Shown here: piece by piece, positions 1 to 64,000 of the stretch
Position numbering within the stretch: position 1 is the stretch's first letter
Layout of the letters: every line of letters starts with the position of its first letter
DNA from: Escherichia coli
GTDB taxonomy: Bacteria > Pseudomonadota > Gammaproteobacteria > Enterobacterales > Enterobacteriaceae
DNA length: 64,000 nt
Assembly: GCF_024223415.1 (NCBI RefSeq)
Contig: NZ_CP100500.1
Direction: 5' to 3' (one strand)
Notes under the pieces: model-generated
What the model saw: only the letters and a program-made list of their open reading frames with translations
Told to the model about the DNA's origin: nothing
Databases searched by the model: none
Program-made: the position numbers and the translations under genes

Positions 1-170
1 CCCTCACTGTCCAGCACCGGCGTACTGTTCAGCAGCACACTTTTTAATCCGTCCACCGGACCTTCAACCGGCCCTTCACTGATGGCGTCTATCACGCTCA
101 GCATCTGGGATGATTTCAGGTTGTCCTTCGCTTCGCGCGGGGTATGCCCCTTACTGCTGCCTTTACCCAT
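1..170 (-). CDS. J: Tail tip/host specificity protein J, N-terminal 56 codons (truncated by window edge)
   Basis: Reverse-strand translation from ATG at 170-168 gives MGKGSSKGHTPREAKDNLKS..., matching lambda gpJ N-terminus as recalled. Confidence 0.75.
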   Translation of the reverse strand, partial: MGKGSSKGHTPREAKDNLKSSQMLSVIDAISEGPVEGPVDGLKSVLLNSTPVLDSE

Positions 171-230
171 TCCTCACGCTCCAGAAACGACAAAACCGCC
201 CTGAGGCGGTTTCACATAAAACGTTTTTCA

Positions 231-878
231 TCAACGACCAATCACCACAACCTGACCACCGTCCCCCTCGTCTGCCGTGCTGATCTCCTGAGAAGCCACC
301 CGCGACCCCACGCGCATTTCACCGTACAGAACCGGCAGAACATTGCCCTGAGCAACCATGTTATCCAGTGAGGAGAAATAGGTGTTCTGTTTGCCGTTAT
401 CTGTACTGGCTGCCGTGGGCGTCCTGGCTTTCGGTGCCAGCATCTGCGCCACACCGCCCAGGATCATACTGGCCCCTGCCGCATACATGCCCGATACAGC
501 CGCGGCACCCAGCCAGCCCACAGGGTTCCACCATGCCACCGCAATCAACGCCGCCCCCAGCACCACCTGAAATACACCGCCACTTTTAGCCCCCGCCAGA
601 CGCGGCACGATATGGATCACGGCACCATTTGCCAGCGGCTCATTAAGACGGGCAGATAATTCGGTTTCACCTGCATCACGCCCGGCAATGCGCACCTGAT
701 ACCAGCCATCATTCAGTTTCTGACGAAACGCCGGGACCTGTGTGGACAGCGCCCGGATGGCTTCAGCCCCCGTTTTCACACGAAGGTCGATGCGGCGGCC
801 AAATCGTTGTAAATCCCCGTAAAGGCAGATGCGTGCCATGCCCGGTGACGCCAGAGGGAGTGTGTGCGTCGCTGCCAT
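231..878 (-). CDS. I: Tail assembly protein I
   Basis: 215 aa; MAATHTLPLASPGMARICLYGDLQRFGRRIDL... and C-terminal NGKQNTYFSSLDNMVAQGNVLPVLYGEMRVG near-identical to lambda gpI as recalled. Confidence 0.9.
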   Translation of the reverse strand: MAATHTLPLASPGMARICLYGDLQRFGRRIDLRVKTGAEAIRALSTQVPAFRQKLNDGWYQVRIAGRDAGETELSARLNEPLANGAVIHIVPRLAGAKSGGVFQVVLGAALIAVAWWNPVGWLGAAAVSGMYAAGASMILGGVAQMLAPKARTPTAASTDNGKQNTYFSSLDNMVAQGNVLPVLYGEMRVGSRVASQEISTADEGDGGQVVVIGR

Positions 879-1519
879 TTGTCGGTATACCTCTCTCGTT
901 TACTCAGTTGTTCAGGAATATGGTGCAGCAGCTCGCCGTCACCACAGTAAATAGCGGCATGATTCGGCACCGATGAACCAAAACAGCACAGCAGCACATC
1001 GCCCGGCTGCGCCGCTGACAACGGCACCTGATATAGCCCCGTTGCCTCCAGATTATCCAGATAGAGATTCTGACCGTGACGCCACCAGTCATCCTCACGA
1101 TGAAAATCCGGCATCTCAATCCCCGCCAGATGGTAAGCATCCCGGAACAGCGTGTAACAGTCCGTCACCCCGTGCTCAAAGCGCCGCCCGGTGAGATGCG
1201 GCACACAGCGGAATTTATGAATCTCACCCCGGCAGACCAGCCACCACGGCAAATCACTCTGCACCTGCAGCCGCCGGTCGGCCTCACTCAGCCAGGGCAG
1301 ACCACCGGGGTGGCTGTGGACCAGCGCCACAATCTCACCCTGCATCTCTGCCCGCAGCCAGTCCTCCGGCGACATCCGGAAATACGCCTCCGGCTCACCG
1401 GAGATATTCACGCAGGGAAAATATCTTTCCCCCTCCGGTGTTCTCACCACGAAGCCGCACGACTCCGCTGGCGCACATCGCCGGGCGTGCGCCAGAATCG
1501 CTGATTCTGTCTGTGTCAT
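776..1519 (-). CDS. K: Tail assembly protein K (NlpC/P60 + JAB-like)
   Basis: From internal Met MTQTESAILAHARRCAPAESCGF...; near-identical to lambda gpK; ORF extends upstream to 1594 but lambda-like start is at 1519. Confidence 0.9.
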   Translation of the reverse strand: MTQTESAILAHARRCAPAESCGFVVRTPEGERYFPCVNISGEPEAYFRMSPEDWLRAEMQGEIVALVHSHPGGLPWLSEADRRLQVQSDLPWWLVCRGEIHKFRCVPHLTGRRFEHGVTDCYTLFRDAYHLAGIEMPDFHREDDWWRHGQNLYLDNLEATGLYQVPLSAAQPGDVLLCCFGSSVPNHAAIYCGDGELLHHIPEQLSKRERYTDKWQRRTHSLWRHRAWHASAFTGIYNDLAAASTFV

Positions 1520-1523
1520 GGGA

Positions 1524-2222
1524 TTACTGCGAAAGTTTGTTAATGGAAAGGAAGCCGCCAAAGTTGCCGACGTTATTGCGAAACTTACAACCACTCAGGC
1601 ATTTGCTGCATTTATCCTTCGTGATATCGGACGTCGGCTGGTCATATTCATCAGCGACAGCCGGACCGCTATAACCGCACTCATCACCGCGATAGGTCCA
1701 GGTGCAGGTGTTGGCCAGCATGATGCGCCCCGGAAAAACAGCACCATCCGTTTCCGTCGGTGTGGAGAGCACAAAGGAGGCACTGACCGCACTCAGTTCG
1801 CTGCACTGCTCGATGCGCCAGCGGCTGATCACCTCCTGCTCCGGATCGGCGTCACTGTTTCCGTTGACGAAGTTCACCGCATCCAGAAAACGGGCGTAAA
1901 CCTTACGCCGGACCACCGTTCCTCCGACCAGACTCTGCAGGTCTTCCGCCATCCCGGTGACCATGCCGTGCAGGTTAGAAACCGTCAGTGTCGGACGGGC
2001 AGCACTGCCTTTGCCGTTCAGTTCAAATCCCGTCCCCTGAATGGGATACGCCTGATACTGTCGCCTCTGCCAGGTGACCGGCTCACCTTTATCGTTCTGC
2101 TCATTACAGAAAAAATAACGTTCTCCACCGACCACTGTCAGATCGATTTCCCAGAGCACCACCTGGGCTGACTGAGTGAGGCGTGTCGTCTCATGATGTG
2201 TTTCCTGTGGAATATCCTGCAT
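1524..2222 (-). CDS. L: Minor tail protein L
   Basis: 232 aa, MQDIPQETHHETTRLTQSAQVVLWEIDLT...; lambda gpL-like including C-terminal Cys cluster CSKCLSGCKF. Confidence 0.9.
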   Translation of the reverse strand: MQDIPQETHHETTRLTQSAQVVLWEIDLTVVGGERYFFCNEQNDKGEPVTWQRRQYQAYPIQGTGFELNGKGSAARPTLTVSNLHGMVTGMAEDLQSLVGGTVVRRKVYARFLDAVNFVNGNSDADPEQEVISRWRIEQCSELSAVSASFVLSTPTETDGAVFPGRIMLANTCTWTYRGDECGYSGPAVADEYDQPTSDITKDKCSKCLSGCKFRNNVGNFGGFLSINKLSQ

Positions 2223-2231
2223 CAGAGACTC

Positions 2232-2561
2232 CTATGCCACGACCTGTTCAAAATCTGCCGTTATGGTTACCCACAACGCCCCCACGCTTGCCGACCATTT
2301 ACGACAAACCACCCTGATCGGCTTCCAGTCATAAGGTGGCGTCCACTGAAATGCGCGGACGCCACCGTGCCGTTCCAGAAAGGCTTTTAAAGATGGGTGT
2401 TCACATTTACGAACACGTATCGTCACGCTGTAAATCGACAACTGGTTATTCAGTCCCGCCGCACGACGCTGTTCATAACCATCGCCCAGCTTCACTGTCA
2501 CCACTTTCGGCTCTGATACCACATTCATATCCGGGCGCACTTTCCAGTGAAACGTCTCCAT
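2232..2561 (-). CDS. M: Minor tail protein M
   Basis: 109 aa ORF at the lambda M position between L and H. Confidence 0.8.
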   Translation of the reverse strand: METFHWKVRPDMNVVSEPKVVTVKLGDGYEQRRAAGLNNQLSIYSVTIRVRKCEHPSLKAFLERHGGVRAFQWTPPYDWKPIRVVCRKWSASVGALWVTITADFEQVVA

Positions 2562-5500
2562 TACCGATATGCTCCACTTAACCGACCACCATCACGGGCC
2601 TGCTGTTGCATAAAGTCCGCTGCCGCTTTTTTCCCAAGGTCATAAACCACCTTCAGGGCAGCCGGACCTATCTGCCCGTTCGTGCCATCGTTATTGATCT
2701 CGATGTTGTACTGCGGGGCAAACATCGCCATACCTGAACCACCAATATCCGCCACAACCCCCAGCTTACCGTCAGCACCACGACGCAGTGGCAGAATGGC
2801 TTCAGGTCCAGCTTCCCCCATCACACCCGCGCCTTTTGCAAAAGCAAAAAACGTCGGACGGTTAACCACCGTGCCACTGTAACGACTCAAATCAGCAGAC
2901 TGATAAATCCCCCCATTGGCATTCAGGGAAAGGCTGCTGAGATCAAATCCCAGTACACTGCCAATCCCTTTTATCGATTTCATCATGGTTGCCTGCGCCA
3001 GGATTTTCGCCATATCTGACAGCACCGAAGAGGTGAAGGATTTGAAGTTGAGTTTGCCGGTAGTGACAAAAGTTGCCAGGCCATTTCCCATGTTGCTGAA
3101 GGCTGATGAGAACACCTGTTCTGCTGTTCCTGCCGTATTGTCTGCATCCACGGTAAAATCCTGAAATGCACGCAGGACTCCGTTTTTCCAGTTACCCTGC
3201 ACAACTTCAAGCTGTTGCCAGTAACGGCGATTCTCATTCAGTTGTCGGTTCAGGCTCTCCGTCAGCGCCTGCTCGGCCTTTCTGTAGTCATCCGTGTTAT
3301 ATGTCCCTTTCTGCTCACTATCCCGCCTCAACTGCTCCAGCTGTTGCTGGTATTTCTGGCGAAGACTCAGTTGTACCTGATATCGCTGCCGCTGCTGATC
3401 ACCCATACCCACCGTGGCGATATCCAGGTCATGTTGCTGACGCTGAGCGCGCTCTTCTTCAGCCAGTTGACTGGTCAGCTGAATTGTTTTTTTCTTCAGA
3501 TCGTTGAGTGCCGTTTGTTTCTGAAGCTCCTGCTGTTTTACATCCAGCAGCGTCAGTGCCTGAATCAGTTCATCTTTACGGGCCAGCACACTCTTTTCAT
3601 CTGCCGTCAGTTTTTTCCCGTCCAGGTCGCTGATGCGCTGCTGCAGAGCCAGAAGCTGTTTATGCGCTTCTGTCATCCTGTCAGTGGCAATGCCTGCTGA
3701 CTGTCTGGCAGCAGCAATCTGCCCTTCCACCTGTGCCTGTTGCTGGCTGTACTGCAGCAATAACCGGGTGGCCTCATCATTACGGGTTTCGCGTGTTTTT
3801 TTCTTACCGGATGCCAGGGCTTTCTCGTAACGTTCATTTTCACGTTGTATCGCCGCATCCCTGACAGCCTGATCGGCGTACTGCATGGCATTAATACGCG
3901 CAATTTCACGCTGATGTCGTGCTGCTTCCGTTTCATTCATCCGGTTCAGTGCAGCATTTTCAGCATTACGGCGTTTCTGTTGCTCCTGATAATTCCGCTC
4001 TGCCTGCTCTTTTGCATCCTGCAAATCCTTCTGGCGTTTTTTCTCCTGAAGCTCGTTAAGACGCTGCTGATCGTATTCAACCTGAGAAGATGATGCCGTC
4101 CAGGGGAGTCTTTTCGCCCGCGATACTTTCTCCTGCAAAGTGGCAATCTGCGCATCCAGCGAATCTTCACGACCAATATTCATGGCCGCATCCCAGAACT
4201 GCTTCCACCAGTCAGACAAGGTTTGCAGCGTACTACCCAGCGCATTGAGGTTATTATCAATATCCGCAGTACGCCGACCGGTTTCCTCTGCCAGTGCAGA
4301 CATGGCTATCCGTGCCGCATCACTGGAGCGCCCCTGCTCTCCAAGGACGCGTATCTGCTCAAGCTGAGTGGCAGTAAGAAAATGCAGCTCATTGTCCAGA
4401 GCCTTCGCGGCATTTACAGGATCATCCTTCAGCCGCTTAAACTGATTTATGGTATCGCTGATCGACTGGCCAACCGATCGCTCCATCTGTGCGGCAGCTC
4501 TCGCCACCATACCGATATCGTTTCCACGAAATGCACCACTCCCCACCACCTGAGCCAGCGCACCGGCTGCAGCATGTTGCGTGATACCATTCCCGGAAAT
4601 AGCACGACTGAGCGTCCACAGCTGCCCGGCAGTGACTCCGGCATAATGCCCCGTCAGCGACAGCTGGCGGTTAAATTCTTCCCCCTCCTTCTGACCGTCA
4701 TACCAGGCTTTACCCAGACCATAGACGGCCGCGGTAATACCGCCAATAACCCCGCCCAGCATCATGCCTTTCGGTGACATCAGTGTGTCTATCCATCCGG
4801 CACGGTTAGCCAGCGTTATCCCGGATCCCCTCAGCGCCCCTAAATTGCCGCGGGCCAGTTCACCTATCAGAACGCCTATCTCCTGGCGGGCCGCTGCACT
4901 TTTCAGACCCAGCGAATGCGTGGCTTTTCCTGCCCGCTCCATTTTGCGGATATACACTTCTGCAGCACTGCTTACCCCCAGCTGGGCAGCCCTGGCACGA
5001 AGCAACTCAGAAGAAGAAAGATTCTGGCGGGTTGCCTGCTCTTTAAGCTGACGGATAAACGCCACTTTCTGTCGGGTAGCCTCTGCCTCAGCCTGCGTAA
5101 GAACACGGGTTTTCGCCGTAACCTCAGAAATCAGCGCCAGATAATCCTGCTGACCAATCCCGCCACTGTTTCTGGCCTGTCGGATCTGCTGCTGAATACG
5201 CTGTAACTCCTGCAACCCCGCACTGGCCTGTTTCACACTGTCAATCTGACGATAAAACGCGGCAGCCGCTTTATCCTGAGCCTCCGCCAGAGCCATGGCC
5301 TGCGCCTGTTCCTCGCGCATTTTCTGGCTCAGCGCCTCCATGCGCTGGCGGGTTTTCTCCACCTCGCGGGCCATGCGTTCATGAGCCTGTGCGTTCTTCT
5401 CCACCGTCTGCGCATGGACGGATGCGGCTGTTGCAGCCGAAGAAGCCGCCTGCGTTGTCTGCCGGGCGGCCTGAGTCTGACGCTCCATAAAACGCTGCAT

Positions 5501-5656
5501 ACGGGCAGAAGACCGTTCTGCATCGCTGGCTGCACCATTCAGAAGGTTTTTGATACGGGGAATTTCATTTTTAAATTCTGCCGCATCAATCCCCAAATCA
5601 ATGACCAGGTTGGCTATCTGGTCCATAACGCACACCTCCGGAAATACCTTCCCCAA
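2561..5656 (-). CDS. H: Tail tape measure protein H
   Basis: 1031 aa, long coiled-coil/Q- and A-rich central region, Gly-rich hydrophobic C-terminal segment; position between G/T and M. Confidence 0.85.
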   Translation of the reverse strand: MGKVFPEVCVMDQIANLVIDLGIDAAEFKNEIPRIKNLLNGAASDAERSSARMQRFMERQTQAARQTTQAASSAATAASVHAQTVEKNAQAHERMAREVEKTRQRMEALSQKMREEQAQAMALAEAQDKAAAAFYRQIDSVKQASAGLQELQRIQQQIRQARNSGGIGQQDYLALISEVTAKTRVLTQAEAEATRQKVAFIRQLKEQATRQNLSSSELLRARAAQLGVSSAAEVYIRKMERAGKATHSLGLKSAAARQEIGVLIGELARGNLGALRGSGITLANRAGWIDTLMSPKGMMLGGVIGGITAAVYGLGKAWYDGQKEGEEFNRQLSLTGHYAGVTAGQLWTLSRAISGNGITQHAAAGALAQVVGSGAFRGNDIGMVARAAAQMERSVGQSISDTINQFKRLKDDPVNAAKALDNELHFLTATQLEQIRVLGEQGRSSDAARIAMSALAEETGRRTADIDNNLNALGSTLQTLSDWWKQFWDAAMNIGREDSLDAQIATLQEKVSRAKRLPWTASSSQVEYDQQRLNELQEKKRQKDLQDAKEQAERNYQEQQKRRNAENAALNRMNETEAARHQREIARINAMQYADQAVRDAAIQRENERYEKALASGKKKTRETRNDEATRLLLQYSQQQAQVEGQIAAARQSAGIATDRMTEAHKQLLALQQRISDLDGKKLTADEKSVLARKDELIQALTLLDVKQQELQKQTALNDLKKKTIQLTSQLAEEERAQRQQHDLDIATVGMGDQQRQRYQVQLSLRQKYQQQLEQLRRDSEQKGTYNTDDYRKAEQALTESLNRQLNENRRYWQQLEVVQGNWKNGVLRAFQDFTVDADNTAGTAEQVFSSAFSNMGNGLATFVTTGKLNFKSFTSSVLSDMAKILAQATMMKSIKGIGSVLGFDLSSLSLNANGGIYQSADLSRYSGTVVNRPTFFAFAKGAGVMGEAGPEAILPLRRGADGKLGVVADIGGSGMAMFAPQYNIEINNDGTNGQIGPAALKVVYDLGKKAAADFMQQQARDGGRLSGAYR

Positions 5657-5927
5657 GATGCATCAGTTCTTCGTCCGTTCGCTCCGGTATCCCGTTCTCT
5701 TCCGGTAAAAGGCTGAAATCAGCCACCGCAGCATCACTGCTGCCGGACACCATTCTCACGATCAATGCCTTCAGCGAGGCAAACTGCGCATCCATCCACA
5801 CATCACTGAAGCTCTGCATCCGGAAATAATCGCCCCACTCACCAAGCTCAGTGGCCGACATTTCCGACAGCATCCGCCGCCAGTCTGCCCGCCTGAACTC
5901 CCGGGCAAGCCGCATGACAAACTGCAT
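5598..5927 (-). CDS. T: Tail assembly chaperone T-frame segment (probable G-T fusion by -1 frameshift)
   Basis: 109 aa ORF in -1 frame relative to G, overlapping start of H; lambda G/GT arrangement. Confidence 0.6.
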   Translation of the reverse strand: MQFVMRLAREFRRADWRRMLSEMSATELGEWGDYFRMQSFSDVWMDAQFASLKALIVRMVSGSSDAAVADFSLLPEENGIPERTDEELMHLGEGISGGVRYGPDSQPGH

Positions 5928-5935
5928 TTCCCGCG

Positions 5936-6364
5936 TCAGGACTTTTCCGGCGTCAGCACCTCATGCTCCAAATCCCCGACATTCTCAATGGCTCCCATAC
6001 CGCTCAGCGACAGAACCATCTCCGCCCCCGCTCCCAGGGCATCATACGACCATGTTGTAATAACGGATGCGCAAAGCGTCTCAACATCCTGAGACTGTTC
6101 CGCATTCCACAGTGAGCGGGAAACCAGCCAGGCATTGATATCCATCCCCATCCGTAGAAAAGCAATCTGTCGTTCAGCCTCCGGCAGTTCTCCCTCTTCG
6201 GCATCAAACTTTGCCGTTCGCTGCTGAACAAACGCCAGATATTCAATTCTCTGCAGCCCGGACAGCTCACTGAGCACCACGGACTGCTTTTCATAATTAA
6301 ACGTGCCCTGTTTCAGAAACATCATGTTCTCCACCTGCAAAAAAGCCCCGGATAATCGGGGCAA
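5936..6364 (-). CDS. G: Tail assembly chaperone G
   Basis: 142 aa acidic protein directly downstream of V; ends ...HEVLTPEKS just before T frame. Confidence 0.7.
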   Translation of the reverse strand: MPRLSGAFLQVENMMFLKQGTFNYEKQSVVLSELSGLQRIEYLAFVQQRTAKFDAEEGELPEAERQIAFLRMGMDINAWLVSRSLWNAEQSQDVETLCASVITTWSYDALGAGAEMVLSLSGMGAIENVGDLEHEVLTPEKS

Positions 6365-6382
6365 ATGATGAGTATCGTCCTG

Positions 6383-7126
6383 TTAACCTGCGGCGCTGAC
6401 GGCCACCGTAGCCACTGCCACAAAATCGCCGTCAGAAGTCATGCCCACAATGCTGACACTGCCCTGCTTCACGCCTTTCACCGTGACCACAAGCCCGTTC
6501 AGGGTCACCGTGGCAGTCTGTGGATCTGTCGAATGCACACTGATCGCTTTGTCACTGGCTCCGTCAGGTTTTACTGTAAAGGTCAGCGTGGTGGTTGCTC
6601 CCACTTTTACACTGGCAGATGCCGGTGCCACCGTCAGCCCGGTAACGCCCACGATTTCAGTGCCTTCTTCTGCCAGATACGGACGCCCCACACCGCTGAT
6701 TTTCACTGTGCGGGTCATCACGTCTTTTGAGGCAATGGTTTTACCCAGTGAACTCAGCCAGCCACGGAAAACATCAACAGTACCGTTGGGATATTTGATA
6801 CGAAACGCGCAGACTTCACCGGAGTCGAACAACTGAACCAGTTTTTTCTGCCCGCTGTCACCCGGACGCCAGGCCAGCGTCGCCGAAGTATCACCGACGG
6901 ATTTCTGCCCCTGGGTTGTCGTTTTCCAGTCTGCATCTTCATCATCGAGATAAGTGTCATCTTCTGCATCAGCGGTCATTTCGCCAGGCTGCAGATCCTT
7001 CACCATCGCAAGACGCAGCCAGTCAGTGTCCGATAAAGGGTTCGCAAACGCATCGCCCTTGCCGGTGTACATCCAGAACGTCGTTCCCGCACCTTTCGTT
7101 TTTGCCAGTGGATTTGGTGTGGTCAT
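6383..7126 (-). CDS. V: Major tail protein V (with C-terminal Ig-like domain)
   Basis: From MTTPNPLAKTKGAGTTFWMYTGKGDAFANPLSD...; lambda gpV-like; C-terminal Big_2-like segment; ORF extends upstream to 7201. Confidence 0.85.
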   Translation of the reverse strand: MTTPNPLAKTKGAGTTFWMYTGKGDAFANPLSDTDWLRLAMVKDLQPGEMTADAEDDTYLDDEDADWKTTTQGQKSVGDTSATLAWRPGDSGQKKLVQLFDSGEVCAFRIKYPNGTVDVFRGWLSSLGKTIASKDVMTRTVKISGVGRPYLAEEGTEIVGVTGLTVAPASASVKVGATTTLTFTVKPDGASDKAISVHSTDPQTATVTLNGLVVTVKGVKQGSVSIVGMTSDGDFVAVATVAVSAAG

Positions 7127-7136
7127 TGCCACCTCC

Positions 7137-7550
7137 TTAATTCGTGTACGTGATCTGGTACGTGATTTCCGCCATCGCCCAGGTGGCCATCTCATTATCA
7201 CGTTGATAGTTAAAACCGAGTGGGATCAGGGTGTCGATGAGTCCGGAAAGTGCCGGTACATCATTCAGGGCCGGGAAAATGGTGCTCTCCATCCACATAT
7301 CCAGCTCTGAATCCGGTGCCTGTGCCCGGATGAAGACGGCAATATGCAGAACAGCCTGCCAGTCATCTTCATCCGTCATTTTTCCGGTGTACTGAGCATC
7401 ACTCAGCCACACCGCCACGGCAGGCAGTTCCTGCGCATCAATAAATGCCGGAAGCCCGTCAAAAAATGTGGCGCTGTCTCCACACTGTTCCCGAAGGCGT
7501 GCCAGTACGGCCTGGCGGATTTGTGTATGTCGGTTCATCGGGTCAGCCAT
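7137..7550 (-). CDS. U: Tail terminator protein U
   Basis: 137 aa at lambda U position between Z and V. Confidence 0.75.
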   Translation of the reverse strand: MADPMNRHTQIRQAVLARLREQCGDSATFFDGLPAFIDAQELPAVAVWLSDAQYTGKMTDEDDWQAVLHIAVFIRAQAPDSELDMWMESTIFPALNDVPALSGLIDTLIPLGFNYQRDNEMATWAMAEITYQITYTN

Positions 7551-8113
7551 AACCTCAGTTGTTGTTTCAGTGCATACCCCAGCTGTTTCGGCATTTCCGC
7601 AGCAATGATGCGCTCGCGGGCATCTTCAAATGCCTGTGTCAGCGGTCCGGACAGCGGGATTTTCACCACATCAATGGGGTAACGATTTTTGCCATCAATA
7701 CGCCGCATCACATGCCAGCGACCATTCGCCAGTTGCTGAATAAACGCATCCCGGAAAAGATATTTACCCACCTTCAGCACGCTGCCACGGTACTGCAGTT
7801 TTCCACCACGCCGGGCCAGTCTGACCCGGGCTGTCCCCAGCTTAATGGCGGGCAGATTGCCCCGGTTAACGCGGATCCTGGCCGTCATTTTTCCTGACGG
7901 ACTGGCTTTAAACACCCGGACACGCTGACGTACCAGTTTCAGGGGGATCCCTTTCACCTGGTTATCTCCCGCAACGGTATTCCCGGCAACCTGCCGGGTG
8001 GCAACCGAGACCGCTTTCTGTGCCACACGGTTTATCGCCCATGCGCTGGCCTGTGGCACCATACGGGTATCAAGGCTGTTCAGATTGCGGATGGCATTCT
8101 CAAGCCCCTTCAT
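7535..8113 (-). CDS. Z: Tail completion protein Z-like
   Basis: 192 aa basic protein at lambda Z position. Confidence 0.65.
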   Translation of the reverse strand: MKGLENAIRNLNSLDTRMVPQASAWAINRVAQKAVSVATRQVAGNTVAGDNQVKGIPLKLVRQRVRVFKASPSGKMTARIRVNRGNLPAIKLGTARVRLARRGGKLQYRGSVLKVGKYLFRDAFIQQLANGRWHVMRRIDGKNRYPIDVVKIPLSGPLTQAFEDARERIIAAEMPKQLGYALKQQLRLWLTR

Positions 8114-8124
8114 CCCACACCTCT

Positions 8125-8400
8125 TTACTCAATAAAGATCATTGGCTTACCGTTAAAGCGTTCATGCCGTGTGACCGTCCATTGTTGTCCGTCATAAACA
8201 ACGCGATCCCCGCGCCGTGGGCGGTATCCCGAAGAAAACACCACCAGAGAGACCGCAGGTCCGGACAGAGCATTCAGCTCTGCCAGTGTTTCTCCCGGGA
8301 TCACGGTCATATCGACATCATTAATCGAGGCTGTCTTTCCCATCTTTCTGACCGTGATAGCATCCATACGCGCTGCCAGCCGGGAAAAGGGATCAGACAT
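8125..8400 (-). CDS. Head-tail joining protein (FII-like)
   Basis: 91 aa ORF between head and tail modules; assignment by position. Confidence 0.45.
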   Translation of the reverse strand: MSDPFSRLAARMDAITVRKMGKTASINDVDMTVIPGETLAELNALSGPAVSLVVFSSGYRPRRGDRVVYDGQQWTVTRHERFNGKPMIFIE

Positions 8401-8716
8401 TGAGTTTTACCGGCACTTCTTCTGCACTGGTTCCGGCATCTGCCCAGACAACCCCGACCAGCGGATCAGAGCCGCTGTTAGTCAGCTGAACTTTTCCGGA
8501 CTTCAGATAAACCTTCTTACCCGTTTTCATGTCATCCGTTTTCAGCTTAGGCAGCATAAACACACCTTCGGTCATACCGTCGCCTGTTTCACCCTGTGGA
8601 ATATCGGTCAGCGCCACCGCAAAAACATCACCCACCTGCACCAGATCTCCGCTGCTGATGGCTGCACTGGCAACAATCGCCACCGTTTTTCCTTCTTCTA
8701 CAAAATTCTTTGCCAT
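8393..8716 (-). CDS. Small head-associated protein (decoration/DUF2190-like), start uncertain
   Basis: ORF downstream of capsid gene; start set at MAKNFVEEGK; family assignment tentative. Confidence 0.4.
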   Translation of the reverse strand: MAKNFVEEGKTVAIVASAAISSGDLVQVGDVFAVALTDIPQGETGDGMTEGVFMLPKLKTDDMKTGKKVYLKSGKVQLTNSGSDPLVGVVWADAGTSAEEVPVKLNV

Positions 8717-8802
8717 AACTGTCTCCACACAGCCCCGTTCAGGGGCTGATTTCAGGTACAAAAAAAGCCCTTACGGGCCATCAGAGTTGTTGTCTGCGAT
8801 GT

Positions 8803-10761
8803 TTACGCCGTACATTTCACCAGACCGCGGTGATCAACTGGCGCGACACCGGCGTCAATACGCACTTTCGTTGTCACGCCATCCACACTGAAGCCCTCCA
8901 TCTGATCAATATATGGCGTATCCACACCGTTGAGATAAGCCACTTCAATCGTATCGGAGCCTTTTGACGCAGCCAGGTAGAAGGTGGTCTGGCTGTTATC
9001 ATCAAGACGAGGCTCTGCAATAACGGTCGCAAAATCTTTCACCGGGTTAATAATACCGGCGTTAATGTCAGCCCCCTTGACACTTGAGGAGCGAATGACC
9101 TGGTTAGCAACAGACTCCATCGCCGTCGGTACCAGTACGAACGCAGGACGAATATTCAGATGACGCTCCCCCTCTTTCTGAACACGCATCAACTGGCGGG
9201 CTTTATCCAGCGATGCCACGTCCATTGCAGCGTCCTCCAGTACGTTTGCATGTTTCGCTTTATCGAACAGACTTACATTATCTGTGGAGATTTTCGGGTT
9301 AGACGTCAGAATGGCATAAACCAGATCGGCAATAGTGGATTTCGCCGCACGGCCCAGCTTCATCGGGACATCGGTCAGCATATTCAGATCATCATTGATA
9401 ATGGCCTGACGGGTGATACTGAACAGCTCGCCATAGGTCGCCAGTGCAATAGTGGCCTGTTTATCTCCGGTGGTGACGTATTTATATTCCGCCCCTTCAC
9501 GCACCTGACGCAGAGCACTGAAGCCCCCTATACCCACGCGATGGGCAATTTTAAAATCAGACAACTGACCTTTCCGCGTCCACTGTTCATAGGTTTCAGG
9601 GGCATCTTCCCAGCCCTGCAGAATGGCTTTGTTCGCAACATCCAGCAGAATATTACCGAAGTCAGACGTACTGTGTGTGAACGCCGCACCGACCATCTGC
9701 ATCGGGTTATAACCGGAAACCCCAATACCCCGTTCAGTCAGTGACATACGGGCATATTCACGCAGGGTCATCCCGTTGTAGACATTATCACGTTCGGTTT
9801 TTTCAAATCCGGCACGCGCCATCAGCGCCTGGCGGATCCCGTCCCCCACAAAATTACCGTTACCGGCATAAATATGAGCCGGGGTATTTTTATTGGATGG
9901 CGTGGACTCGCGCCCCATCTCGTTCAACAGCTTTTCGCGGGCCTGCTCCAGCGAACATTCAGGATCGGCAAGACACTGAGCCTGCAGCGTCTGATAACGC
10001 CCGCCAAACATGGCAAACAGATCATTAATACCGTTTACACGCGCTTTTTGCTCTGCCAGTACCTGCGCACGGATACTGTTTTCATCCACCACGGGTGCTG
10101 CTGCCTGCACTGGCGTCCGGGAGGCTGCAGGTTCATTATCCTGTACGCGTGGAGCACTGTTGCGTGGCGGAGTAATCATGTTTCGAATGGATTCCGGCAT
10201 CTTTTTAAATTCCTCTGTACGTTTTGACTGAATACATGCCATTGCCTTAACGGCTGGCGTCACCTGATCAGCAAATCCATGTGCCAGACATTCGGCACCG
10301 GACATCCAGGTCTCATCCGCCAGCATGGCAGCAATTTCATCGGTGGTTTTCCCGGTTTTCTGTGCATAAGCGGGTAACAGAACCGCCTCAACCTTATCGA
10401 GCAGGTCGGCATAGGTGCGCATGTCCTCCGCATCACCGCCCGTAAAGCCAAATGGTTTATGAATCATCATGAAGGTGTTTTCCGGCATAATGACCGGTTT
10501 TCCCACCATCGCAATGACCGACGCCATTGACGCCGCCACACCGTCGACATAAACGGTAATGGACGCACCATGTGTTTTCAGCGCATTAAAAATGGCGATG
10601 CCTTCAAAGACATCGCCACCCGGTGAATTGATATGGAGATTAATGTGGGTGATATCGCCCAGTGCATTCAGATCACTGATAAACTGCTTCGCTGTAACAC
10701 CCCAGAAACCAATCTCGTCATAAATATAAATATCCGCGTCACTCTGGTGACCAGCCTGCAT
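8803..10761 (-). CDS. Head maturation protease (ClpP/S14-like) fused to major capsid protein
   Basis: N-terminal region IYIYDEIGFWGVTAKQF...HINSPGGDVFEGIAIFNALK...MASVIAMVGKPV is ClpP-like; about 450 aa C-terminal domain; lies between portal and head-tail genes; start set at MQAGHQSD (ORF extends to 11022). Confidence 0.7.
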   Translation of the reverse strand: MQAGHQSDADIYIYDEIGFWGVTAKQFISDLNALGDITHINLHINSPGGDVFEGIAIFNALKTHGASITVYVDGVAASMASVIAMVGKPVIMPENTFMMIHKPFGFTGGDAEDMRTYADLLDKVEAVLLPAYAQKTGKTTDEIAAMLADETWMSGAECLAHGFADQVTPAVKAMACIQSKRTEEFKKMPESIRNMITPPRNSAPRVQDNEPAASRTPVQAAAPVVDENSIRAQVLAEQKARVNGINDLFAMFGGRYQTLQAQCLADPECSLEQAREKLLNEMGRESTPSNKNTPAHIYAGNGNFVGDGIRQALMARAGFEKTERDNVYNGMTLREYARMSLTERGIGVSGYNPMQMVGAAFTHSTSDFGNILLDVANKAILQGWEDAPETYEQWTRKGQLSDFKIAHRVGIGGFSALRQVREGAEYKYVTTGDKQATIALATYGELFSITRQAIINDDLNMLTDVPMKLGRAAKSTIADLVYAILTSNPKISTDNVSLFDKAKHANVLEDAAMDVASLDKARQLMRVQKEGERHLNIRPAFVLVPTAMESVANQVIRSSSVKGADINAGIINPVKDFATVIAEPRLDDNSQTTFYLAASKGSDTIEVAYLNGVDTPYIDQMEGFSVDGVTTKVRIDAGVAPVDHRGLVKCTA

Positions 10762-10774
10762 CCTGAACCAGGAA

Positions 10775-12355
10775 TTATTCTTCGGACTGGTCGTCGGTGT
10801 GCTGCGGCTCCTGTCGTTTCGTTGCGGCACTGCTGCCTCCTTTATCACTGGCCGGATCGGTATCAAATACCAGATCCAGCTTGCGGTTTTCATCAATTTC
10901 GGCCTTGCGCCGACGTTTGACATCATCCGGATTACGACCACCTGCACGTACCCAGTCTGATTCTGTCGCCGCTCCACCACGAATCTGGATTTTCCAGGCC
11001 TCAGCCTCCTTAACAGGGTCAATCCACGGCATCACCGGTCCGGAATACACCGCGGTATACAGTGAAGAACGGTCAAGATCGCGGGGTAGCCTGATAACAC
11101 CGGATGCCACAGCCTGTTTCAGCCAGGCACGGTACATCGGGCGGGTGACGGCACCAATAAACCAGTCCTGCAGGATCAGGTAGCCATCAGTGGATTCAAC
11201 CAGCTCCTGACGCTGGGCGCTGTAAGTGCCGTTATAGTTGCGCGCTGTACTGGAAAAACTCAGACGACTGCCAGCCGCCACTGCACGCAACTGACCATTA
11301 CGAAAAGTTTCAAGATTAGGATTGGGGCGATCCGACTTCACCATTCCGATTTCTTCGCCGGGTTTCAGATCGTCGTAAATAATGCCTGGCTGAATGGTAA
11401 GCTCGCGTTCCTTATCCTTGCTGCCATTACCATCCGGTTCATAGCTCTGCCCGTCGCCTTTGCGGATGTACATCCCCAGAGCAGCGGCGATCCTTGCTGC
11501 AGTCAGCTCATAATCTTCATAATCTTTCAGGGCACTGAGGCGGATCAGCACACCGGACAACAAAGACGTCCCGCGCATCTGGTGCAGACGGCGAACAAAT
11601 TTAAGATGCAGCATTCGCTCTGCATCCACTTCTTTGGTTTCCATCTGCCGTCCGGATACGGGACGGCTTTTATACACCAGATATTTTTCGGGACGCCCCC
11701 AGTCATCAACAAACACGCCCTGATTCAGCCTGTTGCTCTCATCACTGGTCATGGGAATAAAGTCCGGCTCGAGCGCCTCCAGCCAGAAATGAACACCGGC
11801 AGAAGGCGTCAGGCTGTTTATGCGCCCGGAAACCATCTGGGCAAACACCTCACCATCGCGCAGCCAGGTACGCAGCATCAGACGTTCCAGTATCGGACGG
11901 GTAAACTGCCCGGTGACTTCCGGGCTGACAGACCATTCACTCCATCGGGTGCGAATCTCCGCTGCCAGATCACGGGCAATGGCCCCATTGCGTAATACCG
12001 GATGTGGCTCGACAATAATCCCGTTTTTCCCCACCACCCGTTCTTCCCGCTTGTCAAATACACCAATAACCAGATCGTGGTTGTTATCAAGGTAACGGGC
12101 CTGCTCACGTAACGACACGGCCCCGTACTGGCTTAGCTGGTCGGCAGTTCGGTTCTCCCGTCGGGCTTTGTGTGTCCGCGTCGTTTTTACGGCTTCATAA
12201 GCCTGGATCACCGCACGGGAACGCAGCCTTGCCGCTTTCCATCCAGGTGAAAAAACGCCAATCACATCATCAAGAATTGCCATCAGAACCTCGCCAGCCG
12301 GTACCCGGGATGCCCCCGTCGTCGTGTAATCAGAGCCGCAAGGCGGCGCTCCCAC
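10775..12355 (-). CDS. Portal protein (lambda gpB-like family); true start possibly 12283
   Basis: 526 aa ORF immediately downstream of terminase/W; portal-like size and position. Confidence 0.75.
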   Translation of the reverse strand: MGAPPCGSDYTTTGASRVPAGEVLMAILDDVIGVFSPGWKAARLRSRAVIQAYEAVKTTRTHKARRENRTADQLSQYGAVSLREQARYLDNNHDLVIGVFDKREERVVGKNGIIVEPHPVLRNGAIARDLAAEIRTRWSEWSVSPEVTGQFTRPILERLMLRTWLRDGEVFAQMVSGRINSLTPSAGVHFWLEALEPDFIPMTSDESNRLNQGVFVDDWGRPEKYLVYKSRPVSGRQMETKEVDAERMLHLKFVRRLHQMRGTSLLSGVLIRLSALKDYEDYELTAARIAAALGMYIRKGDGQSYEPDGNGSKDKERELTIQPGIIYDDLKPGEEIGMVKSDRPNPNLETFRNGQLRAVAAGSRLSFSSTARNYNGTYSAQRQELVESTDGYLILQDWFIGAVTRPMYRAWLKQAVASGVIRLPRDLDRSSLYTAVYSGPVMPWIDPVKEAEAWKIQIRGGAATESDWVRAGGRNPDDVKRRRKAEIDENRKLDLVFDTDPASDKGGSSAATKRQEPQHTDDQSEE

Positions 12356-12501
12356 TCCTGCCGTCCCTGCCGGATCTCAGATAAGTTTTCCATGGTCATC
12401 TGCTGACCATTAAAGGTGACGGATTTTCCGTCCAGCACCGCCATTTCAGCTTCCATATAACGCTGAATCATGGCTTCGATATCATTCTGGTTCATAACCA
12501 T
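12283..12501 (-). CDS. Head-tail joining protein W-like
   Basis: 72 aa, ends ...RRRGHPGYRLARF; lambda gpW-like size, position after terminase large subunit. Confidence 0.6.
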   Translation of the reverse strand: MVMNQNDIEAMIQRYMEAEMAVLDGKSVTFNGQQMTMENLSEIRQGRQEWERRLAALITRRRGHPGYRLARF

Positions 12502-14594
12502 CCTCCGGAAGTCAGCCAGGGGTTAACATCGTCAGTTACTGTTTTCTTCCGTTTTTGTTTTTTAACAGGCGTGGATACCGGTTCCGGTGAGGATGACGGT
12601 TCGGTACTGTCCTGGACACACTCCAGCCAGGTTTCCCGGCTCGCCCACTCCGGTGCATCCGGCCAGCGGATCTTTTCGTATCCATGCAGAATGACCAGAG
12701 CCTCGGCATACACCATCAGGTCAAAAGCTTCGTTGGCACCGCGACCCGGCTTACTCCATTTCCCGTCACTGCTCCGCTCTTCATACGTCAGTTCGTCGTA
12801 AAACCAGCTCCCCAGCCAGTCAGGGAAATGCACATAGCCGGGACCTGGCGAGTCACGCCATAACGCGTTATTCACCCGGTCTTTCAGTGCATCCGTCTGA
12901 AGAAGCCAGAGCGGCACATCACCTGCGGCCTGCGCCCGTCGGCCCGTTCGTCCGGTGTTATCAGGGAATGTACGGGTGATCAGTTTTGCGCGCCGGATGC
13001 TGTCGCCCTTAAACAGGTAAATACGTTTACCAAGGCCATCACGACGGCAACGACGCCAGAATTTATAGGCATTATCAGTGACCCCGTCTTCACCGCCGGA
13101 GTCCACCGCCATTGCCATCAGTCGCATTTGTTGAGAAGGATCGGAGGCCAGCGGCCAGCTTTTATGAAAAACATCCGTCAGCAGGACATCCCAGTCTTCC
13201 GGATAGCTGGCCGGATCAATTCGCTGGCTCTCCCCGTCGCTGTCACCGCGCAATGACTGCGTGATGTTGTAACGATCAATAATCCAGCGTTCGCCACGGC
13301 TGCCATAGCCCGTTACCTGAACCACAAAACGGCGATGACGTCCCGCCTGCACATCCACTGTCGCCACAAGGAAATTAACGCCATCCGGCACACTGCGGGA
13401 AGGAACTGGCTCTGCCCGCTGCTCAAGCAGTTCACTTTTTCGTTGCTCCATGCTGGCGCGGGGAAGATAAGGTAATCCCCAGTCGGTATTGATAACCGTC
13501 TTGAGTGTTTCTTCACTTCCGGTTGTCTCGTATTCCTGTTCTGCAGTAAGCAGTTTGTAAACGAGTTGCGAGAGTGTCTGGTAAGCAGCTGCCGGACCCT
13601 CCATCCAGAATGACGCAATACGTGAGCGTCGGGGATCACCATAACGACTGCCATCCGCATTGATGGATTCACCATCCCGCAACCAGACCCCACGTCCGTT
13701 CAGCTCACGTTTGTGTTCAGGCATAATCCGTCCTGAACAGGAAGGACACTGAATATAAGCCGCCTCACTTGCCAGCACGGGATCGGCAATATCACGGAAA
13801 CCAGCAACCACATCGCCGCAGGGCTGAAAATACTCACCACAGTGTGGACAGGGCCAGTACCAGCGACGGCGATCACCACGGTTATAGAGCGACAGGATCC
13901 CCGTGGTTGGTGGAGCCTCATGCGGTGAAGTCCGTCGCCATTTCACATCCTTCACATCCCTGCCGGGGGAACTCTCCACCAACGTCATACCGCTGGACAT
14001 AAATGTGGTGGTACGTTTTGAGGCAAGAGAGAAGGCATCCCCCTCGCCATCAATATCTTCCGGAAAACGGTCATAATCCGTCAGCGCGACGCATTTATAA
14101 TCTGATGAGGACATGATATTGACTGACGGCCAGCCGATTTTCAGGTAGTTGCCAGCAAGGAATGTTCTGTCATAAACGTTGTTGTCATTTTTGTTCGGAC
14201 TCAGGCGACTGACCACTTCCGGGCTGACGCGAAACGTTCTGGCGAGTCGTTTTTTGGAGTGTTCGCGGGCTTTTTCCTCCGTCATCTGAATGATCAGCAT
14301 ATCAGCAGGATCGCAAATCACGTTGTAAATCACCCAGCCGTCAATCAGGCCGATAGTCTTGCCGGTTCGTGCCGGGCCAACAAATATCACTGCGTCGTAT
14401 TCACGCGAGGCCAGGCAGTTCATCGGCTCAATAACATACGGTGCCACCAGCGGATCCCACGGGACTGAGTTCCCGGCCCCCATGGGCACCCGCATATACT
14501 GAGCAACGGCATCAGCAACCCGCATTCGTCTCGGTGCGCGAAGGATATAACCTGAATCGGTTCGTGCTGCCTTTGCGGTTTCCTGATTCAGCAT
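12492..14594 (-). CDS. Terminase large subunit (lambda gpA family)
   Basis: 700 aa; N-terminal ATPase region with FVGPARTGKT Walker A; lambda A-like. Confidence 0.9.
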   Translation of the reverse strand: MLNQETAKAARTDSGYILRAPRRMRVADAVAQYMRVPMGAGNSVPWDPLVAPYVIEPMNCLASREYDAVIFVGPARTGKTIGLIDGWVIYNVICDPADMLIIQMTEEKAREHSKKRLARTFRVSPEVVSRLSPNKNDNNVYDRTFLAGNYLKIGWPSVNIMSSSDYKCVALTDYDRFPEDIDGEGDAFSLASKRTTTFMSSGMTLVESSPGRDVKDVKWRRTSPHEAPPTTGILSLYNRGDRRRWYWPCPHCGEYFQPCGDVVAGFRDIADPVLASEAAYIQCPSCSGRIMPEHKRELNGRGVWLRDGESINADGSRYGDPRRSRIASFWMEGPAAAYQTLSQLVYKLLTAEQEYETTGSEETLKTVINTDWGLPYLPRASMEQRKSELLEQRAEPVPSRSVPDGVNFLVATVDVQAGRHRRFVVQVTGYGSRGERWIIDRYNITQSLRGDSDGESQRIDPASYPEDWDVLLTDVFHKSWPLASDPSQQMRLMAMAVDSGGEDGVTDNAYKFWRRCRRDGLGKRIYLFKGDSIRRAKLITRTFPDNTGRTGRRAQAAGDVPLWLLQTDALKDRVNNALWRDSPGPGYVHFPDWLGSWFYDELTYEERSSDGKWSKPGRGANEAFDLMVYAEALVILHGYEKIRWPDAPEWASRETWLECVQDSTEPSSSPEPVSTPVKKQKRKKTVTDDVNPWLTSGGWL

Positions 14595-15088
14595 TACTCC
14601 TCCTGCTGTAATTCCTCCTCATCATCCGCACCTGCTTCAGTCACCCGCAGGGCTATCTGATCGCGCAGATCATCAATAATGGACTGAACACGGCTCACAG
14701 CGGCAGGCTGCAGACCGCAGTCACGTTCAAGAATATCCGGTAATGTCTCCAGCACCTGCACGACCGCTTTTGCCCAGATGGCAAACTCCCGTCTGACATC
14801 ACTGGCCGGAATGAGTTGTGCCGTTTCCTGTTCGAACTTAAGACGCTCACGTTCAGACTGATACCAGGCTTTGCGCTCATGCGCGTCCATTTCGCCTTCT
14901 GCAACCGGCGGTGGTAATGCCAGAAATGCCGACACAATATCAACCACCCGATAAAGCTTGAGGTTGCTTTCATGCCCCCCTGCAACGGGTAGATTTTGCA
15001 GCCTTGCCGCAGCAGTCTGGCGATGTACACCTGACAGTGCCGCCAGTTGACTGATATTAAGCGTCAGATTTTTTAACTCTCGATCCAT
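14594..15088 (-). CDS. Terminase small subunit (Nu1-like)
   Basis: 164 aa; N-terminal HTH LNISQLAALSGVHRQTAAARL; acidic C-terminus; precedes terminase large subunit. Confidence 0.75.
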   Translation of the reverse strand: MDRELKNLTLNISQLAALSGVHRQTAAARLQNLPVAGGHESNLKLYRVVDIVSAFLALPPPVAEGEMDAHERKAWYQSERERLKFEQETAQLIPASDVRREFAIWAKAVVQVLETLPDILERDCGLQPAAVSRVQSIIDDLRDQIALRVTEAGADDEEELQQEE

Positions 15089-15409
15089 ACCCGCTCCAGA
15101 ATGTTTTAAACATGCATCTTGCGAACAACTTTAGGCAAACGGTGTTAGTGATGAACAAAAAACAATCAAAATCGACACTACAAAAATAAAACCACTGTAA
15201 TATCAATCTATTACAGTAGTGGTGATGACGAATGAAATTTCAAAAACTAGCCTTTTTCCGCGATGCTCCCGCCCCGTGCCAGCCTCCCCCATTAGGAGGA
15301 CCCACATTTCTTATCAGGTATTCAAAACGCCCACCTCAATGAGGTCGGATCAGATTGATGTGAGAGAACAAATCATGCAAACTATCTAAGCTCATGGTAA
15401 GAAGTAGCA

Positions 15410-15835
15410 GTGACAAGAGGATATTTCCTGATGGAGCAGGCAAATATTTTTCAAGAGATATTCGAACACGTTAGAAGTAATTTATACTTCCCATGGTTTT
15501 ACTCCGAATTAAAACGCCATAATATTGCGCATTATATTTATTATCTGGCTACTGATAATATAAGACTAATTACTCATGATGATAATGTTTTATTAGTTCG
15601 AGGCAGTAGAGGACTTGTGAAAGTTAGCACATCAAAAAAACCAGAGTTAATTAAAGAAGCAGCCAGGAATCTTATATCAGGTAAATCTACATTTCACCAA
15701 TATCGTCTCACTTTAGCAAAAGCAGGTGTTTATCGCTGGATTACAGATATAGATAAAAACATACGGTTTTACTATTCGTTTGATCACGATCTTTTGTACA
15801 TGGAAGATGTTGAAAATAACAGACCATTAATATAG
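15410..15835 (+). CDS. Hypothetical protein (AT-rich orphan cargo gene)
   Basis: 141 aa ORF on opposite strand to the late operon in an AT-rich island between Rz and terminase; Tyr/Asn/Ile-rich; no recognisable family. Confidence 0.4.
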   Translation: MTRGYFLMEQANIFQEIFEHVRSNLYFPWFYSELKRHNIAHYIYYLATDNIRLITHDDNVLLVRGSRGLVKVSTSKKPELIKEAARNLISGKSTFHQYRLTLAKAGVYRWITDIDKNIRFYYSFDHDLLYMEDVENNRPLI

Positions 15836-16152
15836 GAATTAATTAAATCAGCAGTCCGGTTTCATACACCTCTGTACCGGACTAGCTGCATGAAGAGCAA
15901 ACCCGCGAAGCATAAAAGCGGTAAACCCAGGTGTGTATCGTTTTTTATTATTCCCACACACTCGTGCTCCCCGTCGGACTACACTCATGGTTAACGAAGG
16001 AATACAGCGACGATACGGCGCACAGAAATAAATCAGGCATCTATTGACCTCATAAAAACGATGCATTGCCTTGCTATGAGTAATGGTGTCAATTAAAGCT
16101 TTGGCTCTCTCTAGCCCCGGCGAATCTTCAGCGGATTATCCTTGGCCGGTTT

Positions 16153-16617
16153 TTATCTGAGGCATTGCTCTCGAATGTATAGCTGTGCCCCTTCAAGTTG
16201 TTTTTGCATTATTATCAGTCGCTCTCTGAGGGTGAAATAATCCCGTTCAGCGGTGTCTGCCAGTCGGGGGGCGGCTGCATTACCCACGCCGGAGGCGGCG
16301 GTGGCTTCACGCACGGTCTGACAGACTGCTCTGATGCGCAACCGACGACGACCAGCGGCAATATCATCACGAAGAGCATCATTTTCAGCTTTCGCATCAG
16401 CTAATTCCTTCAGGTATTTTGCATCGAGTGCAGTAATATCACGCTGGCGCTGCTGCATGTCAGTAATGGCTGCATTCGCCTGGCTGAGTTTTGTCTTCGC
16501 ATCATCTCTCTGCTCTTTGTAGATGATGGCATTATCGCGGTAATGGGCTATTGCCAGCAACAGCGCACCACTGACCACCAGTAGAATAACAATCACCGCA
16601 TACAGAACCCGTTTCAT
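16153..16617 (-). CDS. Rz i-spanin
   Basis: From MKRVLYAVIVILLVVSG (N-terminal TM) with coiled-coil periplasmic region; Rz1 ORF embedded in +1 frame. Confidence 0.85.
   Translation of the reverse strand: MKRVLYAVIVILLVVSGALLLAIAHYRDNAIIYKEQRDDAKTKLSQANAAITDMQQRQRDITALDAKYLKELADAKAENDALRDDIAAGRRRLRIRAVCQTVREATAASGVGNAAAPRLADTAERDYFTLRERLIIMQKQLEGAQLYIREQCLR
16215..16397 (-). CDS. Rz1 o-spanin lipoprotein (embedded in Rz)
   Basis: 60 aa; lipobox LVVVGC and Pro-rich body PPPPPAWVMQPPPDWQTP; fully nested within Rz in another frame. Confidence 0.8.
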   Translation of the reverse strand: MRKLKMMLFVMILPLVVVGCASEQSVRPCVKPPPPPAWVMQPPPDWQTPLNGIISPSESD

Positions 16618-16914
16618 TTCACCACCAGCGTATCTGAGCAATGAAATAACCGGAGGCCATAATCGCAAACACCAGCCAGAAAAGAATGAATTTCCAGGTG
16701 GATAATTTTTCAGCCATAGTTCGAATCTCCCGAATCAGTTTGCTAAAATCAAACACACTTTCTCCTTTGGCTTTTCCGGAGTCAGGAAACACAAAAAACC
16801 CGACTGTTCGCGCAATCGGGGGTCTGCTCTTATTCACTACTTCAATTCATTTATGACTAATATCGTGTTATCCACCCGCGTTGGCCAACGTCATTTTTCA
16901 GAGAAATATTCTGC

Positions 16915-17448
16915 TTATCTGTCGATCCCCCAGCACACTAACGCGCTCTCCTGATCACGACGAATAACCTGACCGTAACAGTTATTTGAACGAATGCGGC
17001 AATCACGCCCCCTGTCCTTAATCCACCAGCGAATCGCCTCGCATGCACCTTTACGATCACCAGCATTCAGCCGTTTATAAAACGTCGACGGAAAACACTT
17101 ACCGGGGCCAATGTTATAGGGACAAAATGACGCGATACCCGCTTTTTGTGGTTCGGTCAGTGGTACTTTAATATTGCGCTCCACCCATGCCAGAGCCTTA
17201 TCACGCTCAATAGCGTTAACCTGGTCGCATTTTTCCTTCGACAGTTTCATATTGGGAAAAACGGGTTTTCCATCCACCACTGTGGCACCCCGACAGATGG
17301 TCCATATGCCGGAACCATCACGGTATGCCATTGTGTGGTTACCTTCTTTTTCGTCCAGAAACTGGTCAAGTATCTGAGGAGCAGATGCACCAGCACCAAT
17401 CAGCGCCAGAACGGCAGCCGACAGGCCGTATTTGACTTTTACGTTCAT
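16915..17448 (-). CDS. SAR endolysin (phage lysozyme)
   Basis: 177 aa; N-terminal signal-anchor-like hydrophobic stretch YGLSAAVLALIGAGASA followed by lysozyme-like region (…GSGIWTICRG…). Confidence 0.8.
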   Translation of the reverse strand: MNVKVKYGLSAAVLALIGAGASAPQILDQFLDEKEGNHTMAYRDGSGIWTICRGATVVDGKPVFPNMKLSKEKCDQVNAIERDKALAWVERNIKVPLTEPQKAGIASFCPYNIGPGKCFPSTFYKRLNAGDRKGACEAIRWWIKDRGRDCRIRSNNCYGQVIRRDQESALVCWGIDR

Positions 17449-17553
17449 GGATATTTATCAGGATTTATCGATTTCTGAACCCAGGATATGTTTATCTGTC
17501 CCAACCTGTTGAATCAGGCGGAGAACAGGTAAATACAATCAAGAGGATTATTT

Positions 17554-17826
17554 ATGGACAATAACACCATTTCTCTTCAGGAGTTGCTCGACTGCATTTC
17601 CAGGCTTCGGGATGATGTTAATGCCCTTACTGTCGCATTTTCATATCTGGCATTGTCAATTCCCAGGGAACAAATGCAACCAACACTGGCATCGCTCCAG
17701 CTTGAATCACACAGCCCAAAATGGTCCCAGGAACAACAAAATTCCTTCAAGTGGCTGGTGGCATTACTGGAAGATAAATATGCTGTTAAAATTAAAATTC
17801 CGGCGGAGTCTTCAGAGAACCAGTAA
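17554..17826 (+). CDS. Hypothetical protein (inserted in lysis cassette)
   Basis: 90 aa ORF with AAGAGG RBS about 6 nt upstream and promoter-like TTGAAT/TAAATA; convergent with the 114-aa ORF. Confidence 0.4.
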   Translation: MDNNTISLQELLDCISRLRDDVNALTVAFSYLALSIPREQMQPTLASLQLESHSPKWSQEQQNSFKWLVALLEDKYAVKIKIPAESSENQ

Positions 17827-18136
17827 TTTTTCCCGGTAGCTTTACTTTGTAAGTTATCCACACATTCTGCGCCTCTAAAATTATGGGGTGCTTTTCTGGC
17901 GACAGCTCATTCCCTTCACATAACCCGGCAGCAACATCCAGGAAGACCTGTCTGATTCTCCTTCTGGCTGCTGCCTCATAAAACTCCAGTGCAGCACCTT
18001 CAACACGATCCATAGTGATATCAAGGTCAAAAATCTCACCGTCAAAGCGTTCTTTGTCTTGTAAGGCTAAAGTTACCGCAACTTTATTCTCAAAATTACG
18101 GACTCCTTTCACAACCAGTTCGTAGACTTGAGTCAT
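17792..18136 (-). CDS. Hypothetical protein between holin and endolysin
   Basis: 114 aa ORF starting 5 nt after the holin stop on the same strand; no TM segment, no recognisable family. Confidence 0.45.
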   Translation of the reverse strand: MTQVYELVVKGVRNFENKVAVTLALQDKERFDGEIFDLDITMDRVEGAALEFYEAAARRRIRQVFLDVAAGLCEGNELSPEKHPIILEAQNVWITYKVKLPGKITGSLKTPPEF

Positions 18137-18140
18137 TGGA

Positions 18141-18356
18141 TTACTCTCCTCTCTCAGCCTTACGCCTGTCTTCTTTAATCTTGAAATAAAGGTTAGTCAG
18201 ATACGTCAGCATGCCAAATACCAGACTACCCAATACACCTATTGCCGCCCACTGTGAGGGCGTGACTTTATCGAGCAACTGTAAAAACCAGTAGCCAGCA
18301 CTGCCTGCAGAGGTGCCGTAGGCGATGCCCGTTGTTAACTTATCCATGGATTTCAT
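18141..18356 (-). CDS. Holin/pinholin (S21-like, class II) with dual-start motif
   Basis: 71 aa from [28 protein letters not shown]...; two TM segments; the M-K-S-M dual start suggests holin/antiholin forms. Confidence 0.8.
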
Positions 18357-18445
18357 AGCCTCACCTCCGCAGATAACGGATGGTGTACACGGTTTGGTTC
18401 GAAGAAGGAAAAAAGTTACATTAACGTAAGGCCCGAACATCTATT

Positions 18446-18478
18446 CAAAAAGAAAAACGCCAGCAATTATTCTGGCGT
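18446..18478 (-). terminator. Rho-independent terminator downstream of AraC gene, upstream of holin
   Basis: Minus-strand hairpin ACGCCAG-loop-CTGGCGT followed by a T-run. Confidence 0.5.
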
Positions 18479-18539
18479 AGCTGAAAGCATCATACAATTA
18501 TCAAATACGAAAATTACAAAATCATTAAAACGCATCACG

Positions 18540-19280
18540 TTACATCATGTCTTTTTCTAAAAAAAATCTTGATGAATATTGATGGGGAGGAACACCAAAA
18601 TATCTTCTGAAAACACTTACAAAATATGACGTGTTTTCATAACCGCATATCTCAGCAACTTTTCCAACAGAATATAAATTGTAGCTTAATAACCTTTCCG
18701 CCATCACCATTCGCTCTTCAAGAATTAACTTACTAAATGATAAGCCTTCGTGCTTTAATTTTCTTTTTAACAGGCTTTCACTCAGATACAGTCTTGAAGA
18801 TATATCACAAAGTCTCCATGCTGCAGATATATCCGTGTGAATAATAGCCTTAACTTTACTTCCTAAACTATTAAGACATCCAAATAAAAAACTTTGCACT
18901 GTTTTCTCTGAAGATAAGATAGCAAGACATGCAAGTGATATTTGATTTCTAACAAAATCCACAGTTCTGCCATCAAAATTCAAGCATGCAATCAAATTCT
19001 TTAACAATGAAAAATCTTCACATTCCACCATCAAGTATGCCGGATAAAACCTTCTTACAGAAAAAGGTGAGAGTGTGTTGTTTTTAAAGAAATCATTAAC
19101 TGTTTTCTCTTCAACATCTACGATCATTACATGATCTATATTTGATGAAAAAAAATCTTTTAAATTGTAATCAATGAGAACAGCACTTCCTTTTTTAAAC
19201 AAAATATCTTCTTTACCAATTCGGACATCAAACGAGTTCAACACCAAAATGATAGAACATATGTATGGCATATTATCCAC
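18540..19280 (-). CDS. AraC-family transcriptional regulator
   Basis: 246 aa; C-terminal AraC HTH (...VGKVAEICGYENTSYFVSVFRRYFGVPPHQY); AT-rich. Confidence 0.8.
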   Translation of the reverse strand: MDNMPYICSIILVLNSFDVRIGKEDILFKKGSAVLIDYNLKDFFSSNIDHVMIVDVEEKTVNDFFKNNTLSPFSVRRFYPAYLMVECEDFSLLKNLIACLNFDGRTVDFVRNQISLACLAILSSEKTVQSFLFGCLNSLGSKVKAIIHTDISAAWRLCDISSRLYLSESLLKRKLKHEGLSFSKLILEERMVMAERLLSYNLYSVGKVAEICGYENTSYFVSVFRRYFGVPPHQYSSRFFLEKDMM

Positions 19281-19622
19281 CTGATATCATTGGGGTTACA
19301 CCAGGTAAGTATAGGTGGAAAATCAATATTCGCCAGTTCAACAATAAGGAAAATCTCATTGCATCACAAGTATAAAATTATGTATTTAACTCACAAAGAC
19401 AAATTATTAAACCAATCTGTTATATTATATATAGCTGCGTGGAATCATAATATTATATATTTTGACTGGCATGTTTACCAACTTTAAGTTGCATCTCAAT
19501 GGTTTCTTCAGCGTAAACAGAGTTTTTATACAAACTGACACTCTGGGTATCATAGTGTAGTTTTTACGATTGTAAATATCCTGCATGCAGGAACTCATCC
19601 TTTTGGATGATATCGCATACAA

Positions 19623-20582
19623 TTAATTTACCATCAGTCTTAGAGCCAGTTCGTCCGGATAGGGATCGAAGTAATTCTGTGTAAGCAAGTAGTCATTAGG
19701 ATACTCACCCAGATAATGCTTCAGCAGAGTCAACGGCGCAAGAAGAGGTAATGTGCCAGAACGATAGTTAAGTATAACCTCGCTCAACTCTTTACGCTGG
19801 CGTGTACTTAAGTAGTTACTAAAATACCCCTGTATATGCATCAGCACATTCGTGTGATTTTTACGTGATGCAGGTTTTCTGAGAATCGCCATCAGCTTAT
19901 CACGATACACCTCAAAGTATGATTCAAGGTCCGCCCACTCGTGTATTGCAGCCACAAATGGTCCCATATCTTTATAGCCTGCCTGACTATGCGCCAACAA
20001 CTGAAGCTTATAACGACTATGAAAAGCTAATAACTCTCTTCTTGATAATTTCTCCTTGTAAAGGTGATTGAGCTCATGCAAAGCAAAAACTCTTTCAACA
20101 AAATTCTCACGAAGCACTGGATCATGTAATCGCCCATCCTCTTCAACCGGTAGCCAGGAAAACTTTTCCATCAAAGTGCTCGTAAATAGTCCCACTCCAT
20201 CTTTACGACCTCGATTACCATTTTCATCATAGACACGCACGCGCTCCATGCCACAGCTGGGAGATTTAGCACAAACCACAAACCCCGATACATCCTTTAA
20301 TTTGTCCATATAAGAACGACTAAACTCTGTCATTCTCTCTGTCACATCCTCATTCTGGTCGTGGCTGAAACACATCCGTATATTTCCTTGCGTCGAGCGC
20401 ACAAGACGTAGAGCAGGACGCGGAACTGGCAGCCCTATAGCCATTTCCGGACATACTGGTCTGAATGTTACCCATTCCACTAATTTGTCCATTAAAAAGT
20501 CAGCTCTTTTGTGACCACCATCAAAACGAACAGCAGAACCGGCCAAACAACCGCTGATTCCAATCACAGGTTTTTTTATCAT
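19623..20582 (-). CDS. DUF523 (TudS/YbbK-like) - DUF1722 (YbgA-like) fusion protein
   Basis: 319 aa; N-terminal GISGCLAG Cys-containing motif typical of DUF523, C-terminal YbgA-like region; assignment from motif recall. Confidence 0.6.
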   Translation of the reverse strand: MIKKPVIGISGCLAGSAVRFDGGHKRADFLMDKLVEWVTFRPVCPEMAIGLPVPRPALRLVRSTQGNIRMCFSHDQNEDVTERMTEFSRSYMDKLKDVSGFVVCAKSPSCGMERVRVYDENGNRGRKDGVGLFTSTLMEKFSWLPVEEDGRLHDPVLRENFVERVFALHELNHLYKEKLSRRELLAFHSRYKLQLLAHSQAGYKDMGPFVAAIHEWADLESYFEVYRDKLMAILRKPASRKNHTNVLMHIQGYFSNYLSTRQRKELSEVILNYRSGTLPLLAPLTLLKHYLGEYPNDYLLTQNYFDPYPDELALRLMVN

Positions 20583-20774
20583 ATCCTCCCCCTTGACTAA
20601 TTCATTAACACATAAACTGTGTAGTGCACGGAATAAATTGCCTTTCTGGCGTCATCACTGACAATTTTTCTGTTATGGACTATTCCTAATATAGTATGAA
20701 AGTTCTTTAAGTGATCGGTCGTAATCATCTATCTTTCATACTTACTCTCAACTATCAAAAGTACAGGATTTATT

Positions 20775-21299
20775 ATGAAGTTATGGCCTGTGTTGACTGG
20801 CATTGCACTCTCTTTCACTCTTATAGCATGTAAGGCCCCGACACCACCTAAAGGTGTGCAGCCGATTACAAATTTTGACGCCAACCGCTACCTCGGAAAA
20901 TGGTATGAAATAGCTCGCCTCGAGAACCGGTTCGAACGTGGTCTGGAACAGGTCAGCGCTACTTATGGAAAACGGAACGACGGAGGGATTCGTGTACTTA
21001 ACCGTGGATACGATCCAACGAAAAATAAATGGAGCGAGAGCGAAGGTAAAGCATACTTTACTGGAGATACTAAAACTGCAGCGTTGAAGGTTTCGTTTTT
21101 TGGCCCCTTCTATGGTGGCTATAATGTAATCAAACTGGATGATGAGTATAAGTATGCTCTTGTCAGTGGTCCGAACAGAGAATACCTATGGATTCTGGCA
21201 AGGACCCCAACTATTCCAGATAAAGTAAAAGCAGACTATGTGCGAACCGCTCAAAAGTTGGGATTCAATGTCAATGAATTATTATGGGTTAAACAATAA
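20775..21299 (+). CDS. blc: Outer-membrane lipocalin Blc homologue (lipoprotein)
   Basis: 174 aa; lipobox LIAC; GKWYEIARLENRFERGLEQVSATY and KVSFFGPFYGGYNVI closely resemble E. coli Blc as recalled. Confidence 0.85.
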   Translation: MKLWPVLTGIALSFTLIACKAPTPPKGVQPITNFDANRYLGKWYEIARLENRFERGLEQVSATYGKRNDGGIRVLNRGYDPTKNKWSESEGKAYFTGDTKTAALKVSFFGPFYGGYNVIKLDDEYKYALVSGPNREYLWILARTPTIPDKVKADYVRTAQKLGFNVNELLWVKQ

Positions 21300-21327
21300 A
21301 ATCCCTACCCGAAATGATACTTATTAG

Positions 21328-21355
21328 AAAAAAACCAGCCTTTGGGGAGGCTGGC
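21328..21355 (-). terminator. Intrinsic terminator downstream of Q (tR'-like)
   Basis: Minus-strand hairpin CCAGCC-loop-GGCTGG followed by TTTTTTT, about 100 nt downstream of Q stop. Confidence 0.55.
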
Positions 21356-21454
21356 TAAATCAGAAAACAAGCTGTTATATGATAATAACTACGTTGCGAT
21401 TCCAACATTTAAAATGTTAGACTAATGACAATCAGACAGCAACTTTTCCTTTAA
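21356..21454 (-). promoter_or_regulatory. Probable late promoter pR'/qut region
   Basis: Position between Q stop and the tR'-like terminator by analogy with lambda; promoter elements not identified. Confidence 0.3.
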
Positions 21455-21847
21455 TTATTTCGGACAATCAGCATCCATCTCCAATCGGAGATCCAACACC
21501 ATCAGCATGCCCTCCACTACGCCCTCAGCTTTCTGGAGCATCCTGCCAACCCAACAATCAGATCGCCCATGCTTACGTGCAAGCGCCATAAAAGTCATGC
21601 CGCCGACATAATAGTCCACCAATAAATCATGCAAATCGCTGTTGTTTTTTTTCAGGCGAGCCATACATCCACAAATGATCATCGCGTCATCGTCACAACA
21701 TTGCGGGCGAGATTTTACTTTTGAAGGAATTAATCCCTTAAAACCGGCGGCAATGGACGACCAGGTCACATCTTCATGATTATTAGCCGCCCACGCTCCC
21801 CAACGCTCAAGAACCATCTGAATATCACGCATCAACTTTCTCCACAA
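21455..21847 (-). CDS. Q: Late antiterminator Q (phage 21/82-type)
   Basis: 130 aa with Cys-rich zinc-binding region ([16 protein letters not shown]...CWVGRML); followed by terminator; start may be MRDIQ at 21832. Confidence 0.8.
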
Positions 21848-21849
21848 AA

Positions 21850-22845
21850 TCAGGCCAGCACACCAATCGCCAGCGCACGATCGATAAAACGAAATATCAG
21901 CTCCAGCTGGGAGCCATACTTCTCTTCGAATGCCACATTATCCGCATGCAGCTCGTCGTGATGCTTTCTGCACAAAGGCAACACAAAGAGGTCATGCGCT
22001 TTTGTCCCCATTCCACCCTGACCGTGGCCTATCAGGTGGTGGGGATCATCAGCAGGTTTTCCACAACATGCGCACGGCTGCGTCTTAACCCATCGCGTGT
22101 ACTTTTCATTAACCCAGCGGCGACGTTTTGGGCGTAACATAAAAGAGTCCGGCGACTCCGGATCCACTTTCAGCGCCAACACCTTTTTCGCTTTATCCTG
22201 GATGATGCTGGTGGCAGGAACCGAAGGCACCAGGTCACTTTCCCGGGTGACAGACGGCACAACAGGCTTCGGTAATCTCAGTGCCTTACGGGCTGCACTT
22301 TCCGGTAAGGCATCCGCCAGATCATTACGAATCAGCCACCAGCACAGTTCCGGCATTGTCACAACGTGACTGTCATCAAAACCGAGATCCCGACGCACAA
22401 CAGACAACACCCAGCGGGCACAGTTATCCGTTGCCATTGATTCCAGCCGTTCCGTGAACTGATCGCGCAGTTGGTTATCGCAGTGCCAGCACAGACGGAT
22501 TGCGCCCGGCGCGTGTCGCATTGTGGTCATGTTCTCGCTGTGCCAGTCGGAATGAGGCCACTGGCAGCCTTTTTCACGAAGTAACCAGCTTTCAAGACAT
22601 TCCACGCCACCAGCACGACGGATCACTGCCTCATTGCGGAACACGGCCCGAACGGCAGGATCATCCGCCAGCGGTTGTGATGCAGCCGGAACGGCACCAC
22701 TGGCAAAAGATGAATAACGTTCCGGCTCAGGCTCCAGCAGGACACGCCCCTGCATAAACAGGGGCATCAGCTCTGAACCTGGCCTGAACAATACGATCCC
22801 CATACGCGGGGCAATTTCAGGGGTCAGTAGTGCTCTCACGGTCAC
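21850..22845 (-). CDS. DUF968-family protein (HNH-like, nin region)
   Basis: 331 aa; C-terminal CxxC...HH...H motif (QPCACCGK...[10 protein letters not shown]...CRKHHDELH). Confidence 0.65.
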
Positions 22846-22846
22846 C

Positions 22847-23656
22847 TCAATGAACGGTATCGAGCAGCTTTAACAGCTCAGGGAATCGGGATTCGAAGAA
22901 ATGCGGCTGCGTCTCGCGCGGATTTGCGGGACTGGTGATGTTCTTGCCGAACATGCAGCCTTTCGCTGTCAGCGACCAGAATTTTTTGATGTTGTTAATC
23001 GCGGTACGGCTGTATCGTTCGCGTTGTTCAACGATCCCCAGCTTCGCCATCTGGTGATATGCCTGATTAGCCGTCAGGCGGATACCATACTGCTTCAGCA
23101 GTGCACTCAGCGACAGCGTCGGGCGGCTTGAGCCATCAGGCGCGTCAGCAGGTGCATCAATGGCATAGCGCGGTGCCAGATTCGGTAAGCCAACAGCCTC
23201 CTGGAGTTTCTGACAGGCCCCAAGCACAGATGAGTTAGACAGATTTAACTCCCGGCGCATAAAGTCCAGCAGAATCACGCCAGCCTGCATCTTGTCAGCA
23301 GCCTGTCCGGATAACTTTTCCGGCGCGCTGGTTACCATATCGAAAGTACGGATCACCTTCAGATGGAATGACGGGCTGATCCACATTGCATAGGCATACA
23401 CCAGTTCCTTACAGACATACGTTCCCCGTTCATTTCCCCCATGAATCACGCTCACCGGGTCAACACCCAAATTCTGGGTGTTGGTTAATTCATGAACAAG
23501 CTCAACAGTTTGTTGGCTGGAAAGAAACTTTCCTGGCTCCTTGGTTCTGGCATTTGCACCAGATGCTACTGCTGCGCGATGCAGATCGTTCAGGCTGTAA
23601 CGCCCATAAGCATCACGACGAACTTCAATACCATCAATGACCATCAGATTATTCAT
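22847..23656 (-). CDS. KilA-N domain protein (putative antirepressor)
   Basis: 269 aa; N-terminal KilA-N-like region (IDGIEVRRDAYGRYSLNDLHRAA...). Confidence 0.65.
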   Translation of the reverse strand: MNNLMVIDGIEVRRDAYGRYSLNDLHRAAVASGANARTKEPGKFLSSQQTVELVHELTNTQNLGVDPVSVIHGGNERGTYVCKELVYAYAMWISPSFHLKVIRTFDMVTSAPEKLSGQAADKMQAGVILLDFMRRELNLSNSSVLGACQKLQEAVGLPNLAPRYAIDAPADAPDGSSRPTLSLSALLKQYGIRLTANQAYHQMAKLGIVEQRERYSRTAINNIKKFWSLTAKGCMFGKNITSPANPRETQPHFFESRFPELLKLLDTVH

Positions 23657-23675
23657 ACTTCGTTTCTCCTCTTAA

Positions 23676-24065
23676 TCAGGCAGCTGCACCCGCCGTTTTC
23701 TCGTACTTACTGATAGTGATCTCGACCTTCCCTTCCGGGATAACCGGTCCCCACTCCACCAGCATTCTTTTCACCTGACTGTCGTCTTCCCACACCCCCG
23801 CGTGGGTCAGGGCGTCAAACAGCGCCTTGTTATAGTTGTCCAGATCGCGGATCCTGTTATCCGGAGGAAACAACACGATCTCCACTGAAGCAGGTGCCGA
23901 CGTTGGTTTCGGCAGACGACGTAACTGCTCAACTATTGCTGCGCACGCCGCGCTCTGGAATTTTCGCCCCGCCGCGCTTATCAGGCTCTTACCTGCAAAC
24001 GCCCCTTTGTTAGGGTGTCGCCAGTAAGTGTTCACGCTGGGCGGGAAAGGCAGGATAAGCTTCAT
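23676..24065 (-). CDS. rusA: Holliday junction resolvase RusA
   Basis: 129 aa; LPFPPSVNTYWRH...DLDNYNKALFDALTHAGVWEDDSQV matches RusA motifs. Confidence 0.85.
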   Translation of the reverse strand: MKLILPFPPSVNTYWRHPNKGAFAGKSLISAAGRKFQSAACAAIVEQLRRLPKPTSAPASVEIVLFPPDNRIRDLDNYNKALFDALTHAGVWEDDSQVKRMLVEWGPVIPEGKVEITISKYEKTAGAAA

Positions 24066-24388
24066 ACTTTCAGGCCCCTCTCATGTAACCAGTGAGTTGC
24101 ACGCAGCCTGGCGTTTTCCTCACCGGCAAGCAGTGCGCGGATAATCCCGGCTGCCTCGCTGTCGTCGTCCTTCACTGTGGTATGAAGCGTGATACCCCGG
24201 GCCACGCCACGCTTTATCGTGATGACGCCTTTTTTCTCCAGTGCGCGAAGATGCTCCACCGCTGCATTCACCGAACGGTATCCCAGCATGGCTGCCACCT
24301 CCTGATTGGTTGGCGGGAAACCACGTTCTTTCTGATAAGAAATCAGCATATCCAGCACCTGCTGCTGGCATTGAGTTAACGTCGTCAT
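24062..24388 (-). CDS. LexA-like winged-helix DNA-binding protein
   Basis: 108 aa; N-terminus resembles LexA DNA-binding domain (LTQCQQQVLDMLISYQKERGFPPTNQEVAAMLGYRS). Confidence 0.5.
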   Translation of the reverse strand: MTTLTQCQQQVLDMLISYQKERGFPPTNQEVAAMLGYRSVNAAVEHLRALEKKGVITIKRGVARGITLHTTVKDDDSEAAGIIRALLAGEENARLRATHWLHERGLKV

Positions 24389-25071
24389 GCCGCCATCTCC
24401 CTGACCAGTTTTTCTGCCTGCTGGCGAACCTGCGCCAGAAAGGCCTCACCACATGCCTCAAGTTCATCGCGCCCGATGTAGCTGATTGCCGGTCCCTTCC
24501 AGGTCTTGTCGAAAACAGCAATAGCACCAGCGAAGAAAGCGCCTGTCGGCACCTGCTTCTCATCCTTCGGGATAAACCAGGCAGGCAGTTCAAAACCAAT
24601 ACGCCCGCGAATAAAAGCAATATGATCTACATCTTCCGGCCACCACACTTCGCTGGTGGCAGCTTTGATCAGGAAAACATAGCGCCCGCCTTTATCACGC
24701 ATGGCACTGGCATGCTTCATGATGTAACGCATGCCGGTGATGTATTGCCCCTCATGCTGACTGGCGCGGCTGTATGGGGGATTACCAAAGGCAGCACCTT
24801 TAAGCTCCGCAAGGCGTTCTGACCAGTCATGCGCCAGCGCGTTGTCTTCCGCCGTGTAATACGCAGCACATTTGGCGTTATCACCGTCAGTGAACAGATC
24901 CAGAACAAACGGGCCAAACAGGGTGTTAATTCCCCAGAAAATGTTGTCCGGCGTGCGCCACTGATCGCCCACTTCCTTCAGTTCATGGGCTGGTTTGTTC
25001 CGCAGTTCCACCAGCGCCTGGCAATATTTATTACTCATTAAGCCCCCACGTAATTCCCTGAGAGATACCAC
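24385..25071 (-). CDS. Phage DNA N6-adenine methyltransferase (orphan)
   Basis: 228 aa; NPPY catalytic motif (FGNPPYS); no adjacent restriction endonuclease. Confidence 0.8.
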   Translation of the reverse strand: MVSLRELRGGLMSNKYCQALVELRNKPAHELKEVGDQWRTPDNIFWGINTLFGPFVLDLFTDGDNAKCAAYYTAEDNALAHDWSERLAELKGAAFGNPPYSRASQHEGQYITGMRYIMKHASAMRDKGGRYVFLIKAATSEVWWPEDVDHIAFIRGRIGFELPAWFIPKDEKQVPTGAFFAGAIAVFDKTWKGPAISYIGRDELEACGEAFLAQVRQQAEKLVREMAA

Positions 25072-25532
25072 TCTTCACCTGATGCAGCCCGCTTACTGCT
25101 TTTCCGTAAACACCGTTCACGACGCGCCAGAAAATTGTTTCGTTCTGGCAGGGAGTGGCTTTCACGGAATGCCGCCATCCACACCGTTGCAGCACGACGG
25201 TATAAGCCCCTGGACTCCAGTTCTTCCGCCTGGCGGGTCAGGCACAAAATCACCCGCGGGTCGTTAGTGCCGACATAGAAATTGCGCACAGGTCTGGTTT
25301 CACGAACTGGTTGTGGTTCCGGATCCTGCGCTCTCTCAGTCAGGCGCGGGAAATGTCTGTGTGTATCTCCTTCACAACGGTGAGCCACACGCCCACTCTG
25401 ACGTAACTTGCTTGCTGACTGCAGAACGCGCTGCCGTGAGTAACCTGCAAAAGCATCCGCAATGTCTCCGGAAGTACAGCCCGGATGGGCTTCAATGAAT
25501 TTCTGAACGTCATTCAAAAGACTCATGCTCAC
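25038..25532 (-). CDS. PerC/ANR-like putative transcriptional regulator
   Basis: 164 aa; motif EELESRGLYRRAATVWMAAF; a paralogous motif occurs in ORF 58540-58812. Confidence 0.4.
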   Translation of the reverse strand: MSMSLLNDVQKFIEAHPGCTSGDIADAFAGYSRQRVLQSASKLRQSGRVAHRCEGDTHRHFPRLTERAQDPEPQPVRETRPVRNFYVGTNDPRVILCLTRQAEELESRGLYRRAATVWMAAFRESHSLPERNNFLARRERCLRKSSKRAASGEEWYLSGNYVGA

Positions 25533-26470
25533 CCCCTGAATCCTGCCGGGATCTGGCTGTAGTCCACATTGTCGTAACTGGCTTTGAAGTACGGGTCTTC
25601 GCGTTTTTCTGTGTACGTGCTGACGGACGGCGATAAGCGCAGGGAAAGCTCATCCCATTTTTCCCGCAGCTTCGACGGGCTGAGCACGTTACGGCACCAG
25701 AACGGATCGCGGCTGACGCGGCTGTAAATCTCGCAGATTTGTTTGTGAGTACGACCATCCTGCACACACATCAGGCGAATTTCGTTTGCCCAGGCTGTCC
25801 AGTTCGGTTCTTTGGGACGAACCACCTCGCCGTCACATTCGGCAGCCTGCTCGTACAGGGCGATGATTTTTTTCCAGAGCCACTGTGCGCAGGTCAAATC
25901 ATCCTGCGTCCCCCACTGGCGTTTTTTAGGGCTGAATACAACCGCATCAGGATGGCGAGTTAAAAAATCCTGTTCAGCCGTCTGCGTGTCCGGTTGCGAA
26001 GAGTCCGGACGAGAAGGTTTTTTATCTGACGGATCATGTTTTGATTTTACTGACGGATCCCCGCCAGATTCTGACGGGTGAAAACCCGCTTTTTTGCCAG
26101 ATTTCGACGCATCAAATTTTGACGGGTCAGATTTTGATGCGTCAGATTTTGACGGGTCAGAATCTGACAGTTGAGAAAATGCCGCTGCCTGAAGCTTCGC
26201 AACGTTAAGCTGATAAACATTCGACGCATTGCGGTTACCCTGGCGACGCGCCTTACGCGTTAACCAGCCTTCTGCTTCCAGCCGTGCGATAGCCGTTCTG
26301 ACGGTACTCATCCCCGCGCCAATCTGGCGGGCAATGGTTTCAATCGATGGCCAGCACACACCTTCGTCATTACTGAAATCAGCCAGGCGGGCCATAATTG
26401 CCACGCTGGATAATTTCATGCCTGACGCTGCGCAACCATCCCATACATAGCCGGTTAATTTAGTGCTCAT
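25529..26470 (-). CDS. Replication initiation protein (O-like, HTH N-terminus, iteron-containing)
   Basis: 313 aa; N-terminal HTH; central SDPSKSD repeats encoded by DNA iterons; lies between Cro-side genes and nin region. Confidence 0.7.
   Translation of the reverse strand: MSTKLTGYVWDGCAASGMKLSSVAIMARLADFSNDEGVCWPSIETIARQIGAGMSTVRTAIARLEAEGWLTRKARRQGNRNASNVYQLNVAKLQAAAFSQLSDSDPSKSDASKSDPSKFDASKSGKKAGFHPSESGGDPSVKSKHDPSDKKPSRPDSSQPDTQTAEQDFLTRHPDAVVFSPKKRQWGTQDDLTCAQWLWKKIIALYEQAAECDGEVVRPKEPNWTAWANEIRLMCVQDGRTHKQICEIYSRVSRDPFWCRNVLSPSKLREKWDELSLRLSPSVSTYTEKREDPYFKASYDNVDYSQIPAGFRG
26042..26172. repeat. Replication origin iterons inside O-like gene
   Basis: About 7 direct repeats of GATTTTGACGGGTCA-like units at 15-16 bp spacing. 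Confidence 0.6.
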
Positions 26471-26681
26471 GACCGACCTCTATTTCCCTGAATTTACGAC
26501 GAAACTGTTCGAGCGGACTGAAGCACTCATGCTCATAGCCTTCGCGGAGGTAGATAACCCGTTGTGTTTCCGGTTCCCAACGAATGACTCTGACGGGCAC
26601 TCCGTAGTGATCTTTGAACCAGCGGTTAACTTGTCGCAAAGGACTGTCTCCTTCTGCCGGTTGAAATCCCCCACAGCCCAC
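26460..26681 (-). CDS. Small conserved protein upstream of replication gene
   Basis: 73 aa; C-terminal ...[24 protein letters not shown] is paralogous to ORF 61519-61818 (...RITYRREGYEYDCVMPVYQFRRDF); overlaps O start. Confidence 0.5.
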
Positions 26682-26814
26682 TCTGCAAAGCTGTGGGTTA
26701 CAATTTCCCTGTCACCTGGTACATTCACTGCATAGCAATATTCCACCTTCGCTTTTCCACCCGGTACAGGAAGCGCAATCAGTTGCGAGCGACGGTAGTG
26801 TGTTGTTAAACTGT

Positions 26815-27429
26815 TCATGCGTTAGTTTCTCCACAACCAGAAGCAATCGACGCCACGACGCCCGGAGCTGCACACTCGCGGGCGTCATTACTTTCTGAAA
26901 TGCAAAAGATTTTGTAGACCAGTGCTGCATGCTCCTGCAGCTTCGAAATTGAGAGATACAGCTCGTCGTTAATTGCTGTCTTCTCATGCGGTTCCACTAC
27001 ACCGTCTTCGATTGCTGAACGAATCTGTTTTGAATAACTGCCGATCTGTTCAATGACTTCCAGCAGACGCTGGTTAATATCGGCGTTGTCCACATCCTCG
27101 ACGTCAGGAAGAGACACAAAGACGCCATTTGCAGACTGCGCCACAGCGTCAGCAATGAAGTGAGTTCCACCAGCACGTTGCAAAATCATTGCCCATCCCA
27201 GCGGGAAAATCTGATCGCCATCGGCACGAAGGCGGTTAAATAATGCGTTCTCTGTTACATCCAGCCAGTCAGCTGCTTCAGCGTAACCACCCGGCAACTT
27301 TGCGATAGTTTTTCTGACAGCTTTCACGTACCACTCAGGCTGTTTTTCTACTTTCCAGTGATGCTTACCCACGGTTAGCCTCATCGTTCTGTGGTTTCTG
27401 TTAATCGATTTATCCATTAGATTTTTCAT
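26815..27429 (-). CDS. YdaT-like regulatory protein (CII-position gene), start uncertain
   Basis: ORF immediately downstream of Cro-like gene; Rac-type racR/ydaS/ydaT arrangement; candidate starts at 27429, 27417, 27384 (ORF extends to 27486). Confidence 0.45.
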
Positions 27430-27610
27430 AAAGCTCAGGTTTAAATGGCAACCGTCCGCAAGTTCTATATGCAGCTTCTGCTGCACGTCCTTTTGGAATT
27501 AACTGGCCCGGACGGTTTCGCCACTGATAAACGGCTTCAGTTGTTATGCCGAAAAAAGCAGCAACTTTCTCAATACTGCCGAAGTAGCTTTCGATATCGT
27601 CAGTTGTCAT
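27410..27610 (-). CDS. cro: Cro-like repressor (YdaS-type HTH)
   Basis: 66 aa HTH protein (FGITTEAVYQWRNRPGQ) divergent from cI across an operator region. Confidence 0.7.
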   Translation of the reverse strand: MTTDDIESYFGSIEKVAAFFGITTEAVYQWRNRPGQLIPKGRAAEAAYRTCGRLPFKPELYEKSNG

Positions 27611-27707
27611 ACGCCCTCCAAACTAAGTTTTGTTAGATGCTAATTACAAATCTATCTTTGGTCAATAAAAACTAAGATTACTTAGCAATTAAAGAAATGG
27701 TGCTCCT
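27611..27707. promoter_or_regulatory. OR-like operator/promoter region between cro and cI
   Basis: Divergent intergenic region with ACTAAG half-sites including palindrome CTAAG-N4-CTTAG at about 27672-27685. Confidence 0.5.
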
Positions 27708-28334
27708 ATGGAAACGGTTGGTCAGCGTATAAAAGCTCTGAGAAGAGTTACCAGAACGTCCCAGAAAGAATTGGGTAAATTTTGTGGAGTAAGCGACGTT
27801 GCTGTGGGGTACTGGGAGAAAGACATCAATACCCCTGGTGGGGAGGCACTTTCGAAATTAGCGAAGTTCTTCAATACGTCAATAGATTACATTCTTTATG
27901 GTGCTGAGTTTGAAGGCAAACTCGTCACAAACATGCGCAGAGTTCCTGTAATATCGTGGGTTCAGGCTGGGCAGTTTACTGAGTGCAGGGCAGCAGAAGT
28001 GTTTAGTGAAGTGGACAAGTGGGTAGATACATCATTAAAGGTTGGTGATAACTCATTTGCATTAGAGGTTAAAGGTGACTCCATGACTAACCCTAATGGC
28101 CTCCCAACAATACCAGAAGGCGCAACAGTGATTGTAGATCCAGATGCAGAACCTCGTCATGGAAAAATAGTCATCGCTCGACTTGATGGAACAAACGAAG
28201 CTACAGTAAAAAAATTAGTCATCGATGGCCCTCAAAAGTTTTTAGTGCCATTAAATCCTCGGTATCCCAACATCCCTATCAATGGTAATTGCCTTATCAT
28301 TGGTGTAGTCAAAGGAGTTCAATACGAACTCTAA
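27708..28334 (+). CDS. cI: CI-like prophage repressor (HTH_XRE + S24 peptidase)
   Basis: 208 aa; N-terminal HTH; C-terminal LexA-like autocleavage domain with GDSM and KKL catalytic motifs. Confidence 0.9.
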   Translation: METVGQRIKALRRVTRTSQKELGKFCGVSDVAVGYWEKDINTPGGEALSKLAKFFNTSIDYILYGAEFEGKLVTNMRRVPVISWVQAGQFTECRAAEVFSEVDKWVDTSLKVGDNSFALEVKGDSMTNPNGLPTIPEGATVIVDPDAEPRHGKIVIARLDGTNEATVKKLVIDGPQKFLVPLNPRYPNIPINGNCLIIGVVKGVQYEL

Positions 28335-28339
28335 GGCCT

Positions 28340-28415
28340 CTCTTCTCTAACTAAGGCACCGAACTAAGAAAAGTTTGGTGTTTTCTCTTGCCATAATAAC
28401 TAAGTTAAGTTAGAT
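28340..28415 (+). promoter_or_regulatory. OL/pL-like operator region downstream of cI
   Basis: Recurrence of ACTAAG operator-like half-sites (about 28350, 28363, 28400) as in the cro-cI intergenic region. Confidence 0.4.
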
Positions 28416-28499
28416 TTTATATCAAAGATAACGAACAGGCAGGACGCCCACGAAGTAGCCGCCTGGGGCATATAAAGTCCAGGATGATTCGTTAGCAAC

Positions 28500-28521
28500 A
28501 AAAAAGCGCCCTACAGGACGC
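28500..28521 (-). terminator. Intrinsic terminator of the antisense immunity-region gene
   Basis: Minus strand GCGTCC-TGTA-GGGCGC hairpin followed by TTTTTT, 44 nt downstream of the ORF stop. Confidence 0.5.
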
Positions 28522-28564
28522 TTAGCTCTTTAACAATCTGGGTATCATCCAACCAATGCAAGAT

Positions 28565-29086
28565 TTAAGGAATCCAAGGCGAATTCAGATCTCGCCCCAA
28601 CTCACGTAATGATCTTGGTCGTTCGTACATCGGATTTTTTTCCATAAGAAATTTATTTTCACAGTGAAGGCAACGGCTTGTAAGAAAATGAGAAGTTTTA
28701 CCTACTGGAAGCGGATGAAGTATCGATTTTATATTTTTGGAATAACAAAGTGGGCACAGATGCACAGTTATTTCTTTTCCACTCACAATTTCATTTTTAG
28801 AGTAAACAAAAGCACCAGAGTCAAGCTGATCAAGGACATATCCTTCTACCTTGGCACAAAAATCTTCAAACTCTGCAATTTTTGCTTTGAGATGCATCAC
28901 CTCTTCATCACGAAGGCGGATCGCATCGCCAAGAGAGAAGCATTCTGCCTGAAGCGTGATTAGTTTGTTCTGGAGTTCAATGGTTGCAGCTTTAACTTCT
29001 GCATCCGTTTTCGCGTCATTAATAACCTTAGCAAGACCGGCAGTCTCCTTTATAGCGGCCATAGCCGCAGACAGTTCAGCTATCAC
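28565..29086 (-). CDS. Hypothetical coiled-coil / zinc-ribbon protein (antisense cargo gene in immunity region)
   Basis: 173 aa; Ala/Lys/Glu-rich helical N-terminus; C-terminal CPLCYS...CLHCENKF two-CxxC motif; AT-rich; own terminator. Confidence 0.55.
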   Translation of the reverse strand: MIAELSAAMAAIKETAGLAKVINDAKTDAEVKAATIELQNKLITLQAECFSLGDAIRLRDEEVMHLKAKIAEFEDFCAKVEGYVLDQLDSGAFVYSKNEIVSGKEITVHLCPLCYSKNIKSILHPLPVGKTSHFLTSRCLHCENKFLMEKNPMYERPRSLRELGRDLNSPWIP

Positions 29087-29089
29087 GTT

Positions 29090-29555
29090 GAATACTCAGC
29101 TAGTTGTTGGGGATATCCAGATTAACCAAATCCTTGTTGTTGGGGAATAACTAGGTCCACCTCGCCTGATGTGGCTAAAAGCAGGCACATAACAGCTAAG
29201 TATTTTCAACCAGAGAGAATCCTTAGCGTTGTGGTGAATGCGGCTCAGCGCACGCGGGTTAAGGTTGAGGCTGACAGTCGACCTTCTGTGGATACCCACC
29301 CGCCTGGTGTGCAACCTTCGCCAGGCACCGGGAGGCACCCGGCACCACAACTTTATGCTGTGTGTAGTCCTGGCGGTACCAGCTTGTACCCTTGCTTCCG
29401 GCTGGTACCGTCCTTTTTACAAAACAGAGAAGAGCATCACCGGACGACGGGCTCATAACCCAATCCATCCGGGCGGCAGTCACCGCAGGTGTTCTTCTCT
29501 GTTTTGTGGAGAAACTAACCGACCTTGCAGGGTCGATATGATGAGGAGCAGCAAA
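29090..29555 (+). other. GC-rich structured leader with multiple long inverted repeats (candidate antitermination/ncRNA element)
   Basis: Inverted repeats CGGTACCAGC/GCTGGTACCG (10 bp), CAAAACAGAGAAGA/TCTTCTCTGTTTTG (about 14 bp), CACCGGG/CCCGGCACC, and duplicated TTGTTGTTGGGGA; no convincing ORF. Confidence 0.3.
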
Positions 29556-29918
29556 ATGGCTAGCGAACGCAGTACTGATGTGCAGGCATTTATCGGGGAG
29601 CTGGACGGCGGCGTATTTGAAACCAAAATCGGCGCAGTTCTCAGTGAAGTCGCTTCCGGTGTGATGAACACGAAAACCAAAGGTAAGGTCTCGCTCAACC
29701 TAGAAATCGAACCGTTTGATGAGAACCGAGTGAAAATCAAACACAAACTCTCATATGTTCGCCCGACTAACCGCGGGAAAATTTCCGAAGAAGACACCAC
29801 CGAAACGCCGATGTATGTCAATCGCGGTGGTCGCCTGACTATTCTGCAGGAAGACCAGGGACAATTACTGACTCTTGCCGGTGAGCCTGACGGAAAACTC
29901 CGCGCAGCAGGTCGTTAA
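29556..29918 (+). CDS. YfdP-like early-left protein
   Basis: 120 aa from MASERSTDVQAF... with AGGAG RBS 7 nt upstream; directly precedes YfdQ/YfdR-like genes. Confidence 0.5.
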   Translation: MASERSTDVQAFIGELDGGVFETKIGAVLSEVASGVMNTKTKGKVSLNLEIEPFDENRVKIKHKLSYVRPTNRGKISEEDTTETPMYVNRGGRLTILQEDQGQLLTLAGEPDGKLRAAGR

Positions 29919-29983
29919 TATCGTTCTTAATAAACTGATTATTTATCTCATCACTGAATATCTTTATATAGTGAGGACTTATT

Positions 29984-30808
29984 ATGTCTCAGAACTTAGA
30001 CGCAACCGCAATTAATCAAATCCATGCCCTTATTTCTGCTCAGGGTGTTAATGAAATTATCAGTAAGATTGGTGCCGATGCTGTGGCATTGCCTGAGAAT
30101 TTCCGCATTCATGATCTGGAAAAACTTAATTTAAATCGCTTCCGTTTCCGTGGTGCGCTTTCCACTGCCAGCATCGATGACTTTACCCGTTATTCTAAAG
30201 ATCTTGCAGATGAAGGCACCCGCTGCTTTATCGATGCCGATAATATGCGAGCCGTCAGTGTGCTTAACCTGGGTACTATTGATGAACCAGGTCACGCAGA
30301 TAACACCGCCACTCTCAAACTGAAAAAGACAGCACCGTTCTCTGCCCTGTTGTCTGTTAACGGCGAGCGTAACTCCCAGAAGTCACTGGCAGAATGGATT
30401 GAAGACTGGGCCGACTACCTTGTGGGCTTTGATGCTAATGGTGACGCCATTCAGGCAACCAAAGCGGCTGCGGCGATCCGTAAAATCACAATTGAAGCGA
30501 ACCAGACCGCTGATTTTGAAGATAATGACTTCAGCGGCAAACGCTCCCTGATGGAGTCTGTCGAAGCGAAGACCAAAGACATTATGCCAGTGGCATTTGA
30601 ATTTAAATGCGTTCCGTTTGAAGGTCTGAAAGAACGTCCGTTTAAATTACGCCTCAGCATTATCACTGGCGATCGTCCTGTACTGGTACTACGCATTATT
30701 CAGCTGGAAGCAGTGCAGGAGGAAATGGCTAACGAATTTCGTGATCTGCTTGTTGAGAAGTTCAAAGACAGCAAAGTAGAAACCTTTATTGGTACTTTCA
30801 CCGCCTGA
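29984..30808 (+). CDS. YfdQ-like protein (DUF2303)
   Basis: 274 aa; size and order match the CPS-53 yfdQ/yfdR arrangement as recalled. Confidence 0.6.
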
Positions 30809-30936
30809 TTTCATTACTGCAAATGCCCCTGCGGGGGCATTTATGGAAACGTAATTGACTCAATATTCGCCTGATGGCGAGGTTTTTCTTTAACCAAATT
30901 TCAGCGCGGTGCAGCGCATATAACGTGGAGAACAAA

Positions 30937-31473
30937 ATGTCATTTATTAAAACTTTTTCCGGGAAGCATTTTTATTATGACAGGATAAATAAAGACAACA
31001 TCGATATTAACGATATCGCGGTTTCCCTTTCAAATATCTGTCGCTTTGCAGGACATCTTTCACACTTCTACAGCGTCGCCCAACATGCGGTGCTTTGCAG
31101 CCAGCTGGTACCGCAGGAATTTGCTTTTGAAGCGTTAATGCATGATGCAACAGAAGCTTATTGTCAGGACATCCCCGCGCCACTGAAACGCCTTCTTCCT
31201 GACTATAAACGGATGGAAGAAAAAATAGACGCCGTAATCCGTGAGAAATACGGGTTACCCCCGGTTATGAGCACGCCTGTGAAATATGCCGATCTCATCA
31301 TGCTGGCAACCGAACGCCGCGATCTCGGGCTTGATGATGGCTCTTTCTGGCCTGTACTGGAAGGCATCCCGGCAACAGAGATGTTCAACGTGATTCCACT
31401 GGCACCGGGCCATGCCTACGGGATGTTTATGGAACGTTTTAACGAGTTATCGGAGTTACGCAAATGCGCATGA
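30937..31473 (+). CDS. YfdR-like HD-domain phosphohydrolase
   Basis: From MSFIKTFSGKHFYY...; HD-type His/Asp residues (…FAGHLSHFYSVAQHAV…MHDATEAY…). Confidence 0.65.
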   Translation: MSFIKTFSGKHFYYDRINKDNIDINDIAVSLSNICRFAGHLSHFYSVAQHAVLCSQLVPQEFAFEALMHDATEAYCQDIPAPLKRLLPDYKRMEEKIDAVIREKYGLPPVMSTPVKYADLIMLATERRDLGLDDGSFWPVLEGIPATEMFNVIPLAPGHAYGMFMERFNELSELRKCA

Positions 31474-31742
31474 ATGTTTTCGAAATGGAAGGGTTTCTTC
31501 GTGGGAGATGTGTACCGCGAGATCTGAAAGTGAATGAAACAGATGCTGAATACCTAGTGCGCAAATTCGATGCGCTTGAAGCTAAATGTGCAGCACAGGA
31601 AAACAAAGCAATACCAGTGTCAACTGAACTGCCACCAGCAAATGAAAGTGTTTTGTTATTCGATGCTAACGGAGAAGGCTGGCTAATTGGCTGGTGTTCT
31701 CTCTGGTACACCTGGGGACAAAAAGAAACCGGAGAATGGTAG
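31464..31742 (+). CDS. Hypothetical early protein
   Basis: 92 aa ORF overlapping the upstream stop (coupled). Confidence 0.35.
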   Translation: MRMNVFEMEGFLRGRCVPRDLKVNETDAEYLVRKFDALEAKCAAQENKAIPVSTELPPANESVLLFDANGEGWLIGWCSLWYTWGQKETGEW

Positions 31743-31825
31743 TGGACATTTCAGGTCGGGGACCTTGAAAACGTCAATATCACTCACTGGGCAGTAATGC
31801 CAAAAGCACCGGAGGCTGGAGCATA

Positions 31826-32131
31826 ATGACCACATTTACCAATAAAGGACTGATTAAAGAAATCAAAGAACGAATCAGCAGCCTAGATGTTCGAGACGAT
31901 ATTGAGCGCCGTGCTTATGAAATCGCACTCGTATCTCTGGAAGTAGAGCCAGATGAACGCGAAGCCTATGAATTATTCATGGAAAAGCGTTTCGGTGACT
32001 TAGTAGATCGTCGGAGAGCAAAAAACGGCGATAACGAATACATGGCATGGGATATGACTCTCGGTTGGATCGTCTGGCAGCAACGAGCTGGTATCCATTT
32101 TTCAACAATGACACAGCAAGAGGTGAAATAA
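31826..32131 (+). CDS. Hypothetical early protein
   Basis: 101 aa ORF upstream of xis. Confidence 0.35.
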   Translation: MTTFTNKGLIKEIKERISSLDVRDDIERRAYEIALVSLEVEPDEREAYELFMEKRFGDLVDRRRAKNGDNEYMAWDMTLGWIVWQQRAGIHFSTMTQQEVK

Positions 32132-32502
32132 TGGAGCCATACAGCCTCACACTCGATGAGGCCTGTCAGTTTCTTAAGATATCCAGACCAACCGCCACCA
32201 ACTGGATACGAACAGGCCGCCTACAGGCAACACGTAAAGATCCAACCAAGCCAAAATCTCCTTACCTCACAACACGGCAAGCCTGCATTGCGGCGCTTCA
32301 GTCTCCGCTGCATACTGTCCAGGTGAGCGCGGGTGATGGCATAACAGAGGAAAGAAAATGTCACTCTTCCGCAGAAATGAAATATGGTATGCCTCGTATT
32401 CGCTCCCGGGCGGGAAACGAATTAAGGAATCTCTTGGCACAAAGGACAAGCGGCAAGCTCAGGAGTTGCACGACAAGCGAAAAGCAGAACTCTGGCGAGT
32501 AG
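32131..32502 (+). CDS. xis: Excisionase (AlpA/Xis-type HTH), unusually extended C-terminus
   Basis: From [35 protein letters not shown]; frame stays open to 32502, overlapping int start by about 145 nt. Confidence 0.5.
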
Positions 32503-33521
32503 AAAAGCTAGGGGATTTACCTGATGTCACTTTTGAAGAGGCCTGCCTAAGATGGCTTGAGGAAAAAGCTGATAAAAAATCTCTCGATTCAGATAAAAGC
32601 CGGATTGAGTTCTAGCTTGAACATTTTGAGGGTATAAGGCTTAAAGATATCTCGGAGGCAAAGATTTACTCTGCTGTAAGCAGAATGCATAACAGAAAGA
32701 CGAAAGAAATATGGAAACAGAAAGTTCAGGCCGCCATCAGGAAAGGTAAAGAACCGCCTGTTTATGAACCAAAGCCAGTATCAACTCAGACAAAGGCAAA
32801 GCATCTTGCCATGATAAAGGCCATTCTCCGTGCTGCAGAACGCGACTGGAAGTGGCTGGAAAAAGCGCCTGTCATCAAGATACCAGCGGTCAGAAACAAG
32901 CGAGTCAGATGGCTGGAAAAGGAGGAAGCAAAACGCCTTATTGATGAGTGCCCCGAACCACTGAAATCTGTCGTCAAGTTTGCGCTGGCAACTGGTCTGA
33001 GAAAGTCGAACATCATAAATCTGGAATGGCAACAAATCGACATGCAGCGACGAGTTGCCTGGGTGAATCCAGAAGAGAGCAAATCAAACCGCGCCATTGG
33101 TGTGGCGCTGAACGATACCGCCTGTAAAGTGTTGCGTGATCAAATAGGCAAGCATCACAAATGGGTGTTTGTACATACCAAGGCGGCTAAGCGAGCAGAT
33201 GGAACATCAACGCCTGCGGTCAGGAAGATGCGCATCGACAGCAAGACATCATGGCTATCAGCTTGTCGTCGTGCAGGAATTGAAGATTTCCGTTTCCATG
33301 ACCTCAGACACACCTGGGCAAGCTGGCTGATCCAGTCAGGCGTCCCATTATCAGTGCTTCAGGAAATGGGCGGATGGGAGTCCATAGAAATGGTTCGTAG
33401 GTATGCTCACCTTGCGCCTAATCATTTGACAGAGCATGCAAGGAAAATAGACGACATTTTTGGTGATAATGTCCCAAATATGTCCCACTCTGGAATTATG
33501 GAGGATATAAAGAAGGCGTAA
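32358..33521 (+). pseudogene. intD: Tyrosine integrase (IntD-type) interrupted by in-frame TAG at codon 86
   Basis: [19 protein letters not shown]...SRIEF then TAG at 32613-32615, then the same frame continues [11 protein letters not shown]... to the catalytic domain (…HDLRHTWAS…RYAHL…). Confidence 0.8.
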
Positions 33522-33536
33522 CTGATTGAATTGTAA

Positions 33537-33613
33537 TGGCGCGCCCTGCAGGATTCGAACCTGCGGCCCACGACTTAGAAGGTCGTTGCTCTATCCAACT
33601 GAGCTAAGGGCGC
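33537..33613 (-). tRNA. argU: tRNA-Arg (anticodon UCU)
   Basis: 77-nt cloverleaf on minus strand, anticodon loop CTTCTAAGT, T-arm GGTTCGAATCC, 3' CCA; immediately downstream of int. Confidence 0.9.
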
Positions 33614-33855
33614 GTTGATACCGCAATGCGGTGTAATCGCGTGAATTATACGGTCAACCCTTGCTGAGTCAATGGCTTTTGATCTGGTTGCTGAACAAGT
33701 GAACGACCGCGTCTGATTTTCTGATTTATTTCGCTATAGCGGCAAACAAATGCACACCGCTGCGCGTCTGAATCAAGAAAACCCGTATTTTCATGTATCA
33801 AAGTACAATTTACCGCCCTAACGGAAAATTGTCCGCTCCTATGAGACTGGTAACT

Positions 33856-34488
33856 ATGAAACCAACGTCGGTGATCATTATGGATACTCATCCTATCATC
33901 AGAATGTCTATTGAAGTTCTGTTGCAAAAAAACAGTGAATTGCAGATTGTCCTGAAAACGGATGATTACCGCATAACCATCGATTATCTCCGAACCCGTC
34001 CTGTTGATTTAATCATTATGGATATAGACTTGCCCGGAACAGACGGTTTTACCTTCCTGAAAAGGATCAAACAAATCCAGAGCACAGTGAAAGTGTTATT
34101 TTTATCATCGAAATCAGAATGCTTTTATGCTGGCAGAGCGATACAAGCTGGTGCTAACGGTTTTGTCAGTAAATGCAATGATCAGAATGATATTTTTCAT
34201 GCCGTTCAGATGATCCTCTCCGGATACACGTTTTTTCCCAGCGAAACGCTCAACTATATAAAAAGCAATAAATGTAGTACGAATAGTTCAACGATCACTG
34301 TACTATCTAATCGTGAAGTGACGATATTACGTTATCTGGTTAGCGGATTATCTAATAAAGAAATTGCCGATAAGTTATTACTTAGTAATAAAACAGTTAG
34401 TGCGCATAAATCTAATATTTATGGCAAGCTAGGTTTGCATTCAATTGTAGAGCTTATCGACTACGCCAAATTATACGAATTAATATAA
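33856..34488 (+). CDS. fimZ: Fimbrial response regulator FimZ (LuxR family)
   Basis: 210 aa from MKPTSVIIMDTHPII...; receiver domain plus C-terminal LuxR HTH. Confidence 0.9.
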   Translation: MKPTSVIIMDTHPIIRMSIEVLLQKNSELQIVLKTDDYRITIDYLRTRPVDLIIMDIDLPGTDGFTFLKRIKQIQSTVKVLFLSSKSECFYAGRAIQAGANGFVSKCNDQNDIFHAVQMILSGYTFFPSETLNYIKSNKCSTNSSTITVLSNREVTILRYLVSGLSNKEIADKLLLSNKTVSAHKSNIYGKLGLHSIVELIDYAKLYELI

Positions 34489-34490
34489 TA

Positions 34491-35006
34491 TTAATTATAA
34501 TTGATCATAAATATCGCATCCGCTTTCGCCACACCTGGCCGAACACCGCTGGCTAACGCTCGATAATTGGCAAAAAAGTTTAGTGTGACATTGCCATTTG
34601 CATCTACTTCCTCAGTCGGGCTCGCCTCCCCCAGTGCGAGCCGGGAGCGATCGCTATTACGTAATTCGATGGCGACGGTTTGTGCCATTGCGGGATCATC
34701 CAGAGCCAGCAGGTTGACATCAGATGCCGGCGTTCCCGTAAATAAAATCGCAACTGAACCCGGAGGACATCCCTCCAGCCGCAGGCTAAAAGGGACGAGT
34801 GCCGTGGTATCGCCAGCGGTCAGTAGTTGTGTCGTAGGCCATCTGCCTAAATCTACCGTCTTATCCTTATCTGCTGTGTTTACGGTACAGGAGAAATCAA
34901 CCACGTTACCGTGCAAATTGATATTAATCGTTCCTAAAGGGTCAACTGCCCATCCACTGGAACTCCACAGTAGCCCGCAGAAACAGCTAAAGAGTACTCT
35001 TCTCAT
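34491..35006 (-). CDS. sfmF: Fimbrial minor subunit SfmF
   Basis: 171 aa from MRRVLFSCFCGLL; type 1 pilin fold; downstream of sfmH. Confidence 0.85.
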   Translation of the reverse strand: MRRVLFSCFCGLLWSSSGWAVDPLGTININLHGNVVDFSCTVNTADKDKTVDLGRWPTTQLLTAGDTTALVPFSLRLEGCPPGSVAILFTGTPASDVNLLALDDPAMAQTVAIELRNSDRSRLALGEASPTEEVDANGNVTLNFFANYRALASGVRPGVAKADAIFMINYN

Positions 35007-35016
35007 TCTCCGTACC

Positions 35017-36024
35017 TCATTGATAATCGACGCGTAAATACCCCAGCGCGCTAAACGGCCCTTCGGTCGGTTTTTGACCGGTAATACTGATAGGCCAGGC
35101 GCGAAGTGTGACATTGGCTACCGCAGCTGCATCCAGACGGAAAGGAATAACGCTATTGAGATCGTTAGGCGTGATCGGCGTATCGTTCTGATCGGCGACA
35201 ATAAAACCTAAATCCTGATTGTCCGACACCATCGCCTGACCAGAAACGGCACTGGCTTCCAGACGCATTGTTAAATAAGCCTGCGCAGCAACATTCGTAC
35301 ATTTGACCGCAATGCTCTTGGTTTGCGGCATGACACCAGCAGGTCGATTACCCGGCCCTGCCGCACTAAATAACGATGCGCCGATATCACCAAAATCAAA
35401 TTCAACAATCTGCCCGGCATTTAATTCGCAGTTTTGCGGTACTTCAACCCGGCCACCAAAACTAATGGTATAAACAGGTGTAACCAACGGATCGTAAGGC
35501 GTTGATGTCACATACACGGTAAACATCACCTGTCTGGGGATCTCCACCATGTTAATAAAGGGCCGAATAACCTTTAAACGAAATATCAAACGAGAATCCA
35601 TCACCCCGAACGGAAGGTTTTGCGAAACGTTAGGATCTGTTCCCATACGAATATAATTTTGCGGGGAAAATTGAATATCCATCACACTATCAACCAGACT
35701 CATCGCACCTAATAGATAATCATTTAATTGCATATATTTATAATTATCTATAGTTTCCTGAACAATAAAGTTAGTGACATAACTACGGTATGTATAATTC
35801 ACCAGCGTGCCGGGTGGACAAATTGCTGACACACCTACCCAGCCGGATTTTTCCGGTAAAACAACAATCTGCCCTGGCTGGTTATTGGTGCTATTAAAGA
35901 CATTTGAGAGATCATAGTGCTCATCTTCTGCTACGCCAGTACTATTTGCACAAACAGTAGCCCAGGATATGTTTGCCAGACACAAACATGCCATCGCCAA
36001 TAATAATCTGCAGATTATCTTCAT
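35017..36024 (-). CDS. sfmH: Fimbrial adhesin-like protein SfmH
   Basis: 335 aa, signal peptide MKIICRLLLAMACLCLA, FimH-like two-domain size. Confidence 0.85.
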   Translation of the reverse strand: MKIICRLLLAMACLCLANISWATVCANSTGVAEDEHYDLSNVFNSTNNQPGQIVVLPEKSGWVGVSAICPPGTLVNYTYRSYVTNFIVQETIDNYKYMQLNDYLLGAMSLVDSVMDIQFSPQNYIRMGTDPNVSQNLPFGVMDSRLIFRLKVIRPFINMVEIPRQVMFTVYVTSTPYDPLVTPVYTISFGGRVEVPQNCELNAGQIVEFDFGDIGASLFSAAGPGNRPAGVMPQTKSIAVKCTNVAAQAYLTMRLEASAVSGQAMVSDNQDLGFIVADQNDTPITPNDLNSVIPFRLDAAAVANVTLRAWPISITGQKPTEGPFSALGYLRVDYQ

Positions 36025-36036
36025 TGATAATTTCCT

Positions 36037-38646
36037 TTATGAGCCAGGATGTGTGCAAACTGCCGAAATAACAGTGACGGCTTGCTGTAAGCTTTGCTTC
36101 GGCAATACATAGTGCGCAATGCAGCGTGAGTTCGCGCCGTCTCCCCACTGAACCAGTAATTCACCAGACAATGGCGCACCACTTAAATAAACTTGCCCGT
36201 CATCACCCACCATACTGGTTATTCCGGTACTGTTTTCCCGTACCAGTGATCCAAACGGCACCGGTTTTCCGCCCTGGGTAACGGTAATGAGCGCCCGCAC
36301 GCCTATGCGGGTATCAAAATTGGCACGAACCAACGCGCCTTGCGTCGGCACAACGCTGCTAATATTTTTTTCAACATCGATGGAATTCCCCATCGTATTG
36401 GTATCAAGCGCGATACGGTTATACCGATAAACCGTGGCATACGGCATCACCGCATAGCCGCGCCAGTCGGTTAAAATGCCAGTTTGATTTTCAATGCGTA
36501 CACCGCCTGCGCCAGGCGCTTTAATCAAAACATTGGTATCCCCTAAAGGCTGGCTCAGCGTTATGCCATTTTCATGCCCGACCACACCGCCAGACAGCTG
36601 CCAGTTAACGTCATGTTGATCGCGGTCGTAGTTATACCCGATCCCCAGCGTACCGTAAGCGGCCTGCCAGTTTGCCGTGGCGCTGCCCGTGTACCCATTA
36701 TTCGAAGTATCGCCCTGGCTTACGTGATAACTCAGGTTGTGGCCTTCCAGTAAGGTCCCACCAACGCCTGCCAGCCAGCTATTTTGCCCGTTGCTATTAC
36801 GGTTAGCGTTAAAGGAGGCATAAGCGCGGTCGAGCGCATTTTCCCGGGTGTAGCGACGTTTGGTCAAAACATTGAAAGGCACTGAAACATTAAGTCCGAC
36901 AATACGTTCATTATCGGGGATCCCTACAGATTCATTCCACGAAAATGAGAGCGAATAACTGATGCCAACCCAGCTGCTGGTATACCCCACCTGATACCAC
37001 GTATCTGAATCCGAAGTATTCCAGTATTTTTGATGGGTACCAGAAATATAAAGCGAGCCAAAGTCATTAAGTGATTGTGAAATATTTAACTGCAAACGGT
37101 CTTTACGGCTAAAGCGTAAATTGTGGTAATTCACGATTATCGGTTCATCGCGATGCTCACCGTCGTAATCGTAATCATATTCGTACCCCTCCATTCGACG
37201 ATACGCAACATCATCAAGGGTATAAAAACCTTGTGTCGAATAGCGGTAACCCATTAACTGAAAATTGGTGCCGAAGGTGTTCATCGATTTCGCATAGAGG
37301 AAGCGAATAGAATCCCCCTCATGACGACTATCGTCGGCTAACTGACTGCGCGCATGGGTCACATCCAGAGATACTGCCCCCCAGTTTCCGAGATTGCGCC
37401 CCAGCCCTAATAAAAAGGCGGTGTAATTGGCAGATAATTGTGTCCCGCCGTAGGCAGTAAATTCCTGTGGTAAACCACCGAGTGCCGTGCCCTGAAAAAA
37501 GAAAGGTGATGATTGCTGACTATTACCGCTACGAAAATCGCCCGCCGTCAGGTCAAATTTGAAACGCCCTTCGCGTTGTAAAATTGGCACTGTTGAATAC
37601 GGAATTGTGTAATTCTGCTGATTACCATCGCGCTCGTCGATGGTGACGTCCAGATCGCCATTTGAAGATGTCGGGTGCAAATCTGTAATTTCAAAAGCGC
37701 CGGGGGAAACATAGCTTTGATAGATAATAAAACCATTTTGCCGAATCGTTAGCTGGGCCGCCGTACGGGCAATCCCACGTACTGTTGGGGCAAACCCTTG
37801 CTGGCTATCAGGATACATATTATCGGAAGAATAAAGCCGTACACCACGAAATCCAACACCATCGAAAATATCACTTCCTGTATTGCCGTCTCCCATTACC
37901 AGTTCACTTTTCAGTGGAATAATGGCGCGCTGTACCCAGGTGCCAATATTATTCCACTGTTCTGAATGATATCCATTTCCGCGAAAATAGTTCCAGGAAC
38001 CATTGTTGCGTAAACGCCACGGGCCAATATTAATCCCGCTGAGCTCACTAAAAAAATAGCTATCGTTACCATTACCTCTGTTACCGGTGAAATTATAATT
38101 CAGGAGTAAAGCAGGAATACCTTCATCCCACTCTTCAGGCGGAATGTAACCGTGAGCGCTACTCAGCAACGCTATCTGTGGAATAGTGATGTTCAGGCGC
38201 ATCGCTGCAAAATCAAAGTTAATTGTGGCATCAGGTACAGCTTTCAGTAAATTAATACATTTATTATTTTGCTGCTGGGCTAACTCGGGAAATGCACTGC
38301 TATTAAGGCCAATTCGTTCAAGGAGTACCTGGTTAAAACAGGGCATTAACCCACCTGATTTATCACCTGTATTTTCTGTTGTCGATTCAAATACGATATC
38401 CTGTGAACCAATGAACTCATCATTACGCCAGAGATCCACCCGATACACACCCGCAGGTTGATGATTACCTCTCTCAAAGCGCGATAAATCAGCAACGGAT
38501 GTGCCATTCTCTAATAAAAATGCCGGGTTGAAATAACTTTCCGCATAGCTTAAAAAGGAGGGTAAAATGGCAAGAGATGAATAACAAATTCCGGCCAGAC
38601 ACCAGGTATACCTCTGCGGAATATCCGTAGTAGTGGGTATTTTCAT
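36037..38646 (-). CDS. sfmD: Fimbrial outer-membrane usher SfmD
   Basis: 869 aa usher-family protein. Confidence 0.9.
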
Positions 38647-38676
38647 AATTAGCTCTGATATTGTCAGATGATTCGG

Positions 38677-39369
38677 TTAGTTTAAGTTCACTTCTCTGAC
38701 CGGGGTTACTGAACCATAATCATTAACGGTCTGAAATTTCAGCTTTCCCTGCACTCCTGAGGGTAAGGGAATTTGTGAATTAACTCTGGGTGCAGCCATA
38801 GCATTCCCCAACTTTTGGCTGCCCACTTGTAAGTTAACCAGGGTGACATAAAAAGGTGATGGATTATGAACATTGATATAGTTACCGGATCGCGAAAACT
38901 TGAGTGTGTCCGGCGCTTCTGCGGGTAATTCTTGTAGTTGAATTGGACGGAGAAATAACTTCATGCGCGATAAAATCGCCAGTTGCAAAACATTCCTGCC
39001 GTTCAATGCATTTTTATCTACCGAAGGGATCGTCTTAACATTCATCCAGAACAGAGACTCACGATCTGCCGCCAGCGGTGGACCGGTGTAAATAATACGC
39101 AAAGTATTTTCGCTTTTGGGTTCACTAACAAATAGTGGCGGTGTAATGATGAATGACTTTTCTTTTACACCGCTGCTGTTTTCAATCCACGAATTGACCA
39201 GAAAACGCTCATTGGTATGGCTATTTCTAATCCATACCGCAGTCTGTTTAGCATCAGCGGGATAAATAATACGCGTGGCACCTAATGCGATCCCTCCGGC
39301 AGCATGGGCGCTGGCCGAAATGATTAAATAAAATATAATGAGCATCAATAACTTTATTTTAGTCATCAT
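38677..39369 (-). CDS. sfmC: Fimbrial periplasmic chaperone SfmC
   Basis: 230 aa PapD-like chaperone with signal peptide. Confidence 0.9.
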
Positions 39370-39588
39370 AGTTAATACGCCTTGTGTATTCCTGACGGCA
39401 AAAATAAGAAATATAAAGAAATGATTGCTTTGGTTTCTTACAACACATCATTCCCTTTTCATTTAATAAAGCGGCATGATACAAAGTGAACATGATTTCG
39501 ATTTACATTGCCACCATACCGCTTCAGACAACCGGTACATTACTTTGTTATAAGACGTGATATATAATTCAAAACAACGTGGTTTTGA

Positions 39589-40131
39589 TTATTCGTATCT
39601 CATAATAAAAGTCGCGTCAGCATTTGCTTGCCCTGCTGATGCACTTGTACCGGTGCCTTTATAACGTGCAGAAAAATGAAGAACGTTGGTCCCGGGGATC
39701 AAGTTCTGGTTGGTTGAGAAGCTATTCCCATCAGGTTTGAGAATTGCGGATGTATTATCAAGTATTTCAATACCGACACCCGTTGCTGTTGTTGTATTGG
39801 TACTGGATGCAATGGCCAATAAATTATCATTGATTGCATCAGCCTGACCAGAAAATGCAACGGCAGCATTAGCGGCAACAACAGGATCGCAGTCGTTCAA
39901 CTGTATAGTGAATGGAATTAATGCAGAGGTATTACCAACAGCATTGAAAATATCGGTACGATATTGACCGAGTGTGACAACCTGGTCTGCCGAGTCAGTA
40001 TTCACTGAACAGGCAGCATTCACCAGTTCGCCTTCAAAGTGAATTGTACCGCCATCTACAACGGCAGCATAACTACCCGTAGCGGCGAATAGTGCGGCAG
40101 CCAGCGCAGACGAAATAAATCTTAATTTCAT
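39589..40131 (-). CDS. sfmA: Fimbrial major subunit SfmA
   Basis: From [22 protein letters not shown]; pilin-like; ORF extends upstream to 40164. Confidence 0.85.
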
Positions 40132-40601
40132 ATATATTCCTTCAATCTCATTTATCGACTCCACATCCGTATATAACCGATTACTTTATTTAAGACACTG
40201 ATAGTAGTAAATTCCTTTTTATCCTCTAAGAATGTCTTAATTGAAAATATGCACTCTATTCTAAAAAATAGAGAGCCCCGTTAGATGAATACTTCCGCGC
40301 AAAATATATTCAACACAAATATAGACCTGAAGCGGTAAATTACCAGGCTGAAAATTCTTTTTATATTGTCAGGTATTTCTTAAATTATCTTAATCCTTTG
40401 ACAAGGAAATAAGTCAGTTCCAGATTTACAACGCCATCATGGACGAAAAATGAAGCTTTCAATCTCAGCGACAGTGCGCCTCACCTTCGCAAGAGGTCGC
40501 TTCACGCGATAAATCTGAAACGAAACCTGACAGCGCGCCCCGCTTCTGACAAAATAGGCGCATCCCCTTCGACCTACGTAACAGATGGAATCCTCTCTCT
40601 G

Positions 40602-41468
40602 ATGGCAGCAAAGATTATTGACGGTAAAACGATTGCGCAGCAGGTGCGCTCTGAAGTTGCTCAAAAAGTTCAGGCGCGTATTGCAGCCGGACTGCGGGCA
40701 CCAGGACTGGCCGTTGTGCTGGTGGGTAGTAACCCTGCATCGCAAATTTATGTCGCAAGCAAACGCAAGGCTTGTGAAGAAGTCGGGTTCGTCTCCCGCT
40801 CTTACGACCTCCCGGAAACCACCAGCGAAGCGGAGCTGCTGGAGCTTATCGATACGCTGAATGCCGATAACACCATCGATGGCATTCTGGTTCAACTGCC
40901 GTTACCGGCGGGTATTGATAACGTCAAAGTGCTGGAACGTATACACCCGGACAAAGACGTAGACGGTTTCCATCCTTATAACGTCGGTCGTCTGTGCCAG
41001 CGCGCGCCGCGTCTGCGTCCCTGCACCCCGCGCGGTATTGTCACGCTGCTTGAGCGTTACAACATTGATACCTTCGGCCTCAACGCCGTGGTGATTGGCG
41101 CATCGAATATCGTTGGCCGCCCGATGAGCATGGAACTGTTGCTCGCAGGTTGCACCACCACCGTGACTCACCGTTTCACTAAAAATCTGCGTCACCACGT
41201 AGAAAATGCCGATCTACTGATCGTTGCCGTCGGCAAGCCGGGCTTTATTCCTGGTGACTGGATCAAAGAAGGCGCAATTGTGATTGATGTCGGCATCAAC
41301 CGTCTGGAAAATGGCAAAGTTGTGGGCGACGTCGTGTTTGAAGACGCGGCTAAACGCGCCTCATACATTACGCCTGTTCCGGGCGGCGTTGGCCCGATGA
41401 CGGTTGCCACGCTGATTGAAAACACGCTACAGGCGTGCGTTGAATATCATGATCCACAGGGTGAGTAA
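40602..41468 (+). CDS. folD: Bifunctional methylenetetrahydrofolate dehydrogenase/cyclohydrolase FolD
   Basis: 288 aa, [19 protein letters not shown]... Confidence 0.95.
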
Positions 41469-41469
41469 C

Positions 41470-41682
41470 ATGGCGACATTTTCTTTAGGTAAACATCCGC
41501 ACGTTGAGCTGTGCGACTTGCTGAAACTGGAAGGCTGGAGCGAAAGCGGCGCGCAGGCGAAAATCGCGATTGCCGAAGGCCAGGTGAAAGTCGACGGTGC
41601 GGTTGAAACGCGCAAACGCTGCAAAATCGTCGCCGGGCAGACAGTGAGTTTTGCAGGTCACAGCGTACAGGTTGTTGCCTGA
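41470..41682 (+). CDS. ybcJ: S4-like RNA-binding protein YbcJ
   Basis: 70 aa from MATFSLGKHPHVELCDLLK. Confidence 0.8.
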   Translation: MATFSLGKHPHVELCDLLKLEGWSESGAQAKIAIAEGQVKVDGAVETRKRCKIVAGQTVSFAGHSVQVVA

Positions 41683-41789
41683 TCCCTTTCCCGGCCTGTA
41701 TCAACAGGCCGGTTCTCTTTTCAGACTTTTGCCCTCTACGCCCCGTTCATCCATGCTGATAGCATCGACATTTTGCCGAAGCGACCATC

Positions 41790-42311
41790 ATGCCAACCGT
41801 TATTACGCACGCCGCCGTTCCCCTATGCATTGGTTTAGGGTTGGGTTCGAAAGTCATCCCTCCGCGTCTGTTATTTGCCGGAATCATCCTGGCGATGCTG
41901 CCCGACGCAGACGTATTGTCGTTTAAATTTGGCCTTGCTTACGGCAATGTTTTTGGTCATCGCGGGTTTACCCATTCGCTGGTGTTTGCGTTTGTTGTCC
42001 CGCTGTTATGTGTGCTGATTGGACGCCGATGGTTCAGGGCTGGGCTGATTCGCTGCTGGCTGTTTTTAACCGTCTCGTTGCTATCGCACAGCATGCTGGA
42101 TTCGGTAACCACTGGCGGTAAGGGTGTTGGCTGGCTGTGGCCGTGGTCAGATGAACGCTTTTTCGCTCCCTGGCAGGTGATTAAAGTCGCGCCGTTTGCA
42201 TTGTCTCGTTACACCACAGCGTACGGGCATCAGGTGATTATTTCTGAATTGATGTGGGTGTGGTTGCCGGGGATGCTACTGATGGGAATATTGTGGTGGC
42301 GCAGACGATAA
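41790..42311 (+). CDS. ybcI: Inner-membrane metal-dependent hydrolase YbcI
   Basis: 173 aa multi-TM protein. Confidence 0.8.
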   Translation: MPTVITHAAVPLCIGLGLGSKVIPPRLLFAGIILAMLPDADVLSFKFGLAYGNVFGHRGFTHSLVFAFVVPLLCVLIGRRWFRAGLIRCWLFLTVSLLSHSMLDSVTTGGKGVGWLWPWSDERFFAPWQVIKVAPFALSRYTTAYGHQVIISELMWVWLPGMLLMGILWWRRR

Positions 42312-42346
42312 CCGGATGCGAAAACTCGCATCCGGCAATAGCGCAA

Positions 42347-43732
42347 TTACTTACGACGCCAGGTGGTCCCTTGCGGGCCATCTTCCAGCACGATCCCCAT
42401 CTCGTTAAGACGGTCACGCGCCGCATCTGCCGCCGCCCAGTCTTTCGCTTTACGGGCATCCAGACGCTGTTGAATTAACGCTTCAATCTCAGCCACTTCG
42501 CTGTCATCTGCCTGCGCGCCGCTTTGCAGGAACGCTTCCGGTTCTTGCTCCAGCAGGCCCAATACAGCGGAAAGTTTACGCAGGTGAGATGCCATTGCAT
42601 TCGCCGCTGCCATATCTTCTGCTTTCAGACGGTTCACTTCACGCGCCATATCAAACAGCACGGAATAGGCTTCCGGGGTGTTGAAATCGTCGTCCATCGC
42701 TTCAATAAAGCGCGCTTCAAACGCTTCGCCACCGGCAGGCGCAACGGTTTTATCTGTGCCGCGCAGCGCAGTGTAGAGACGCTCCAGCGCCGCACGCGCC
42801 TGCTTCAGGTTCTCTTCGCTATAGTTCAGCTGGCTGCGATAGTGGCCCGACATCAGGAAGTAACGCACGGTTTCCGCGTCGTAGTATTTCAGCACATCGC
42901 GCACGGTAAAGAAGTTACCCAGCGATTTGGACATCTTCTCGCGGTCAACCATCACCATCCCCGAGTGCATCCAGTAGTTAACATACTGACCATCATGGGC
43001 ACAGGTGGACTGCGCGATTTCATTCTCGTGGTGCGGGAACATCAGGTCTGAACCGCCGCCGTGGATGTCAAAGTGGTTACCCAGCTGCTTGCAGTTCATT
43101 GCCGAACATTCAATGTGCCAGCCAGGACGGCCCGCGCCCCACGGAGACGGCCAGCTCGGTTCGCCCTCTTTCGACATCTTCCACAGAACGAAGTCCATCG
43201 GGTTGCGTTTGTCGTCGACCACGTCAACGCGCGCGCCTGCCTGCAGCTGGTCGAGATCCTGACGCGACAGCACGCCATAAGTTGGATCGGTCGGGACGTC
43301 GAACATCACGTCGCCGTTGTCCGCCACATAAGCGTGACCTTTGGCGATCAGTTGTTCAGTGAGTTCAATAATTTCTGCGATATGGTGCGTCGCGCGCGGC
43401 TCCATATCCGGGCGCAGAATGTTCAACGCATCAAAATCTTTGTGCATTTCGGCGATCATGCGATCCACCAGCGCCACAAAGCTTTCGCCATTTTCATTGG
43501 CGCGTTTGATGATTTTGTCGTCGATATCGGTAATGTTGCGTACATACTTCAGCTTATAGCCGAGGAAACGCAGATAGCGCGCAACCACGTCAAAGGCAAC
43601 AAAGGTACGCCCGTGACCGATATGACAGAGATCGTAAACGGTGATTCCACACACGTACATGCCGACTTCCCCGGCGTGAATAGGCTTAAATTCCTCTTTT
43701 TGGCGTGTCAGAGTATTGAAGATTTTTAGCAT
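42347..43732 (-). CDS. cysS: Cysteinyl-tRNA synthetase
   Basis: 461 aa; HIGH motif (CHIGHGRT) and KMSKS motif. Confidence 0.95.
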
Positions 43733-43905
43733 CGAAGATTCCGTTTAGACATGTGTGGGTAATTGAGTTGCGTATAATACCCATATTTCCCGCGCGAATC
43801 AGCATACATTGCGTGATGATCCGATCGTGCGGTTATGCTATAACACCACCCTATATATGACCCGAACTGGGTTGAAGCACCAATCAAACGGAACAGGATG
43901 CAAAA

Positions 43906-44400
43906 ATGGTTACTTTCCACACCAATCACGGCGATATTGTCATCAAAACTTTTGACGATAAAGCACCTGAAACAGTTAAAAACTTCCTGGACTACTGCCG
44001 CGAAGGTTTTTACAACAACACCATTTTCCACCGTGTTATCAACGGCTTTATGATTCAGGGCGGCGGTTTTGAACCGGGCATGAAACAAAAAGCCACCAAA
44101 GAACCGATCAAAAACGAAGCCAACAACGGCCTGAAAAATACCCGTGGTACGCTGGCAATGGCCCGTACTCAGGCTCCGCACTCTGCAACTGCACAGTTCT
44201 TCATCAACGTGGTTGATAACGACTTCCTGAACTTCTCTGGCGAAAGCCTGCAAGGTTGGGGCTACTGCGTGTTTGCTGAAGTGGTTGAAGGCATGGACGT
44301 GGTAGACAAAATCAAAGGTGTTGCAACCGGTCGTAGCGGTATGCACCAGGACGTGCCAAAAGAAGACGTTATCATTGAAAGCGTGACCGTTAGCGAGTAA
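43906..44400 (+). CDS. ppiB: Peptidyl-prolyl cis-trans isomerase B (cyclophilin)
   Basis: 164 aa cyclophilin, [21 protein letters not shown]. Confidence 0.95.
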
Positions 44401-44402
44401 TC

Positions 44403-45125
44403 GTGGCGACACTCTTTATTGCAGATCTTCATCTCTGCGTGGAAGAACCGGCGATCACCGCCGGTTTTCTGCGTTTTTTAGCGGGGGAAGCTCGCAAGGC
44501 CGACGCGCTGTATATTCTTGGCGATCTGTTTGAAGCGTGGATTGGCGACGACGATCCCAACCCACTCCATCGCCAGATGGCGGCGGCGATCAAAGCGGTG
44601 TCCGATTCCGGCGTTCCCTGTTATTTCATTCATGGCAACCGTGATTTTCTGCTCGGCAAACGCTTTGCCCGTGAAAGCGGCATGACGTTATTGCCGGAAG
44701 AAAAGGTGCTCGAACTTTATGGTCGCCGGGTGTTGATTATGCATGGCGACACGCTGTGCACCGATGACGCGGGTTATCAGGCTTTTCGCGCCAAGGTCCA
44801 CAAACCCTGGCTGCAGACGCTATTCCTCGCCCTGCCGTTGTTTGTGCGCAAACGCATTGCCGCGCGAATGCGCGCGAACAGTAAAGAAGCCAACAGCAGT
44901 AAATCGCTGGCGATCATGGACGTTAACCAAAACGCGGTGGTCAGTGCGATGGAAAAACATCAGGTGCAATGGCTGATTCACGGGCATACCCATCGCCCGG
45001 CGGTACATGAACTTATCGCCAACCAGCAACCTGCTTTTCGCGTGGTACTCGGTGCCTGGCATACAGAAGGTTCGATGGTGAAAGTCACGGCGGATGACGT
45101 TGAGCTGATTCATTTTCCGTTTTAA
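44403..45125 (+). CDS. lpxH: UDP-2,3-diacylglucosamine hydrolase LpxH
   Basis: 240 aa calcineurin-like phosphoesterase, [11 protein letters not shown]. Confidence 0.9.
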
Positions 45126-45242
45126 AAAACCCGCAACTTTGCTGATTTCACAGCCACGCAACCGTTTTCCTTGCTCTCTTTCCGTGCTATTCTCTGTGCC
45201 CTCTAAAGCCGAGAGTTGTGCACCACAGGAGTTTTAAGACGC

Positions 45243-45752
45243 ATGTCTTCCCGCAATAATCCGGCGCGTGTCGCCATCGTGATGGGGTCCAAAAGCGACT
45301 GGGCTACCATGCAGTTCGCCGCCGAAATCTTCGAAATCCTGAATGTCCCGCACCACGTTGAAGTGGTTTCTGCTCACCGCACCCCCGATAAACTGTTCAG
45401 CTTCGCCGAAAGCGCCGAAGAGAACGGTTATCAGGTGATTATTGCGGGCGCAGGCGGCGCAGCGCACCTGCCAGGCATGATTGCTGCCAAAACGCTGGTG
45501 CCAGTGCTGGGCGTGCCAGTACAGAGCGCCGCACTGAGCGGTGTCGATAGCCTCTACTCCATCGTACAAATGCCGCGCGGCATTCCGGTGGGTACGCTGG
45601 CGATTGGTAAAGCTGGCGCGGCAAACGCGGCGTTACTGGCAGCACAAATTCTTGCGACTCATGATAAAGAACTGCACCAGCGTCTGAATGACTGGCGCAA
45701 AGCCCAGACCGACGAAGTGCTGGAAAACCCGGACCCGCGAGGTGCGGCATGA
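45243..45752 (+). CDS. purE: N5-carboxyaminoimidazole ribonucleotide mutase PurE
   Basis: From [20 protein letters not shown]. Confidence 0.95.
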
Positions 45753-46816
45753 AACAGGTTTGCGTCCTCGGTAACGGGCAGTTAGGCCGTATGCTGCGTC
45801 AGGCAGGCGAACCGTTAGGCATTGCTGTCTGGCCAGTCGGGCTGGACGCTGAACCGGCGGCGGTGCCTTTTCAACAAAGCGTGATTACCGCTGAGATCGA
45901 ACGCTGGCCGGAAACCGCATTAACCCGCGAGCTGGCGCGCCATCCGGCCTTTGTGAACCGCGATGTGTTCCCGATTATTGCTGACCGTCTGACTCAGAAG
46001 CAGCTTTTCGATAAGCTCCACCTGCCGACCGCACCGTGGCAGTTACTTGCCGATCGCAGCGAGTGGCCTGCGGTGTTTGATCGTTTAGGTGAGCTGGCGA
46101 TTGTTAAGCGTCGCACTGGTGGCTATGACGGTCGCGGTCAATGGCGTTTACGTGCCGATGAAACCGAACAGTTACCGGCTGAATGCTACGGCGAATGTAT
46201 AGTCGAGCAGGGCATAAACTTCTCTGGTGAAGTGTCGCTGGTTGGCGCGCGCGGCTTTGATGGCAGCACCGTGTTTTATCCGCTGACGCATAACCTGCAT
46301 CAGGACGGTATTTTGCGCACCAGCGTCGCTTTCCCGCAGGCCAATGCACAGCAGCAAGCGCAAGCCGAAGAGATGCTGTCGGCGATTATGCAGGAGCTGG
46401 GCTATGTGGGCGTGATGGCGATGGAGTGTTTTGTCACCCCGCAAGGTCTGCTGATCAACGAACTGGCTCCGCGTGTGCATAACAGCGGTCACTGGACACA
46501 AAACGGTGCCAGCATCAGCCAGTTTGAGCTGCATCTGCGGGCGATTACCGATCTGCCGTTACCGCAACCAGTGGTGAATAATCCGTCGGTGATGATCAAT
46601 CTGATTGGTAGCGATGTGAATTATGACTGGCTGAAACTGCCGCTGGTGAATCTGCACTGGTACGACAAAGAAGTCCGTCCGGGCCGTAAAGTGGGGCATC
46701 TGAATTTGACCGACAGCGACACATCGCGTCTGTCCGCGACGCTGGAAGCCTTAATCCCGCTGCTGCCGCCGGAGTATGCCAGCGGCGTGATGTGGGCACA
46801 GAGTAAGTTCAGTTAA
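45749..46816 (+). CDS. purK: N5-carboxyaminoimidazole ribonucleotide synthase PurK
   Basis: 355 aa ATP-grasp protein, coupled to purE. Confidence 0.95.
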
Positions 46817-46832
46817 CCTGGTGCTCATTTGA

Positions 46833-46925
46833 TTGCCGGATGCGGCGTGAACGCCTTATCCGGCCTACACCGCTCCGGTACCCATTGTAGGCCTGATAAG
46901 ACGCGTCAAGCGTCGCATCAGGCAT
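46833..46925. repeat. REP/BIME extragenic palindromic repeats
   Basis: GCCGGATGCGGCGTGAACGCCTTATCCGGCCTAC and GTAGGCCTGATAAGACGCG...CGCATCAGGC REP-type palindromes between purK and ybcF. Confidence 0.65.
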
Positions 46926-46954
46926 GGTGCACCGATTGCTGGATGCTCTCATCA

Positions 46955-47848
46955 CTACAGCGAAATACAGGTCCCCGCTTCGCCCGCCAGCGTCTCTTCA
47001 ATTCGCGATAACGCCCCAATCCACGCGGGTTTACCACGGCTTCTGACATAACCACTCACCGCCGTTACCTTCGGCCCCATCGAACCATCGGCTTTGGCAA
47101 ATGGCGCTAACTCATCCGGTGTGGCATGGCGAATGGCACGTTGCTGCGGCGTTCCCCAGTTTTCATATACCGCATCAGCATCGGTGAGGATCACCAGTCC
47201 ATCTGCATTAATCTGCTCGGCGAGCAACGCAGCGGCGAGATCTTTATCAATCACCGCTTCACTCCCTGCTCCGTCATCCGTCACAGGCACACCGCCGCCG
47301 CCGCTGCAAATCACCACATGCCCCTCTTTGAGCAACAACTCGATGGCTTCGCTGTCGAGAATTTTACGCGGTTGCGGAGACGCCACCACCCGGCGCAAAT
47401 ATTTACCATCACGTTTCATCTGCCAGCCGTAAGCCGCTTCCAGTGCCTCTTGTTCTTCTGGCTGATAAACCGGACCAATAAATTTCTCTGGCTGCAAAAA
47501 CGCCGGATCATCAGGCGAAACTTCAATGCGCGTCAGCACCGTCGTGACAGGCGGCATCTGCGGCTGTGCGCTCAAACTCTGCGCCAGCATATAGCCAATC
47601 ATCCCCTGACTTTCTGCCACCAGCACATCCAGCGGATACGGTTCTACCTCTTTCCACGCCAGATTCTGCAATGCCAGCAACCCCACCTGCGGCCCGTTGC
47701 CGTGAACAATCGCCAGCCGATAAGAACGGGCCAGGCGCGCCAGCGCGGGTACAGCACTGGCGATATTGCGATATTGATTTTCTGCCGTCAGCGCCTCACC
47801 GCGCTGGAGTAAGGCGTTGCCCCCAAGAGCTACAACCAGTGTTTTCAT
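46955..47848 (-). CDS. ybcF: Carbamate kinase-like protein YbcF
   Basis: From [18 protein letters not shown]; amino-acid kinase family. Confidence 0.85.
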
Positions 47849-48660
47849 GGTTTTCCTTGTAATAATTGTTGGCCAAGCCAAAACCCCAGCAGCGTATCTG
47901 CCCCTGACGTATGCCCCAGCGCCAGCAGCGAATCAATCGCAACAGCGGTACGTTTCGGGCAACTCAGAGCATGAACAAAGTGCAGGAGTGGCGAGGCGAA
48001 ATATCCTTGCGCGGCATAACGTAAATAACTGACGCTCACCGCTGTGGTAACGAGTTGCAGATTGTCGGAACAGGCAAAAAACGGACGACCGGAGCGCGCA
48101 TCTAAAGCGCCATAATACCAGGCCGCCAGCAGCATTCCGCTCAGCGTGTCATCATGACTCGGCGTTAATCCGGGGCCTTTACCCAGCCAGTGCCGCCAGT
48201 CGGTCTTAACGCCATTGAGCGCGGCCTGAAAACAGTGACGAAACTGGCGTAACTCAGCAGGCAGCGGATCGCTTGCCGCCAACGCCAGTGGCCCGAAAAG
48301 CCCGTTTTCCTCCGCGCGTTGCATCCATGCAGCTGCAAGTGGTTGAGGATGCGCAGGCGGCGTAATACGCAGCAAACAATAACGCTGTGGCTGTTTAACC
48401 GTGAAACGCCCGAGGCGAATCCCTTGAGCCACAACCTGTGGTCGTTCATTGCCGCATAATCCACCGCATAACGCATCGAATTGCGCACGGCGAAGCACCC
48501 ATCCTCCGGGGCCGAAACCACTACCCTGACGATGCAGCGTTAACAGTTCGCCGCTTTCCGTCATCAGGTTAATCGCCCGCCGCCACACTCCCGCTAACCG
48601 CCAGGACTGGCGATAATTCGGTGCGCTACTACTGGCAAGCAGAGGATGGATGATCGTCAT
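47845..48660 (-). CDS. ylbF: DUF2877-family protein YlbF
   Basis: From [18 protein letters not shown]; start overlaps ybcF by 4 nt. Confidence 0.8.
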
Positions 48661-48670
48661 TGCGCGTTCC

Positions 48671-49930
48671 TCAACCAATCCCCATGCTTTCAGCCAGTGC
48701 TTCCAGCGCCTGTTCAAAACACGCCAGCGGTGCCCGCACGGTGCCTGCGCCAATCTGCCCGATCCCCGCCTCTTTATGGGCGATACCGGTATTGATGAGT
48801 GGCGTAATGCCGGTTTCTACCACGCGACGAATGTCCAGTCCCAGGCACGCGCCCTGAAAATCCCAGCTTGGGATCTGCAACTGCATATTGCGTTCAAGGT
48901 AAATTTCCGCCATCTCTTCAGATACCGCCCTGGCCGCTTCCATGCCACCCGCACCGACAAAGCGCGTTACGCCAGGCGCTGCGATCATTGCCGCACCTCC
49001 GATACCAAAGGTTTCGGTAATCGCGCTATCGCCCATATCCGGGTTCGCCTGCTCCTGCGAGAAGCCGGTGAAAAACAGACCTTGCGGAGTGTTTACAGGC
49101 GCAGTAAACCAGCGTTCGCCCAGCCCGCTTACCCGAATCCCGAACATATTGCCGTTGCGGGTCATTGCCGTGACGATGCTGCCTGCGCGGATCATCGCGC
49201 CAGCATCCATCGCCGCCTTGCAGTAAGCCATCGCGAGGTTGAGGAAGAACTGATCGGTCACGCTGAGGAAATCCATCACTTCCGCGATGTGCTGTTTATC
49301 ATGATCGAGGCGAGCAATTTGTGGGGCCAGCGCACGCATTAACAGTGCTGAGGAAGCAATATTGCGTTGATGGAACTCATCGCCCATCGTAATGCCCTGC
49401 GCCATCATCGCAGTAAGATCGATACCGCGCTCCATGCGCCCCAGCGCCGCGCTTAATACTGGCATTAACACATCGCGCATCCAGCGATGGCGAGTCAGGA
49501 CATCTTCGCCGTAAGCGCCAAAACGCATCACTTTGCCGATACCTTCGTTGAGGTTGCAGTACGCCCGGTTGCCGTCGGTCACGTTCTCGACCACCAGCAT
49601 CGGCATACTGGCAGAAGTAATACCGCCCATTGGCCCGACGGCATTCACATGGTGACAAGGAATGAAGTTCACTTCCCCCAGATCCAGCATCGCCAGTGCC
49701 TGCGCTTCATCTTTCGCCCAGCCTTCAAACAGACATGCGCCCACGCACGCCCCTTTCATTGGCCCGGTCATCTCCTGCCAGCGCATTGGTGGCCCGGCGT
49801 GAAGCAGTGTTTTGCCCTGGTTTAACGCACTGATGAGTGAAGATGCTGGTTTAACATCCAGCCAGTGTGGACGAGCGCGACGAATTTGTTCGATAACCGC
49901 AGCATTGGCTTGCGCCACTGATGTAAACAT
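48671..49930 (-). CDS. ylbE: DUF1116-family protein YlbE
   Basis: 419 aa ORF between fdrA and ylbF. Confidence 0.8.
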
Positions 49931-49939
49931 GGGAACCCC

Positions 49940-51607
49940 TTATTGCAAACGTTCTAATAAACGAGCCAGTTTTTTATTGCCGCCGGCGACTGGCGCCCAT
50001 TGGTAATGCACCACCGGTTTGCTGGCGCTTTGTAGTTCCAGCGCAAAACTGCGTAATCCGATGTTAATCACGGCGACGTTTTCCAGTAATGACGGTGTGT
50101 GTTGCTGTGCGGCAGGCGAGAGCGGATGAATTAACGCTGCCGCCAGCAAGGTGGCTTCCGGTAGCGAACTCACGACCGCAATCCCCGCATCTTCCAGCGT
50201 GGCGATTTGCTGCGAGCGGCATTGCGGGTCACGTTCAGTGCCTGTCACCGTGGCAATGGCATACAGTGGTTGATTGTCTGAACGCGCAGCACAGGCTTTT
50301 TGCCAGGCGCTTACCAGCGAGGCGGCAGGATCGGCGGTCGCACCGAAGCCAATCACGACATCAAGCAGCAGCACACGCACTTGCGGTTTAGCGCCGAGAT
50401 CGGCAATTAACTGGTTGCGTAAGGTTGGGTCGATCATCGGATGGGGACGCCCGACTGTGTAGAAATCATCGCCGAGGTCAATAATCTGGTGACCATCGGC
50501 GTCGAGCATCATGCCGTGATGATGGGCATCATCGGCTTCCACGCCAAGGTGTCCGGCAAGTAATCCCGCCGCTTCGGCAGCCAGCGTACCGCCGGTATAC
50601 AAACCGCAAATAAATCCGCTGCTGGCAGGCGTTATCGCGTTACGTCGCGCCGTAACGCGTGAAAGCAGGCAAGCCAGGCGTGCGGCCTCATCCAGCGAGG
50701 AGGCAAACCAGACATTCTCGTCGCGGGCCACCGCCGGGGTATAACCTAAAAACAGCGCCACCGTCGGTTTGCCGGTTGCTTTCATGGCATTAACAATTTT
50801 CAGACGCACCGCTTCGGCAGGTGGTTTTGAAACAAATGCCAGCACTTCGCTTTTCTCGTCTGCACTGAGCATCTCCAGCGCCGTCAGCGCACTGATGCCG
50901 CCCACTTCACGGCTGAGGTCGCGGCCGCCAAGGCCAATCGCGTGAGTAATTCCCTCCCCTGCCAGCGCAATCTGCGAACACAGCTCCTGAATCCCGGTAC
51001 CGGAAGCGCCAATGACGCCAATATTGCCTTCCGGCATCACGTTAGCAAAAGCCAGCGGCGTGGCGGCAATCATCGACGTACCGCAGTCCGGCCCCATCAC
51101 CAGCAAGCCTTTTTCCCGCGCGCGGGTTTTAAGTTGGATTTCATCTTCCAGCGTGACGTTATCGGAGAACATCATCACGTTGAGGTTGCGATCCAGCGCC
51201 TGATTCGCCAGCTCCGCCGCATACTCGCCAGCCACTGAAATCAGCGCCAGATTGGCATCGGGTAATTTCTGACAGGCACTGTCCCAGCGACGCACCTGCG
51301 TCAACGCCTGGCTGCTGCCTGACCCCTGCGCCAGTTGTTTTAGCGCCTCTTCAAGCTGCTGCATAATCGCCTGCGCGATCCCCGCATCCGCCGCTTCGCT
51401 ACGAATTGCCACGCAAATATCGTTCGGCGTGGCGTTATTAAAATCGTCATGCCAGAAACCTGTGGTATCTAATAACGCTTTATTGGCGGGCGTACCCATC
51501 ATTACGGAAACATCATCAACATTTTCTGATTCGCTGAGTTTTCGTGAAATAATCATTAAACTGACCGAATCCTGAAAACACCCTTTTTTAATAAAGGCGT
51601 GGATCAT
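49940..51607 (-). CDS. fdrA: FdrA (acyl-CoA synthetase/CoA-binding-like)
   Basis: 555 aa; succinyl-CoA synthetase-like domains. Confidence 0.85.
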   Translation of the reverse strand: MIHAFIKKGCFQDSVSLMIISRKLSESENVDDVSVMMGTPANKALLDTTGFWHDDFNNATPNDICVAIRSEAADAGIAQAIMQQLEEALKQLAQGSGSSQALTQVRRWDSACQKLPDANLALISVAGEYAAELANQALDRNLNVMMFSDNVTLEDEIQLKTRAREKGLLVMGPDCGTSMIAATPLAFANVMPEGNIGVIGASGTGIQELCSQIALAGEGITHAIGLGGRDLSREVGGISALTALEMLSADEKSEVLAFVSKPPAEAVRLKIVNAMKATGKPTVALFLGYTPAVARDENVWFASSLDEAARLACLLSRVTARRNAITPASSGFICGLYTGGTLAAEAAGLLAGHLGVEADDAHHHGMMLDADGHQIIDLGDDFYTVGRPHPMIDPTLRNQLIADLGAKPQVRVLLLDVVIGFGATADPAASLVSAWQKACAARSDNQPLYAIATVTGTERDPQCRSQQIATLEDAGIAVVSSLPEATLLAAALIHPLSPAAQQHTPSLLENVAVINIGLRSFALELQSASKPVVHYQWAPVAGGNKKLARLLERLQ

Positions 51608-51923
51608 AACAACTCCTTAAAAATTGCACCCATGGCAATTGCACGAGCAGTGTTAATGTGGCGATTACGGTATCGATGACAACGAGTAAATAAGGTGATG
51701 AATATCACACAGGGATTATTAACAAAAGAATTCAAATAACCGCCAGACTATTACGCGTTATTTTTTAATAAGCATGGTTGTTTTAAAAACCAGGTTAAAA
51801 GCGCGAAGATTATCAAATAAATTCTAACTATATTTTTTTGCCTGTCTGGATCACATAATCCAGATATTTTCCCTGTATGTTAATTGCAGTCATGCTTCAC
51901 ACCGTCGTTAAAAAGGAAGACAG

Positions 51924-52973
51924 ATGAAAATCAGTCGGGAAACACTCCACCAGCTAATTGAGAATAAACTCTGCCAGGCTGGGTTAAAACGTGAGCACGC
52001 TGCAACCGTGGCTGAAGTATTGGTTTACGCCGATGCCAGAGGGATCCACTCTCATGGCGCGGTGCGCGTGGAATACTACGCGGAACGCATTTCAAAAGGC
52101 GGCACCAACCGCGAACCGGAGTTTCGTCTTGAGGAAACCGGGCCGTGCTCGGCAATTTTACATGCCGACAATGCCGCCGGACAGGTCGCGGCGAAAATGG
52201 GTATGGAACATGCCATCAAAACCGCCCAGCAAAATGGCGTTGCGGTGGTCGGTATCAGCCGGATGGGTCACAGCGGCGCAATCTCTTATTTTGTGCAGCA
52301 GGCAGCCCGCGCCGGATTAATTGGCATTTCGATGTGCCAGTCCGATCCAATGGTGGTGCCGTTTGGCGGCGCGGAAATTTACTACGGTACTAACCCACTG
52401 GCCTTTGCCGCGCCGGGAGAAGGCGACGAGATCCTTACCTTTGATATGGCGACTACCGTACAGGCATGGGGAAAAGTGCTCGACGCCCGCTCGCGTAATA
52501 TGTCTATCCCGGATACCTGGGCGGTCGATAAAAACGGTGCACCAACAACCGATCCGTTCGCGGTACATGCTCTGCTCCCCGCAGCCGGGCCGAAAGGGTA
52601 TGGCCTGATGATGATGATTGACGTCCTCTCAGGCGTCTTACTCGGCTTACCGTTCGGGCGACAGGTTAGTTCGATGTATGACGATTTACACGCCGGGCGT
52701 AATTTGGGGCAATTACATGTAGTTATTAACCCGAACTTTTTCTCCTCCAGCGAATTATTCCGTCAACATCTTAGCCAGACCATGCGCGAATTAAATGCCA
52801 TTACCCCCGCGCCCGGTTTTAATCAGGTTTATTATCCCGGACAGGATCAGGATATTAAACAACGCAAAGCCGCCGTCGAAGGCATCGAAATTGTTGATGA
52901 TATTTACCAGTATTTAATTTCCGACGCGCTTTATAACACGTCATACGAAACGAAAAATCCCTTTGCGCAATAA
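51924..52973 (+). CDS. allD: Ureidoglycolate dehydrogenase AllD
   Basis: 349 aa Ldh_2-family protein. Confidence 0.9.
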   Translation: MKISRETLHQLIENKLCQAGLKREHAATVAEVLVYADARGIHSHGAVRVEYYAERISKGGTNREPEFRLEETGPCSAILHADNAAGQVAAKMGMEHAIKTAQQNGVAVVGISRMGHSGAISYFVQQAARAGLIGISMCQSDPMVVPFGGAEIYYGTNPLAFAAPGEGDEILTFDMATTVQAWGKVLDARSRNMSIPDTWAVDKNGAPTTDPFAVHALLPAAGPKGYGLMMMIDVLSGVLLGLPFGRQVSSMYDDLHAGRNLGQLHVVINPNFFSSSELFRQHLSQTMRELNAITPAPGFNQVYYPGQDQDIKQRKAAVEGIEIVDDIYQYLISDALYNTSYETKNPFAQ

Positions 52974-52994
52974 TTATTGAGACAGGACTTTCTT

Positions 52995-54230
52995 ATGATT
53001 ACACATTTTCGTCAAGCCATAGAAGAAGCGCTGCCCTGGCTTTCCTCATTTGGCGCTGACCCAACGGGTGGGATGACCCGTTTACTTTATTCGCCGGAAT
53101 GGCTGGAAACCCAGCAGCAATTTAAAAAAAGAATGGCCGCAAGTGGGCTGGAAACACGTTTCGATGAAGTGGGGAATTTATACGGTCGCCTGAGTGGCAC
53201 CGAATATCCACAGGAAGTGGTTCTGAGCGGTTCGCATATCGATACCGTGGTTAACGGCGGTAACCTCGACGGGCAATTCGGCGCGCTGGCGGCGTGGCTG
53301 GCAATTGACTGGCTGAAAACTCAATACGGCGCACCGCTGCGTACGGTTGAAGTGGTGGCGATGGCGGAAGAAGAAGGCAGCCGCTTCCCGTATGTTTTCT
53401 GGGGCAGTAAAAATATCTTTGGGCTGGCGAATCCTGACGACGTGCGGAATATCTGTGATGCCAAAGGAAATAGTTTTGTCGATGCGATGAAGGCTTGCGG
53501 ATTTACTCTGCCGGACGCCCCGCTAACTCCGCGTCAGGATATTAAAGCCTTTGTCGAACTGCATATCGAACAGGGCTGTGTGCTGGAAAGTAATGGGCAA
53601 TCAATTGGCGTGGTGAATGCAATTGTCGGGCAACGTCGCTATACGGTGACGCTGAACGGCGAATCAAACCATGCAGGCACCACGCCGATGGATTATCGTC
53701 GTGATACGGTTTACGCTTTCAGTCGCATTTGCCATCAGTCGATCGAAAAAGCGAAAAAGATGGGCGACCCGCTGGTGCTGACCTTTGGTAAGGTGGAGCC
53801 GCGCCCGAATACGGTGAATGTGGTGCCGGGTAAAACCACGTTCACCATTGATTGTCGTCATACCGACGCCGCCGTGCTGCGTGATTTCACCCAACAGTTA
53901 GAAAACGACATGCGGGCGATTTGCGATGAAATGGACATTGGTATTGATATCGATTTATGGATGGACGAAGAACCCGTGCCGATGAATAAGGACCTGGTCG
54001 CCACCCTGACAGAATTGTGTGAAAGTGAAAAACTGAATTACCGGGTGATGCACAGTGGTGCCGGGCACGACGCGCAAATTTTCGCGCCTCGCGTGCCGAC
54101 CTGCATGATTTTCATTCCCAGCATCAATGGGATCAGCCATAACCCGGCGGAACGCACCAATATTACCGACCTTGCCGAAGGGGTCAAAACGTTGGCACTC
54201 ATGCTTTATCAACTTGCCTGGCAGAAATAA
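52995..54230 (+). CDS. allC: Allantoate amidohydrolase AllC
   Basis: From MITHFRQAIEEALPWLS; M20 peptidase family. Confidence 0.9.
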   Translation: MITHFRQAIEEALPWLSSFGADPTGGMTRLLYSPEWLETQQQFKKRMAASGLETRFDEVGNLYGRLSGTEYPQEVVLSGSHIDTVVNGGNLDGQFGALAAWLAIDWLKTQYGAPLRTVEVVAMAEEEGSRFPYVFWGSKNIFGLANPDDVRNICDAKGNSFVDAMKACGFTLPDAPLTPRQDIKAFVELHIEQGCVLESNGQSIGVVNAIVGQRRYTVTLNGESNHAGTTPMDYRRDTVYAFSRICHQSIEKAKKMGDPLVLTFGKVEPRPNTVNVVPGKTTFTIDCRHTDAAVLRDFTQQLENDMRAICDEMDIGIDIDLWMDEEPVPMNKDLVATLTELCESEKLNYRVMHSGAGHDAQIFAPRVPTCMIFIPSINGISHNPAERTNITDLAEGVKTLALMLYQLAWQK

Positions 54231-54644
54231 GGAGTCATAAATGGGATATATCTATAACTTATTTTCAATAAGGTATTGATTTAATTAAACAACTTACACT
54301 ACAAAAAGTGCCAAAAATCGCAAATTAACTACACCATTAACTACACCGTTCGGCGCACTGTATGAAACAACGTGGAACAAATAGGCACAAGAAATATAAA
54401 GGCGGGTAATTTTAAGGGGGCGTTGCTGTCGATACGGGGATCCACATATCGAGATTGATACCTGGCTTTTTTTCCGGTTAACCTTTAATCAGGCTGGTGG
54501 GCTTTACCTGTTCTGTAGGAGTGGTCATTATGACCATTCAGCCAATGACCTTAATCAGAATTTTTCGCTAAAAAATGACGTTGGCCACGTCATCCGGAAA
54601 GCACAAAATCACGTCGATTTTTAATGGATGGTTAAACCGTCTTT

Positions 54645-54950
54645 TTGTCACGGTGTGTCACTGGTTGTCACGCTCTGTCACGATGTCCGGCCTCCTCACA
54701 TTGAGGATTGTGGAAGAATCAATGGGTTAGTCTTACTACCCAAACTACGGGTAGTTTCCGTAGTTTCATGGTCGAGTTGCAGATCTGCAACTCCCCCATC
54801 AACCACAGGCGAATTTCCGCCTTCGGTCATTCCTTAATCATCTGCGTAATCATAATGATTATTCAGCCACCTCAATTTTGAGGTTTGCTTTAAGTTCAGC
54901 GAGTTACCGCGCCGACTTCCTCAAATTGAGGTTTCCGAAAATATCAGTGG
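54645..54950. repeat. Repeat-dense non-coding region (phased TGTCAC repeats, CCTCA-N-TGAGG palindromes, 20-bp perfect palindrome)
   Basis: TGTCAC x4 at exactly 10-bp spacing (54645-54680); palindromes CCTCACATTGAGG (54693), CCTCAATTTTGAGG (54870), CCTCAAATTGAGG (54919); GAGTTGCAGATCTGCAACTC (54774-54793). Confidence 0.6.
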
Positions 54951-55087
54951 GTTAGCGATTAAGCTGACCATTAATTAAACTGCGAAAATTTCGTAGTTTG
55001 TGACTGTCTTTCAGGCAGCTTGTTATCAGTCCTCAGATGTGAGGGATGTAGCCAGCGCAATTTTGCGTTATCGGGAATATCAGCAAG

Positions 55088-55369
55088 TTACCGCCGTAAC
55101 CGTTCCGGCTTCTTCCACTGATAAGTGTTTTTCGCGCTCTCCTGATACATCGCCACGCGTCGACGGTATGCCAGCAACTCTAGTACTCTGATTCGTATGT
55201 CGCGCATATCCACGCCGTTAAGCTCAATACCATCACGGCGCATTACATCAGCAACAACACGCACGTAATTTTCGGCGATCACGCTGTCCGGCTGCGTGGC
55301 CTGTTCGTCATGCTGCTGGCTGATTCCGGTAACGCGGCGGATTAATCCCAGTAGTTCGGCTTCTGTCAT
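55088..55369 (-). CDS. Hypothetical protein
   Basis: 93 aa ORF at the end of the element's minus-strand gene series. Confidence 0.35.
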   Translation of the reverse strand: MTEAELLGLIRRVTGISQQHDEQATQPDSVIAENYVRVVADVMRRDGIELNGVDMRDIRIRVLELLAYRRRVAMYQESAKNTYQWKKPERLRR

Positions 55370-55661
55370 TGTGCCCCCATCGCTCTGATAGTCTGGTGTC
55401 GTCGGGTCCTTCTGGAATTATGGCCCGTTACGGGGCGTCGACCTCGCGGTTTTTCGCTATTTATGAGCTTTTTTAGAGGGAGGTTGTTGTTTAATTGTTT
55501 GTCATATCCATTTGATAACTAAGTAAAAATAAAGAGCAATACAACAACCTGATAGTGTTTTTTTGATGCTAAAAATAAAAAAATACTAATTGAATCAAAT
55601 AGTTTTAAAAAAATACGTGGTTGTTGTATTGCGTATTTGATGGCGTAACAGAAAGTGATTT

Positions 55662-56102
55662 TTAACTTTGCTGTTCTGTAACGACTGATTGTTCCATGCT
55701 GGCACGGCGAACGCTTACGGCATGACGCCACCCAGCCAGAAAGCCAGCCATTTTATTTCGTGCCTTGCTCACATCTTCCGGTGAATAGCCGTAAATATGC
55801 AAACCTTCATCAAATCGCTGTTCTGTTTCTTCACTGAAATACTCGTCGCGCTCTGACGCAATCAACCTGGCAACCATAATCTTTTCCAGTGCGCTGGTTT
55901 CTCCGTGGTACTCAATAGCATCAAGATGGCTTTTACCCATGCACCAGAATAATGTGTGTCCGATGTGATAACCGCCGGACTTTCCGCGATCCGCATCAAG
56001 ATATGGCATGCCCTGTTTGGTCCATGCGCGAATAGTGGTTCTGTTGACCTTGAAATGTTCTGCTATTTCCTGCTGACTCACAAAACAAGCTTTATCAATC
56101 AT
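55662..56102 (-). CDS. Nu1-like HTH protein (terminase small subunit-like / packaging specificity candidate)
   Basis: 146 aa; N-terminal SQQEIAEHFKVNRTTIRAWTKQGMPY...GGYHIGH resembles lambda Nu1 N-terminal DNA-binding domain. Confidence 0.45.
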   Translation of the reverse strand: MIDKACFVSQQEIAEHFKVNRTTIRAWTKQGMPYLDADRGKSGGYHIGHTLFWCMGKSHLDAIEYHGETSALEKIMVARLIASERDEYFSEETEQRFDEGLHIYGYSPEDVSKARNKMAGFLAGWRHAVSVRRASMEQSVVTEQQS

Positions 56103-56235
56103 AATGTTACCTTAATCATGCGATTAAATGTTAATCAAGTGGTGGTGGTGTCACCTTCACGGAAAAACGTCATAAATAGCGAAAACGCGCGAGGTCGACG
56201 CCCCGTAACGGGTCCACATGCCGGAAAGGACCCGC

Positions 56236-56258
56236 AAAAAAAGCCGGATTTCTCCGGC
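56236..56258 (-). terminator. Intrinsic terminator
   Basis: Minus-strand hairpin GCCGGA-loop-TCCGGC followed by TTTTTTT, downstream of ORF 56265-56678. Confidence 0.45.
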
Positions 56259-56264
56259 CTTGTC

Positions 56265-56678
56265 TCAGATGGTTTTCAGTATGCGATCGATGTCGCCGTC
56301 ATCGCCCTGGTTTGTGCCATCGTATGCCATGCCAGCTGATACGGCTTTCGGGCTGTGCATGTCCATAAAGTTTTCAAAGGCTGAAGTAAGCTCTGGTGCA
56401 ACCTTCGGGCGTTCCTGCTCTATGGTCATGCTAAGGATGCTTTTAGCCGTACCAACATCGATACAAGGCACGTTAGCCATTGCACGTAACAGCGGCTGGT
56501 AGTCGTCAGATTCATGAAGCGCCATAATCGCATCAGCGCGCGGCTTGTCCTGTTCTTCCAGTTTGTTGAGTCGGTGTATGGCCTCGTAGGTTGATAAACC
56601 TCTGTCAGCCATTGCCCGCGCTTCGGCTTTAAATTTACTCGCCAGCGGTAGCTTCATGATACTTTCATTCGTTGCCAT
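56265..56678 (-). CDS. Hypothetical head-module protein
   Basis: 137 aa acidic protein directly downstream of the gpD-like gene. Confidence 0.35.
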   Translation of the reverse strand: MATNESIMKLPLASKFKAEARAMADRGLSTYEAIHRLNKLEEQDKPRADAIMALHESDDYQPLLRAMANVPCIDVGTAKSILSMTIEQERPKVAPELTSAFENFMDMHSPKAVSAGMAYDGTNQGDDGDIDRILKTI

Positions 56679-56690
56679 CGTTCCCCCTGC

Positions 56691-57026
56691 TTATCGTGCC
56701 AGCGGCTGAACGGATACGCCGGAACCCGCAAAGGCGGCGCATTTTTTCGCATCGGTGTCGACGCTATCAGGCCAGTTAACGGCGGCAATATTGAATATCC
56801 CCGTTTTGTAACACTGTGCTGATTTCTGCTTTGACGTGTCCACGGGGTGCGAAGTCAGATAAACAGCTTTGCCAGATTCCTGACCATCCCACGCCTTAAA
56901 CTCGCCATTGTCTGCCAGCATCAGCGGGGTAAATTCCTGAATAACGCCAGCATCAGCGGCAAAATGTACCAGCGTCGTGGATACCTGCTGGCTGCCTGAA
57001 AATAACTCAATGTATGGAGCGTCCAT
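56691..57026 (-). CDS. Head decoration protein (lambda gpD-like)
   Basis: 111 aa; ...LMLADNGEFKAWDG...AAFAGSGVSV resembles gpD; adjacent to gpE-like gene. Confidence 0.6.
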   Translation of the reverse strand: MDAPYIELFSGSQQVSTTLVHFAADAGVIQEFTPLMLADNGEFKAWDGQESGKAVYLTSHPVDTSKQKSAQCYKTGIFNIAAVNWPDSVDTDAKKCAAFAGSGVSVQPLAR

Positions 57027-57037
57027 AGAATCCCCCG

Positions 57038-58093
57038 TTAAGCAATTTTGACGGTAACAAATTTGCGAATATCTGCCGGTACCGGCTGCGGTGCGCTGTG
57101 CGTCTGCACGTACTCAATCGCCGGATCGCCGTCCTCAATCCAGTTTTTCGGGTAGTACATGTTTTGCGTTGCGCCCGTTCTTACCGCTTCCTGATCCATA
57201 ATCGCACCATATGCCACCAGCCCTTTATTGTTGGTGTTACCCAGGACCAGCAAATCAGGCTCAAGGAAATATTTTTCGGTGCCGTCGCTGTCAGTGTATT
57301 TGCCGGAATAGACGATAAGGGCCAGATCACCAAGATAGCCTTTAAAGCTCACCACTTCGCCCAGGTTTTTACAGGCCAGCTCGGCGGCGGATTCTGACCC
57401 ACGGGAAAGATCGTACAGTTCACGGAATTTTTTAAAGCTGCGTAATGTGCGCCATACCTCACCGCCCATAATCATGACGTTGGCGGGGCAACCTGCCTGA
57501 TCAGCATAAAGCTCGATGTCATAGATTGGGTCGTGCATGTCTTTATCCTGCTGGGACCATTTTTTACCACTGGCCTGCTGTATGATGCAGTTTTCCGGTA
57601 TTTTCCAGTCGATTTCATAGCGTTCTATGCCTTCGCCCTCAATGATGTTTTTTCCGGTCGTTACCGCATTCACCGCCAGCCATTCAACACGCGCTTTAAT
57701 GGCGTTTACCTGGCGGCGCATGTTGCCAGTAATCAGGCGCATACGGCGATAGGTTGGGTCGTTAAGCTGTGCCGGATCTTCTCCAGCCATGCGCATGATG
57801 GTCTTTGTTGGATCGATTTCGTGCTTTGGCTTCATGTAGCCTGGTTTAATCGTGCTGGTTTCGTACCCTTTATCGCGCTGGACCTGACTACCCACCATAG
57901 GAGAACAGAACGCAGACATCGTAACCTCTTCAATGTCCAGGGTGTCCAGCATGATGTTTTGGGTGTTGAAGGTCGCCACGTTCGGGAAAAACAGCGTGGT
58001 AAACAGCGGACTAAATTTAAATTCCGAAATATCCCCGCGATTCAGGTACGCGAAAAGCTGGTTAGTTGTAAGTGCCGTTGCTTTGCCTGTCAT
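57038..58093 (-). CDS. Major capsid protein (lambda gpE-like)
   Basis: 351 aa; shares with lambda gpE the blocks PGYMKPKHE, EDPAQLNDPTYRR, YSGKY, YPKNW..GDPA, SAP. Confidence 0.8.
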   Translation of the reverse strand: MTGKATALTTNQLFAYLNRGDISEFKFSPLFTTLFFPNVATFNTQNIMLDTLDIEEVTMSAFCSPMVGSQVQRDKGYETSTIKPGYMKPKHEIDPTKTIMRMAGEDPAQLNDPTYRRMRLITGNMRRQVNAIKARVEWLAVNAVTTGKNIIEGEGIERYEIDWKIPENCIIQQASGKKWSQQDKDMHDPIYDIELYADQAGCPANVMIMGGEVWRTLRSFKKFRELYDLSRGSESAAELACKNLGEVVSFKGYLGDLALIVYSGKYTDSDGTEKYFLEPDLLVLGNTNNKGLVAYGAIMDQEAVRTGATQNMYYPKNWIEDGDPAIEYVQTHSAPQPVPADIRKFVTVKIA

Positions 58094-58299
58094 TATTCAC
58101 CTCCGTGAACCTGATTGATACCCAGCGCCGCACGTAAATAGGTGCGCACCTGCCAGCCTGTTGACGGCTCAACCATCGCCAGCGGATCAAGTCCTGCCGC
58201 AATGCCTGCTTTTACATTCTGCTGGTGGCGTTCCTTGAGCGCCTCCACGATGTCGGGGCTTATGTAGACCGTCACCCCGCCTTTTTTCTCTTCTGCCAT
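58093..58299 (-). CDS. Hypothetical small protein upstream of capsid gene
   Basis: 68 aa ORF whose stop overlaps the capsid start. Confidence 0.3.
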   Translation of the reverse strand: MAEEKKGGVTVYISPDIVEALKERHQQNVKAGIAAGLDPLAMVEPSTGWQVRTYLRAALGINQVHGGE

Positions 58300-58466
58300 A
58301 GTCAGAAATTCCTCTTTGACTTAAAAAATCATAACTGGATGTTCATCCAGTCCTGATTATAATCATGATTGCATTTTGTGCAATAATGTTGAGTTGTGTT
58401 GCAAATTATGAAATGATTATCCCGATCATGTGTGTCAGTGCACCATAAAAAACCTCGTATACAAAA

Positions 58467-58532
58467 GCCCGATAAGCCCCCTGTGACCTTATCGGGCTTT
58501 TTTTAGGCGTAAAAAAGCCGGATTGCTCCGGC
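58467..58532. terminator. Back-to-back intrinsic terminators
   Basis: Plus-strand hairpin GCCCGATAAG-loop-CTTATCGGGC + T7 (58467-58504) and minus-strand hairpin GCCGGA-TTGC-TCCGGC + T6 (58511-58532) just downstream of the PerC-like gene. Confidence 0.5.
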
Positions 58533-58539
58533 TGTGTGC

Positions 58540-58812
58540 TCACTTCTGCGGGTAGTTGCGCCATATTGCTTTGCCAATACCAGCTATCCCCATTTGTTTT
58601 TCAGTGCGATTAACTGACCTTTTCAGAGCGCCTAAATCATCCGGCGGCTCCGGTGGCCTCTGTGCCTTCCGTGAACATTCCAGCCGTCGCATTGCCACCT
58701 GTGCGCGTTCCTTGTCTGTCTCCACCAGCATCATCACTTCACCCCATCGCGCGGCCGCCCTCCGGTAAAATCCTTTCGCCTCCAGTTCCTCCGCTATCCG
58801 GTCATGTACCAT
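58540..58812 (-). CDS. PerC/ANR-like putative regulator
   Basis: From MVHDRIAEELEAKGFYRRAAARWGEV with GAGGGGG RBS; motif shared with prophage ORF 25038-25532. Confidence 0.4.
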   Translation of the reverse strand: MVHDRIAEELEAKGFYRRAAARWGEVMMLVETDKERAQVAMRRLECSRKAQRPPEPPDDLGALKRSVNRTEKQMGIAGIGKAIWRNYPQK

Positions 58813-58822
58813 CGTCACCCCC

Positions 58823-59233
58823 TCAGAACGGAATATCATCACCGTAAGGGTCATCGCCTCCCGCTGGTGGCTGATTACCCTGTGTGCCTGTGGTTTTGCG
58901 TCTGTTCCCGCCAGGACGTGCCGCACGGGCACTGATTACGCTGTCTGCGATGACCTGCCAGCCCTGCCGCGTTTCGCCGTTCTGGCCTGTCCACTGGCTT
59001 ACCTGCATGTTACCCGCCACGCTCACCAGTTCGCCTTTGTGGTGTCTGGCCAGTGCGTCGGCCTGTCTGCCAAACGCCAGGACGGATAACCACATCGTCG
59101 CCGTTCCGTCATCTGCCTGGCTGCATGGCAGGGGAACCGCCATACTCGCCATCGCCATTTGTGTCCCTTTGCTGGTCTGTTTTGTCTGCGGGTCGTCCAC
59201 CAGCCGCCCGTAAGCCGCTATCTGTGCTGTCAT
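58823..59233 (-). CDS. ssb: Single-stranded DNA-binding protein (SSB)
   Basis: 136 aa; OB-fold-like N-terminal region, Gly/Pro/Gln-rich linker, C-terminal acidic tip ...GDDPYGDDIPF typical of SSB. Confidence 0.7.
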   Translation of the reverse strand: MTAQIAAYGRLVDDPQTKQTSKGTQMAMASMAVPLPCSQADDGTATMWLSVLAFGRQADALARHHKGELVSVAGNMQVSQWTGQNGETRQGWQVIADSVISARAARPGGNRRKTTGTQGNQPPAGGDDPYGDDIPF

Positions 59234-59487
59234 GCTGTCTGCTCTCCGGTTTTAACATTGATGGTTGTCACCTGTTCCGCTCCGGCAATCTCCCGCTCTG
59301 TCAGCGTGGCAAAGTTTGCCGCCGTCGTTGTCATGAATGCGCTTATCAGTTCGGGATGTGCTTTCGCGTATCCTTCCCCCGTGTTGCGGTCGATGATTTT
59401 TATCGCCACCCTCAGCCAGTGCTCTGTAAGGTCAATGGCGCGGTTATGTGATTTCTTCTGATTGTTAAATTTTTCTGATGTGTGCAT
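59230..59487 (-). CDS. Hypothetical protein
   Basis: 85 aa ORF between origin and SSB, coupled to SSB start. Confidence 0.35.
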   Translation of the reverse strand: MHTSEKFNNQKKSHNRAIDLTEHWLRVAIKIIDRNTGEGYAKAHPELISAFMTTTAANFATLTEREIAGAEQVTTINVKTGEQTA

Positions 59488-59533
59488 TTTTATTTTTACC
59501 CCCTCGTTTAAAAAGTTTTGAGTTGTGGTGCAC

Positions 59534-59766
59534 CTCCTCTACCTCTCTACACAATCATCTTTCAGGTCAGTAATGGCGCGGCTTTCAGCGGGGTAGAGGG
59601 CTTTTTTGGCCCTCTACCCGCCATCTACCACCCCCTCACAAATGCCCTGAATTATGGTAGAGGGTGTAGAGGGCTTTTAAGTACCTTCTACCTGCCATCC
59701 ACCCAATCTATCCACATGAAATATATGTAATTATTTTCTTAAGGTAGAAGGGGTAGAGGGCTTTTG
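59534..59766. repeat. Iteron-type replication origin of the second element
   Basis: Multiple direct and inverted copies of GGTAGAGGGCTTTT (and variants GGTAGAAGG, rc CCCTCTACC) immediately 3' of the primase gene. Confidence 0.65.
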
Positions 59767-59773
59767 TCTAAAA

Positions 59774-61522
59774 CTATAAAAACGCGTCGCAGTCGTCTGT
59801 TGTTGTCACGTTGGTTTGCGTAAACCCTTTAATCCTGCGCGTTATATATTCATGACCGTAAACTTTCGCCGCTGGCTTCATGGCCTTGCTGAACTCAGCC
59901 ACGTTCAGCGGTTTGCTCCTGCCTGCATACGCCATAAACGCCAGATAGACGCGGTAAAGGCTGTTTCTGGTCGTGTACTTCACTGAATCGCCACCGCCGC
60001 CCATCATCAGGCCACGTGCTTCCTCCAGAAAATTCAGGAACTGGCAAAACTCAATAACCGGATCCGTCTGTTGCTTTATTGCCAGAGCTTCATCACCGTC
60101 TCGCTGTTCAATGAGTAAAGCCCGTGCCTTTTCAGGGTCGGCAAAGTTCGCCAGCAAGCGGCGGATAATGACAGGGATTTCAGCCGCGATCTTTTCCGGT
60201 AGCTCCCTGTCTTTTTCTGCCTCGCTTACGATGTTATCGAACCGGAATATCACCCGACGACGTGACACGCCTCCTGCCCGTTCGGTGAATATCATCGGGT
60301 TATTATTGGTTGCCAGCACAACCGCCCTGATTACCGCCGTGAATCGCTTTTCATATTTCGGGTTGATTTCCACGGGGTCGCCGCCCGTGATTTTCTTGAT
60401 GCCCGTTCCTTCGCCTGTATATTTCGGCTGGTCTGCCAGGACAATAAGCCTACTCCCGACAACCTGCGCACGCCCACCAGCATCATCAAGCGATGTCATC
60501 TCAGCGCTTACCGTGTTCTGTTTCCCTGCCAGAAGGCTGGCTATGTGTGTGAATGTACTTTTACCGCTCCCGCCGTCTCCGGTGGCCTCAATAAACATCT
60601 GCCAGTCGTACCGGTTCGCCATAATCATGTACAGCGCGGCACATATACGCATCATCTTGCGCGGGTCTTTTCCGGCAGCGTGATCAAGCCATTTATGAAA
60701 GTTTGGCGCGTTGTCGCGGATATTCTCACCTGGTACTGGCGGCGTGTACTCAATGCCGTTGTGTGTGGTGATCCAGTTCTCCGGCGTGTGCGGGGAAAAT
60801 TCCCCCGTTTTCAGGTCAAGCGCACCATTGGCGAACGGCAGCAAATCGCCGGACGGCTCGCCCATTGGTTCGGCAATAACTTTTAACGCTTCCACGGCGT
60901 TACTGATTACGCGCTTGCTGAAAGTGGCCCTGTGCTCTGAATAGATCGCCACCATTTCGCGGCTCAGTTCCATTGTGCTGACCGGACACCATACCCCGCC
61001 GCGCCATACGTGAACGATTTCACTTTCCAGATGCACACAAACGCCATCAAATCGACCAGCAAGCATCTGTGCGCGCTCACTGTCTGCCATTTGTGCCAGT
61101 TGCGTATTTTTCTGCTCCGGCATGGTAAGCCCTGCGGCAATATTTTCACGCTCAGCATTCAGATAGCGCCGCCAGTTTTCACACTTCTGACCGTGCATTC
61201 CTTCAGAGTAAAAATTCGCATCCTGAATATCTGCCGCCGCCAGCTTCTGACCAATCTTTTTGGTCTCCACTAAATCCAGTTCTCCGGCCTGGTACAGCCT
61301 TACGCGTTTTTTTCCATCCGGAACAATTTTCAGCGCATCAAGTTCAGCAAGCTGATTTGGCCCAAGCCACACAGGCGGCACATTATCGCCGGATGCGGGA
61401 CCGTCCTTCTCCTGCCACTGTTGTGCATGCGACCAGGCATCACTACCCGCAAAGATAATTACCTCTGTGTCTTTGTGTTTTATTCCGCGTGGCTGTTTTT
61501 TTACGTTCGGTGCCAGTTTCAT
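59774..61522 (-). CDS. Primase/replicative helicase (D5_N/Primase_C + SF3 helicase, P4-alpha/PICI Pri-Rep type)
   Basis: 582 aa; Walker A GDGGSGKST; origin iterons directly downstream. Confidence 0.8.
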   Translation of the reverse strand: MKLAPNVKKQPRGIKHKDTEVIIFAGSDAWSHAQQWQEKDGPASGDNVPPVWLGPNQLAELDALKIVPDGKKRVRLYQAGELDLVETKKIGQKLAAADIQDANFYSEGMHGQKCENWRRYLNAERENIAAGLTMPEQKNTQLAQMADSERAQMLAGRFDGVCVHLESEIVHVWRGGVWCPVSTMELSREMVAIYSEHRATFSKRVISNAVEALKVIAEPMGEPSGDLLPFANGALDLKTGEFSPHTPENWITTHNGIEYTPPVPGENIRDNAPNFHKWLDHAAGKDPRKMMRICAALYMIMANRYDWQMFIEATGDGGSGKSTFTHIASLLAGKQNTVSAEMTSLDDAGGRAQVVGSRLIVLADQPKYTGEGTGIKKITGGDPVEINPKYEKRFTAVIRAVVLATNNNPMIFTERAGGVSRRRVIFRFDNIVSEAEKDRELPEKIAAEIPVIIRRLLANFADPEKARALLIEQRDGDEALAIKQQTDPVIEFCQFLNFLEEARGLMMGGGGDSVKYTTRNSLYRVYLAFMAYAGRSKPLNVAEFSKAMKPAAKVYGHEYITRRIKGFTQTNVTTTDDCDAFL

Positions 61523-61818
61523 TTTTTACCCCTGAATACGTTAAGCATCTTTTTTATTTCCTGAATATTGGCGCGTGCTTTCTCCCTGCTGGTTGGTTTA
61601 CTGCGGGGCGCTGCCTGTACCAGAGAAAAATCACGCCGGAACTGATAAACAGGCATCACGCAATCATATTCGTAGCCTTCACGGCGGTAAGTGATGCGCC
61701 GTTCCTCCACGCCTTTAATCGTTACCGTGCCGCCGTACTGGTCGCGGTAAATATCGCCGTTCATAAATTCAGGCCGAGCGGGGCCGCTGGCATTAACGCC
61801 AGTATTTTTCATTCCCAT
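61519..61818 (-). CDS. Small conserved protein upstream of primase
   Basis: 99 aa; motif RITYRREGYEYDCVMPVYQFRRDF shared with prophage ORF 26460-26681. Confidence 0.45.
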   Translation of the reverse strand: MGMKNTGVNASGPARPEFMNGDIYRDQYGGTVTIKGVEERRITYRREGYEYDCVMPVYQFRRDFSLVQAAPRSKPTSREKARANIQEIKKMLNVFRGKK

Positions 61819-61822
61819 ATAA

Positions 61823-62065
61823 TTAAATTCCGTTTGTGTGGTGTTTTAATTCGTCAATTTTTTCTAATGCTTTGTTTATCTTGCTGGTGGAAATATCCAG
61901 CAATTCAGAAATAGCAAATATAAGTCTTGCCGTTGATTCATCTCTTTCGTTGTTTGACAGCAATTGAAACCACACGTTTGTAATTTCAATTGCCGAATTA
62001 TTATAGGTTATTGCACTGTTCATGTATTCCGACACCTCTGCAAGCGAAAGTTTATTATTCTCCAT
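61823..62065 (-). CDS. Hypothetical protein
   Basis: 80 aa ORF in tightly packed minus-strand operon. Confidence 0.3.
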   Translation of the reverse strand: MENNKLSLAEVSEYMNSAITYNNSAIEITNVWFQLLSNNERDESTARLIFAISELLDISTSKINKALEKIDELKHHTNGI

Positions 62066-62246
62066 AACGTTCTACCCTCTCATCAATTAACCACAGTGCA
62101 ACACTTCCTGACAGTCTTGCCAGAAGGCCAGCTAATGCGGATATATCATCATCATTTAATTTATTAGGGTACGCTTCAAGAAGTCTGCAAATAATTTCGG
62201 TTTGGTGGGCGCGTTCAGCGGCTTCGTGTAATGTAATTTCCTTCAT
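62055..62246 (-). CDS. Hypothetical protein
   Basis: 63 aa ORF, overlapping neighbours. Confidence 0.3.
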   Translation of the reverse strand: MKEITLHEAAERAHQTEIICRLLEAYPNKLNDDDISALAGLLARLSGSVALWLIDERVERYGE

Positions 62247-62431
62247 TAATGCACCTCTTTTAATTCATACACTGCTGAAATAATGACTTGTGATAAGCCA
62301 TATTCTGATGATTCGCTTCTCACCGCAGCAATAGCCGTCTGAACATTAACAGCCTTCACATTCTGAGCGATACCAATTGTGTGGCCTAGTGGGTTAACAG
62401 CTCGGGCAAATACACGGAAGGTTTTAAGCAT
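62246..62431 (-). CDS. Hypothetical protein
   Basis: 61 aa ORF, overlapping neighbours. Confidence 0.3.
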   Translation of the reverse strand: MLKTFRVFARAVNPLGHTIGIAQNVKAVNVQTAIAAVRSESSEYGLSQVIISAVYELKEVH

Positions 62432-62831
62432 GGCGCACCCCCTGAATAACCTGATATCCGCAACTGGTCAGCAATTCGATAAATTCCGGCAGAGTGCCAA
62501 AACAGCAATCAGTGCGTAGCTGTTCGCAGGATACCTCAACGCCGTTTTCGTAATGGCTCACTATGCGCCCGGTAAAATGCGGATCATCATCGTGATGGCA
62601 CGTTGACGGTTTCATCAGCCGCGCGCGTTCCGCCAGTTCCAGCAATGCTTCAACGCTTCCGGCAATTGCACCATCCGGCAGGTGATAATTACTTACTACG
62701 CGTCCATTCTCTACATTGACCAGTAGCTGTCCGGTAAATTTCTCACGAAACTGAACGCGGTTAAGATCGGTAAGTGACAGGTTAATCATGGCACACCTCC
62801 TGACGAATACGGGCGGCGAATACAGCGACAC
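62424..62831 (-). CDS. Hypothetical protein
   Basis: 135 aa ORF at head of the minus-strand operon. Confidence 0.35.
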   Translation of the reverse strand: MSLYSPPVFVRRCAMINLSLTDLNRVQFREKFTGQLLVNVENGRVVSNYHLPDGAIAGSVEALLELAERARLMKPSTCHHDDDPHFTGRIVSHYENGVEVSCEQLRTDCCFGTLPEFIELLTSCGYQVIQGVRHA

Positions 62832-63172
62832 AACCGGACGGGCAACGGTTACGCGCTTCGCGTTCTGTCCAGGCGGTCACGTGGATAATTTGAGATTCTC
62901 CGGCACTCAGTGCCAGAAAACGCCACACAAAGGCGGTTTGTGTGTGCGCAAGGCGTGGGGTATGCTGTGTTCCAGCCATAATCGTTACCTCAATTAATGG
63001 TTTGGTTAGAAGCCCGTTGGTGTTCATAGCGCCAGCGGGCTTTGTCTTTTCATCGATTACCTCAATAAAGGTGTCAGCCACTATACTAGTAACAGGTGTC
63101 AGCCACGTCAATAGTGTTTTTCCATTTTCTTGTGTGTATACTGTCAGCCACCTAATAACAAGGAAATCAGAT

Positions 63173-63352
63173 ATGGCAACGAAAGCAGTTAATGGAAAAT
63201 CCAAAAAACTTGAGGCACGAGTCCCCCATGCAATAGCTGACGCTTTAGAAAATTTAAAGGAAGAAGGCGAAAGCACTGGGCAATTTATCGTTTCGGCACT
63301 TGAAGGCGAGATCAAACGCCGCCAGCGCCGGAAGGCCAAAGAATCAGAATAA
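63173..63352 (+). CDS. Small basic protein (possible DNA-binding regulator)
   Basis: 59 aa from MATKAVNGKSKKLEARVPHAIADALENLKEEG...; divergent from the minus-strand operon. Confidence 0.35.
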   Translation: MATKAVNGKSKKLEARVPHAIADALENLKEEGESTGQFIVSALEGEIKRRQRRKAKESE

Positions 63353-63409
63353 TCACTATCAGCGCCGTGGTGTGAGGTACTGCGGCGCATTGTTTTAAAG
63401 GTGATAATT

Positions 63410-63601
63410 ATGAATAACCAAGAACTACAAAATAAAGCATTATCAATTATCATGCGCCAGCGTGAGAAAACCCGCAGGGAAATAAATAAGGCATTAACCC
63501 GCACTGAAAATCTTAAAGTTCCTGATAAGTTCGCCCTTGATCCTTTTGTCGAGAAATACCCTCGGCGCTTAAAAGCAAACAAAAACCGCCCACCTGGCTG
63601 A
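63410..63601 (+). CDS. Hypothetical small protein
   Basis: 63 aa ORF followed by an intrinsic terminator. Confidence 0.3.
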   Translation: MNNQELQNKALSIIMRQREKTRREINKALTRTENLKVPDKFALDPFVEKYPRRLKANKNRPPG

Positions 63602-63635
63602 CAATCCACCAGCAAGCCAGGACACTGATCACATT

Positions 63636-63663
63636 GGCCACCGTGACAGGTGGCCTTTTCTTT
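63636..63663 (+). terminator. Intrinsic terminator
   Basis: GGCCACC-GTGACA-GGTGGCC hairpin followed by TTTTCTTT. Confidence 0.5.
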
Positions 63664-64000
63664 GCCCGTTATCCGGCAATTGTGGCGCTTCGCCACACGG
63701 TTGATATAATCCCACTGCTCATATTCATTTTTTGCGCAGTAGGTTAATTGTTCAGAAAGGCGGCTCCTTATCGGGGCCGCTTTTTTTATGTCTGAAAAAC
63801 CGCGATTTTGTTGTTTTTCAGTTTCACAAGGCCGAACGAAGCCCCGCCCCTGTTCGGGCGTATATCCAGTCTTCATGGTTAAATCTCTGTATTAGTGGAT
63901 GGGTGGCGGCTGTGTGCCGCCAGTCTTTTTAGTGAACTGCCTCGCAGCTTTCCTTCCATGCCAGAACTTCGGATAAAGACCAGCCAACGGAACGACCGCC

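What the first reader, a model, noticed from the sequence alone, without database searches (positions are those of the whole stretch)
5920..5960. G/T tail chaperone junction lacks the canonical lambda slippery heptamer
The T frame is -1 relative to G and overlaps as in lambda, but the sequence at the end of G reads CCGGAAAAGTCCTGA rather than the lambda GGGAAAG heptamer I recall. The frameshift site may be shifted or use a non-canonical motif.
Basis: partly seen in the sequence, partly recalled or inferred. Interest (0 to 1): 0.2.

Follow-up and report, generated by a model that had tools for sequence, protein, structure and literature searches.

The report
Non-canonical G/T tail-chaperone frameshift site
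A lambda-like prophage's two tail-assembly chaperone genes are joined by a ribosomal frameshift site, G_GAA_AAG, that differs by one base from lambda's; the variant is strictly conserved and very common in E. coli, so this is an ordinary system with a mildly interesting signal.

Summary
On the minus strand, G (PF06894; 6325..5936) ends CCG GAA AAG TCC TGA. The T frame (PF06223) is -1 relative to G and is open only from 5960, so the overlap is 25 nt. No in-frame X_XXY_YYZ heptamer occurs in the overlap or anywhere in G.

The site is not shifted. G_GAA_AAG (5948..5942) sits exactly where lambda has G_GGA_AAG, one G-to-A change away.

- It is invariant in 58/58 exact-context IMG/VR matches.
- It is kept in 16 diverged lineages, including Gifsy-2, mEp043 and a Klebsiella phage, although the G tail around it is hypervariable.
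- The module occurs in 1845 of 5426 complete E. coli genomes, where G and T are annotated as separate genes.

Best explanation: a programmed -1 frameshift makes a G-T fusion (…TPEK|VLTREM…). tRNA-Lys slips AAG to AAA, and tRNA-Glu re-pairs GAA to GGA with a G·U middle pair. An SD-like GAGGTG 10 nt upstream may help; this is weakly supported. No conserved downstream structure was found.

The same heptamer has served as a "less slippery" control in ribosome biochemistry.

Verdict: a variant of a known kind, of modest interest.

The parts
5936..6325 (-). Gene G, tail assembly chaperone (129 aa from ATG 6325; 128 aa from ATG 6322), stop TGA 5938..5936
   Evidence: ORF and translation. Pfam PF06894 Phage_TAC_2, E = 2.2e-39. 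Annotated as gpG in Ayreon, mEp460 and RefSeq E. coli.
5942..5948 (-). Proposed -1 shift site G_GAA_AAG. Zero frame reads GAA (Glu) AAG (Lys); -1 frame reads GGA AAA.
   Evidence: Only slippery sequence in the overlap. Homologous to lambda G_GGA_AAG. Invariant in 57/57 close relatives, in 62 of 80 T relatives down to 49% identity, in 16 lineages, and in 58/58 exact-context matches with none carrying G, C or T at position 3.
5936..5960 (-). G/T overlap of 25 nt. This is the only stretch in which a -1 shift can join G to T.
   Evidence: Frame analysis.
5961..5963 (-). TGA in the -1 frame that closes the T frame upstream and so bounds the shift window.
5598..5942 (-). T part of the predicted G-T fusion, read in the -1 frame from GTC 5942..5940 (VLTREMQFVMRLAREF…) to stop 5600..5598. 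Predicted fusion is 242 aa.
   Evidence: Pfam PF06223 Phage_tail_T, E = 5e-15.
5925..5927 (-). ATG that public annotation uses as an independent start of T. Probably not a real start.
   Evidence: Used by mEp460 and PGAP. It has no in-frame ATG counterpart in Gifsy-2, mEp043, Kp4865-4 or the L104 lineage.
5957..5962 (-). Shine-Dalgarno-like GAGGTG. Its GAGG core ends 10 nt before the heptamer. Candidate upstream stimulator (inferred).
   Evidence: Duplex with the 16S 3' end is -9.2 kcal/mol, in the top 9% of windows in its own gene. The mean anti-SD affinity across 16 lineages peaks 8-10 nt upstream of the heptamer, and GAGG lies at exactly N10 in 4 of 16 lineages. The same 10-nt spacing is present in the dnaX-mimic mRNA of PMC6924986.
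2561..5626 (-). Tape measure gene (H homologue), directly downstream. Its ATG 5626..5624 overlaps the end of T.
   Evidence: Annotation in Ayreon, mEp460 and E. coli.
6383..7126 (-). Major tail protein gene (V homologue), directly upstream of G.
   Evidence: Annotation in Ayreon and mEp460.
6345..6362 (-). Terminator-like hairpin GCCCCGATTATCCGGGGC followed by TTTTTT, between V and G. Context only, not part of the shift signal.
   Evidence: Annotated as a terminator in Ayreon and mEp460.

Best explanation
This is the lambda-type G/GT programmed -1 ribosomal frameshift of a mEp460/cdtI-like lambdoid prophage, using the heptamer G_GAA_AAG (5948..5942, minus strand) instead of lambda's G_GGA_AAG.

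Most ribosomes read …CCG GAA AAG TCC TGA and release G. A minority slip back one base while tRNA-Glu and tRNA-Lys occupy GAA and AAG. The single E. coli tRNA-Lys (UUU) re-pairs perfectly from AAG to AAA. tRNA-Glu (UUC) re-pairs from GAA to GGA, keeping pairs at positions 1 and 3 and forming a G·U pair in the middle. Translation then continues in the T frame to give a 242-aa fusion, …EVLTPEK-VLTREMQFVMRLAREF…. By analogy with lambda, this fusion links the tape measure protein to the major tail protein.

Shown here:
- the gene identities, the frame relation and the 25-nt shift window;
- the absence of a canonical heptamer;
- the positional homology with lambda's site;
- strict nucleotide conservation of GGAAAAG.

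Inferred:
- that shifting happens at this heptamer;
- that both tRNAs slip together rather than tRNA-Lys alone;
- that the efficiency is a few per cent or less;
- that the SD-like GAGGTG 10 nt upstream helps (about one chance in three).
For: - **Family and arrangement.** G matches PF06894 and the -1 ORF matches PF06223, and they lie between the major tail and tape measure genes.
- **Shift window.** The -1 frame is open for only 25 nt before the G stop. That stretch contains G_GAA_AAG and no X_XXY_YYZ.
- **Homologous position in relatives.** Lambda, phage 21 and Stx2a phages have G_GGA_AAG. VT1-Sakai has A_AAA_AAG. Gifsy-2, mEp043 and Klebsiella phage Kp4865-4 have G_GAA_AAG. In every case the next -1-frame codon is Val or Ala, followed by the conserved T start.
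- **Conservation.** 57/57 close relatives keep the site. So do 62 of 80 T relatives down to 49% identity. So do 16 lineages that share under 80% identity over 72 nt, whose G C-terminal tails are otherwise hypervariable. All 58 exact-context matches have A at position 3.
- **Position 1.** This is the synonymous third base of the preceding CCG, GCG or CTG codon. It is G in all of these lineages, as P-site re-pairing requires.
- **Viable phages.** Ayreon, mEp460, phi458, cdtI, Tritos and the PhiR series carry the site. The module is in 1845 of 5426 complete E. coli genomes.
- **No conserved own start for T.** The in-frame ATG at 5927 is absent in other lineages.
- **Known tRNA behaviour.** A_AAG is the most shift-prone tetramer in E. 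coli, and tRNA-Lys(UUU) is notably shifty (Sharma 2014, PMC4066793).
- **Precedent for GAA-to-GGA re-pairing.** It has been proposed, through a G·U pair, for the GGGGGAA sites of actinophage tail chaperones, and a 'twofour' motif class has been proposed (PRFect, PMC10274946).
- **Earlier recognition.** The Gifsy-2 homologue, with the identical site, is annotated as part of a G+G' frameshift hybrid protein.
Against: - **No experimental evidence.** Nothing tested here or in the searchable literature shows a shift at this heptamer.
- **Weak heptamer in vitro.** In a reconstituted E. coli system, G GAA AAG gave mainly 0-frame product. It was used as the 'less slippery' comparison to G GGA AAG because of the second-position mismatch (Peng 2019, PMC6924986).
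- **Tetramer needs help.** A_AAG without a stimulator was barely above background, about 0.15%. It reached 5.6% only with the IS3 pseudoknot.
- **No downstream structure found.** Single-sequence fold z-scores were -1.2 and -0.5. RNAalifold gave -10.9 kcal/mol with no covariation support. There was no Rfam hit.
- **Motif not avoided elsewhere.** In-phase G_GAA_AAG also occurs in several other long ORFs of the window, so it is not intrinsically very slippery.
- **SD-like element not universal.** The mEp043 and L139 lineages lack it. The contrast with lambda-type sites rests on only 16 versus 3 lineages (one-sided p = 0.02).
Confidence: 0.75

Rival explanations
1. Single-tRNA slippage. Only tRNA-Lys slips on A_AAG, in the A site or in the P site before UCC is decoded. 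The preceding G_GA plays no pairing role. The protein product is identical (…PEK-VLT…).
For: - Some T relatives end G with the Lys codon directly followed by a stop, with no possible P-site re-pairing: GCA_AAA_TAG in 14 loci, A_GAA_AAG_TAA in 3, GAA_AAA_TAG in 1.
- A_AAG is the best Z_ZZN tetramer in E. coli.
Against: - Wherever a stop does not immediately follow the Lys codon, the preceding bases are invariably G_GA, G_GG or A_AA. This includes the synonymous position-1 G in all 16 lineages.
- That pattern is unexplained if only A_AAG matters.
- The tetramer alone is near background without a strong stimulator, and none was found.
Confidence: 0.18
2. T is translated on its own from ATG 5927, as public records annotate it. 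No frameshift is needed.
For: An in-frame ATG exists at 5927..5925. mEp460, cdtI-type records and PGAP annotate T from it.
Against: - The ATG is not conserved. Gifsy-2, mEp043, Kp4865-4 and the L104 lineage have no in-frame ATG there.
- The upstream sequence CGCGGGAAATG offers only GGGA, two bases from the ATG.
- In every lineage the T frame stays open upstream just far enough to include the heptamer.
- In lambda the T domain acts only as part of gpGT (PMC5009743).
Confidence: 0.05
3. The site is a decayed lambda heptamer in a defective prophage, so no functional G-T fusion is made. Alternatively, the fusion arises by transcriptional slippage on the A run.
For: The site is one substitution away from GGGAAAG. 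The heptamer is weak in vitro.
Against: - The same base is fixed in plaque-forming or inducible phages, in 16 diverged lineages and in a third of complete E. coli genomes. None of 58 exact-context matches reverts to G.
- Four A's are far below the runs of more than 7 A or 8 T linked to transcriptional realignment (PMC3711429).
Confidence: 0.02

Closest known systems
Bacteriophage lambda G/GT programmed -1 frameshift (G_GGA_AAG; Levin, Hendrix and Casjens 1993; Xu, Hendrix and Duda 2004, 2013, 2014, as cited in PMC5009743)
   Same: - Gene order V-G-T-H and the same Pfam families (PF06894, PF06223).
- T is in the -1 frame.
- The shift site is at the homologous codon pair.
- The A-site slip is AAG to AAA by tRNA-Lys(UUU).
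- The junction is Lys followed by Val.

   Different: - Heptamer position 3 is A, not G. The P-site codon is therefore GAA (Glu), whose re-pairing to GGA has a G·U middle pair.
- The overlap is 25 nt versus 64 nt.
- The G stop is one codon after the site versus five.
- An SD-like GAGGTG lies 10 nt upstream here. The lambda-type sites examined have none.
Gifsy-2 STM1039 / STM1041.1n (Salmonella prophage)
   Same: Closest relative outside the clade, with G 55% identical. It has the identical CCGGAAAAGTCCTGA junction. It is annotated as part of a G+G' frameshift hybrid protein.
   Different: The annotation names no shift site, and no experiment is cited. The upstream tail sequence differs, although GAGG at N10 is kept.
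E. coli dnaX -1 frameshift (A_AAA_AAG, with an SD-like sequence 10 nt upstream and a downstream hairpin)
   Same: The A-site slip is A_AAG. An SD-like element lies 10 nt upstream of the heptamer.
   Different: The P-site codon here is not AAA. No downstream hairpin was detected. Here the shift extends the protein rather than truncating it.
Z_ZZN tetramer sites (A_AAG) and the PRFect 'twofour' and GGGGGAA motifs of actinophage tail chaperones
   Same: The slip of a single shifty tRNA-Lys is the dominant element. GAA-to-GGA re-pairing through a G·U pair has been proposed for other tail chaperone sites.
   Different: Those motifs were either tested with a strong pseudoknot or only inferred from annotation. 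In GGGGGAA the GAA codon is in the A site, whereas here it is in the P site.

Membership tests
Lambda-type G/GT tail assembly chaperone frameshift | Two overlapping ORFs lying between the major tail gene and the tape measure gene | tested here: met
   V at 6383..7126, G at 5936..6325, T frame at 5598..5960, H at 2561..5626, all on the minus strand.
Lambda-type G/GT tail assembly chaperone frameshift | Upstream ORF homologous to gpG and downstream ORF homologous to gpT | tested here: met
   PF06894 at E = 2.2e-39 and PF06223 at E = 5.1e-15.
Lambda-type G/GT tail assembly chaperone frameshift | Downstream ORF in the -1 frame, open across the end of G, with no conserved start of its own | tested here: met
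   The -1 frame is open from 5960. ATG 5927 is not conserved in other lineages.
Lambda-type G/GT tail assembly chaperone frameshift | Canonical X_XXY_YYZ slippery heptamer in the overlap (lambda: G_GGA_AAG) | tested here: not met
   None occurs in the overlap or anywhere in G. G_GAA_AAG is present instead.
Lambda-type G/GT tail assembly chaperone frameshift | Shift site at the homologous codon pair, with conserved junction sequence | tested here: met
   …EK|VLTREMQF… here against …GK|VFDGELSF… in lambda.
Lambda-type G/GT tail assembly chaperone frameshift | G-T fusion made at a low, fixed ratio to G and required for tail assembly | not testable with these tools
   Needs protein detection and genetics. 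The lambda values (about 4%, or 30:1) come from PMC3296357 and PMC5009743.
dnaX-type stimulated -1 frameshift | SD-like sequence 10-14 nt upstream of the heptamer | tested here: inconclusive
   GAGGTG lies at 5962..5957, with the GAGG core at N10 and a duplex energy of -9.2 kcal/mol. Enrichment across lineages is modest and not universal.
dnaX-type stimulated -1 frameshift | Downstream stem-loop or pseudoknot 5-9 nt after the heptamer | tested here: not met
   Fold z-scores were -1.2 and -0.5. The consensus fold had no covariation support. There was no Rfam hit.
Z_ZZN tetramer (A_AAG) single-tRNA shift sites | In-phase A_AAG decoded by tRNA-Lys(UUU) | tested here: met
   Zero-frame AAG at 5944..5942 is preceded by A at 5945.

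The most novel reading that the evidence does not exclude
A heptamer treated in ribosome biochemistry as essentially non-slippery, because of its second-position P-site mismatch, would be a naturally selected programmed frameshift signal used by one of the commonest prophage tail modules of E. coli.

It would be tuned by context, such as an SD-like element 10 nt upstream or something not yet seen, to give a G:GT ratio different from lambda's.

Both slip-site tRNAs, Glu-UUC and Lys-UUU, carry the thiolated U34 modification (PMC3296357). Tail assembly of these phages could therefore be more sensitive to host tRNA thiolation than lambda's.
Probability: 0.25. Interest if true: 0.45.

Novelty: new variant of a known kind. 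Interest (0 to 1): 0.3.

Why it matters
**Annotation.** Searches restricted to X_XXY_YYZ miss this site; Sharma 2014, for example, screened only such motifs. So do the public annotations checked here. PGAP and most phage records call T as a free-standing gene from a non-conserved ATG. The module is in about a third of complete E. coli genomes. No protein with the predicted TPEK-VLT junction turned up in a 5.8-billion-sequence database.

**Mechanism.** The site offers a natural, strongly conserved test case for two questions. How much P-site mismatch can a bacterial -1 site tolerate? Can an upstream SD-like element compensate for it?

**Caveat.** The biology of the G/GT frameshift itself is already well understood, so the gain is incremental.

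Tried and rejected
- **Canonical heptamer.** An in-frame search over all of G and an any-frame search over the last 45 nt found nothing.
- **Downstream stimulatory structure.** Two single-sequence folds were not better than shuffles. RNAalifold on 8 diverged G_GAA_AAG loci gave a weak consensus with a positive covariation term. Rfam at E ≤ 1 gave no hit.
- **Literature for GGAAAAG, 'G GAA AAG' or GAAAAG as a phage shift site**. This returned only Peng 2019, where it is the poorly slippery control. The supplements of Antonov 2013 held nothing relevant.
- **Xu, Hendrix and Duda 2004.** This is the paper most likely to list this site, and it is not held in the library. Prior mention there cannot be excluded.
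- **Protein database search for an annotated fusion**. It returned only four singleton in-frame G-T fusions made by deletions, not slippage annotation.
- **Independent T start, decayed site and transcriptional slippage.** All were rejected for the reasons given under the rival explanations.
- **SD-like stimulator.** It was kept only as a possibility. The statistics are weak because only 3 independent lambda-type lineages were available, and because acidic G tails are purine-rich anyway.

Full report
**What is there**

The region is the tail-assembly part of a lambdoid prophage or phage of the mEp460 / cdtI / Ayreon / phi458 group. It is 96-99.5% identical to 17 phage records over 1 kb, and about 80% of the first 25 kb is shared with the PhiR40_1-type phages. 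All genes are on the minus strand, in this order:

| Gene | Coordinates (minus strand) | Source |
|---|---|---|
| V, major tail protein | 7126..6383 | |
| Terminator-like hairpin | 6362..6345 | |
| G | 6325..5936 | |
| T frame | 5960..5598 | |
| H, tape measure | 5626..2561 | |

G matches Pfam PF06894, the lambda gpG tail assembly chaperone (E = 2e-39). The downstream frame matches PF06223, minor tail protein T (E = 5e-15).

**Checking the observation**

- In the G frame this is CCG GAA AAG TCC TGA.
- The T frame is -1 relative to G. It is closed by a TGA at 5963..5961, so G and T overlap by only 25 nt, 5960..5936.
- Lambda (NC_001416) does carry GCG GGA AAG, five codons before the G stop, in a 64-nt overlap.

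**Is the site shifted or non-canonical?**

It is non-canonical, not shifted. The relatives line up as follows:

| Phage | Sequence at the homologous codon pair |
|---|---|
| Lambda, phage 21, Stx2a phage | GCG GGA AAG |
| VT1-Sakai | TCA AAA AAG |
| Gifsy-2 | CCG GAA AAG |
| mEp043, Klebsiella phage Kp4865-4 | GCG GAA AAG |

After a -1 shift, each continues with Val or Ala and then the conserved start of T. Here that is K|VLTREMQFVMRLAREF; in lambda it is K|VFDGELSFALKLAREM. The window's heptamer G_GAA_AAG (5948..5942) is therefore lambda's heptamer with one G-to-A change at position 3.

**Conservation**

- All 57 close relatives in IMG/VR that could be scored keep CCGGAAAAGTC, although the sequence just upstream differs between sub-clades.
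- Eighty T relatives down to 49% identity were located by protein alignment rather than by motif. Of these, 62 have GGAAAAG. The other 18 end G with a Lys codon directly followed by a stop.
- Sixteen lineages sharing under 80% identity over 72 nt keep GGAAAAG, although the C-terminal tail of G around it is hypervariable.
- Heptamer position 1 is the synonymous third base of the preceding codon (CCG, GCG or CTG). It is G in all 16 lineages.
- An exact-context scan that left position 3 free found 58 matches, all with A.
- In the lambda-type set, 75 of 75 scorable loci have GGGAAAG. The two heptamers are each fixed in their own lineages.
- The module is present in 1845 of 5426 complete E. coli genomes.
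- It is also present in phages propagated on laboratory hosts. The site therefore supports working tails.

**Mechanism**

The best-supported reading is a programmed -1 frameshift at G_GAA_AAG that makes a 242-aa G-T fusion.

- *A-site half.* This is the same as in lambda. The single E. coli tRNA-Lys(UUU) moves from AAG to AAA. A_AAG is the most shift-prone tetramer in E. coli (Sharma 2014, PMC4066793).
- *P-site half.* This differs. tRNA-Glu(UUC) would move from GAA to GGA, keeping pairs at codon positions 1 and 3 with a G·U pair in the middle.
- *Support for P-site re-pairing.* The invariant G at position 1 and the invariant GA argue that this re-pairing matters.
- *The exceptions fit.* The relatives that lack any possible P-site re-pairing (GCA_AAA_TAG, A_GAA_AAG_TAA, GAA_AAA_TAG) all have a stop codon immediately after the Lys codon. 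This looks like a different, stop-assisted single-tRNA grammar.
- *Precedent.* Re-pairing of GAA to GGA through a G·U pair has been proposed for the GGGGGAA sites of actinophage tail chaperones, along with a 'twofour' motif class (PRFect, PMC10274946).

**Reasons for caution**

- Peng et al. 2019 (PMC6924986) used exactly G GAA AAG as the 'less slippery' comparison to G GGA AAG. They saw mainly 0-frame product at all EF-G concentrations.
- Sharma et al. found the A_AAG tetramer near background (about 0.15%) without a stimulator and at 5.6% with the IS3 pseudoknot.
- In-phase G_GAA_AAG also occurs in several other long ORFs of this window, so it is not avoided in ordinary genes.
- Either the required fusion level is lower than lambda's roughly 4% (PMC3296357), or the context helps.

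**Search for stimulators**

*Downstream.* Nothing convincing was found. Fold z-scores were -1.2 and -0.5. A consensus fold of eight diverged loci had no covariation support. There was no Rfam hit.

*Upstream.* The window has GAGGTG at 5962..5957, with its GAGG core 10 nt before the heptamer.
- Its duplex energy with the 16S 3' end is -9.2 kcal/mol, in the top 9% of windows within its own gene.
- The 10-nt spacing is the same as in the dnaX-mimic mRNA printed in PMC6924986.
- Across the 16 lineages, mean anti-SD affinity over the 80 nt upstream is strongest 8-10 nt from the heptamer. GAGG sits at exactly N10 in 4 lineages, and at no other spacing more than once.
- G_GAA_AAG lineages have stronger upstream SD-like sequences than lambda-type ones. 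This compares 16 lineages with 3 (one-sided p = 0.02).
- Two G_GAA_AAG lineages have no such element.

I treat this as a possible stimulator, at about one chance in three.

**Rivals**

- *tRNA-Lys slipping alone.* This gives the same protein. It is the main alternative and differs only in the role of the first three bases.
- *Independent initiation of T at ATG 5927.* This is what mEp460 and PGAP annotate. It is unlikely because that ATG is missing in other lineages, while the -1 overlap that includes the heptamer is always kept.
- *A decayed site or transcriptional slippage on four A's.* Conservation argues against the first. The long runs needed for realignment argue against the second (PMC3711429).

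**Comparison with what is known, and novelty**

By gene content, order, frame relation and site position, this is a member of the lambda G/GT family. The one defining feature it fails is the canonical X_XXY_YYZ heptamer. The frameshift in the Gifsy-2 homologue, which has the identical junction, was already inferred by its annotators. The existence of a shift is therefore not new.

Three things seem not to be documented in the searchable literature:
- the identity of the heptamer;
- its strict conservation across deep lineages;
- its coincidence with a sequence used as a poorly slippery control.

The key paper, Xu et al. 2004, could not be read, so prior mention there cannot be excluded. I file this as a new variant of a known kind. 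Interest is modest at 0.3.

**Practical note**

gpG and gpGT are not in mature lambda virions (PMC5009743). It also needs a protease other than trypsin, which would cut at the junction Lys.

Noticed in passing
window 6345..6362 (-): A terminator-like hairpin, GCCCCGATTATCCGGGGC followed by TTTTTT, lies between the major tail gene V and G. It is annotated as a terminator in Ayreon and mEp460. It could lower transcription of G, T and H relative to V.
   Followed up: partly
L114, L116-L119, L123-L125, L129, L137, L143, L147, L151 (about position 695-705 in each): In these more distant T relatives, G ends with a Lys codon directly followed by a stop: GCA_AAA_TAG, A_GAA_AAG_TAA or GAA_AAA_TAG. No P-site re-pairing is possible. 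They look like a separate, stop-assisted single-tRNA -1 shift grammar within the same protein family.
   Followed up: partly
window 5936..5941 (-), and the same position in L011, L036, L066, L071, L104, L108, L110, L113, L139, L140, L145: In 12 of 16 G_GAA_AAG lineages the G stop lies exactly one codon after the heptamer. All three stop codons are seen, and rare Leu codons (CTA, TTA) appear in the T frame. This suggests selection for the stop at this position. Lambda-type loci have it five codons later. I have no explanation.
   Followed up: no
P0001, P0002, P0003 (E. coli), P0019 (Salmonella): Four singleton database proteins of 212-233 aa carry both G and T domains in one frame, through deletions around the junction. 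They are either natural in-frame G-T fusion mutants or assembly errors.
   Followed up: no
window about 5707..5724 (-), equivalent to L002 2277..2294: The mEp460 record annotates a rho-independent terminator inside T (GGCTGATTTCAGCC followed by TTTT). The scan tool did not report it, because the loop is too short for its rule.
   Followed up: no
whole window: GGAAAAG occurs 19 times on both strands, against 9.7 ± 3.2 in shuffles. About six of these are in the G_GAA_AAG phase of other long ORFs. This probably reflects codon usage (GAA, AAG). It shows the motif is not avoided in ordinary genes.
   Followed up: partly
window 8803..11022 (-): A 739-aa ORF appears to fuse a ClpP-like prohead protease or scaffold region with the major capsid protein. 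Ayreon annotates a 'ClpP protease-like protein/scaffold protein' here.
   Followed up: no

What the first reader, a model, noticed from the sequence alone, without database searches (positions are those of the whole stretch)
15089..16152. AT-rich orphan gene on the opposite strand between spanins and terminase, next to the probable cos region
The 15.1-16.1 kb stretch is markedly more AT-rich than flanking phage genes and carries a 141-aa Tyr/Asn/Ile-rich ORF (15410-15835) transcribed against the late operon, followed by a stem-loop (about 15858-15890). This is the classical slot for lysogenic-conversion genes such as lambda bor, and the protein has no obvious family. The upstream non-coding stretch (15089-15409) contains a palindrome (15193-15223) and is where cos would be expected.
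Basis: partly seen in the sequence, partly recalled or inferred. Interest (0 to 1): 0.45.

Follow-up and report, generated by a model that had tools for sequence, protein, structure and literature searches.

The report
Known DUF1398 accessory gene beside cos
The "orphan" gene is an ordinary member of the widespread but still function-less DUF1398 (YcgX/YbcV/YdfO) family, sitting in the same accessory-gene slot next to the DNA-packaging site that phage lambda uses for its own copy.

The parts
14594..15088 (-). Small terminase subunit (DUF1441 type, 164 aa). It is the first gene downstream of cos on the late strand.
   Evidence: Pfam DUF1441 E=2.7e-41. PHROG 141 'terminase small subunit' E=7e-74. 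99% identical to the mEp460 small terminase gene.
15089..15262 (-). cosB-equivalent segment between cosN and the small terminase start. This assignment is inferred from position and linkage.
   Evidence: It occupies the same position as lambda cosB. The mature left end would put the terminase ATG at base 187, against 191 in lambda. The segment is shared at 92-94% by phages with the same 164-aa terminase allele (mEp460, phi458) and, per the alignment, by E. coli 55989. It is replaced in NZ_AP021933, which has a different DUF1441 allele, although cosN and cosQ stay conserved.
15191..15220 (-). Imperfect palindrome with 12-nt arms and a 6-nt loop. It is a candidate terminase-binding repeat within cosB. 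On the late strand it also looks like a hairpin followed by a T-run.
   Evidence: Repeat I5. Terminator-like hit on the - strand. -14.4 kcal/mol, z = -3.9. It segregates with the terminase allele.
15263..15274 (-). Predicted 12-nt cohesive end, GGGCGGGAGCAT on the - strand, at the centre of cosN.
   Evidence: Aligns with lambda ACG|GGGCGGCGACCT|CGCGG. The two ends of the linear record LR595868.1 (mEp460_4F5) map to window ~15279, within about 5 nt. The motif is present in 101 of 120 related loci.
15297..15303 (-). cosQ-like heptamer GGGTCCT, 22 nt upstream of the predicted nick. Lambda has the same heptamer 23 nt upstream.
   Evidence: The identification of lambda cosQ with this heptamer at bp 48473-48479 is from my own knowledge of the lambda literature.
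15338..15383 (+). Conserved upstream region of the DUF1398 gene. It holds a homologue (GGTCGGATC, 15343-15351) of the PdhR-box region upstream of K-12 ybcV. A weak promoter-like pair follows: TTGATG (15355-15360), 17 nt, CAAACT (15378-15383).
   Evidence: The alignment of four DUF1398 upstream regions (window, K-12 ybcV, lambda lambdap78, E. coli 55989) conserves CAGATTGA...ATGCAAACTA. PdhR binding and 10-fold lower ybcV mRNA in a pdhR mutant are reported in PMC7660256. The promoter is inferred: the consensus scan (at least 9 of 12) did not call it.
15431..15835 (+). DUF1398 family gene of the YcgX subfamily, 134 aa, coordinates including the stop. Soluble, pI 8.8, 16 kDa.
15849..15888 (.). 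Conserved hairpin just past the DUF1398 stop codon. It is the cos-proximal end of the conserved element X.
   Evidence: A compensatory G-C to U-A change is seen in 10 of 26 sequences.
15846..16030 (-). Element X: a conserved non-coding core of about 180 nt between Rz and cos. Its helices are better preserved on the late-operon (-) strand.
   Evidence: Matches in 1256 of 5426 E. coli genomes and in at least 120 IMG/VR contigs. 1-nt indels exclude coding. 98.5% of cells paired, reached by 0 of 500 shuffles, against 86.6% when the same helices are mirrored on the + strand. No Rfam match. The window's own copy folds weakly (z = -0.8).
16153..16668 (-). Rz i-spanin, with Rz1 o-spanin embedded at 16215-16397. 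This is the last gene of the lysis cassette. RefSeq starts the gene at 16617.
   Evidence: Pfam Phage_lysis E=2.6e-48. ORF list. RefSeq annotation of identical DNA.

Best explanation
The 15.1-16.1 kb stretch is the standard right-end module of a lambda-like cos phage. Read on the late (-) strand it runs: Rz/Rz1, conserved non-coding element X, an accessory gene on the opposite strand, cosQ, cosN, cosB, small terminase.

The accessory gene encodes a 134-aa soluble DUF1398 protein of the YcgX subfamily. It has the YdfO fold, two alpha2-beta3 repeats forming a six-stranded sheet with helices packed on it.

These points are shown here: family membership, fold, position, orientation, compositional oddity, presence/absence polymorphism among otherwise similar phages, and intactness under apparent purifying selection.

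The working model is inferred. The gene is a moron. It would be transcribed on its own from a weak, activator-dependent promoter (TTGATG-17-CAAACT, next to a PdhR-box homologue) in the lysogen. It may be subject to xenogeneic silencing, because it is AT-rich and its relative ycgX is de-repressed in an hha/ydgT mutant. Antisense late transcription would shut it off during lytic growth.

Its product most likely acts in the cytoplasm by binding a host protein or small ligand, to adjust host stress physiology rather than phage morphogenesis. The biochemical activity of the family is unknown.

cos is assigned by homology. Terminase would nick around GGGCGGGAGCAT (15263-15274), with cosQ at 15297-15303, and with cosB (including the 15191-15220 palindrome) as the allele-specific small-terminase binding region.

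The confidence given (0.75) is for the whole picture: a DUF1398 accessory gene in the lambda slot, plus lambda-type cos. Family membership and cos placement alone are above 0.9. The specific mode of action is about 0.3.
For: Family and fold:
- Pfam 139.7 bits against a cut-off of 22, full-length.
- PDB 2HH8 E=1e-40.
- AlphaFold2 pLDDT 91.4.
- 66% gapless identity to YcgX and 50% to lambda lambdap78.

Slot:
- Lambda and DLP12 have the same layout.
- In 50 of 120 related IMG/VR loci, DUF1398 lies on the cos side of X, always in this orientation.
- All 43 phage records with the gene are lambda-like. In the complete linear, cos-ordered records shown, the gene lies near the right end.

Accessory nature:
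- The gene is absent from mEp460-type phages that share the same terminase allele and cosB. mEp460 and mEp460_4F5 also carry X.
- CRISPRi knock-down of lambdap78 does not affect lambda plaquing (PMC10695390).
- GC is 0.32.

Real gene:
- The ORF is intact in 49 of 50 loci.
- 5 synonymous against 2 conservative non-synonymous differences to a 98% allele.

Cytoplasmic location:
- Maximum Kyte-Doolittle 19-residue average is 0.34, with no signal sequence.

Host-linked regulation of paralogues:
- PdhR activates ybcV (PMC7660256).
- ydfO is stress-inducible, and its overexpression is reported to raise oxidative-stress resistance (PMC4077768).
- ycgX is up-regulated in an hha/ydgT mutant (PMC3686432).
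- The upstream region is conserved across alleles.

cos:
- Alignment to the lambda junction.
- The motif is unique in the window, with 0 of 100 shuffles matching, and is present in 101 of 120 related loci.
- The ends of a linear phage record map here.
Against: - No expression data exist for this prophage.
- The proposed promoter matches only 7 of 12 consensus positions and was not called by the scan.
- The PdhR-box core is degraded here: GGTCGGATC against GGTCAGACC in K-12.
- There is no canonical terminator after the ORF.
- A 2025 in-silico survey could draw no inference for ycgX (PMC12356324).
- Overexpression phenotypes of the paralogues are pleiotropic (glycogen, H2O2) and may be indirect.
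- The cos ends are predicted, not measured. The mEp460_4F5 record starts 4 nt before the predicted nick and lacks 3 nt of the cohesive-end equivalent.
Confidence: 0.75

Rival explanations
1. The DUF1398 protein is a superinfection-exclusion or anti-phage (or anti-defence) factor. It would be expressed from the prophage and act on incoming phages rather than on host physiology.
For: Lysis-to-cos morons in lambdoid prophages often affect phage or host interactions. The gene is polymorphic among related prophages. It is diversified into sub-families of 50-66% identity. It is carried by temperate phages only.
Confidence: 0.15
2. It is a virion or morphogenesis protein, as its database labels suggest ('head protein', PHROG 413; 'putative envelope protein', older lambda records).
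For: PHROG 413 carries the category 'head and packaging'. Lambda lambdap78 is labelled 'head protein' in RefSeq. The gene lies next to the packaging genes.
Against: It is transcribed against the late operon. It is missing from plaque-forming relatives with the same terminase module. It is non-essential in the lambda CRISPRi screen. It has no membrane or signal segment. Chromosomal and non-phage homologues exist. The labels appear to be propagated names without any test.
Confidence: 0.03
3. The ORF is a decaying relic with no function. What selection keeps in this interval is the non-coding DNA: cos and element X.
For: The gene is dispensable for the phage. No function has been found for any paralogue. 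The exact allele is rare, at 95% identity or more in only 8 of 5426 genomes.
Against: The ORF is full-length in all 8 genomes and in 49 of 50 metagenomic loci. Changes between alleles are mostly synonymous. The model is confident and matches the experimental fold. Alignment to YcgX at 66% identity is gapless, with a conserved C-terminus.
Confidence: 0.07

Closest known systems
YcgX (E. coli chromosomal DUF1398 protein, between bluR and iraM)
   Same: Same length (134 aa), 66% identity without gaps, same C-terminus EDVENN(R/K)PLI. 70% nucleotide identity over the whole gene. Same Pfam family.
   Different: YcgX is a near-universal chromosomal gene, matched at 80% coverage or more in 5010 of 5426 genomes, and lies outside an intact prophage. 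The window copy sits in an apparently complete lambdoid prophage next to cos, and this allele occurs in only 8 genomes.
Lambda lambdap78, DLP12 YbcV and Qin YdfO (PDB 2HH8)
   Same: Same family and fold. Lambda and DLP12 carry the gene in the same slot, between the spanins and cos, on the strand opposite the late operon, with a homologous upstream region.
   Different: Only about 48-50% identical, so a different sub-family. In lambda and DLP12 the gene is flanked by bor on one side and by ybcW/lambdap79 on the other. Both neighbours are missing here. The terminase here is the DUF1441 type, not Nu1.
Lambda cos (cosQ-cosN-cosB)
   Same: GGGTCCT heptamer, then 22-23 nt, then ACGGGGCGG...CGCGG. 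The small terminase ATG follows about 187-191 nt after the predicted left end. An A/T-rich cosB with repeats lies in between.
   Different: The predicted cohesive end is GGGCGGGAGCAT, against GGGCGGCGACCT in lambda, a difference at 4 of 12 positions. The cosB sequence is unrelated to lambda's R sites and carries one 12-bp-arm palindrome. It goes with a DUF1441 small subunit. The ends have not been determined physically.
Lambda Bor
   Same: Same general interval (lysis cassette to cos) and same antisense orientation. In related phages bor occupies the Rz side of element X and DUF1398 the cos side.
   Different: No sequence relation: tblastn of Bor against 14500-17000 gave only E=4.4. Bor is an outer-membrane lipoprotein, whereas this protein has no signal peptide. 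A serum-resistance role is therefore not expected.

Membership tests
DUF1398 (Pfam PF07166; YdfO-like fold) | Score above Pfam's gathering threshold, over the whole domain model | tested here: met
   139.7 bits against a cut-off of 22; profile positions 1-119 of 119 matched.
DUF1398 (Pfam PF07166; YdfO-like fold) | Same three-dimensional fold as the solved member YdfO (2HH8) | tested here: met
DUF1398 (Pfam PF07166; YdfO-like fold) | Stand-alone single-domain protein of about 130-140 aa | tested here: met
   134 aa. Full-length homologues are 128-148 aa. The multi-kDa 'hits' are repetitive adhesins and spurious.
Lambdoid moron / lysogenic-conversion gene | Inserted between phage modules, on its own transcription unit, not co-oriented with the late operon | tested here: met
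   The gene is on the + strand between Rz (-) and the small terminase (-). The arrangement is the same in lambda and DLP12.
Lambdoid moron / lysogenic-conversion gene | Own promoter and terminator | tested here: inconclusive
   There is only a weak conserved TTGATG-17-CAAACT pair, which the scan did not call. The hairpin after the stop lacks a U-tract.
Lambdoid moron / lysogenic-conversion gene | Base composition unlike the flanking phage genes | tested here: met
   GC 0.323, against 0.543 (terminase) and 0.487 (Rz-R); lowest ~1% of windows.
Lambdoid moron / lysogenic-conversion gene | Present or absent among otherwise closely related phages; dispensable for lytic growth | tested here: met
   50 of 120 related loci carry it, and the mEp460 and phi458 types lack it. 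Dispensability comes from the literature for the lambda homologue only (PMC10695390).
Lambdoid moron / lysogenic-conversion gene | Expressed in the lysogen and changes a host phenotype | not testable with these tools
   This needs transcriptomics and phenotyping. Only indirect data on K-12 paralogues are available.
Lambda-type cos site | cosN sequence with a G/C-rich 12-nt cohesive end | tested here: met
   ACG|GGGCGGGAGCAT|CGCGG aligns with the lambda junction. This is similarity only; nicking was not shown.
Lambda-type cos site | cosQ heptamer about 20-25 nt upstream of cosN | tested here: met
   GGGTCCT lies 22 nt upstream, against 23 in lambda. The combined motif is unique in the window, with 0 of 100 shuffles matching.
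Lambda-type cos site | cosB: small-terminase binding repeats between cosN and the terminase gene | tested here: inconclusive
   The palindrome 15191-15220 and related CACTAC-containing copies are present. The segment co-varies with the terminase allele. Binding was not tested.
Lambda-type cos site | Physical genome ends at this position | tested here: inconclusive
   The two ends of the linear record LR595868.1 map within about 5 nt of the predicted nick. Whether those are true virion ends is not stated in the record.
Bor family | Sequence similarity to lambda Bor; lipoprotein signal | tested here: not met
   tblastn gave E=4.4 only. There is no hydrophobic N-terminus.
Known anti-phage defence systems (PADLOC-DB 2.0) | Match to any defence protein model | tested here: not met
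   No family at E up to 1.
Rfam RNA families (for element X and the hairpins) | Match at or near the gathering score | tested here: not met
   Only a tRNA elsewhere in the window reached gathering. In 14900-16400 only two chance-level hits appeared, at E=1.2 and 4.4.

The most novel reading that the evidence does not exclude
The most novel reading concerns the conserved ~180-nt element X (window ~15846-16030) just past the gene, not the gene itself.

X would be an undescribed structured RNA carried on the late transcript of lambdoid phages between the lysis cassette and cos. One possible role is an RNase III-type processing or stability site that separates lysis mRNA from morphogenesis mRNA.

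The DUF1398 and bor morons insert on its two sides. A secondary possibility is that DUF1398 proteins are ligand- or peptide-binding platforms through which prophages tune host stress responses.
Probability: 0.3. Interest if true: 0.5.

Novelty: already known. Interest (0 to 1): 0.18.

Why it matters
For the finding as written, little is new. The gene belongs to a named family, it is already annotated in RefSeq, and lambda itself carries a copy in the same slot.

Three things are still useful:
- The widely propagated labels for this family ('head protein', 'putative envelope protein') have no support and should not be trusted.
- cos of this DUF1441-terminase prophage group can be placed to within a few bases by homology. 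That helps to define prophage ends and to predict cos compatibility.
- DUF1398 remains one of the commonest function-less protein families in E. coli, present in about 98% of complete genomes. Its fixed position next to cos in lambda-like phages gives a clean genetic handle for finding what it does.

The neighbouring conserved non-coding element may deserve its own study.

Tried and rejected
- Rfam at gathering score on the whole window, and at E up to 5 on 14900-16400: nothing relevant.
- PADLOC: no hit.
- BFVD fold search: no match at E of 0.001 or better.
- The afdb50 fold library was not available.
- PDB profile search returned only 2HH8.
- Large multi-stretch hits in the representative search (1.1-4.3 kb proteins). 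The three of the five that I scanned are repetitive adhesins, FG-GAP proteins or family-less, so I treated these hits as compositional noise.
- Gene neighbourhoods of distant homologues show no conserved partner.
- Bor remnant in 15836-16152: none.
- Coding potential of element X. The 72-aa ORF at 15848-16066 (-) hits PHROG 6954 'Rz-like spanin', but 1-nt indels between homologues break the frame.
- The 56-aa ORF at 15219-15389 has no family and overlaps cos.
- Known prophage sRNAs as identities for X: AgvB/AsxR (encoded downstream of pR', PMC4104026), PreS/LPR2/6S (lambda preprint), svsR, Pas and HnrS. None is described between Rz and cos. The HnrS sequence could not be compared directly.
- The record starts of mEp460, Ayreon and ev081 are simply the terminase CDS, so they give no evidence for cos.
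- The consensus promoter scan found no site upstream of the ORF.

Full report
**What is in the sequence.** The ORF list gives 15410-15835 (+), 141 aa from a GTG. It is flanked on the - strand by the small terminase (14594-15088) and by Rz (16153-16668), with Rz1 embedded at 16215-16397. GC falls to 0.33-0.36 across 15300-15900, against 0.50-0.57 on either side. The ORF itself is 0.323 GC, in the lowest 1% of equal-sized windows of the 64 kb. The hairpin after the ORF is real: arms 15853-15860 and 15876-15883, -19 kcal/mol, z = -3.9. So is the palindrome at 15191-15220, with 12-nt arms. The working start codon is almost certainly ATG 15431, giving 134 aa. Every homologue starts with the equivalent M-(E/D/A)-Q. 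RefSeq annotates identical DNA that way. AAGAGGA sits 9 nt upstream.

**The protein is not an orphan.** It matches Pfam DUF1398 (PF07166) at E=5.8e-41 over the whole model. It matches the NMR structure of E. coli YdfO (2HH8) at E=1e-40.
- An AlphaFold2 model built on 20 diverse homologues is confident (pLDDT 91.4). It shows two alpha2-beta3 repeats.
- The closest relative is the chromosomal gene ycgX: 70% nucleotide identity over all 405 nt, and 66% amino-acid identity without a gap.
- Related DNA is found in 5325 of 5426 complete E. coli genomes. The exact allele (95% or more) occurs in only eight.
- RefSeq already calls the identical protein (WP_024223431.1) a DUF1398 family protein.

**The slot.** Lambda carries a DUF1398 gene, lambdap78 (47042-47575, complement), which is 50% identical. 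It lies between bor and cos on the strand opposite the late operon. DLP12 in K-12 has rzpD-borD-ybcV-ybcW-ylcI-nohD.
- Among 120 IMG/VR contigs that share the neighbouring conserved element, 50 have a DUF1398 gene. It is always in this orientation and always on the cos side of that element.
- 33 contigs have bor on the Rz side, and about 20 have neither gene.
- Only 43 of 50,697 phage records carry the family, and all are lambda-like.
- Phages with the same small-terminase allele and cosB as the window (mEp460, mEp460_4F5, phi458) lack the gene. CRISPRi knock-down of lambdap78 has no effect on lambda plaquing (PMC10695390). The gene is therefore accessory to the phage.
- It is nevertheless kept intact: 49 of 50 loci are intact, and a 98% allele differs by 5 synonymous and 2 conservative changes.

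**What it probably does.** No biochemical activity is known for any member. A 2025 survey of K-12 hypothetical proteins could draw no inference for ycgX (PMC12356324).
- The protein has no signal peptide or hydrophobic segment. The old labels 'putative envelope protein' and 'head protein' (PHROG 413, RefSeq lambda) are therefore unsupported. A Bor-like surface role is unlikely.
- There is no PADLOC match, no viral structural analogue and no conserved neighbour outside prophages.
- What does exist is regulation by the host. PdhR binds upstream of ybcV, and ybcV mRNA drops 10-fold in a pdhR mutant (PMC7660256). ydfO is strongly stress-induced, and its overexpression is reported to raise oxidative-stress resistance (PMC4077768). 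ycgX is de-repressed in an hha/ydgT mutant (PMC3686432).
- The upstream regions of the window gene, ybcV, lambdap78 and the 55989 allele align. They share a weak promoter-like pair (window TTGATG 15355-15360, 17 nt, CAAACT 15378-15383). Just upstream lies the homologue of the PdhR-box region, which is degraded here to GGTCGGATC.
- My best reading is a cytoplasmic accessory protein under host control, expressed from the prophage rather than with the late genes, which acts by binding a host component. Family, fold and slot are shown. Expression pattern and mode of action are inferred.

**cos.** On the - strand the window reads TGTGGGTCCTCCTAATGGGGGAGGCTGGCACG|GGGCGGGAGCAT|CGCGGAAAAAGGC. Lambda's joined ends read ACGGGTCCTTTCCGGTGATCCGACAGGTTACG|GGGCGGCGACCT|CGCGGGTTTTCGC.
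- The GGGTCCT heptamer is lambda's cosQ, by my own knowledge of the literature. It lies 22 nt from the predicted nick here, against 23 in lambda.
- The predicted left end would put the small-terminase ATG at base 187, against 191 in lambda.
- The combined pattern occurs once in the window and in none of 100 shuffles. A relaxed version of it is present in 101 of 120 related loci, always on the terminase side.
- Independently, the two ends of the linear record of mEp460_4F5 meet within about 5 nt of this point.
- Downstream of the conserved GGCTAGTTTTTG the sequence is shared only by prophages with the same 164-aa DUF1441 small subunit. It is replaced in NZ_AP021933, which has another allele. 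This is the behaviour expected of cosB. The 15191-15220 palindrome lies in it, so a terminase-binding role is the natural guess.
- On the late strand the palindrome also looks like a hairpin followed by a T-run.

**The rest of the interval (element X).** The 317 bp between the DUF1398 stop and the Rz stop is not junk. Positions 15854-16152 match 1256 E. coli genomes with no annotated feature.
- One-base indels between homologues rule out coding.
- On 26 non-redundant copies, RNAalifold finds a long interrupted stem plus the hairpin on the - strand.
- 98.5% of cells pair, more than in any of 500 shuffles. There are four pairs with double changes.
- The same helices mirrored on the + strand pair in only 86.6% of cells. 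Of 72 variant cells, 59 stay paired on the - strand and 26 on the + strand.
- This points to an RNA structure on the late transcript. The window's own copy is a weak folder (z = -0.8), and the sequences are related, so I treat this as a lead and not as a finding.
- It is not in Rfam. It does not correspond to the prophage sRNAs I could check in the literature.

**Verdict.** The slot and cos interpretations are supported and refined. The 'orphan' claim is refuted. The gene is an already annotated member of a well-populated family of unknown function, so the finding ranks low. The only mildly novel material is the conserved non-coding element beside it.

Noticed in passing
window 15846-16030 (core), extending to 16152: Conserved non-coding element X between Rz and cos. 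It is present in 1256 of 5426 E. coli genomes, in at least 120 viral contigs and in lambda (46867-46979). DUF1398 inserts on its cos side, and bor or a DUF6979 gene on its Rz side. Its helices are preserved on the late-operon strand (98.5% of cells paired, against 86.6% when mirrored). It has no Rfam family.
   Followed up: partly
window 15264 (within the predicted cohesive end): The otherwise 98%-identical prophage in NZ_AP021933 has G where the window has A on the - strand: GGGCGGGAGCGT against GGGCGGGAGCAT. Close relatives would therefore have cohesive ends differing by one base. E. coli 55989 also has the G version.
   Followed up: no
L001 (NZ_OZ121069.1 3379732-3380795) against window 15089-16152: The 1064-bp stretch is 100% identical to a copy inside a heavily degraded DLP12-like prophage remnant, with a truncated DUF1441 gene and many pseudogenes. 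The window's own prophage looks intact and resembles NZ_AP021933 instead. This suggests recent exchange of this module between prophages.
   Followed up: no
window 18540-19280 (-): A second strongly AT-rich island (GC 0.316) holds a 246-aa ORF. The matching RefSeq prophage annotates it as a helix-turn-helix domain protein, located just outside the holin gene and next to a YbgA-family gene. It may be another accessory gene or the prophage boundary.
   Followed up: no
lambda NC_001416.1 47042-47575; PHROG 413: The family is labelled 'head protein' (RefSeq lambda, PHROG 413) or 'putative envelope protein' (older records). Strand, dispensability, chromosomal paralogues and the lack of a signal peptide all speak against both names, which appear to be propagated annotation errors. 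The lambda CDS is also annotated 41 codons too long compared with its homologues.
   Followed up: partly
window 15304-15430 compared with K-12 579595-580833: Lambda and DLP12 have ybcW/lambdap79 (and ylcI in DLP12) between the DUF1398 gene and cos. The window has only 127 bp there, so cosQ directly abuts the promoter region of the DUF1398 gene.
   Followed up: partly
window 33540-33613 (-): This is the only Rfam gathering-level hit in the window, a tRNA gene at 72 bits. It may mark the prophage attachment site at the far end of the element.
   Followed up: no

Follow-up and report, generated by a model that had tools for sequence, protein, structure and literature searches.

What are a terminator-like hairpin and a tiny reading frame doing between the endolysin gene R and the spanin gene Rz of a phage lysis cassette? 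The question was raised by a 64,000-nucleotide stretch of Escherichia coli DNA (contig NZ_CP100500.1; hereafter the window), in which the original prediction had placed a hairpin with a T6 run and a possible 32-residue membrane peptide at this junction, proposing that so unexpected a terminator might be an attenuator or an insertion scar. The lysis cassette is of the phage-21/H-19B type and lies downstream of the gene for a Q antiterminator (positions 21455–21847); its endolysin is predicted to be of the SAR type, from a Gly/Ala-rich N-terminal segment and published work (PMC8136144). Combining the window with its relatives, we find it slightly more likely than not that the hairpin and the tiny open reading frame (ORF) are a single portable, moron-like late-gene cassette, inserted at the R/Rz junction and silent until antiterminated read-through. 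The features on which this reading is built are collected in Table 1.

Table 1 Features at and around the R–Rz junction, in positions of the window
Feature	Positions	Strand	Basis or remark
Endolysin R, 177 aa, rrrQ-like	16915–17448	−	PF00959 Phage_lysozyme, 2.7e-23; phrog_7 endolysin; RefSeq 'lysozyme / rrrQ'
Non-coding spacer, R stop to hairpin; conserved blocks CTGAAAAATGA and GGTGGATAACAC flanking a highly variable stretch	16821–16914	−	
GC-rich stem-loop (8 bp, 6-nt loop)	16799–16820	−	5′ boundary of the cassette
U-tract TTTTTTGTGTTTCC: T6 first, then the family-wide TTTC(C) motif	16785–16798	−	Sequence and relatives
5-bp mini-hairpin position, 3′ arm overlapping Shine-Dalgarno 1	16765–16781	−	Conserved in alignment
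Shine-Dalgarno 1, AAGGAG, 5 nt before GTG 16756	16762–16767	−	AAGGAG/AAGGGAG in nearly all copies
Long (45-aa) form of the small ORF, MFDFSKLIREIRTMAEKLSTWKFILFWLVFAIMASGYFIAQIRWW, with GTG taken as Met; stop included	16619–16756	−	phrog_6632
Small ORF, short form, 32 aa MAEKLSTWKF...IRWW, from internal ATG Met14 (16715–16717)	16619–16717	−	ORF of the original prediction
Candidate antisense extended −10, TGCTAAAAT, opposite codons 3–6	16741–16749	+	Prediction only
Weak candidate antisense −35, TCGAAT, 17-nt spacer to −10	16721–16726	+	Prediction only
Predicted antisense RNA, ~75 nt, start ~16757, through the antisense of Shine-Dalgarno 1 to the hairpin	16757–16830 (about)	+	
Rz (i-spanin)	16153–16617	−	PF03245 Phage_lysis, 1.9e-48; phrog_13; ATG 1 nt after the small-ORF TGA
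Rz1, embedded in Rz	16215–16397	−	

A terminator-type hairpin inside a late operon

Read on the minus strand, the hairpin is CCCGATTG-CGCGAA-CAGTCGGG, its stem including one G·U and five GC pairs, with a core folding energy of −11.2 kcal/mol for the window copy. TTTTTTGTGT follows directly 3′ of the stem, so placed that T6 occupies 16793–16798 and GTGT comes after it. The hairpin and T6 run of the original prediction can be read directly in the sequence, while their coordinates, given as 16785–16815, were a few bases off. By sequence the element has all the features of an intrinsic terminator, namely a GC-rich stem-loop and a U-rich tract on the transcribed strand. It does not mark the end of a transcription unit: in the window it is flanked by R and Rz of the late operon, and in phage SEN34 by baseplate spike and wedge genes. 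That such a site should occur in the late lysis operon was correctly noted; that it should surprise was not borne out, given the Q antiterminator upstream and the precedents in P22-like phages, where intra-operon terminators of unknown role have already been noted and, for phage L, partial termination or a stop to non-antiterminated transcripts has been suggested (bioRxiv 10.1101/2020.10.05.325894). Our literature searches found nothing specific on a terminator between R and Rz, nor, in the searchable literature, any 3′-end or Term-seq, transcript or protein data for a member of the family.

Terminator-like sites number 2 in 2.8 kb, against 2.4 ± 1.4 in shuffled sequence, so that the window alone is not above chance, and it is the comparison with relatives that marks the hairpin as non-random. 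A homologous hairpin is found at 16 of 16 diverged loci, 23–41 nt before the start codon, and it is kept in 35 of 39 distinct variants, the four exceptions being 5′-deleted copies. All 35 intact variants, from Escherichia to Pseudomonas phages, have an A-tract, GC-rich hairpin and U-tract 23–41 nt (mostly 30–41) 5′ of the ORF. The structural alignment of these 16 loci has 91% paired cells, with changes on both sides at 9 of its 14 pairs; none of 500 shuffles reached the observed value, and slid controls gave 38–62%. Across 32 variants the 9 nt 3′ of the stem contain a mean of 6.25 T and the 9 nt upstream a mean of 6.1 A, and 31 of the 32 are symmetric in having both tracts. In the window copy the 9 nt 5′ of the stem include just 3 A, a degenerate U-tract in the antisense direction. 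We predict a bidirectional hairpin in the relatives and a unidirectional one in the window variant.

The suggestion of an attenuator was not sustained: our search yielded neither an alternative (antiterminator) structure nor an upstream promoter, and shuffled sequences fold as well as the 197-nt spacer does (z = 0.19). Searches against Rfam returned no match at E ≤ 1 in positions 14000–20000, nothing at gathering score at any R–Rz junction of the window and four related loci (L085, L089, L090 and L108), and no match to the IsrK covariance model (RF01394) in the window or related loci.

A small gene with two starts

The 32-codon ORF proved exact, its TGA at 16619–16621 being separated from the Rz ATG (16615–16617) by the single base 16618. 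The junction is TGGTGGTGAAATG in the window and in the aligned relatives, and Rz is probably translationally coupled to the small ORF. Upstream of Met14 the frame stays open to the GTG at 16756, preceded by AAGGAG, and the best ORF model is the 45-residue form from this GTG. It matches phrog_6632 (PHROG category 'unknown') with E = 5.2e-27, residues 1–45 aligning to profile positions 1–45 of 45, and agrees with the 45-residue RefSeq annotation WP_000459345.1; a six-frame profile search found a single copy of the family in the window. The family comprises 38 clusters at 50% identity. Searches of Pfam and NCBIfam gave no match, and the protein belongs to no known holin family in Pfam or PHROGs. 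A Hok-like identity was rejected for want of similarity or a Pfam match, and nothing specific was found in the literature on the small ORF or a related type I system. An AlphaFold model of the 45-residue form (mean pLDDT 80.8) has helices at 4–17 and 20–44, with hydrophobic residues at 22–42 by hydropathy; we predict an amphipathic helix (4–17) followed by one transmembrane helix (20–44).

Conservation of the small ORF in relatives, which the original prediction had proposed as a check, is that of a genuine gene, as judged by the PHROG match and by purifying selection: dN/dS is 0.13–0.18 against the Salmonella copy, with the other frames neutral. Selection is uneven along the ORF. Codons 15–34 have a pS of 0.77 versus a pN of 0.32, and codons 2–13 a pS of 0.30, close to their pN of 0.24, with no protein-type selection. 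These substitution patterns indicate that the ORF is under protein-level selection from Met14 onward and under nucleotide-level constraint in codons 2–13. Because pS and pN are so similar there, the argument for translation of the long form is confined to its conserved start, Shine-Dalgarno sequence and open frame.

Met14 is invariant among the relatives. A GGAG (16727–16730, minus strand), built from rare codons, stands 9 nt upstream of it and is present in 34 of 39 variants; among 16 representatives, 100% have GAG as codon 10 and 81% a G in the last position of codon 9. Across relatives each start is conserved, as is each Shine-Dalgarno sequence, and initiation at either start is predicted from sequence. 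Natural 5′ deletions have lost the hairpin, the leader and codons 1–7 at the same junction, retaining the short form exactly. Within the leader, the mini-hairpin of Table 1 was first spotted by eye and then tested statistically: its helix (alignment A8, columns 15–19/27–31) is paired in 88% of cells, 12 of them with changes on both sides, against 0 of 500 shuffles and slid controls of 23–55%. The window copy is weakened to three of the five pairs. RNAalifold gave no consensus structure for the leader plus the first 18 codons, and no sense promoter was detected in the spacer or leader by a promoter scan (9/12 threshold) or by a separate 8/12 scan.

One unit in many gene contexts

The stretch from the end of R to the start of Rz recurs at 82–84% identity in 1,230 of 5,426 complete E. 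coli genomes, and likewise in H-19B and in Stx1 and Stx2 phages. In K-12 Qin, which has the same R family, and in DLP12, R overlaps Rz by 4 nt and the spacer is missing. Sakai prophages Sp12 and Sp15 have Ant and another small transmembrane ORF at the R–Rz spot, Sp4 has a recombinant version, and the intact cassette is absent from Sakai. The conserved blocks of the spacer, seen in an alignment of 38 distinct relatives, belong to the R–Rz junction and not to the cassette, as they occur in Sp12 and Sp4 with different downstream sequence and are absent from copies in other contexts.

Those other contexts are diverse, and the neighbourhoods of the cassette include lysis, baseplate, head, tail and toxin–antitoxin genes. 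In the isolated phage SEN34, hairpin and ORF together occupy the baseplate position noted above. A Pseudomonas phage also carries the cassette, keeping GAT TTT AGC AAG despite GC-rich codon usage. Between the same two baseplate genes the cassette is present at one locus and absent at another (L124 versus L140). Stand-alone copies have a downstream terminator of their own, and at three loci (L093, L095 and L098) the hairpin is kept though the upstream gene has a separate terminator of its own. The coupling does not extend to all copies, since in SEN34 a 15-nt gap separates the small ORF from the next gene, which has its own AAGGAGG. Two candidate explanations were discarded here: the small ORF is not Rz-specific, as its head, tail, baseplate and toxin–antitoxin contexts show, and its C-terminal RWW is no mere ribosome site for Rz, being kept before unrelated genes. 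An insertion scar does not fit either, as hairpin, leader and ORF form a conserved unit that moves together into many gene contexts. On this comparative evidence the hairpin and the ORF are not independent and are best described as one portable unit, whose anatomy, conservation, covariation, selection pattern and portability are direct observations. With so many contexts outside lysis, a role dedicated to lysis is disfavoured.

A model for the cassette

From 5′ to 3′ the cassette comprises the intrinsic-terminator-type hairpin, a leader of ~35 nt with the mini-hairpin that occludes the first Shine-Dalgarno sequence, the GTG start of the 45-residue form, 13 codons bearing the second Shine-Dalgarno sequence, the Met14 start of the 32-residue form, the transmembrane helix ending in RWW, and a stop abutting the next gene. 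Termination and read-through, initiation at two starts, coupling and activity at the membrane are our inferences, and we picture them as follows. In a lysogen, ordinary RNA polymerase that set out from morons further upstream or from spurious promoters would be halted by the hairpin, and the small ORF would be silenced further by its occluded ribosome site. On induction, Q-modified polymerase would read through the hairpin; on the late mRNA one or both starts would be used to make a small N-in inner-membrane protein, and ribosomes ending at the small-ORF TGA would re-initiate on Rz one base on. The double lock, the late timing and the presence of just one transmembrane helix suggest an accessory protein that acts on membranes, holin-like or toxin-like, and would be harmful if made early. 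In SEN34 and in the head and tail contexts, where essential genes follow and the operons are not known to be antiterminated, the hairpin cannot be stopping sense transcription tightly.

Alternative readings

Compatible with this model, though we hold it only tentatively, is an antisense-gated cassette resembling a type I toxin–antitoxin system, in which the hairpin chiefly terminates a cis-antisense RNA of ~70–80 nt. This RNA would start at the first start codon with a single-stranded anti-Shine-Dalgarno 5′ end (UUCUCC), end at the other U-tract of the hairpin, and block long-form translation or trigger cleavage until swamped by late transcription. Its candidate −10 motif, TGnTAnnnT, keeps its codon position in 33 of 35 intact variants and in a Pseudomonas phage, and the invariant bases are those that a −10 needs while the variable ones are its 'n' positions. 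Of 16 unfiltered representatives, 94% have T as the last base of codon 4, where the amino acid is only 50% conserved, and 100% have A_C at codon 5, with Ser and Ile exchanging. A rare CGA at codon 12 supplies the T of the weak −35; the low pS of codons 2–13, set against that of the transmembrane part, the GAT TTT AGC AAG retained in the GC-rich Pseudomonas phage and the symmetry of the hairpin likewise favour this reading. The predicted antisense RNAs fold with their 5′ anti-Shine-Dalgarno sequence free, followed by a small stem and a U-tailed terminator, and the natural deletions take out exactly this stretch; the prophage locus hokW-sokW, which aids lysis, offers a precedent (PMC8621323). 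Against it, the −35 is poor (3/6) and the −10 site was not flagged by the promoter scan at its 9/12 threshold, the AT-rich early codons may instead have been selected for open mRNA at the start sites, and no toxin promoter lies between hairpin and ORF, unlike in classical type I systems. The antisense U-tract of the window copy is degenerate, no Rfam family matches the cassette, and Hfq-CRAC shows no sRNA at the R–Rz junctions of Sakai, which itself lacks an intact cassette. It is conceivable, and we advance it with low confidence, that in a horizontally mobile family spread over Stx phages and Salmonella, Pantoea, Edwardsiella, Citrobacter and Pseudomonas phages, a cis-antisense sRNA, started within the first codons and ended at a bidirectional hairpin, acts with the Shine-Dalgarno-occluding stem to set whether a membrane-active peptide is made and in which form (45 or 32 residues).

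We consider it improbable that the small ORF merely brings ribosomes to Rz after extra DNA parted Rz from R, its peptide being functionless. Such a role would suit a stop 1 nt before the Rz ATG, the overlap of R with Rz in canonical cassettes, the termination of three unrelated small ORFs (phrog_6632, phrog_4493 and phrog_4906) just before Rz, and the small ORF that acts as a coupler in IsrK-orf45-anrP (PMC4825925); it is hard to square with protein-level purifying selection on the transmembrane part, with a phrog_6632 family that precedes many non-Rz genes and also stands alone with its own downstream terminator, or with an RWW C-terminus kept where the next gene is not Rz. An sRNA or 3′-UTR-derived RNA of the endolysin transcript ending at the hairpin (IsrK-like or anti-sRNA-like), with the ORF secondary, is very unlikely. 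Prophage late regions are rich in sRNAs (PMC4104026), the spacer from R stop to hairpin has conserved blocks, and in the IsrK layout an sRNA terminator is followed by a small dual-start ORF (PMC4825925). The spacer, however, has no promoter-like site, no Rfam match even at E ≤ 1 and no better fold than shuffled sequence, and other contexts, with only 15–25 nt between a preceding terminator and the hairpin, offer no space for an sRNA body. None of the 63 EcOnc Hfq-CRAC peaks in Sakai lies at the R–Rz junctions of Sp4, Sp12 or Sp15, weak evidence in a strain without an intact cassette, and anti-sRNAs of the AgvB/AsxR/Pas type were set aside as candidates, being located upstream of the holin. That the hairpin is an ordinary terminator of the upstream unit beside a chance ORF, or the scar of a lost insertion, seems to us scarcely credible and is contradicted by the comparative data: the unexceptional count of terminator-like sites in the window and the standing of the R–Rz junction as a known mosaic joint, with Ant in Sp12/Sp15, would allow it, whereas the covariation of the hairpin, its fixed distance from the ORF in unrelated contexts, and the purifying selection and PHROG match of the ORF speak against it.

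Relation to known systems

The portable late-gene cassette that we favour shares parts of its design with several known elements. Intrinsic terminators of lambdoid late operons, read through under Q, likewise have a GC-rich stem and U-tract downstream of the Q gene; unlike them, the cassette hairpin is tied to a downstream small gene at 30–41 nt in unrelated contexts, and is symmetric in relatives. A moron, in the Juhala/Hendrix definition, is an additional gene that brings its own promoter on the upstream side and a terminator on the downstream side. The cassette resembles morons in being a small, portable piece of additional DNA between genes that are contiguous in related phages (Qin and DLP12 here; L124 versus L140), at a known insertion hot spot, and its stand-alone copies have the downstream terminator. 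It differs in that, at the R–Rz junction, neither a promoter of its own nor a downstream terminator was found, the terminator lies upstream, and the design suggests silence rather than lysogenic expression.

Closest in layout is IsrK-orf45-anrP of Gifsy-1 (PMC4825925), where a terminator is likewise followed within tens of nucleotides by an ORF of ~45 codons with two in-frame starts, the ribosome site of the ORF lies in a hairpin, its stop abuts the next gene and its translation drives that gene; part of the ORF is also more conserved in nucleotides than in amino acids. Unlike that locus, the cassette lacks an Rfam IsrK match, as well as any promoter or sRNA body 5′ of the hairpin, and the C-terminal two thirds of its ORF are a transmembrane helix conserved at the protein level.

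Dual-start holin/antiholin genes (lambda S105/S107 with its sdi stem-loop; S21 68/71) similarly encode a small membrane protein in the lysis cassette, with an RNA stem by the first ribosome site; their use of two in-frame starts, the longer form adding N-terminal positive charge, would be paralleled if both predicted starts of the cassette are used. In the window the product has, by prediction, the transmembrane domain (at least one) and the lysis-cassette location expected of a holin; other members lie elsewhere. Unlike holins, it has no holin-family homology, starts 13 codons apart rather than 2–3, a single transmembrane helix and many relatives outside lysis cassettes. Type I toxin–antitoxin systems (hok/sok, ibs/sib and hokW-sokW; PMC8621323) share a hydrophobic peptide of fewer than 60 residues, here 45 or 32 with one predicted transmembrane helix, as well as a leader occluding the ribosome site, a prophage location and, by prediction, a cis-antisense RNA over the ribosome site. 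The cassette departs from them in having no sequence or Rfam kinship, an antisense RNA that is predicted only, and no toxin-mRNA promoter in the ~35 nt between hairpin and ORF.

Implications

This unit is part of the lysis cassette in roughly one in five complete E. coli genomes, in H-19B, the classic Stx1 phage, and in many Stx1 and Stx2 phages, and it is unannotated in most phage records. Its presence accounts for the 300-bp gap between R and Rz in H-19B-type cassettes and for an H-19B Rz annotated too long. Should it prove no more than an insulated accessory gene, the cassette would still illustrate cleanly a 'terminator-first' moron, silent in the lysogen. Should the antisense version hold, it would be a new timing device of type-I-toxin-like or holin/antiholin-like character, pluggable into any late operon and here placed before the spanin genes. 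If the peptide is membrane-active or the antisense RNA real, a regulated component would have been added to pinholin/SAR-endolysin lysis, and therefore to what sets the moment at which Shiga toxin is released; the unit would in addition be a new kind of portable cassette combining a small protein and RNA.

Results

Between the endolysin gene R and Rz, in the late region of a lambdoid prophage read on the minus strand (Table), the original prediction had placed a terminator-like hairpin and a 32-aa ORF, and both are present. The ORF runs from ATG 16717 to TGA 16619–16621, with the Rz ATG (16617) one base on, and the hairpin is a GC stem-loop of eight pairs at 16799–16820 (−), a few bases from where it had been predicted (CCCGATTG-CGCGAA-CAGTCGGG; core dG −11.2 kcal/mol); its terminator-like character is completed by TTTTTTGTGT directly 3′ of the stem. 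Only three A residues lie upstream, an exception among the variants, so the hairpin here is essentially unidirectional and faces the sense transcript. Two terminator-like sites occur in 2.8 kb, where shuffled sequence gives 2.4 ± 1.4; on its own the hairpin is therefore not above chance, and the argument has to come from its relatives.

Table. Genes of the prophage late region and ORFs at the corresponding Sakai joints
Feature	Coordinates	Strand	Family	Remarks
Q antiterminator	21455–21847		PF06530	First in reading order
Lipocalin gene	20775–21299	+ (opposite strand)		Moron between Q and holin
YbgA/2-thiouracil-desulfurase-like gene	19623–20582	−		Moron between Q and holin
AraC-type regulator gene	18540–19280	−		Moron between Q and holin
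S21-type holin	18141–18356	−	PF04971	
YdfR/DUF1327 gene	17792–18136	−		Downstream of holin
90-aa ORF	17554–17826	+	phrog_2411 (no assigned function)	Between YdfR/DUF1327 and endolysin
Endolysin R	16915–17448	−	PF00959	
Rz	16153–16617	−	PF03245	
Rz1	16215–16397	−		Embedded in Rz
DUF1398 gene	15410–15835	+		Convergent; beyond Rz, then packaging genes
ECs_5732 and ECs_5741	L090 (Sp12) 5112–5258; L108 (Sp15) 2749–2895		phrog_4906	48 aa, single-transmembrane
ECs_1094	L089 (Sp4) 8615–8728		phrog_4493	37 aa, single-transmembrane, C-terminal IRWW, abuts Rz

The three cargo genes at 18540–21299 correspond in position to stx and nanS-p of Stx phages. Another terminator-like hairpin (18457–18478 (−); ACGCCAG-AATAATTG-CTGGCGT followed by TTTTCTTTTT) stands directly upstream of the S21-type holin gene, likewise within the Q-dependent late operon, and the 90-aa ORF, an antisense-oriented moron within the lysis cassette, overlaps YdfR by 35 nt at its 3′ end. 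The convergent DUF1398 gene is directly followed by an inverted repeat at 15848–15890 (CAGTCCGGT...ACCGGACT), which probably serves as its terminator and is oriented towards Rz. Rfam places a tRNA gene elsewhere in the window (33540–33613 (−)) and has no family at the hairpin and small ORF.

The small ORF behaves as a gene. Its frame is open upstream to GTG 16756, 5 nt past AAGGAG, giving a 45-aa product that matches phrog_6632 (no assigned function) end to end (E = 5e-27), finds no match in Pfam or NCBIfam and appears in RefSeq, in O145:H28, as a hypothetical protein of 45 aa. Against a Salmonella copy (62% amino acid identity), pS is 0.67 (saturated), pN 0.25 and dN/dS 0.18, with pS and pN about equal in the remaining two frames. 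A profile search of 1.84 billion representatives recovered 38 clusters at 50% identity, with a single copy in the window; conservation among relatives, which the original prediction had proposed as a check, is thus borne out. The family consensus, xDFSKLIRELRxMxEKLxxW(K/R)F, precedes a hydrophobic stretch and frequently a C-terminal RWW; the AlphaFold model (pLDDT 80.8) has an amphipathic helix at residues 4–17 and a second helix at 20–44, and hydropathy predicts a membrane-spanning segment at 22–42.

Diverged family members were fetched from Salmonella, Citrobacter, Edwardsiella, Pantoea, metagenomes, the isolated phage SEN34 and a Pseudomonas phage. Their neighbours range from lysozyme/Rz, Rha/ORF11CD3, PrlF–YhaV, DUF5675 and DUF2513/DUF2213 head genes to tail tip, NlpC/P60 and Bro-N genes, ParE/RelB modules and baseplate spike/wedge genes. 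All 16 first-round loci carry an A-tract/(G)CCCCG...CGGGG(C)/U-tract hairpin 23–41 nt 5′ of the first start codon, as do 35 of 39 distinct variants (about 180 loci) an upstream hairpin, the remaining four being 5′-deleted copies; in L093, L095 and L098 the preceding gene is served by a terminator of its own, and the cassette's hairpin comes in addition, 15–25 nt further on. Structural alignment of the 16 hairpins leaves 91% of cells paired, with both-side changes in 9 of 14 pairs (0/500 shuffles reach this; slid controls 38–62%). A 5-bp mini-hairpin in the leader, whose 3′ arm is the 5′ half of the first Shine–Dalgarno sequence, also covaries (88% paired, 12 compensatory cells, 0/500 shuffles, slid controls 23–55%), and is weakened to three of five pairs in the window. 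The GC-rich siphovirus YMC11/02/R656 of Pseudomonas (L190, 1920–2147) holds a full copy as gp058, including hairpin, TTTCC motif, mini-hairpin and dual start. Hairpin and ORF are one unit. An insertion scar, one of two readings first suggested, is rejected: one conserved unit recurs across unrelated gene contexts, at its 23–41-nt spacing in 16/16 diverged loci and with a covarying stem. Nor is there any sign of the other, an attenuator; the spacer between the R stop and the hairpin has no special fold, and no sense promoter was found in spacer or leader. A spacer motif, GGTGGATAACAC (about 16862–16873 (−)), is kept in E. coli and Salmonella copies, and its reverse complement TTATCCACC agrees with a DnaA box at 8/9 bases.

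Constraint on the ORF falls into two layers. Codons 15–34 show protein-coding behaviour (pooled pS 0.77, pN 0.32) and codons 2–13 do not (0.30 and 0.24). In an unfiltered set of 16 representatives (<90% identical), Met14 is invariant, codon 10 is GAG in all 16 and codon 9 has a final G in 81% (rare CGG/AGG, or AAG), so that GGAG stands 9 nt 5′ of Met14; codon 4 ends in T in 94% with its residue conserved in only 50%, codon 5 is A_C in 100% despite Ser/Ile exchange, and 88% have the rare CGA at codon 12. The pattern fits a second, internal start with its own ribosome site, yielding the 32-aa form, and also fits an opposite-strand element. Two independent natural deletions or replacements (L140 versus SEN34-like L124; L137–139) share one junction (...CTGAT|A...), having lost hairpin, leader and codons 1–7 and retained the GGAG–Met14 short form; in L137–139 another transmembrane ORF, 49 aa long, stands upstream instead.

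What lies between R and Rz is additional DNA, set into a mosaic joint. A 400-nt stretch, R end to Rz start, is collinear at 82–84% identity in 1,230 of 5,426 complete E. coli genomes, and also in H-19B and many Stx1/Stx2 phages; in K-12 Qin (same R family as the window) and DLP12, R and Rz overlap by 4 nt. In Sakai, Sp12 and Sp15 have at this joint an antirepressor gene and then a different transmembrane ORF abutting Rz, and Sp4 keeps hairpin and leader before a truncated first ORF (MGREVLSL*) and another transmembrane ORF (Table). The H-19B Rz record (AF034975.3, 101–673) is annotated at 190 aa, its CDS stretched upstream in another frame over the small ORF, which explains why a spanin survey called this Rz 'significantly longer'; its true start is probably, as in the window, the ATG 1 nt past the stop of the small ORF. 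The closest relative (L001, NZ_CP136025.1), identical across 16560–16960, carries an IS2 (1736–2964; window equivalent about 16560–16620) beside the Rz start, separating Rz from the region of the small ORF, that is absent from the window.

Discussion

The data best support a portable 'terminator-first' late-gene cassette. In this reading the hairpin would insulate the cassette, together with Rz and all that follows in this prophage, from polymerase lacking Q modification, with the mini-hairpin damping the first ribosome site; antiterminated late transcription would pass the hairpin, and a small N-in membrane protein would be made from one or both starts, ribosomes ending at the small ORF being passed on to Rz one base away. 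The hairpin cannot be a tight sense-direction terminator everywhere, because in SEN34 it sits between essential baseplate genes; there its role may be partial, or chiefly on the other strand.

The other strand could also encode a cis-antisense RNA, a reading compatible with the cassette that we think rather unlikely. Opposite codons 3–6 lies an extended −10, TGnTAnnnT (window copy TGCTAAAAT, 16741–16749 (+)), present in 33 of 35 intact variants with a weak −35 17 nt upstream; L190 retains it together with AT-rich GAT TTT AGC AAG (codons 2–5) among otherwise GC-rich codons. The transcript would start at the first start codon, run through the antisense Shine–Dalgarno and end at the hairpin, whose antisense-side U-tract equals the sense-side one in 31 of 32 variants (mean 6.1 A upstream, 6.25 T downstream), and the predicted 70–80-nt RNAs fold with UUCUCC unpaired at the 5′ end, followed by a small stem and a terminator. 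However, AT-rich early codons can be explained in other ways, and a promoter scan of the window did not flag the −10 site. The anti-sRNAs and Pas sRNAs already described in prophages map upstream of the holin, none at the cassette, and Hfq-CRAC peaks from Sakai, a strain with no intact cassette, include none at R–Rz joints.

The nearest published parallels in layout are the terminators inside P22-like late operons (bioRxiv 10.1101/2020.10.05.325894), the IsrK–orf45–anrP locus (PMC4825925), dual-start holin genes and type I toxin–antitoxin pairs such as hokW–sokW (PMC8621323); by sequence the cassette belongs to none of these, and the searchable literature yielded nothing on the small ORF or hairpin. 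Returning to the terminator-first cassette, we lean towards its peptide being a membrane-active accessory protein that would be kept off until late.

Follow-up and report, generated by a model that had tools for sequence, protein, structure and literature searches.

Two convergent small genes separate the holin and endolysin genes

We analysed a 64,000-nucleotide stretch of Escherichia coli contig NZ_CP100500.1 (hereafter the window) that carries the lysis genes of a prophage. These genes, comprising the pinholin gene, a 114-aa ORF of the ydfR family, the SAR endolysin gene and Rz/Rz1, all lie on the minus strand (Table 1). ydfR is located directly downstream of the holin gene, its ATG 4 nt after the holin stop codon, and the 3' end of the holin gene, with an SD-like GGAGAG, supplies the Shine-Dalgarno sequence of ydfR. 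On the opposite strand, a 90-aa ORF (ORF90) converges on ydfR and overlaps it by 35 nt (17792-17826), its last 11 codons being the antisense of the ydfR 3' end. The downstream neighbour of this gene pair is the endolysin gene, whose product starts with a Gly/Ala-rich segment at its N-terminus.

The original prediction had placed two converging small ORFs between holin and endolysin, and their coordinates, their convergence and the 35-nt overlap were all borne out. PGAP concurs, annotating the same four genes in the identical genome segment of NZ_CP136025 and naming the holin gene 'phage lysis protein EssD'. Both ORFs are genuine accessory genes that break up the holin-endolysin pair, again as had been proposed. 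Both are also already annotated and common in E. coli, and the locus as reported is an ordinary one. Inspected by eye, the two translations have no TM segment, signal peptide, SAR domain or lipobox, the targeting signals of known lysis accessory proteins such as antiholins, spanins and releasins, and no hydrophobic run longer than about 12 residues.

Table 1. Genes and sequence features of the lysis region, with positions in the window
Feature	Position	Strand	Remarks
S21/EssD-type class II (pin)holin	18141-18356 (maximal ORF to 18440)	-	71 aa from MKSMDKL; PHROG 9876/20 holin, E=2.6e-36
YdfR-family gene (114-aa ORF)	17792-18136	-	Core plus variable C-terminal module
ydfR conserved DUF1327 core, residues 1-75	17912-18136	-	PF07041; PHROG 406/2091
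ydfR variable C-terminal module, residues 76-114 and stop, ending KITGSLKTPPEF	17792-17911	-	Weakly similar to the C-terminal half of forward moron partners
Hairpin GCGCCUC-N9-GGGGUGC followed by UUUUCU	17869-17897	+	43 nt after the ORF90 stop, inside antisense ydfR
ORF90 (90 aa, reverse-oriented small gene)	17554-17826	+	PHROG 2411, E=5.9e-53
ORF90 Shine-Dalgarno AAGAGGA	17541-17547	+	7 nt before the ATG; GAGGA kept in all family members
Possible 5'-UTR hairpin CCUGUU-GAAUCAGGCGGAG-AACAGG	17505-17529	+	Read from the sequence; weak; located where canonical cassettes have HP1/HP2
Left box CCCAGGATATGTT with -10-like TATGTT	17480-17492	+	Corresponds to the 5' end of the canonical leader (CCCTGGTTAAnGT) in related cassettes
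SAR endolysin (lysozyme, RrrQ-like)	16915-17448	-	PHROG 7 endolysin, E=1.5e-60; PGAP 'lysozyme'; downstream neighbour
Rz	16153-16668	-	Lysis gene
Rz1	16215-16397	-	Lysis gene

The 114-aa protein joins a YdfR core to a variable C-terminal module

Neither small protein had been credited with a recognisable domain. For the 114-aa protein this was wrong, as it matches the Pfam family DUF1327/YdfR (PF07041) with E=7.6e-41 over model positions 1-92 of 93, and PGAP calls the identical protein 'YdfR family protein'. The AlphaFold model of the core consists of three beta strands followed by a long helix, with pLDDT of 60-84 over residues 1-68. A fold search with YdfR against the PDB gave nothing below E=0.1; the top match, a PUR repeat (E=0.19, TM 0.22), was too weak to be used as a fold relative.

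One relative is YdfR of the K-12 prophage Qin, which is 72% identical to the window protein overall and about 86% identical over residues 1-72, as counted from the alignment. In the K-12 protein, residues 1-72 are reported to constitute the RNase E-interacting part (PMC13232886). K-12 YdfR binds RNase E's N-terminal (catalytic) domain in BACTH and co-purification experiments and pulls down RNA; this RNase E link comes from one study with overproduced, tagged K-12 protein, whose authors consider a contaminant possible in the RNA pull-down (PMC13232886). Our search of the DUF1327 literature returned nothing functional beyond that paper.

Both proteins belong to the same family and occupy the same slot, which in Qin lies between the holin gene essQ and the lysozyme gene rrrQ. 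However, the K-12 protein has 103 aa and an unrelated C-terminus, and its gene directly abuts rrrQ without an ORF90, whereas the window protein ends in KITGSLKTPPEF. The gene order S-ydfR-R is found again in K-12 Qin, BP-4795, 606R7 and Perceval, and ydfR accompanies S21-type holin/SAR-endolysin cassettes in every example examined.

ORF90 belongs to a widespread family under purifying selection

The ORF90 frame shows dN/dS values of 0.15-0.33, while most other frames are at about 1 or more. One mirror frame is equally low, but stop codons interrupt it in homologues. In-frame indels occur among homologues, and homologues of 28-41% identity are spread across Enterobacterales in varied contexts. 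Beside iha, a 90-aa copy with 59% amino-acid identity is still intact although the lysis genes around it have decayed; other copies are truncated or frameshifted. Judged from these sequence comparisons, ORF90 is a real gene under purifying selection.

ORF90 has no match in Pfam. Its AlphaFold model has four helices (pLDDT 73), and the product is predicted to be a cytoplasmic four-helix protein. A fold search with this model against the PDB and BFVD found nothing below E=0.1, and sequence searches against solved structures, with single sequences as well as profiles, gave nothing significant. We also considered ORF90 as an inverted copy of the C-terminal extension found in the long YdfR variants and rejected this idea after BLASTP returned no match between the two.

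The two genes occur independently of each other

DNA of the ydfR core is present at 8500 places in 4340 of 5426 complete E. coli genomes (80%), and ORF90 DNA at 1352 places in 1220 of the same 5426 (22%). ORF90 is present beside about 16% of the ydfR copies and missing beside about 84%. Conversely, relatives of ORF90 occur without ydfR: next to iha, on an IncF plasmid and at chromosomal loci. The Rac remnant of E. coli B carries both genes, in the order essD-ydfR-ORF90-rrrQ.

This distribution speaks against the single two-gene insertion that had been suggested. Related holin-endolysin junctions, as in the phages 606R7 and BP-4795 and in K-12 Qin, have S-ydfR-R without ORF90, and the alignment has an indel of about 300 bp separating the ydfR stop from the R start. 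The same ydfR-R slot is occupied in phage Perceval by a different reverse ORF (ORF79, phrog_21218). A 10-nt direct repeat, TCAGGCGGAG / TCCGGCGGAG, flanks the ORF90 insert; since we estimate that about three such pairs are expected by chance, it is not read as a target-site duplication.

Relatives of ORF90 lie in convergent cassettes with a shared leader

Genes of the ORF90 family were found at no fewer than five other prophage positions, including the junction of tail genes I and J, that of M and L, and a site upstream of a holin gene. In every case the gene is reversed and overlaps with a small forward gene at the latter's 3' end. The convergence seen in the window is not accidental, in agreement with the original prediction. 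Relatives in Citrobacter, Serratia, Yersinia and Atlantibacter prophages likewise converge on and overlap such a gene. Without exception, the forward partner points in the direction of the surrounding operon and the cargo gene is antisense to it.

Homology links the forward partners to one another and to the C-terminal modules of YdfR variants. The extension of a 161-aa YdfR variant is 44% identical to the Citrobacter partner (E=1e-10). For the window protein, the similarity of residues 79-111 to the same partner is weak and confined to a short motif (BLASTP E=1e-3; hhalign E=0.0022, probability 13%). The motif (K/R)(I/L)(T/S/F)G(S/D/E)(L/I) is found in seven of eight partner sequences and six of seven contexts, the locus L018 being without it.

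Upstream of the reverse gene, most of these cassettes carry a leader of about 95 nt that consists of the box CCCTGGTTAAnGT, UCAGCC, the hairpin HP1 and GGAUGGCUGAUUA. This canonical leader precedes ORF90-family genes at the loci L011, L013, L027, L033 and L018 (nhmmer E between 1e-12 and 1e-25), and thus most of the distant ORF90 relatives. Perceval ORF79 has it too (nhmmer E=5e-13). Two conserved ends, the leader and, opposite it, the partner N-terminus MTLEQRVEALEK, enclose a hypervariable centre made up of the cargo and the partner C-terminus.

Rfam searches of the window region and seven related loci gave no family for the leader. RNAalifold on an automatic alignment recovered the invariant UCAGCC/GGCUGA helix alone, and HP1 was scored by anchored extraction. 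Across the cassettes that we tentatively group below as a class, the leader boxes UCAGCC and GGCUGA are invariant and complementary, a hairpin of 7-8 bp appears to covary, and at least 23 unrelated small cargo proteins are found together with variable partner tails. A mini-ORF in the leader, ATGGCTGAT... (MADYL), is probably not coding because its frame and stop are not conserved. Literature searches with leader sequence strings, the partner peptide and the protein accessions returned nothing functional.

The cassettes resemble the moron and reverse moron of HK97 and HK022

The canonical leader is also found upstream of HK022 gp23 ('srb', moron) and of HK97 Gp23 ('reverse moron product'), both of which converge on a gp22 ('moron'). 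Such 'reverse moron' cassettes were first annotated in HK97 and HK022, where they have been on record since 2000. In these phages the small forward gene and the reverse gene converge and overlap, and the pair separates two late genes that are direct neighbours in related phages; ORF90 is likewise a reverse small ORF, present or absent between ydfR and R, and the forward sequence overlapping it is the YdfR tail. The HK022 and HK97 pairs are located between tail genes I and J. The window copy instead lies within the lysis cassette, its leader keeps the left box only, and its forward partner would be a remnant joined to YdfR.

At the protein level, ORF90 has the central helix motif DVNALTVAFSYLALSIP in common with HK022 Srb (EVTALKLAFGLLFARLP). 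The ORF90 family profile matches Srb weakly (E=0.019) and two other cargo proteins at about 1e-4; BLASTP finds no link between ORF90 and Srb. Perceval ORF79, which occupies the ORF90 slot, clusters with HK022 Srb by BLASTP. A direct homology between ORF90 and ORF79 was rejected after BLASTP and hhalign both found none, the two being linked only through the shared motif and the shared slot. The literature on 'srb' and 'reverse moron' held no function for Srb or Gp23.

Classical lambdoid morons such as lambda bor and lom and HK97 gp15 are optional genes whose expression from the prophage is presumed not to depend on late transcription, and they encode envelope proteins with known host phenotypes. 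ORF90 resembles them in being present or absent between conserved late genes. It differs in being a predicted soluble helical protein, and its family cassettes have a conserved, apparently structured leader and a convergent partner.

Signals around ORF90 are weak

ORF90 had been thought to have promoter-like elements of its own. A consensus sigma-70 scan of 16800-18600 detected no promoter, against 3.3 expected by chance, and what remains is the weak conserved box CCCAGGATATGTT with a -10-like TATGTT. This left box alone is retained from the canonical leader, a search with which (nhmmer) gave no significant match to 17449-17553. The box is also retained at 'empty' ydfR-R junctions, and in BP-4795 the leader is preserved over its first half (nhmmer E=0.0033). 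A Smith-Waterman comparison of the region upstream of ORF90 with that of the Atlantibacter copy was not significant, as 31 of 300 shuffles reached its score; the left box common to the two is clear only in the multiple alignment.

The CCUGUU/AACAGG stem of the possible 5'-UTR hairpin is kept in LS4 and nearly kept in Chlobot, with no significant match to the canonical leader HMM. Beyond the ORF90 stop, the hairpin at 17869-17897 is a possible weak terminator for ORF90, its fold z of -1.9 being not significant. A terminator scan of the ORF90 surroundings found no terminator and missed this hairpin, which we attribute to its 9-nt loop.

Interpretation: two accessory elements of the late region

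Taken together, we favor a reading in which the interval holds two separate accessory elements of the lambdoid late region, ydfR and a diverged moron/reverse-moron cassette that contains ORF90 and is expressed in the lysogenic phase, and we assign this explanation as a whole, including ORF90 as an accessory gene of the "moron / reverse moron" type, a probability of roughly 55%. Neither element would be part of the envelope-disruption machinery. ydfR would be a late gene translationally coupled to the pinholin gene, and the most likely role of its DUF1327 core is in cytoplasmic RNA metabolism, as an RNA-associated protein that binds RNase E; this role is transferred from the K-12 orthologue. 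Downstream of the core would sit a diverged form of the mobile convergent cassette of the HK97/HK022 kind, its forward half reduced to a 39-residue tail fused to YdfR and its reverse half represented by ORF90.

Because ORF90 is antisense within the Q-dependent late transcript, we infer that a weak promoter of its own drives it in the lysogen. Once the lysis operon fires, convergent late transcription and antisense RNA would silence it, and the YdfR-tail fusion would be made only late, giving a reciprocal lysogenic/lytic pattern. ORF90 may then serve as an accessory protein of the lysogen phase, with lytic growth switching off or countering its activity. ORF90 and the YdfR tail may also interact.

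A related but unlikely reading makes the two proteins an effector and its cognate antagonist, with ORF90 and the variable tail of the forward partner as a co-evolving, interacting pair; ORF90 might, for example, exclude incoming phages in lysogens and be neutralised by the late partner. The conserved cassette ends around a hypervariable centre that spans both cargo and partner C-terminus would fit such a pairing, as would the fixed orientations of partner and cargo. Yet a strict pattern picked out a partner with a MTLEQRVE-type N-terminus in no more than 38 of 107 cassettes, the window partner is only the 39-residue remnant, and YdfR variants with the same tail exist without ORF90.

We give a smaller chance to a lysis-timing module, in which YdfR, ORF90 or the two together influence the triggering of the pinholin or the release of the SAR endolysin. 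This reading draws on the position between S and R, on the translational coupling of ydfR to S and its tight association with S21-type holin/SAR-endolysin cassettes, and on a genome-wide screen that marked ydfR as important for envelope integrity (PMC13232886). That mutant phenotype could stem from a polar effect that an inserted cassette has on the lysozyme gene downstream. The membrane and periplasm are where pinholin and SAR endolysin are controlled, whereas both proteins appear by sequence inspection to be without signal peptide or TM segment and their predicted models are soluble, beta-beta-beta-alpha for YdfR and four-helix for ORF90. The S21 family, moreover, already encodes its own antiholin, through a dual start, and many functional phages of this type have no ORF90.

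The original prediction had also raised a toxin-antitoxin or abortive-infection pair, one small protein being toxic and the other neutralising it, with the convergent overlap providing antisense control. Like type II modules, the window pair consists of two small adjacent genes in a mobile element. At six or more unrelated prophage positions, an ORF90-family gene and a small forward gene are convergent with overlapping 3' ends, and each half varies strongly between ends that are conserved, a pattern that recalls polymorphic toxin/immunity loci. In contrast to such modules, the pair is convergent rather than operonic, and the two genes are not obligately linked, given the large majority of ydfR copies without ORF90 and the ORF90 relatives that stand alone. 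PADLOC returned no family at E<=1 for either protein, Pfam and NCBIfam no toxin or antitoxin domains, and overproduction of the K-12 YdfR orthologue causes no growth defect (PMC13232886). We consider this module improbable.

That ORF90 is a spurious antisense ORF and the interval a mere long ydfR-R spacer is hardly credible: the want of a consensus promoter, the last 11 codons that are simply antisense of ydfR and the truncated or frameshifted copies would suit it, but selection is specific to the ORF90 frame and a mirror that is interrupted in homologues, distant homologues persist in differing contexts across Enterobacterales, and the gene is retained where flanking lysis genes have decayed.

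Implications

The locus is annotated in over a thousand E. coli genomes, E. coli B among them, and neither gene is needed to explain lysis. With ydfR and a diverged moron/reverse-moron cassette as the preferred reading, the value of the locus is as an entry point, linking the YdfR family, a reported RNase E binder, to the 'reverse moron' cassettes of HK97 and HK022. Cassettes with a shared, apparently structured leader carry many different small proteins at many late-operon sites. We tentatively suggest, as a possibility rather than an expectation, that the hypervariable convergent two-gene cassettes of Gammaproteobacteria temperate phages are a large, apparently undescribed class with ORF90 as a diverged member, forming a portable platform that is on in the lysogen and off in lytic growth.

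If such a portable lysogen-on platform exists, its cargo could have roles in an arms race, as in superinfection exclusion or counter-defence, and the leader would be a new cis-regulatory RNA element. Should the leader prove to be a regulatory RNA, or the cargo to act in phage-phage or phage-host conflict, these cassettes would represent a sizeable unexplored reservoir of small prophage effectors.

A convergent gene pair in the lysis region

Between ~16.1 and 19.3 kb the window contains the late region of an E. coli lambdoid prophage, whose reading direction is the minus strand. The gene pair described between its holin and endolysin in the original prediction is confirmed, since both ORFs lie where they had been placed and PGAP annotates the same four genes in an identical segment of E. 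coli GDSC2BY4G (EssD, 'YdfR family protein', 'hypothetical protein' and lysozyme). The 114-aa ORF, ydfR, starts 4 nt past the holin stop with GGAGAG ahead of it. Its predicted 35-nt overlap with the opposite-strand ORF of 90 aa (ORF90) is present, as is the ribosome-binding site of ORF90 (AAGAGGA). The promoter-like elements attributed to ORF90 fared less well: a consensus scan found no promoter, and a conserved -10-like TATGTT lies ahead of the gene.

Positions of features in the window and at comparison loci (L-numbers)
Feature	Coordinates	Strand	Setting
YbgA-family gene	19623-20582	-	window
AraC-type regulator	18540-19280	-	late region of window
S21/EssD-type pinholin	18141-18356	-	late region of window
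ydfR, 114-aa ORF	17792-18136	-	late region of window
ORF90, 90 aa	17554-17826	+	late region of window
10-nt direct repeat	17514-17523, 17799-17808		window
-10-like TATGTT	17487-17492		window
SAR endolysin	16915-17448	-	late region of window
Small ORF	16619-16837	-	window
Rz	16153-16668	-	late region of window
Rz1	16215-16397	-	late region of window
IS2	L001:10396-11624		GDSC2BY4G
Small 'hypothetical' genes	L008:274-622		related cassettes
ydfR	L010:3555-3866		K-12
essD-ydfR-ORF90-rrrQ	L020:5050-5322		E. coli B
ORF90 homologue	L007:3033-3305		by iha
ORF90 homologue	L006:3039-3293		IncF plasmid
isrI match	L021:5429-5526	-	Citrobacter prophage
Leader	L013:3889-3996, L011:3883-3999, L004:1513-1610		also viral contigs L036-L155
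Leader	L156:1501-1605		HK022
Leader ahead of DUF1883 gene	L034:2070-2150, L028:2585-2670		chromosomal, non-phage
Paired cassettes	L049:356-844, L049:4481-4941		lambdoid tail region

The stretch from the Q antiterminator region to the holin contains a YdeO/AppY-like AraC-family regulator, whose G+C is very low (29-34%), and also a YbgA-family gene, to which the matching genome adds a lipocalin gene; this stretch is cargo in the late-operon leader. In the ~300-nt gap between endolysin and Rz is a small ORF that resembles a single transmembrane segment in its C-terminal part (MAEKLSTWKFILFWLVFAIMASGYFIAQIRWW), and small 'hypothetical' genes are annotated at this position in related cassettes. In GDSC2BY4G, the closest complete genome, an IS2 insertion, which is missing from the window, adjoins the Rz 'lysis protein' gene.

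The 114-aa protein belongs to the YdfR family

The 114-aa protein had been said to have no recognisable domain, which is wrong: Pfam identifies it as a full-length member of the DUF1327/YdfR family (E=7.6e-41), and it matches PHROG 406/2091. Of 5426 complete E. coli genomes, 4340 contain the ydfR core DNA, with 8500 places in total, and the order holin-ydfR-lysozyme is common to the K-12 Qin prophage and phages BP-4795, 606R7 and Perceval. Family members have a conserved core of ~75 residues and interchangeable C-termini, with variants of 103, 104, 114, 116, 161, 176 and 183 aa. AlphaFold models the core, with moderate confidence, as three strands and a long helix, the tail being unreliable; neither fold nor sequence searches gave a significant match to solved structures.

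In two-hybrid and co-purification experiments, K-12 YdfR interacts through its residues 1-72 with RNase E, at the N-terminal, catalytic half of the enzyme; DNase-resistant nucleic acid co-purifies with the protein, few transcripts are altered by it and its overproduction does not slow growth (2026, PMC13232886). We found no functional data on the family in the literature beyond this study. Over K-12 residues 1-72, the window protein is ~86% identical (our own count from the alignment). A genome-wide screen, as cited in PMC13232886, flagged ydfR as important for envelope integrity; an inserted cassette may have caused this phenotype through a polar effect on rrrQ, the lysozyme gene downstream.

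ORF90 and the indel that carries it

As predicted, ORF90 has no recognisable domain: searches of Pfam, NCBIfam and PADLOC gave no match. It aligns over its whole length with PHROG 2411 (E=5.9e-53), and its DNA is found in 1220 of 5426 E. coli genomes. Between diverged copies, pairwise dN/dS is 0.15-0.33 in the ORF90 frame and ~1 or more in most other frames; one mirror frame is equally low, and stop codons break it in three of the four homologues examined. Some homologues differ by in-frame indels. A copy beside the iha adhesin gene, at 59% amino acid identity, is still a 90-codon ORF, while the flanking remnants (endolysin 5' end, ydfR 3' end) have decayed. Judged by this pattern of sequence evolution, ORF90 is a real gene. 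Its model is a four-helix bundle (pLDDT 73) for which fold searches returned no significant structural neighbour.

The iha-side copy lies outside prophages, divergent from the adhesin/siderophore receptor gene in an IS-rich island, and occurs in 57 genomes. Another non-prophage homologue, on an IncF plasmid downstream of an autotransporter, seems to have lost 1 nt from an A-run at its 5' end; P0182, which is intact, starts MMKKNISIG. The E. coli B Rac prophage remnant next to trkG carries essD-ydfR-ORF90-rrrQ, and widely used B-lineage strains should therefore suit ORF90 expression tests.

Comparison with related holin-endolysin junctions does not support the proposed insertion of both genes as one unit. 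In an alignment of five cassettes, ORF90 lies on an indel of ~300 bp that is located between the endolysin leader and the stop codon of ydfR. The last 11 codons of ORF90 are plain antisense of the conserved ydfR 3' end. The indel is absent from 606R7 and BP-4795, where ydfR stays. ORF90 accompanies about one-sixth of ydfR copies and the two genes are found independently of each other, which argues against a single two-gene insertion. In Perceval, the same slot is occupied by another reverse ORF, unannotated and 79 aa long (ORF79; phrog_21218). An imperfect 10-nt direct repeat (TCAGGCGGAG / TCCGGCGGAG, spacing 285 nt), which by our own estimate could be chance, brackets the ORF90 insert; 'empty' junctions have one copy.

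Relatives of ORF90 and their convergent partners

An exhaustive HMMER search and a separate profile search recovered ORF90 relatives (28-55% identity) in Citrobacter, Serratia, Yersinia, Atlantibacter and Sodalis. Their prophage sites are directly upstream of holin, between tail genes I and J or M and L, by a cI-like repressor or in the early region, and near terminase genes. In all prophage cases the relative is antisense to the surrounding operon and extends into the 3' end of a small forward gene (52-85 codons); the convergent geometry of the predicted pair appears to be a trait of the family and not chance.

The forward partners are mutually homologous, most having an N-terminal TLEQRVE.LE coiled coil and seven of eight sequences a C-terminal (K/R)(I/L)(T/S/F)G(S/D/E)(L/I) motif. 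Compared with the Citrobacter partner, the 161-aa YdfR variant has 44% identity in its extension (E=1e-10); the window YdfR tail (...KITGSLKTPPEF) matches more weakly (E=1e-3; hhalign E=0.0022, probability 13%). The partners appear related to YdfR C-terminal modules, and because of this relationship the window protein looks like a DUF1327 core fused to a partner remnant. A Citrobacter prophage with an ORF90 relative also carries a full-length match to the Hfq-binding sRNA isrI (RF01392, 51.7 bits, above the gathering score).

A conserved leader precedes diverse reverse genes

Most ORF90 relatives and Perceval ORF79 are preceded by a conserved leader of ~95 nt. Its elements are the box CCCTGGTTAAnGT, UCAGCC (invariant), hairpin HP1, GGAUGGCUGAUUA with a short stem flanking it, and a Shine-Dalgarno sequence with the ATG. 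At least 120 viral contigs matched a 17-nt leader pattern, of which a few dozen could be chance by our rough estimate for a collection this large. Among the matches listed, 106 of 121 have the UCAGCC (CAGCC) box upstream and a small ORF after (50-211 codons, median 73), and 77 of 81 unique leaders have HP1, with a 7-8 bp stem and many compensatory variants. The mean HP1 stem is 7.1 bp versus 2.4 bp in shuffled sequences, and the complementary UCAGCC/GGCUGA is almost invariant. The leader, apparently structured, matches no Rfam family. The 91 distinct proteins downstream, again among the matches listed, form 23 BLASTP clusters, and a convergent partner with a MTLEQRVEALEK N-terminus was detected in 38 of 107 such cassettes (median overlap 21 nt).

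In the window only the 5' box of the leader survives, with no significant nhmmer match. The 'empty' BP-4795 junction retains the first half (nhmmer E=0.0033), which suggests a deletion scar. One lambdoid tail region has two cassettes ~4 kb apart, either side of the tape-measure gene; their cargo ORFs differ (72 and 65 aa) and both convergent partners start M(N/T)LEQRVEALEKA. At a chromosomal non-phage locus the leader stands ahead of a DUF1883 gene (nhmmer E ~1e-6), with an ORF90-family gene ~600 bp further downstream, adjoining an HxlR regulator.

By blastn the leader is also found in HK022, HK97, ES18, HK633, mEp213, mEp043 and SPN3UB. The HK022 and HK97 copies sit in the interval between tail genes I and J and precede gp23, which converges on gp22 ('moron product') and which GenBank calls 'srb protein; moron gene product' and 'reverse moron product', respectively. 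Perceval ORF79 clusters with HK022 Srb. ORF90 and Srb have a central helix motif in common (DVNALTVAFSYLALSIP against EVTALKLAFGLLFARLP), and the ORF90 profile matches are weak (Srb, E=0.019; two other cargo proteins, ~1e-4).

Possible roles of the gene pair

The ydfR gene has the same orientation as the pinholin gene, with which it is coupled. The late transcript has to pass through ORF90, to which it is antisense, on its way to the endolysin gene. ORF90 would be expressed in the lysogen from its own weak promoter; convergent Q-dependent transcription would shut it off, and the YdfR fusion would be made late. YdfR would probably act on RNA turnover via RNase E, not on the envelope. The roles proposed originally are both improbable: a lysis-timing module because YdfR and ORF90 are apparently soluble and cytoplasmic, and, at slightly longer odds, a toxin-antitoxin or abortive-infection pair because no family signature was found in PADLOC, Pfam or NCBIfam, linkage of the two genes is not obligate and K-12 YdfR is non-toxic (PMC13232886).

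The locus is real yet largely ordinary, pairing a known DUF family with a probable reverse moron of the type annotated in HK97 and HK022. We found no description of the cassette family in the literature, and the claim for it rests on our own analysis of ~100 loci. Of more interest is a by-product, the large hypervariable family that such cassettes would make up, in which the leader is conserved and apparently structured.
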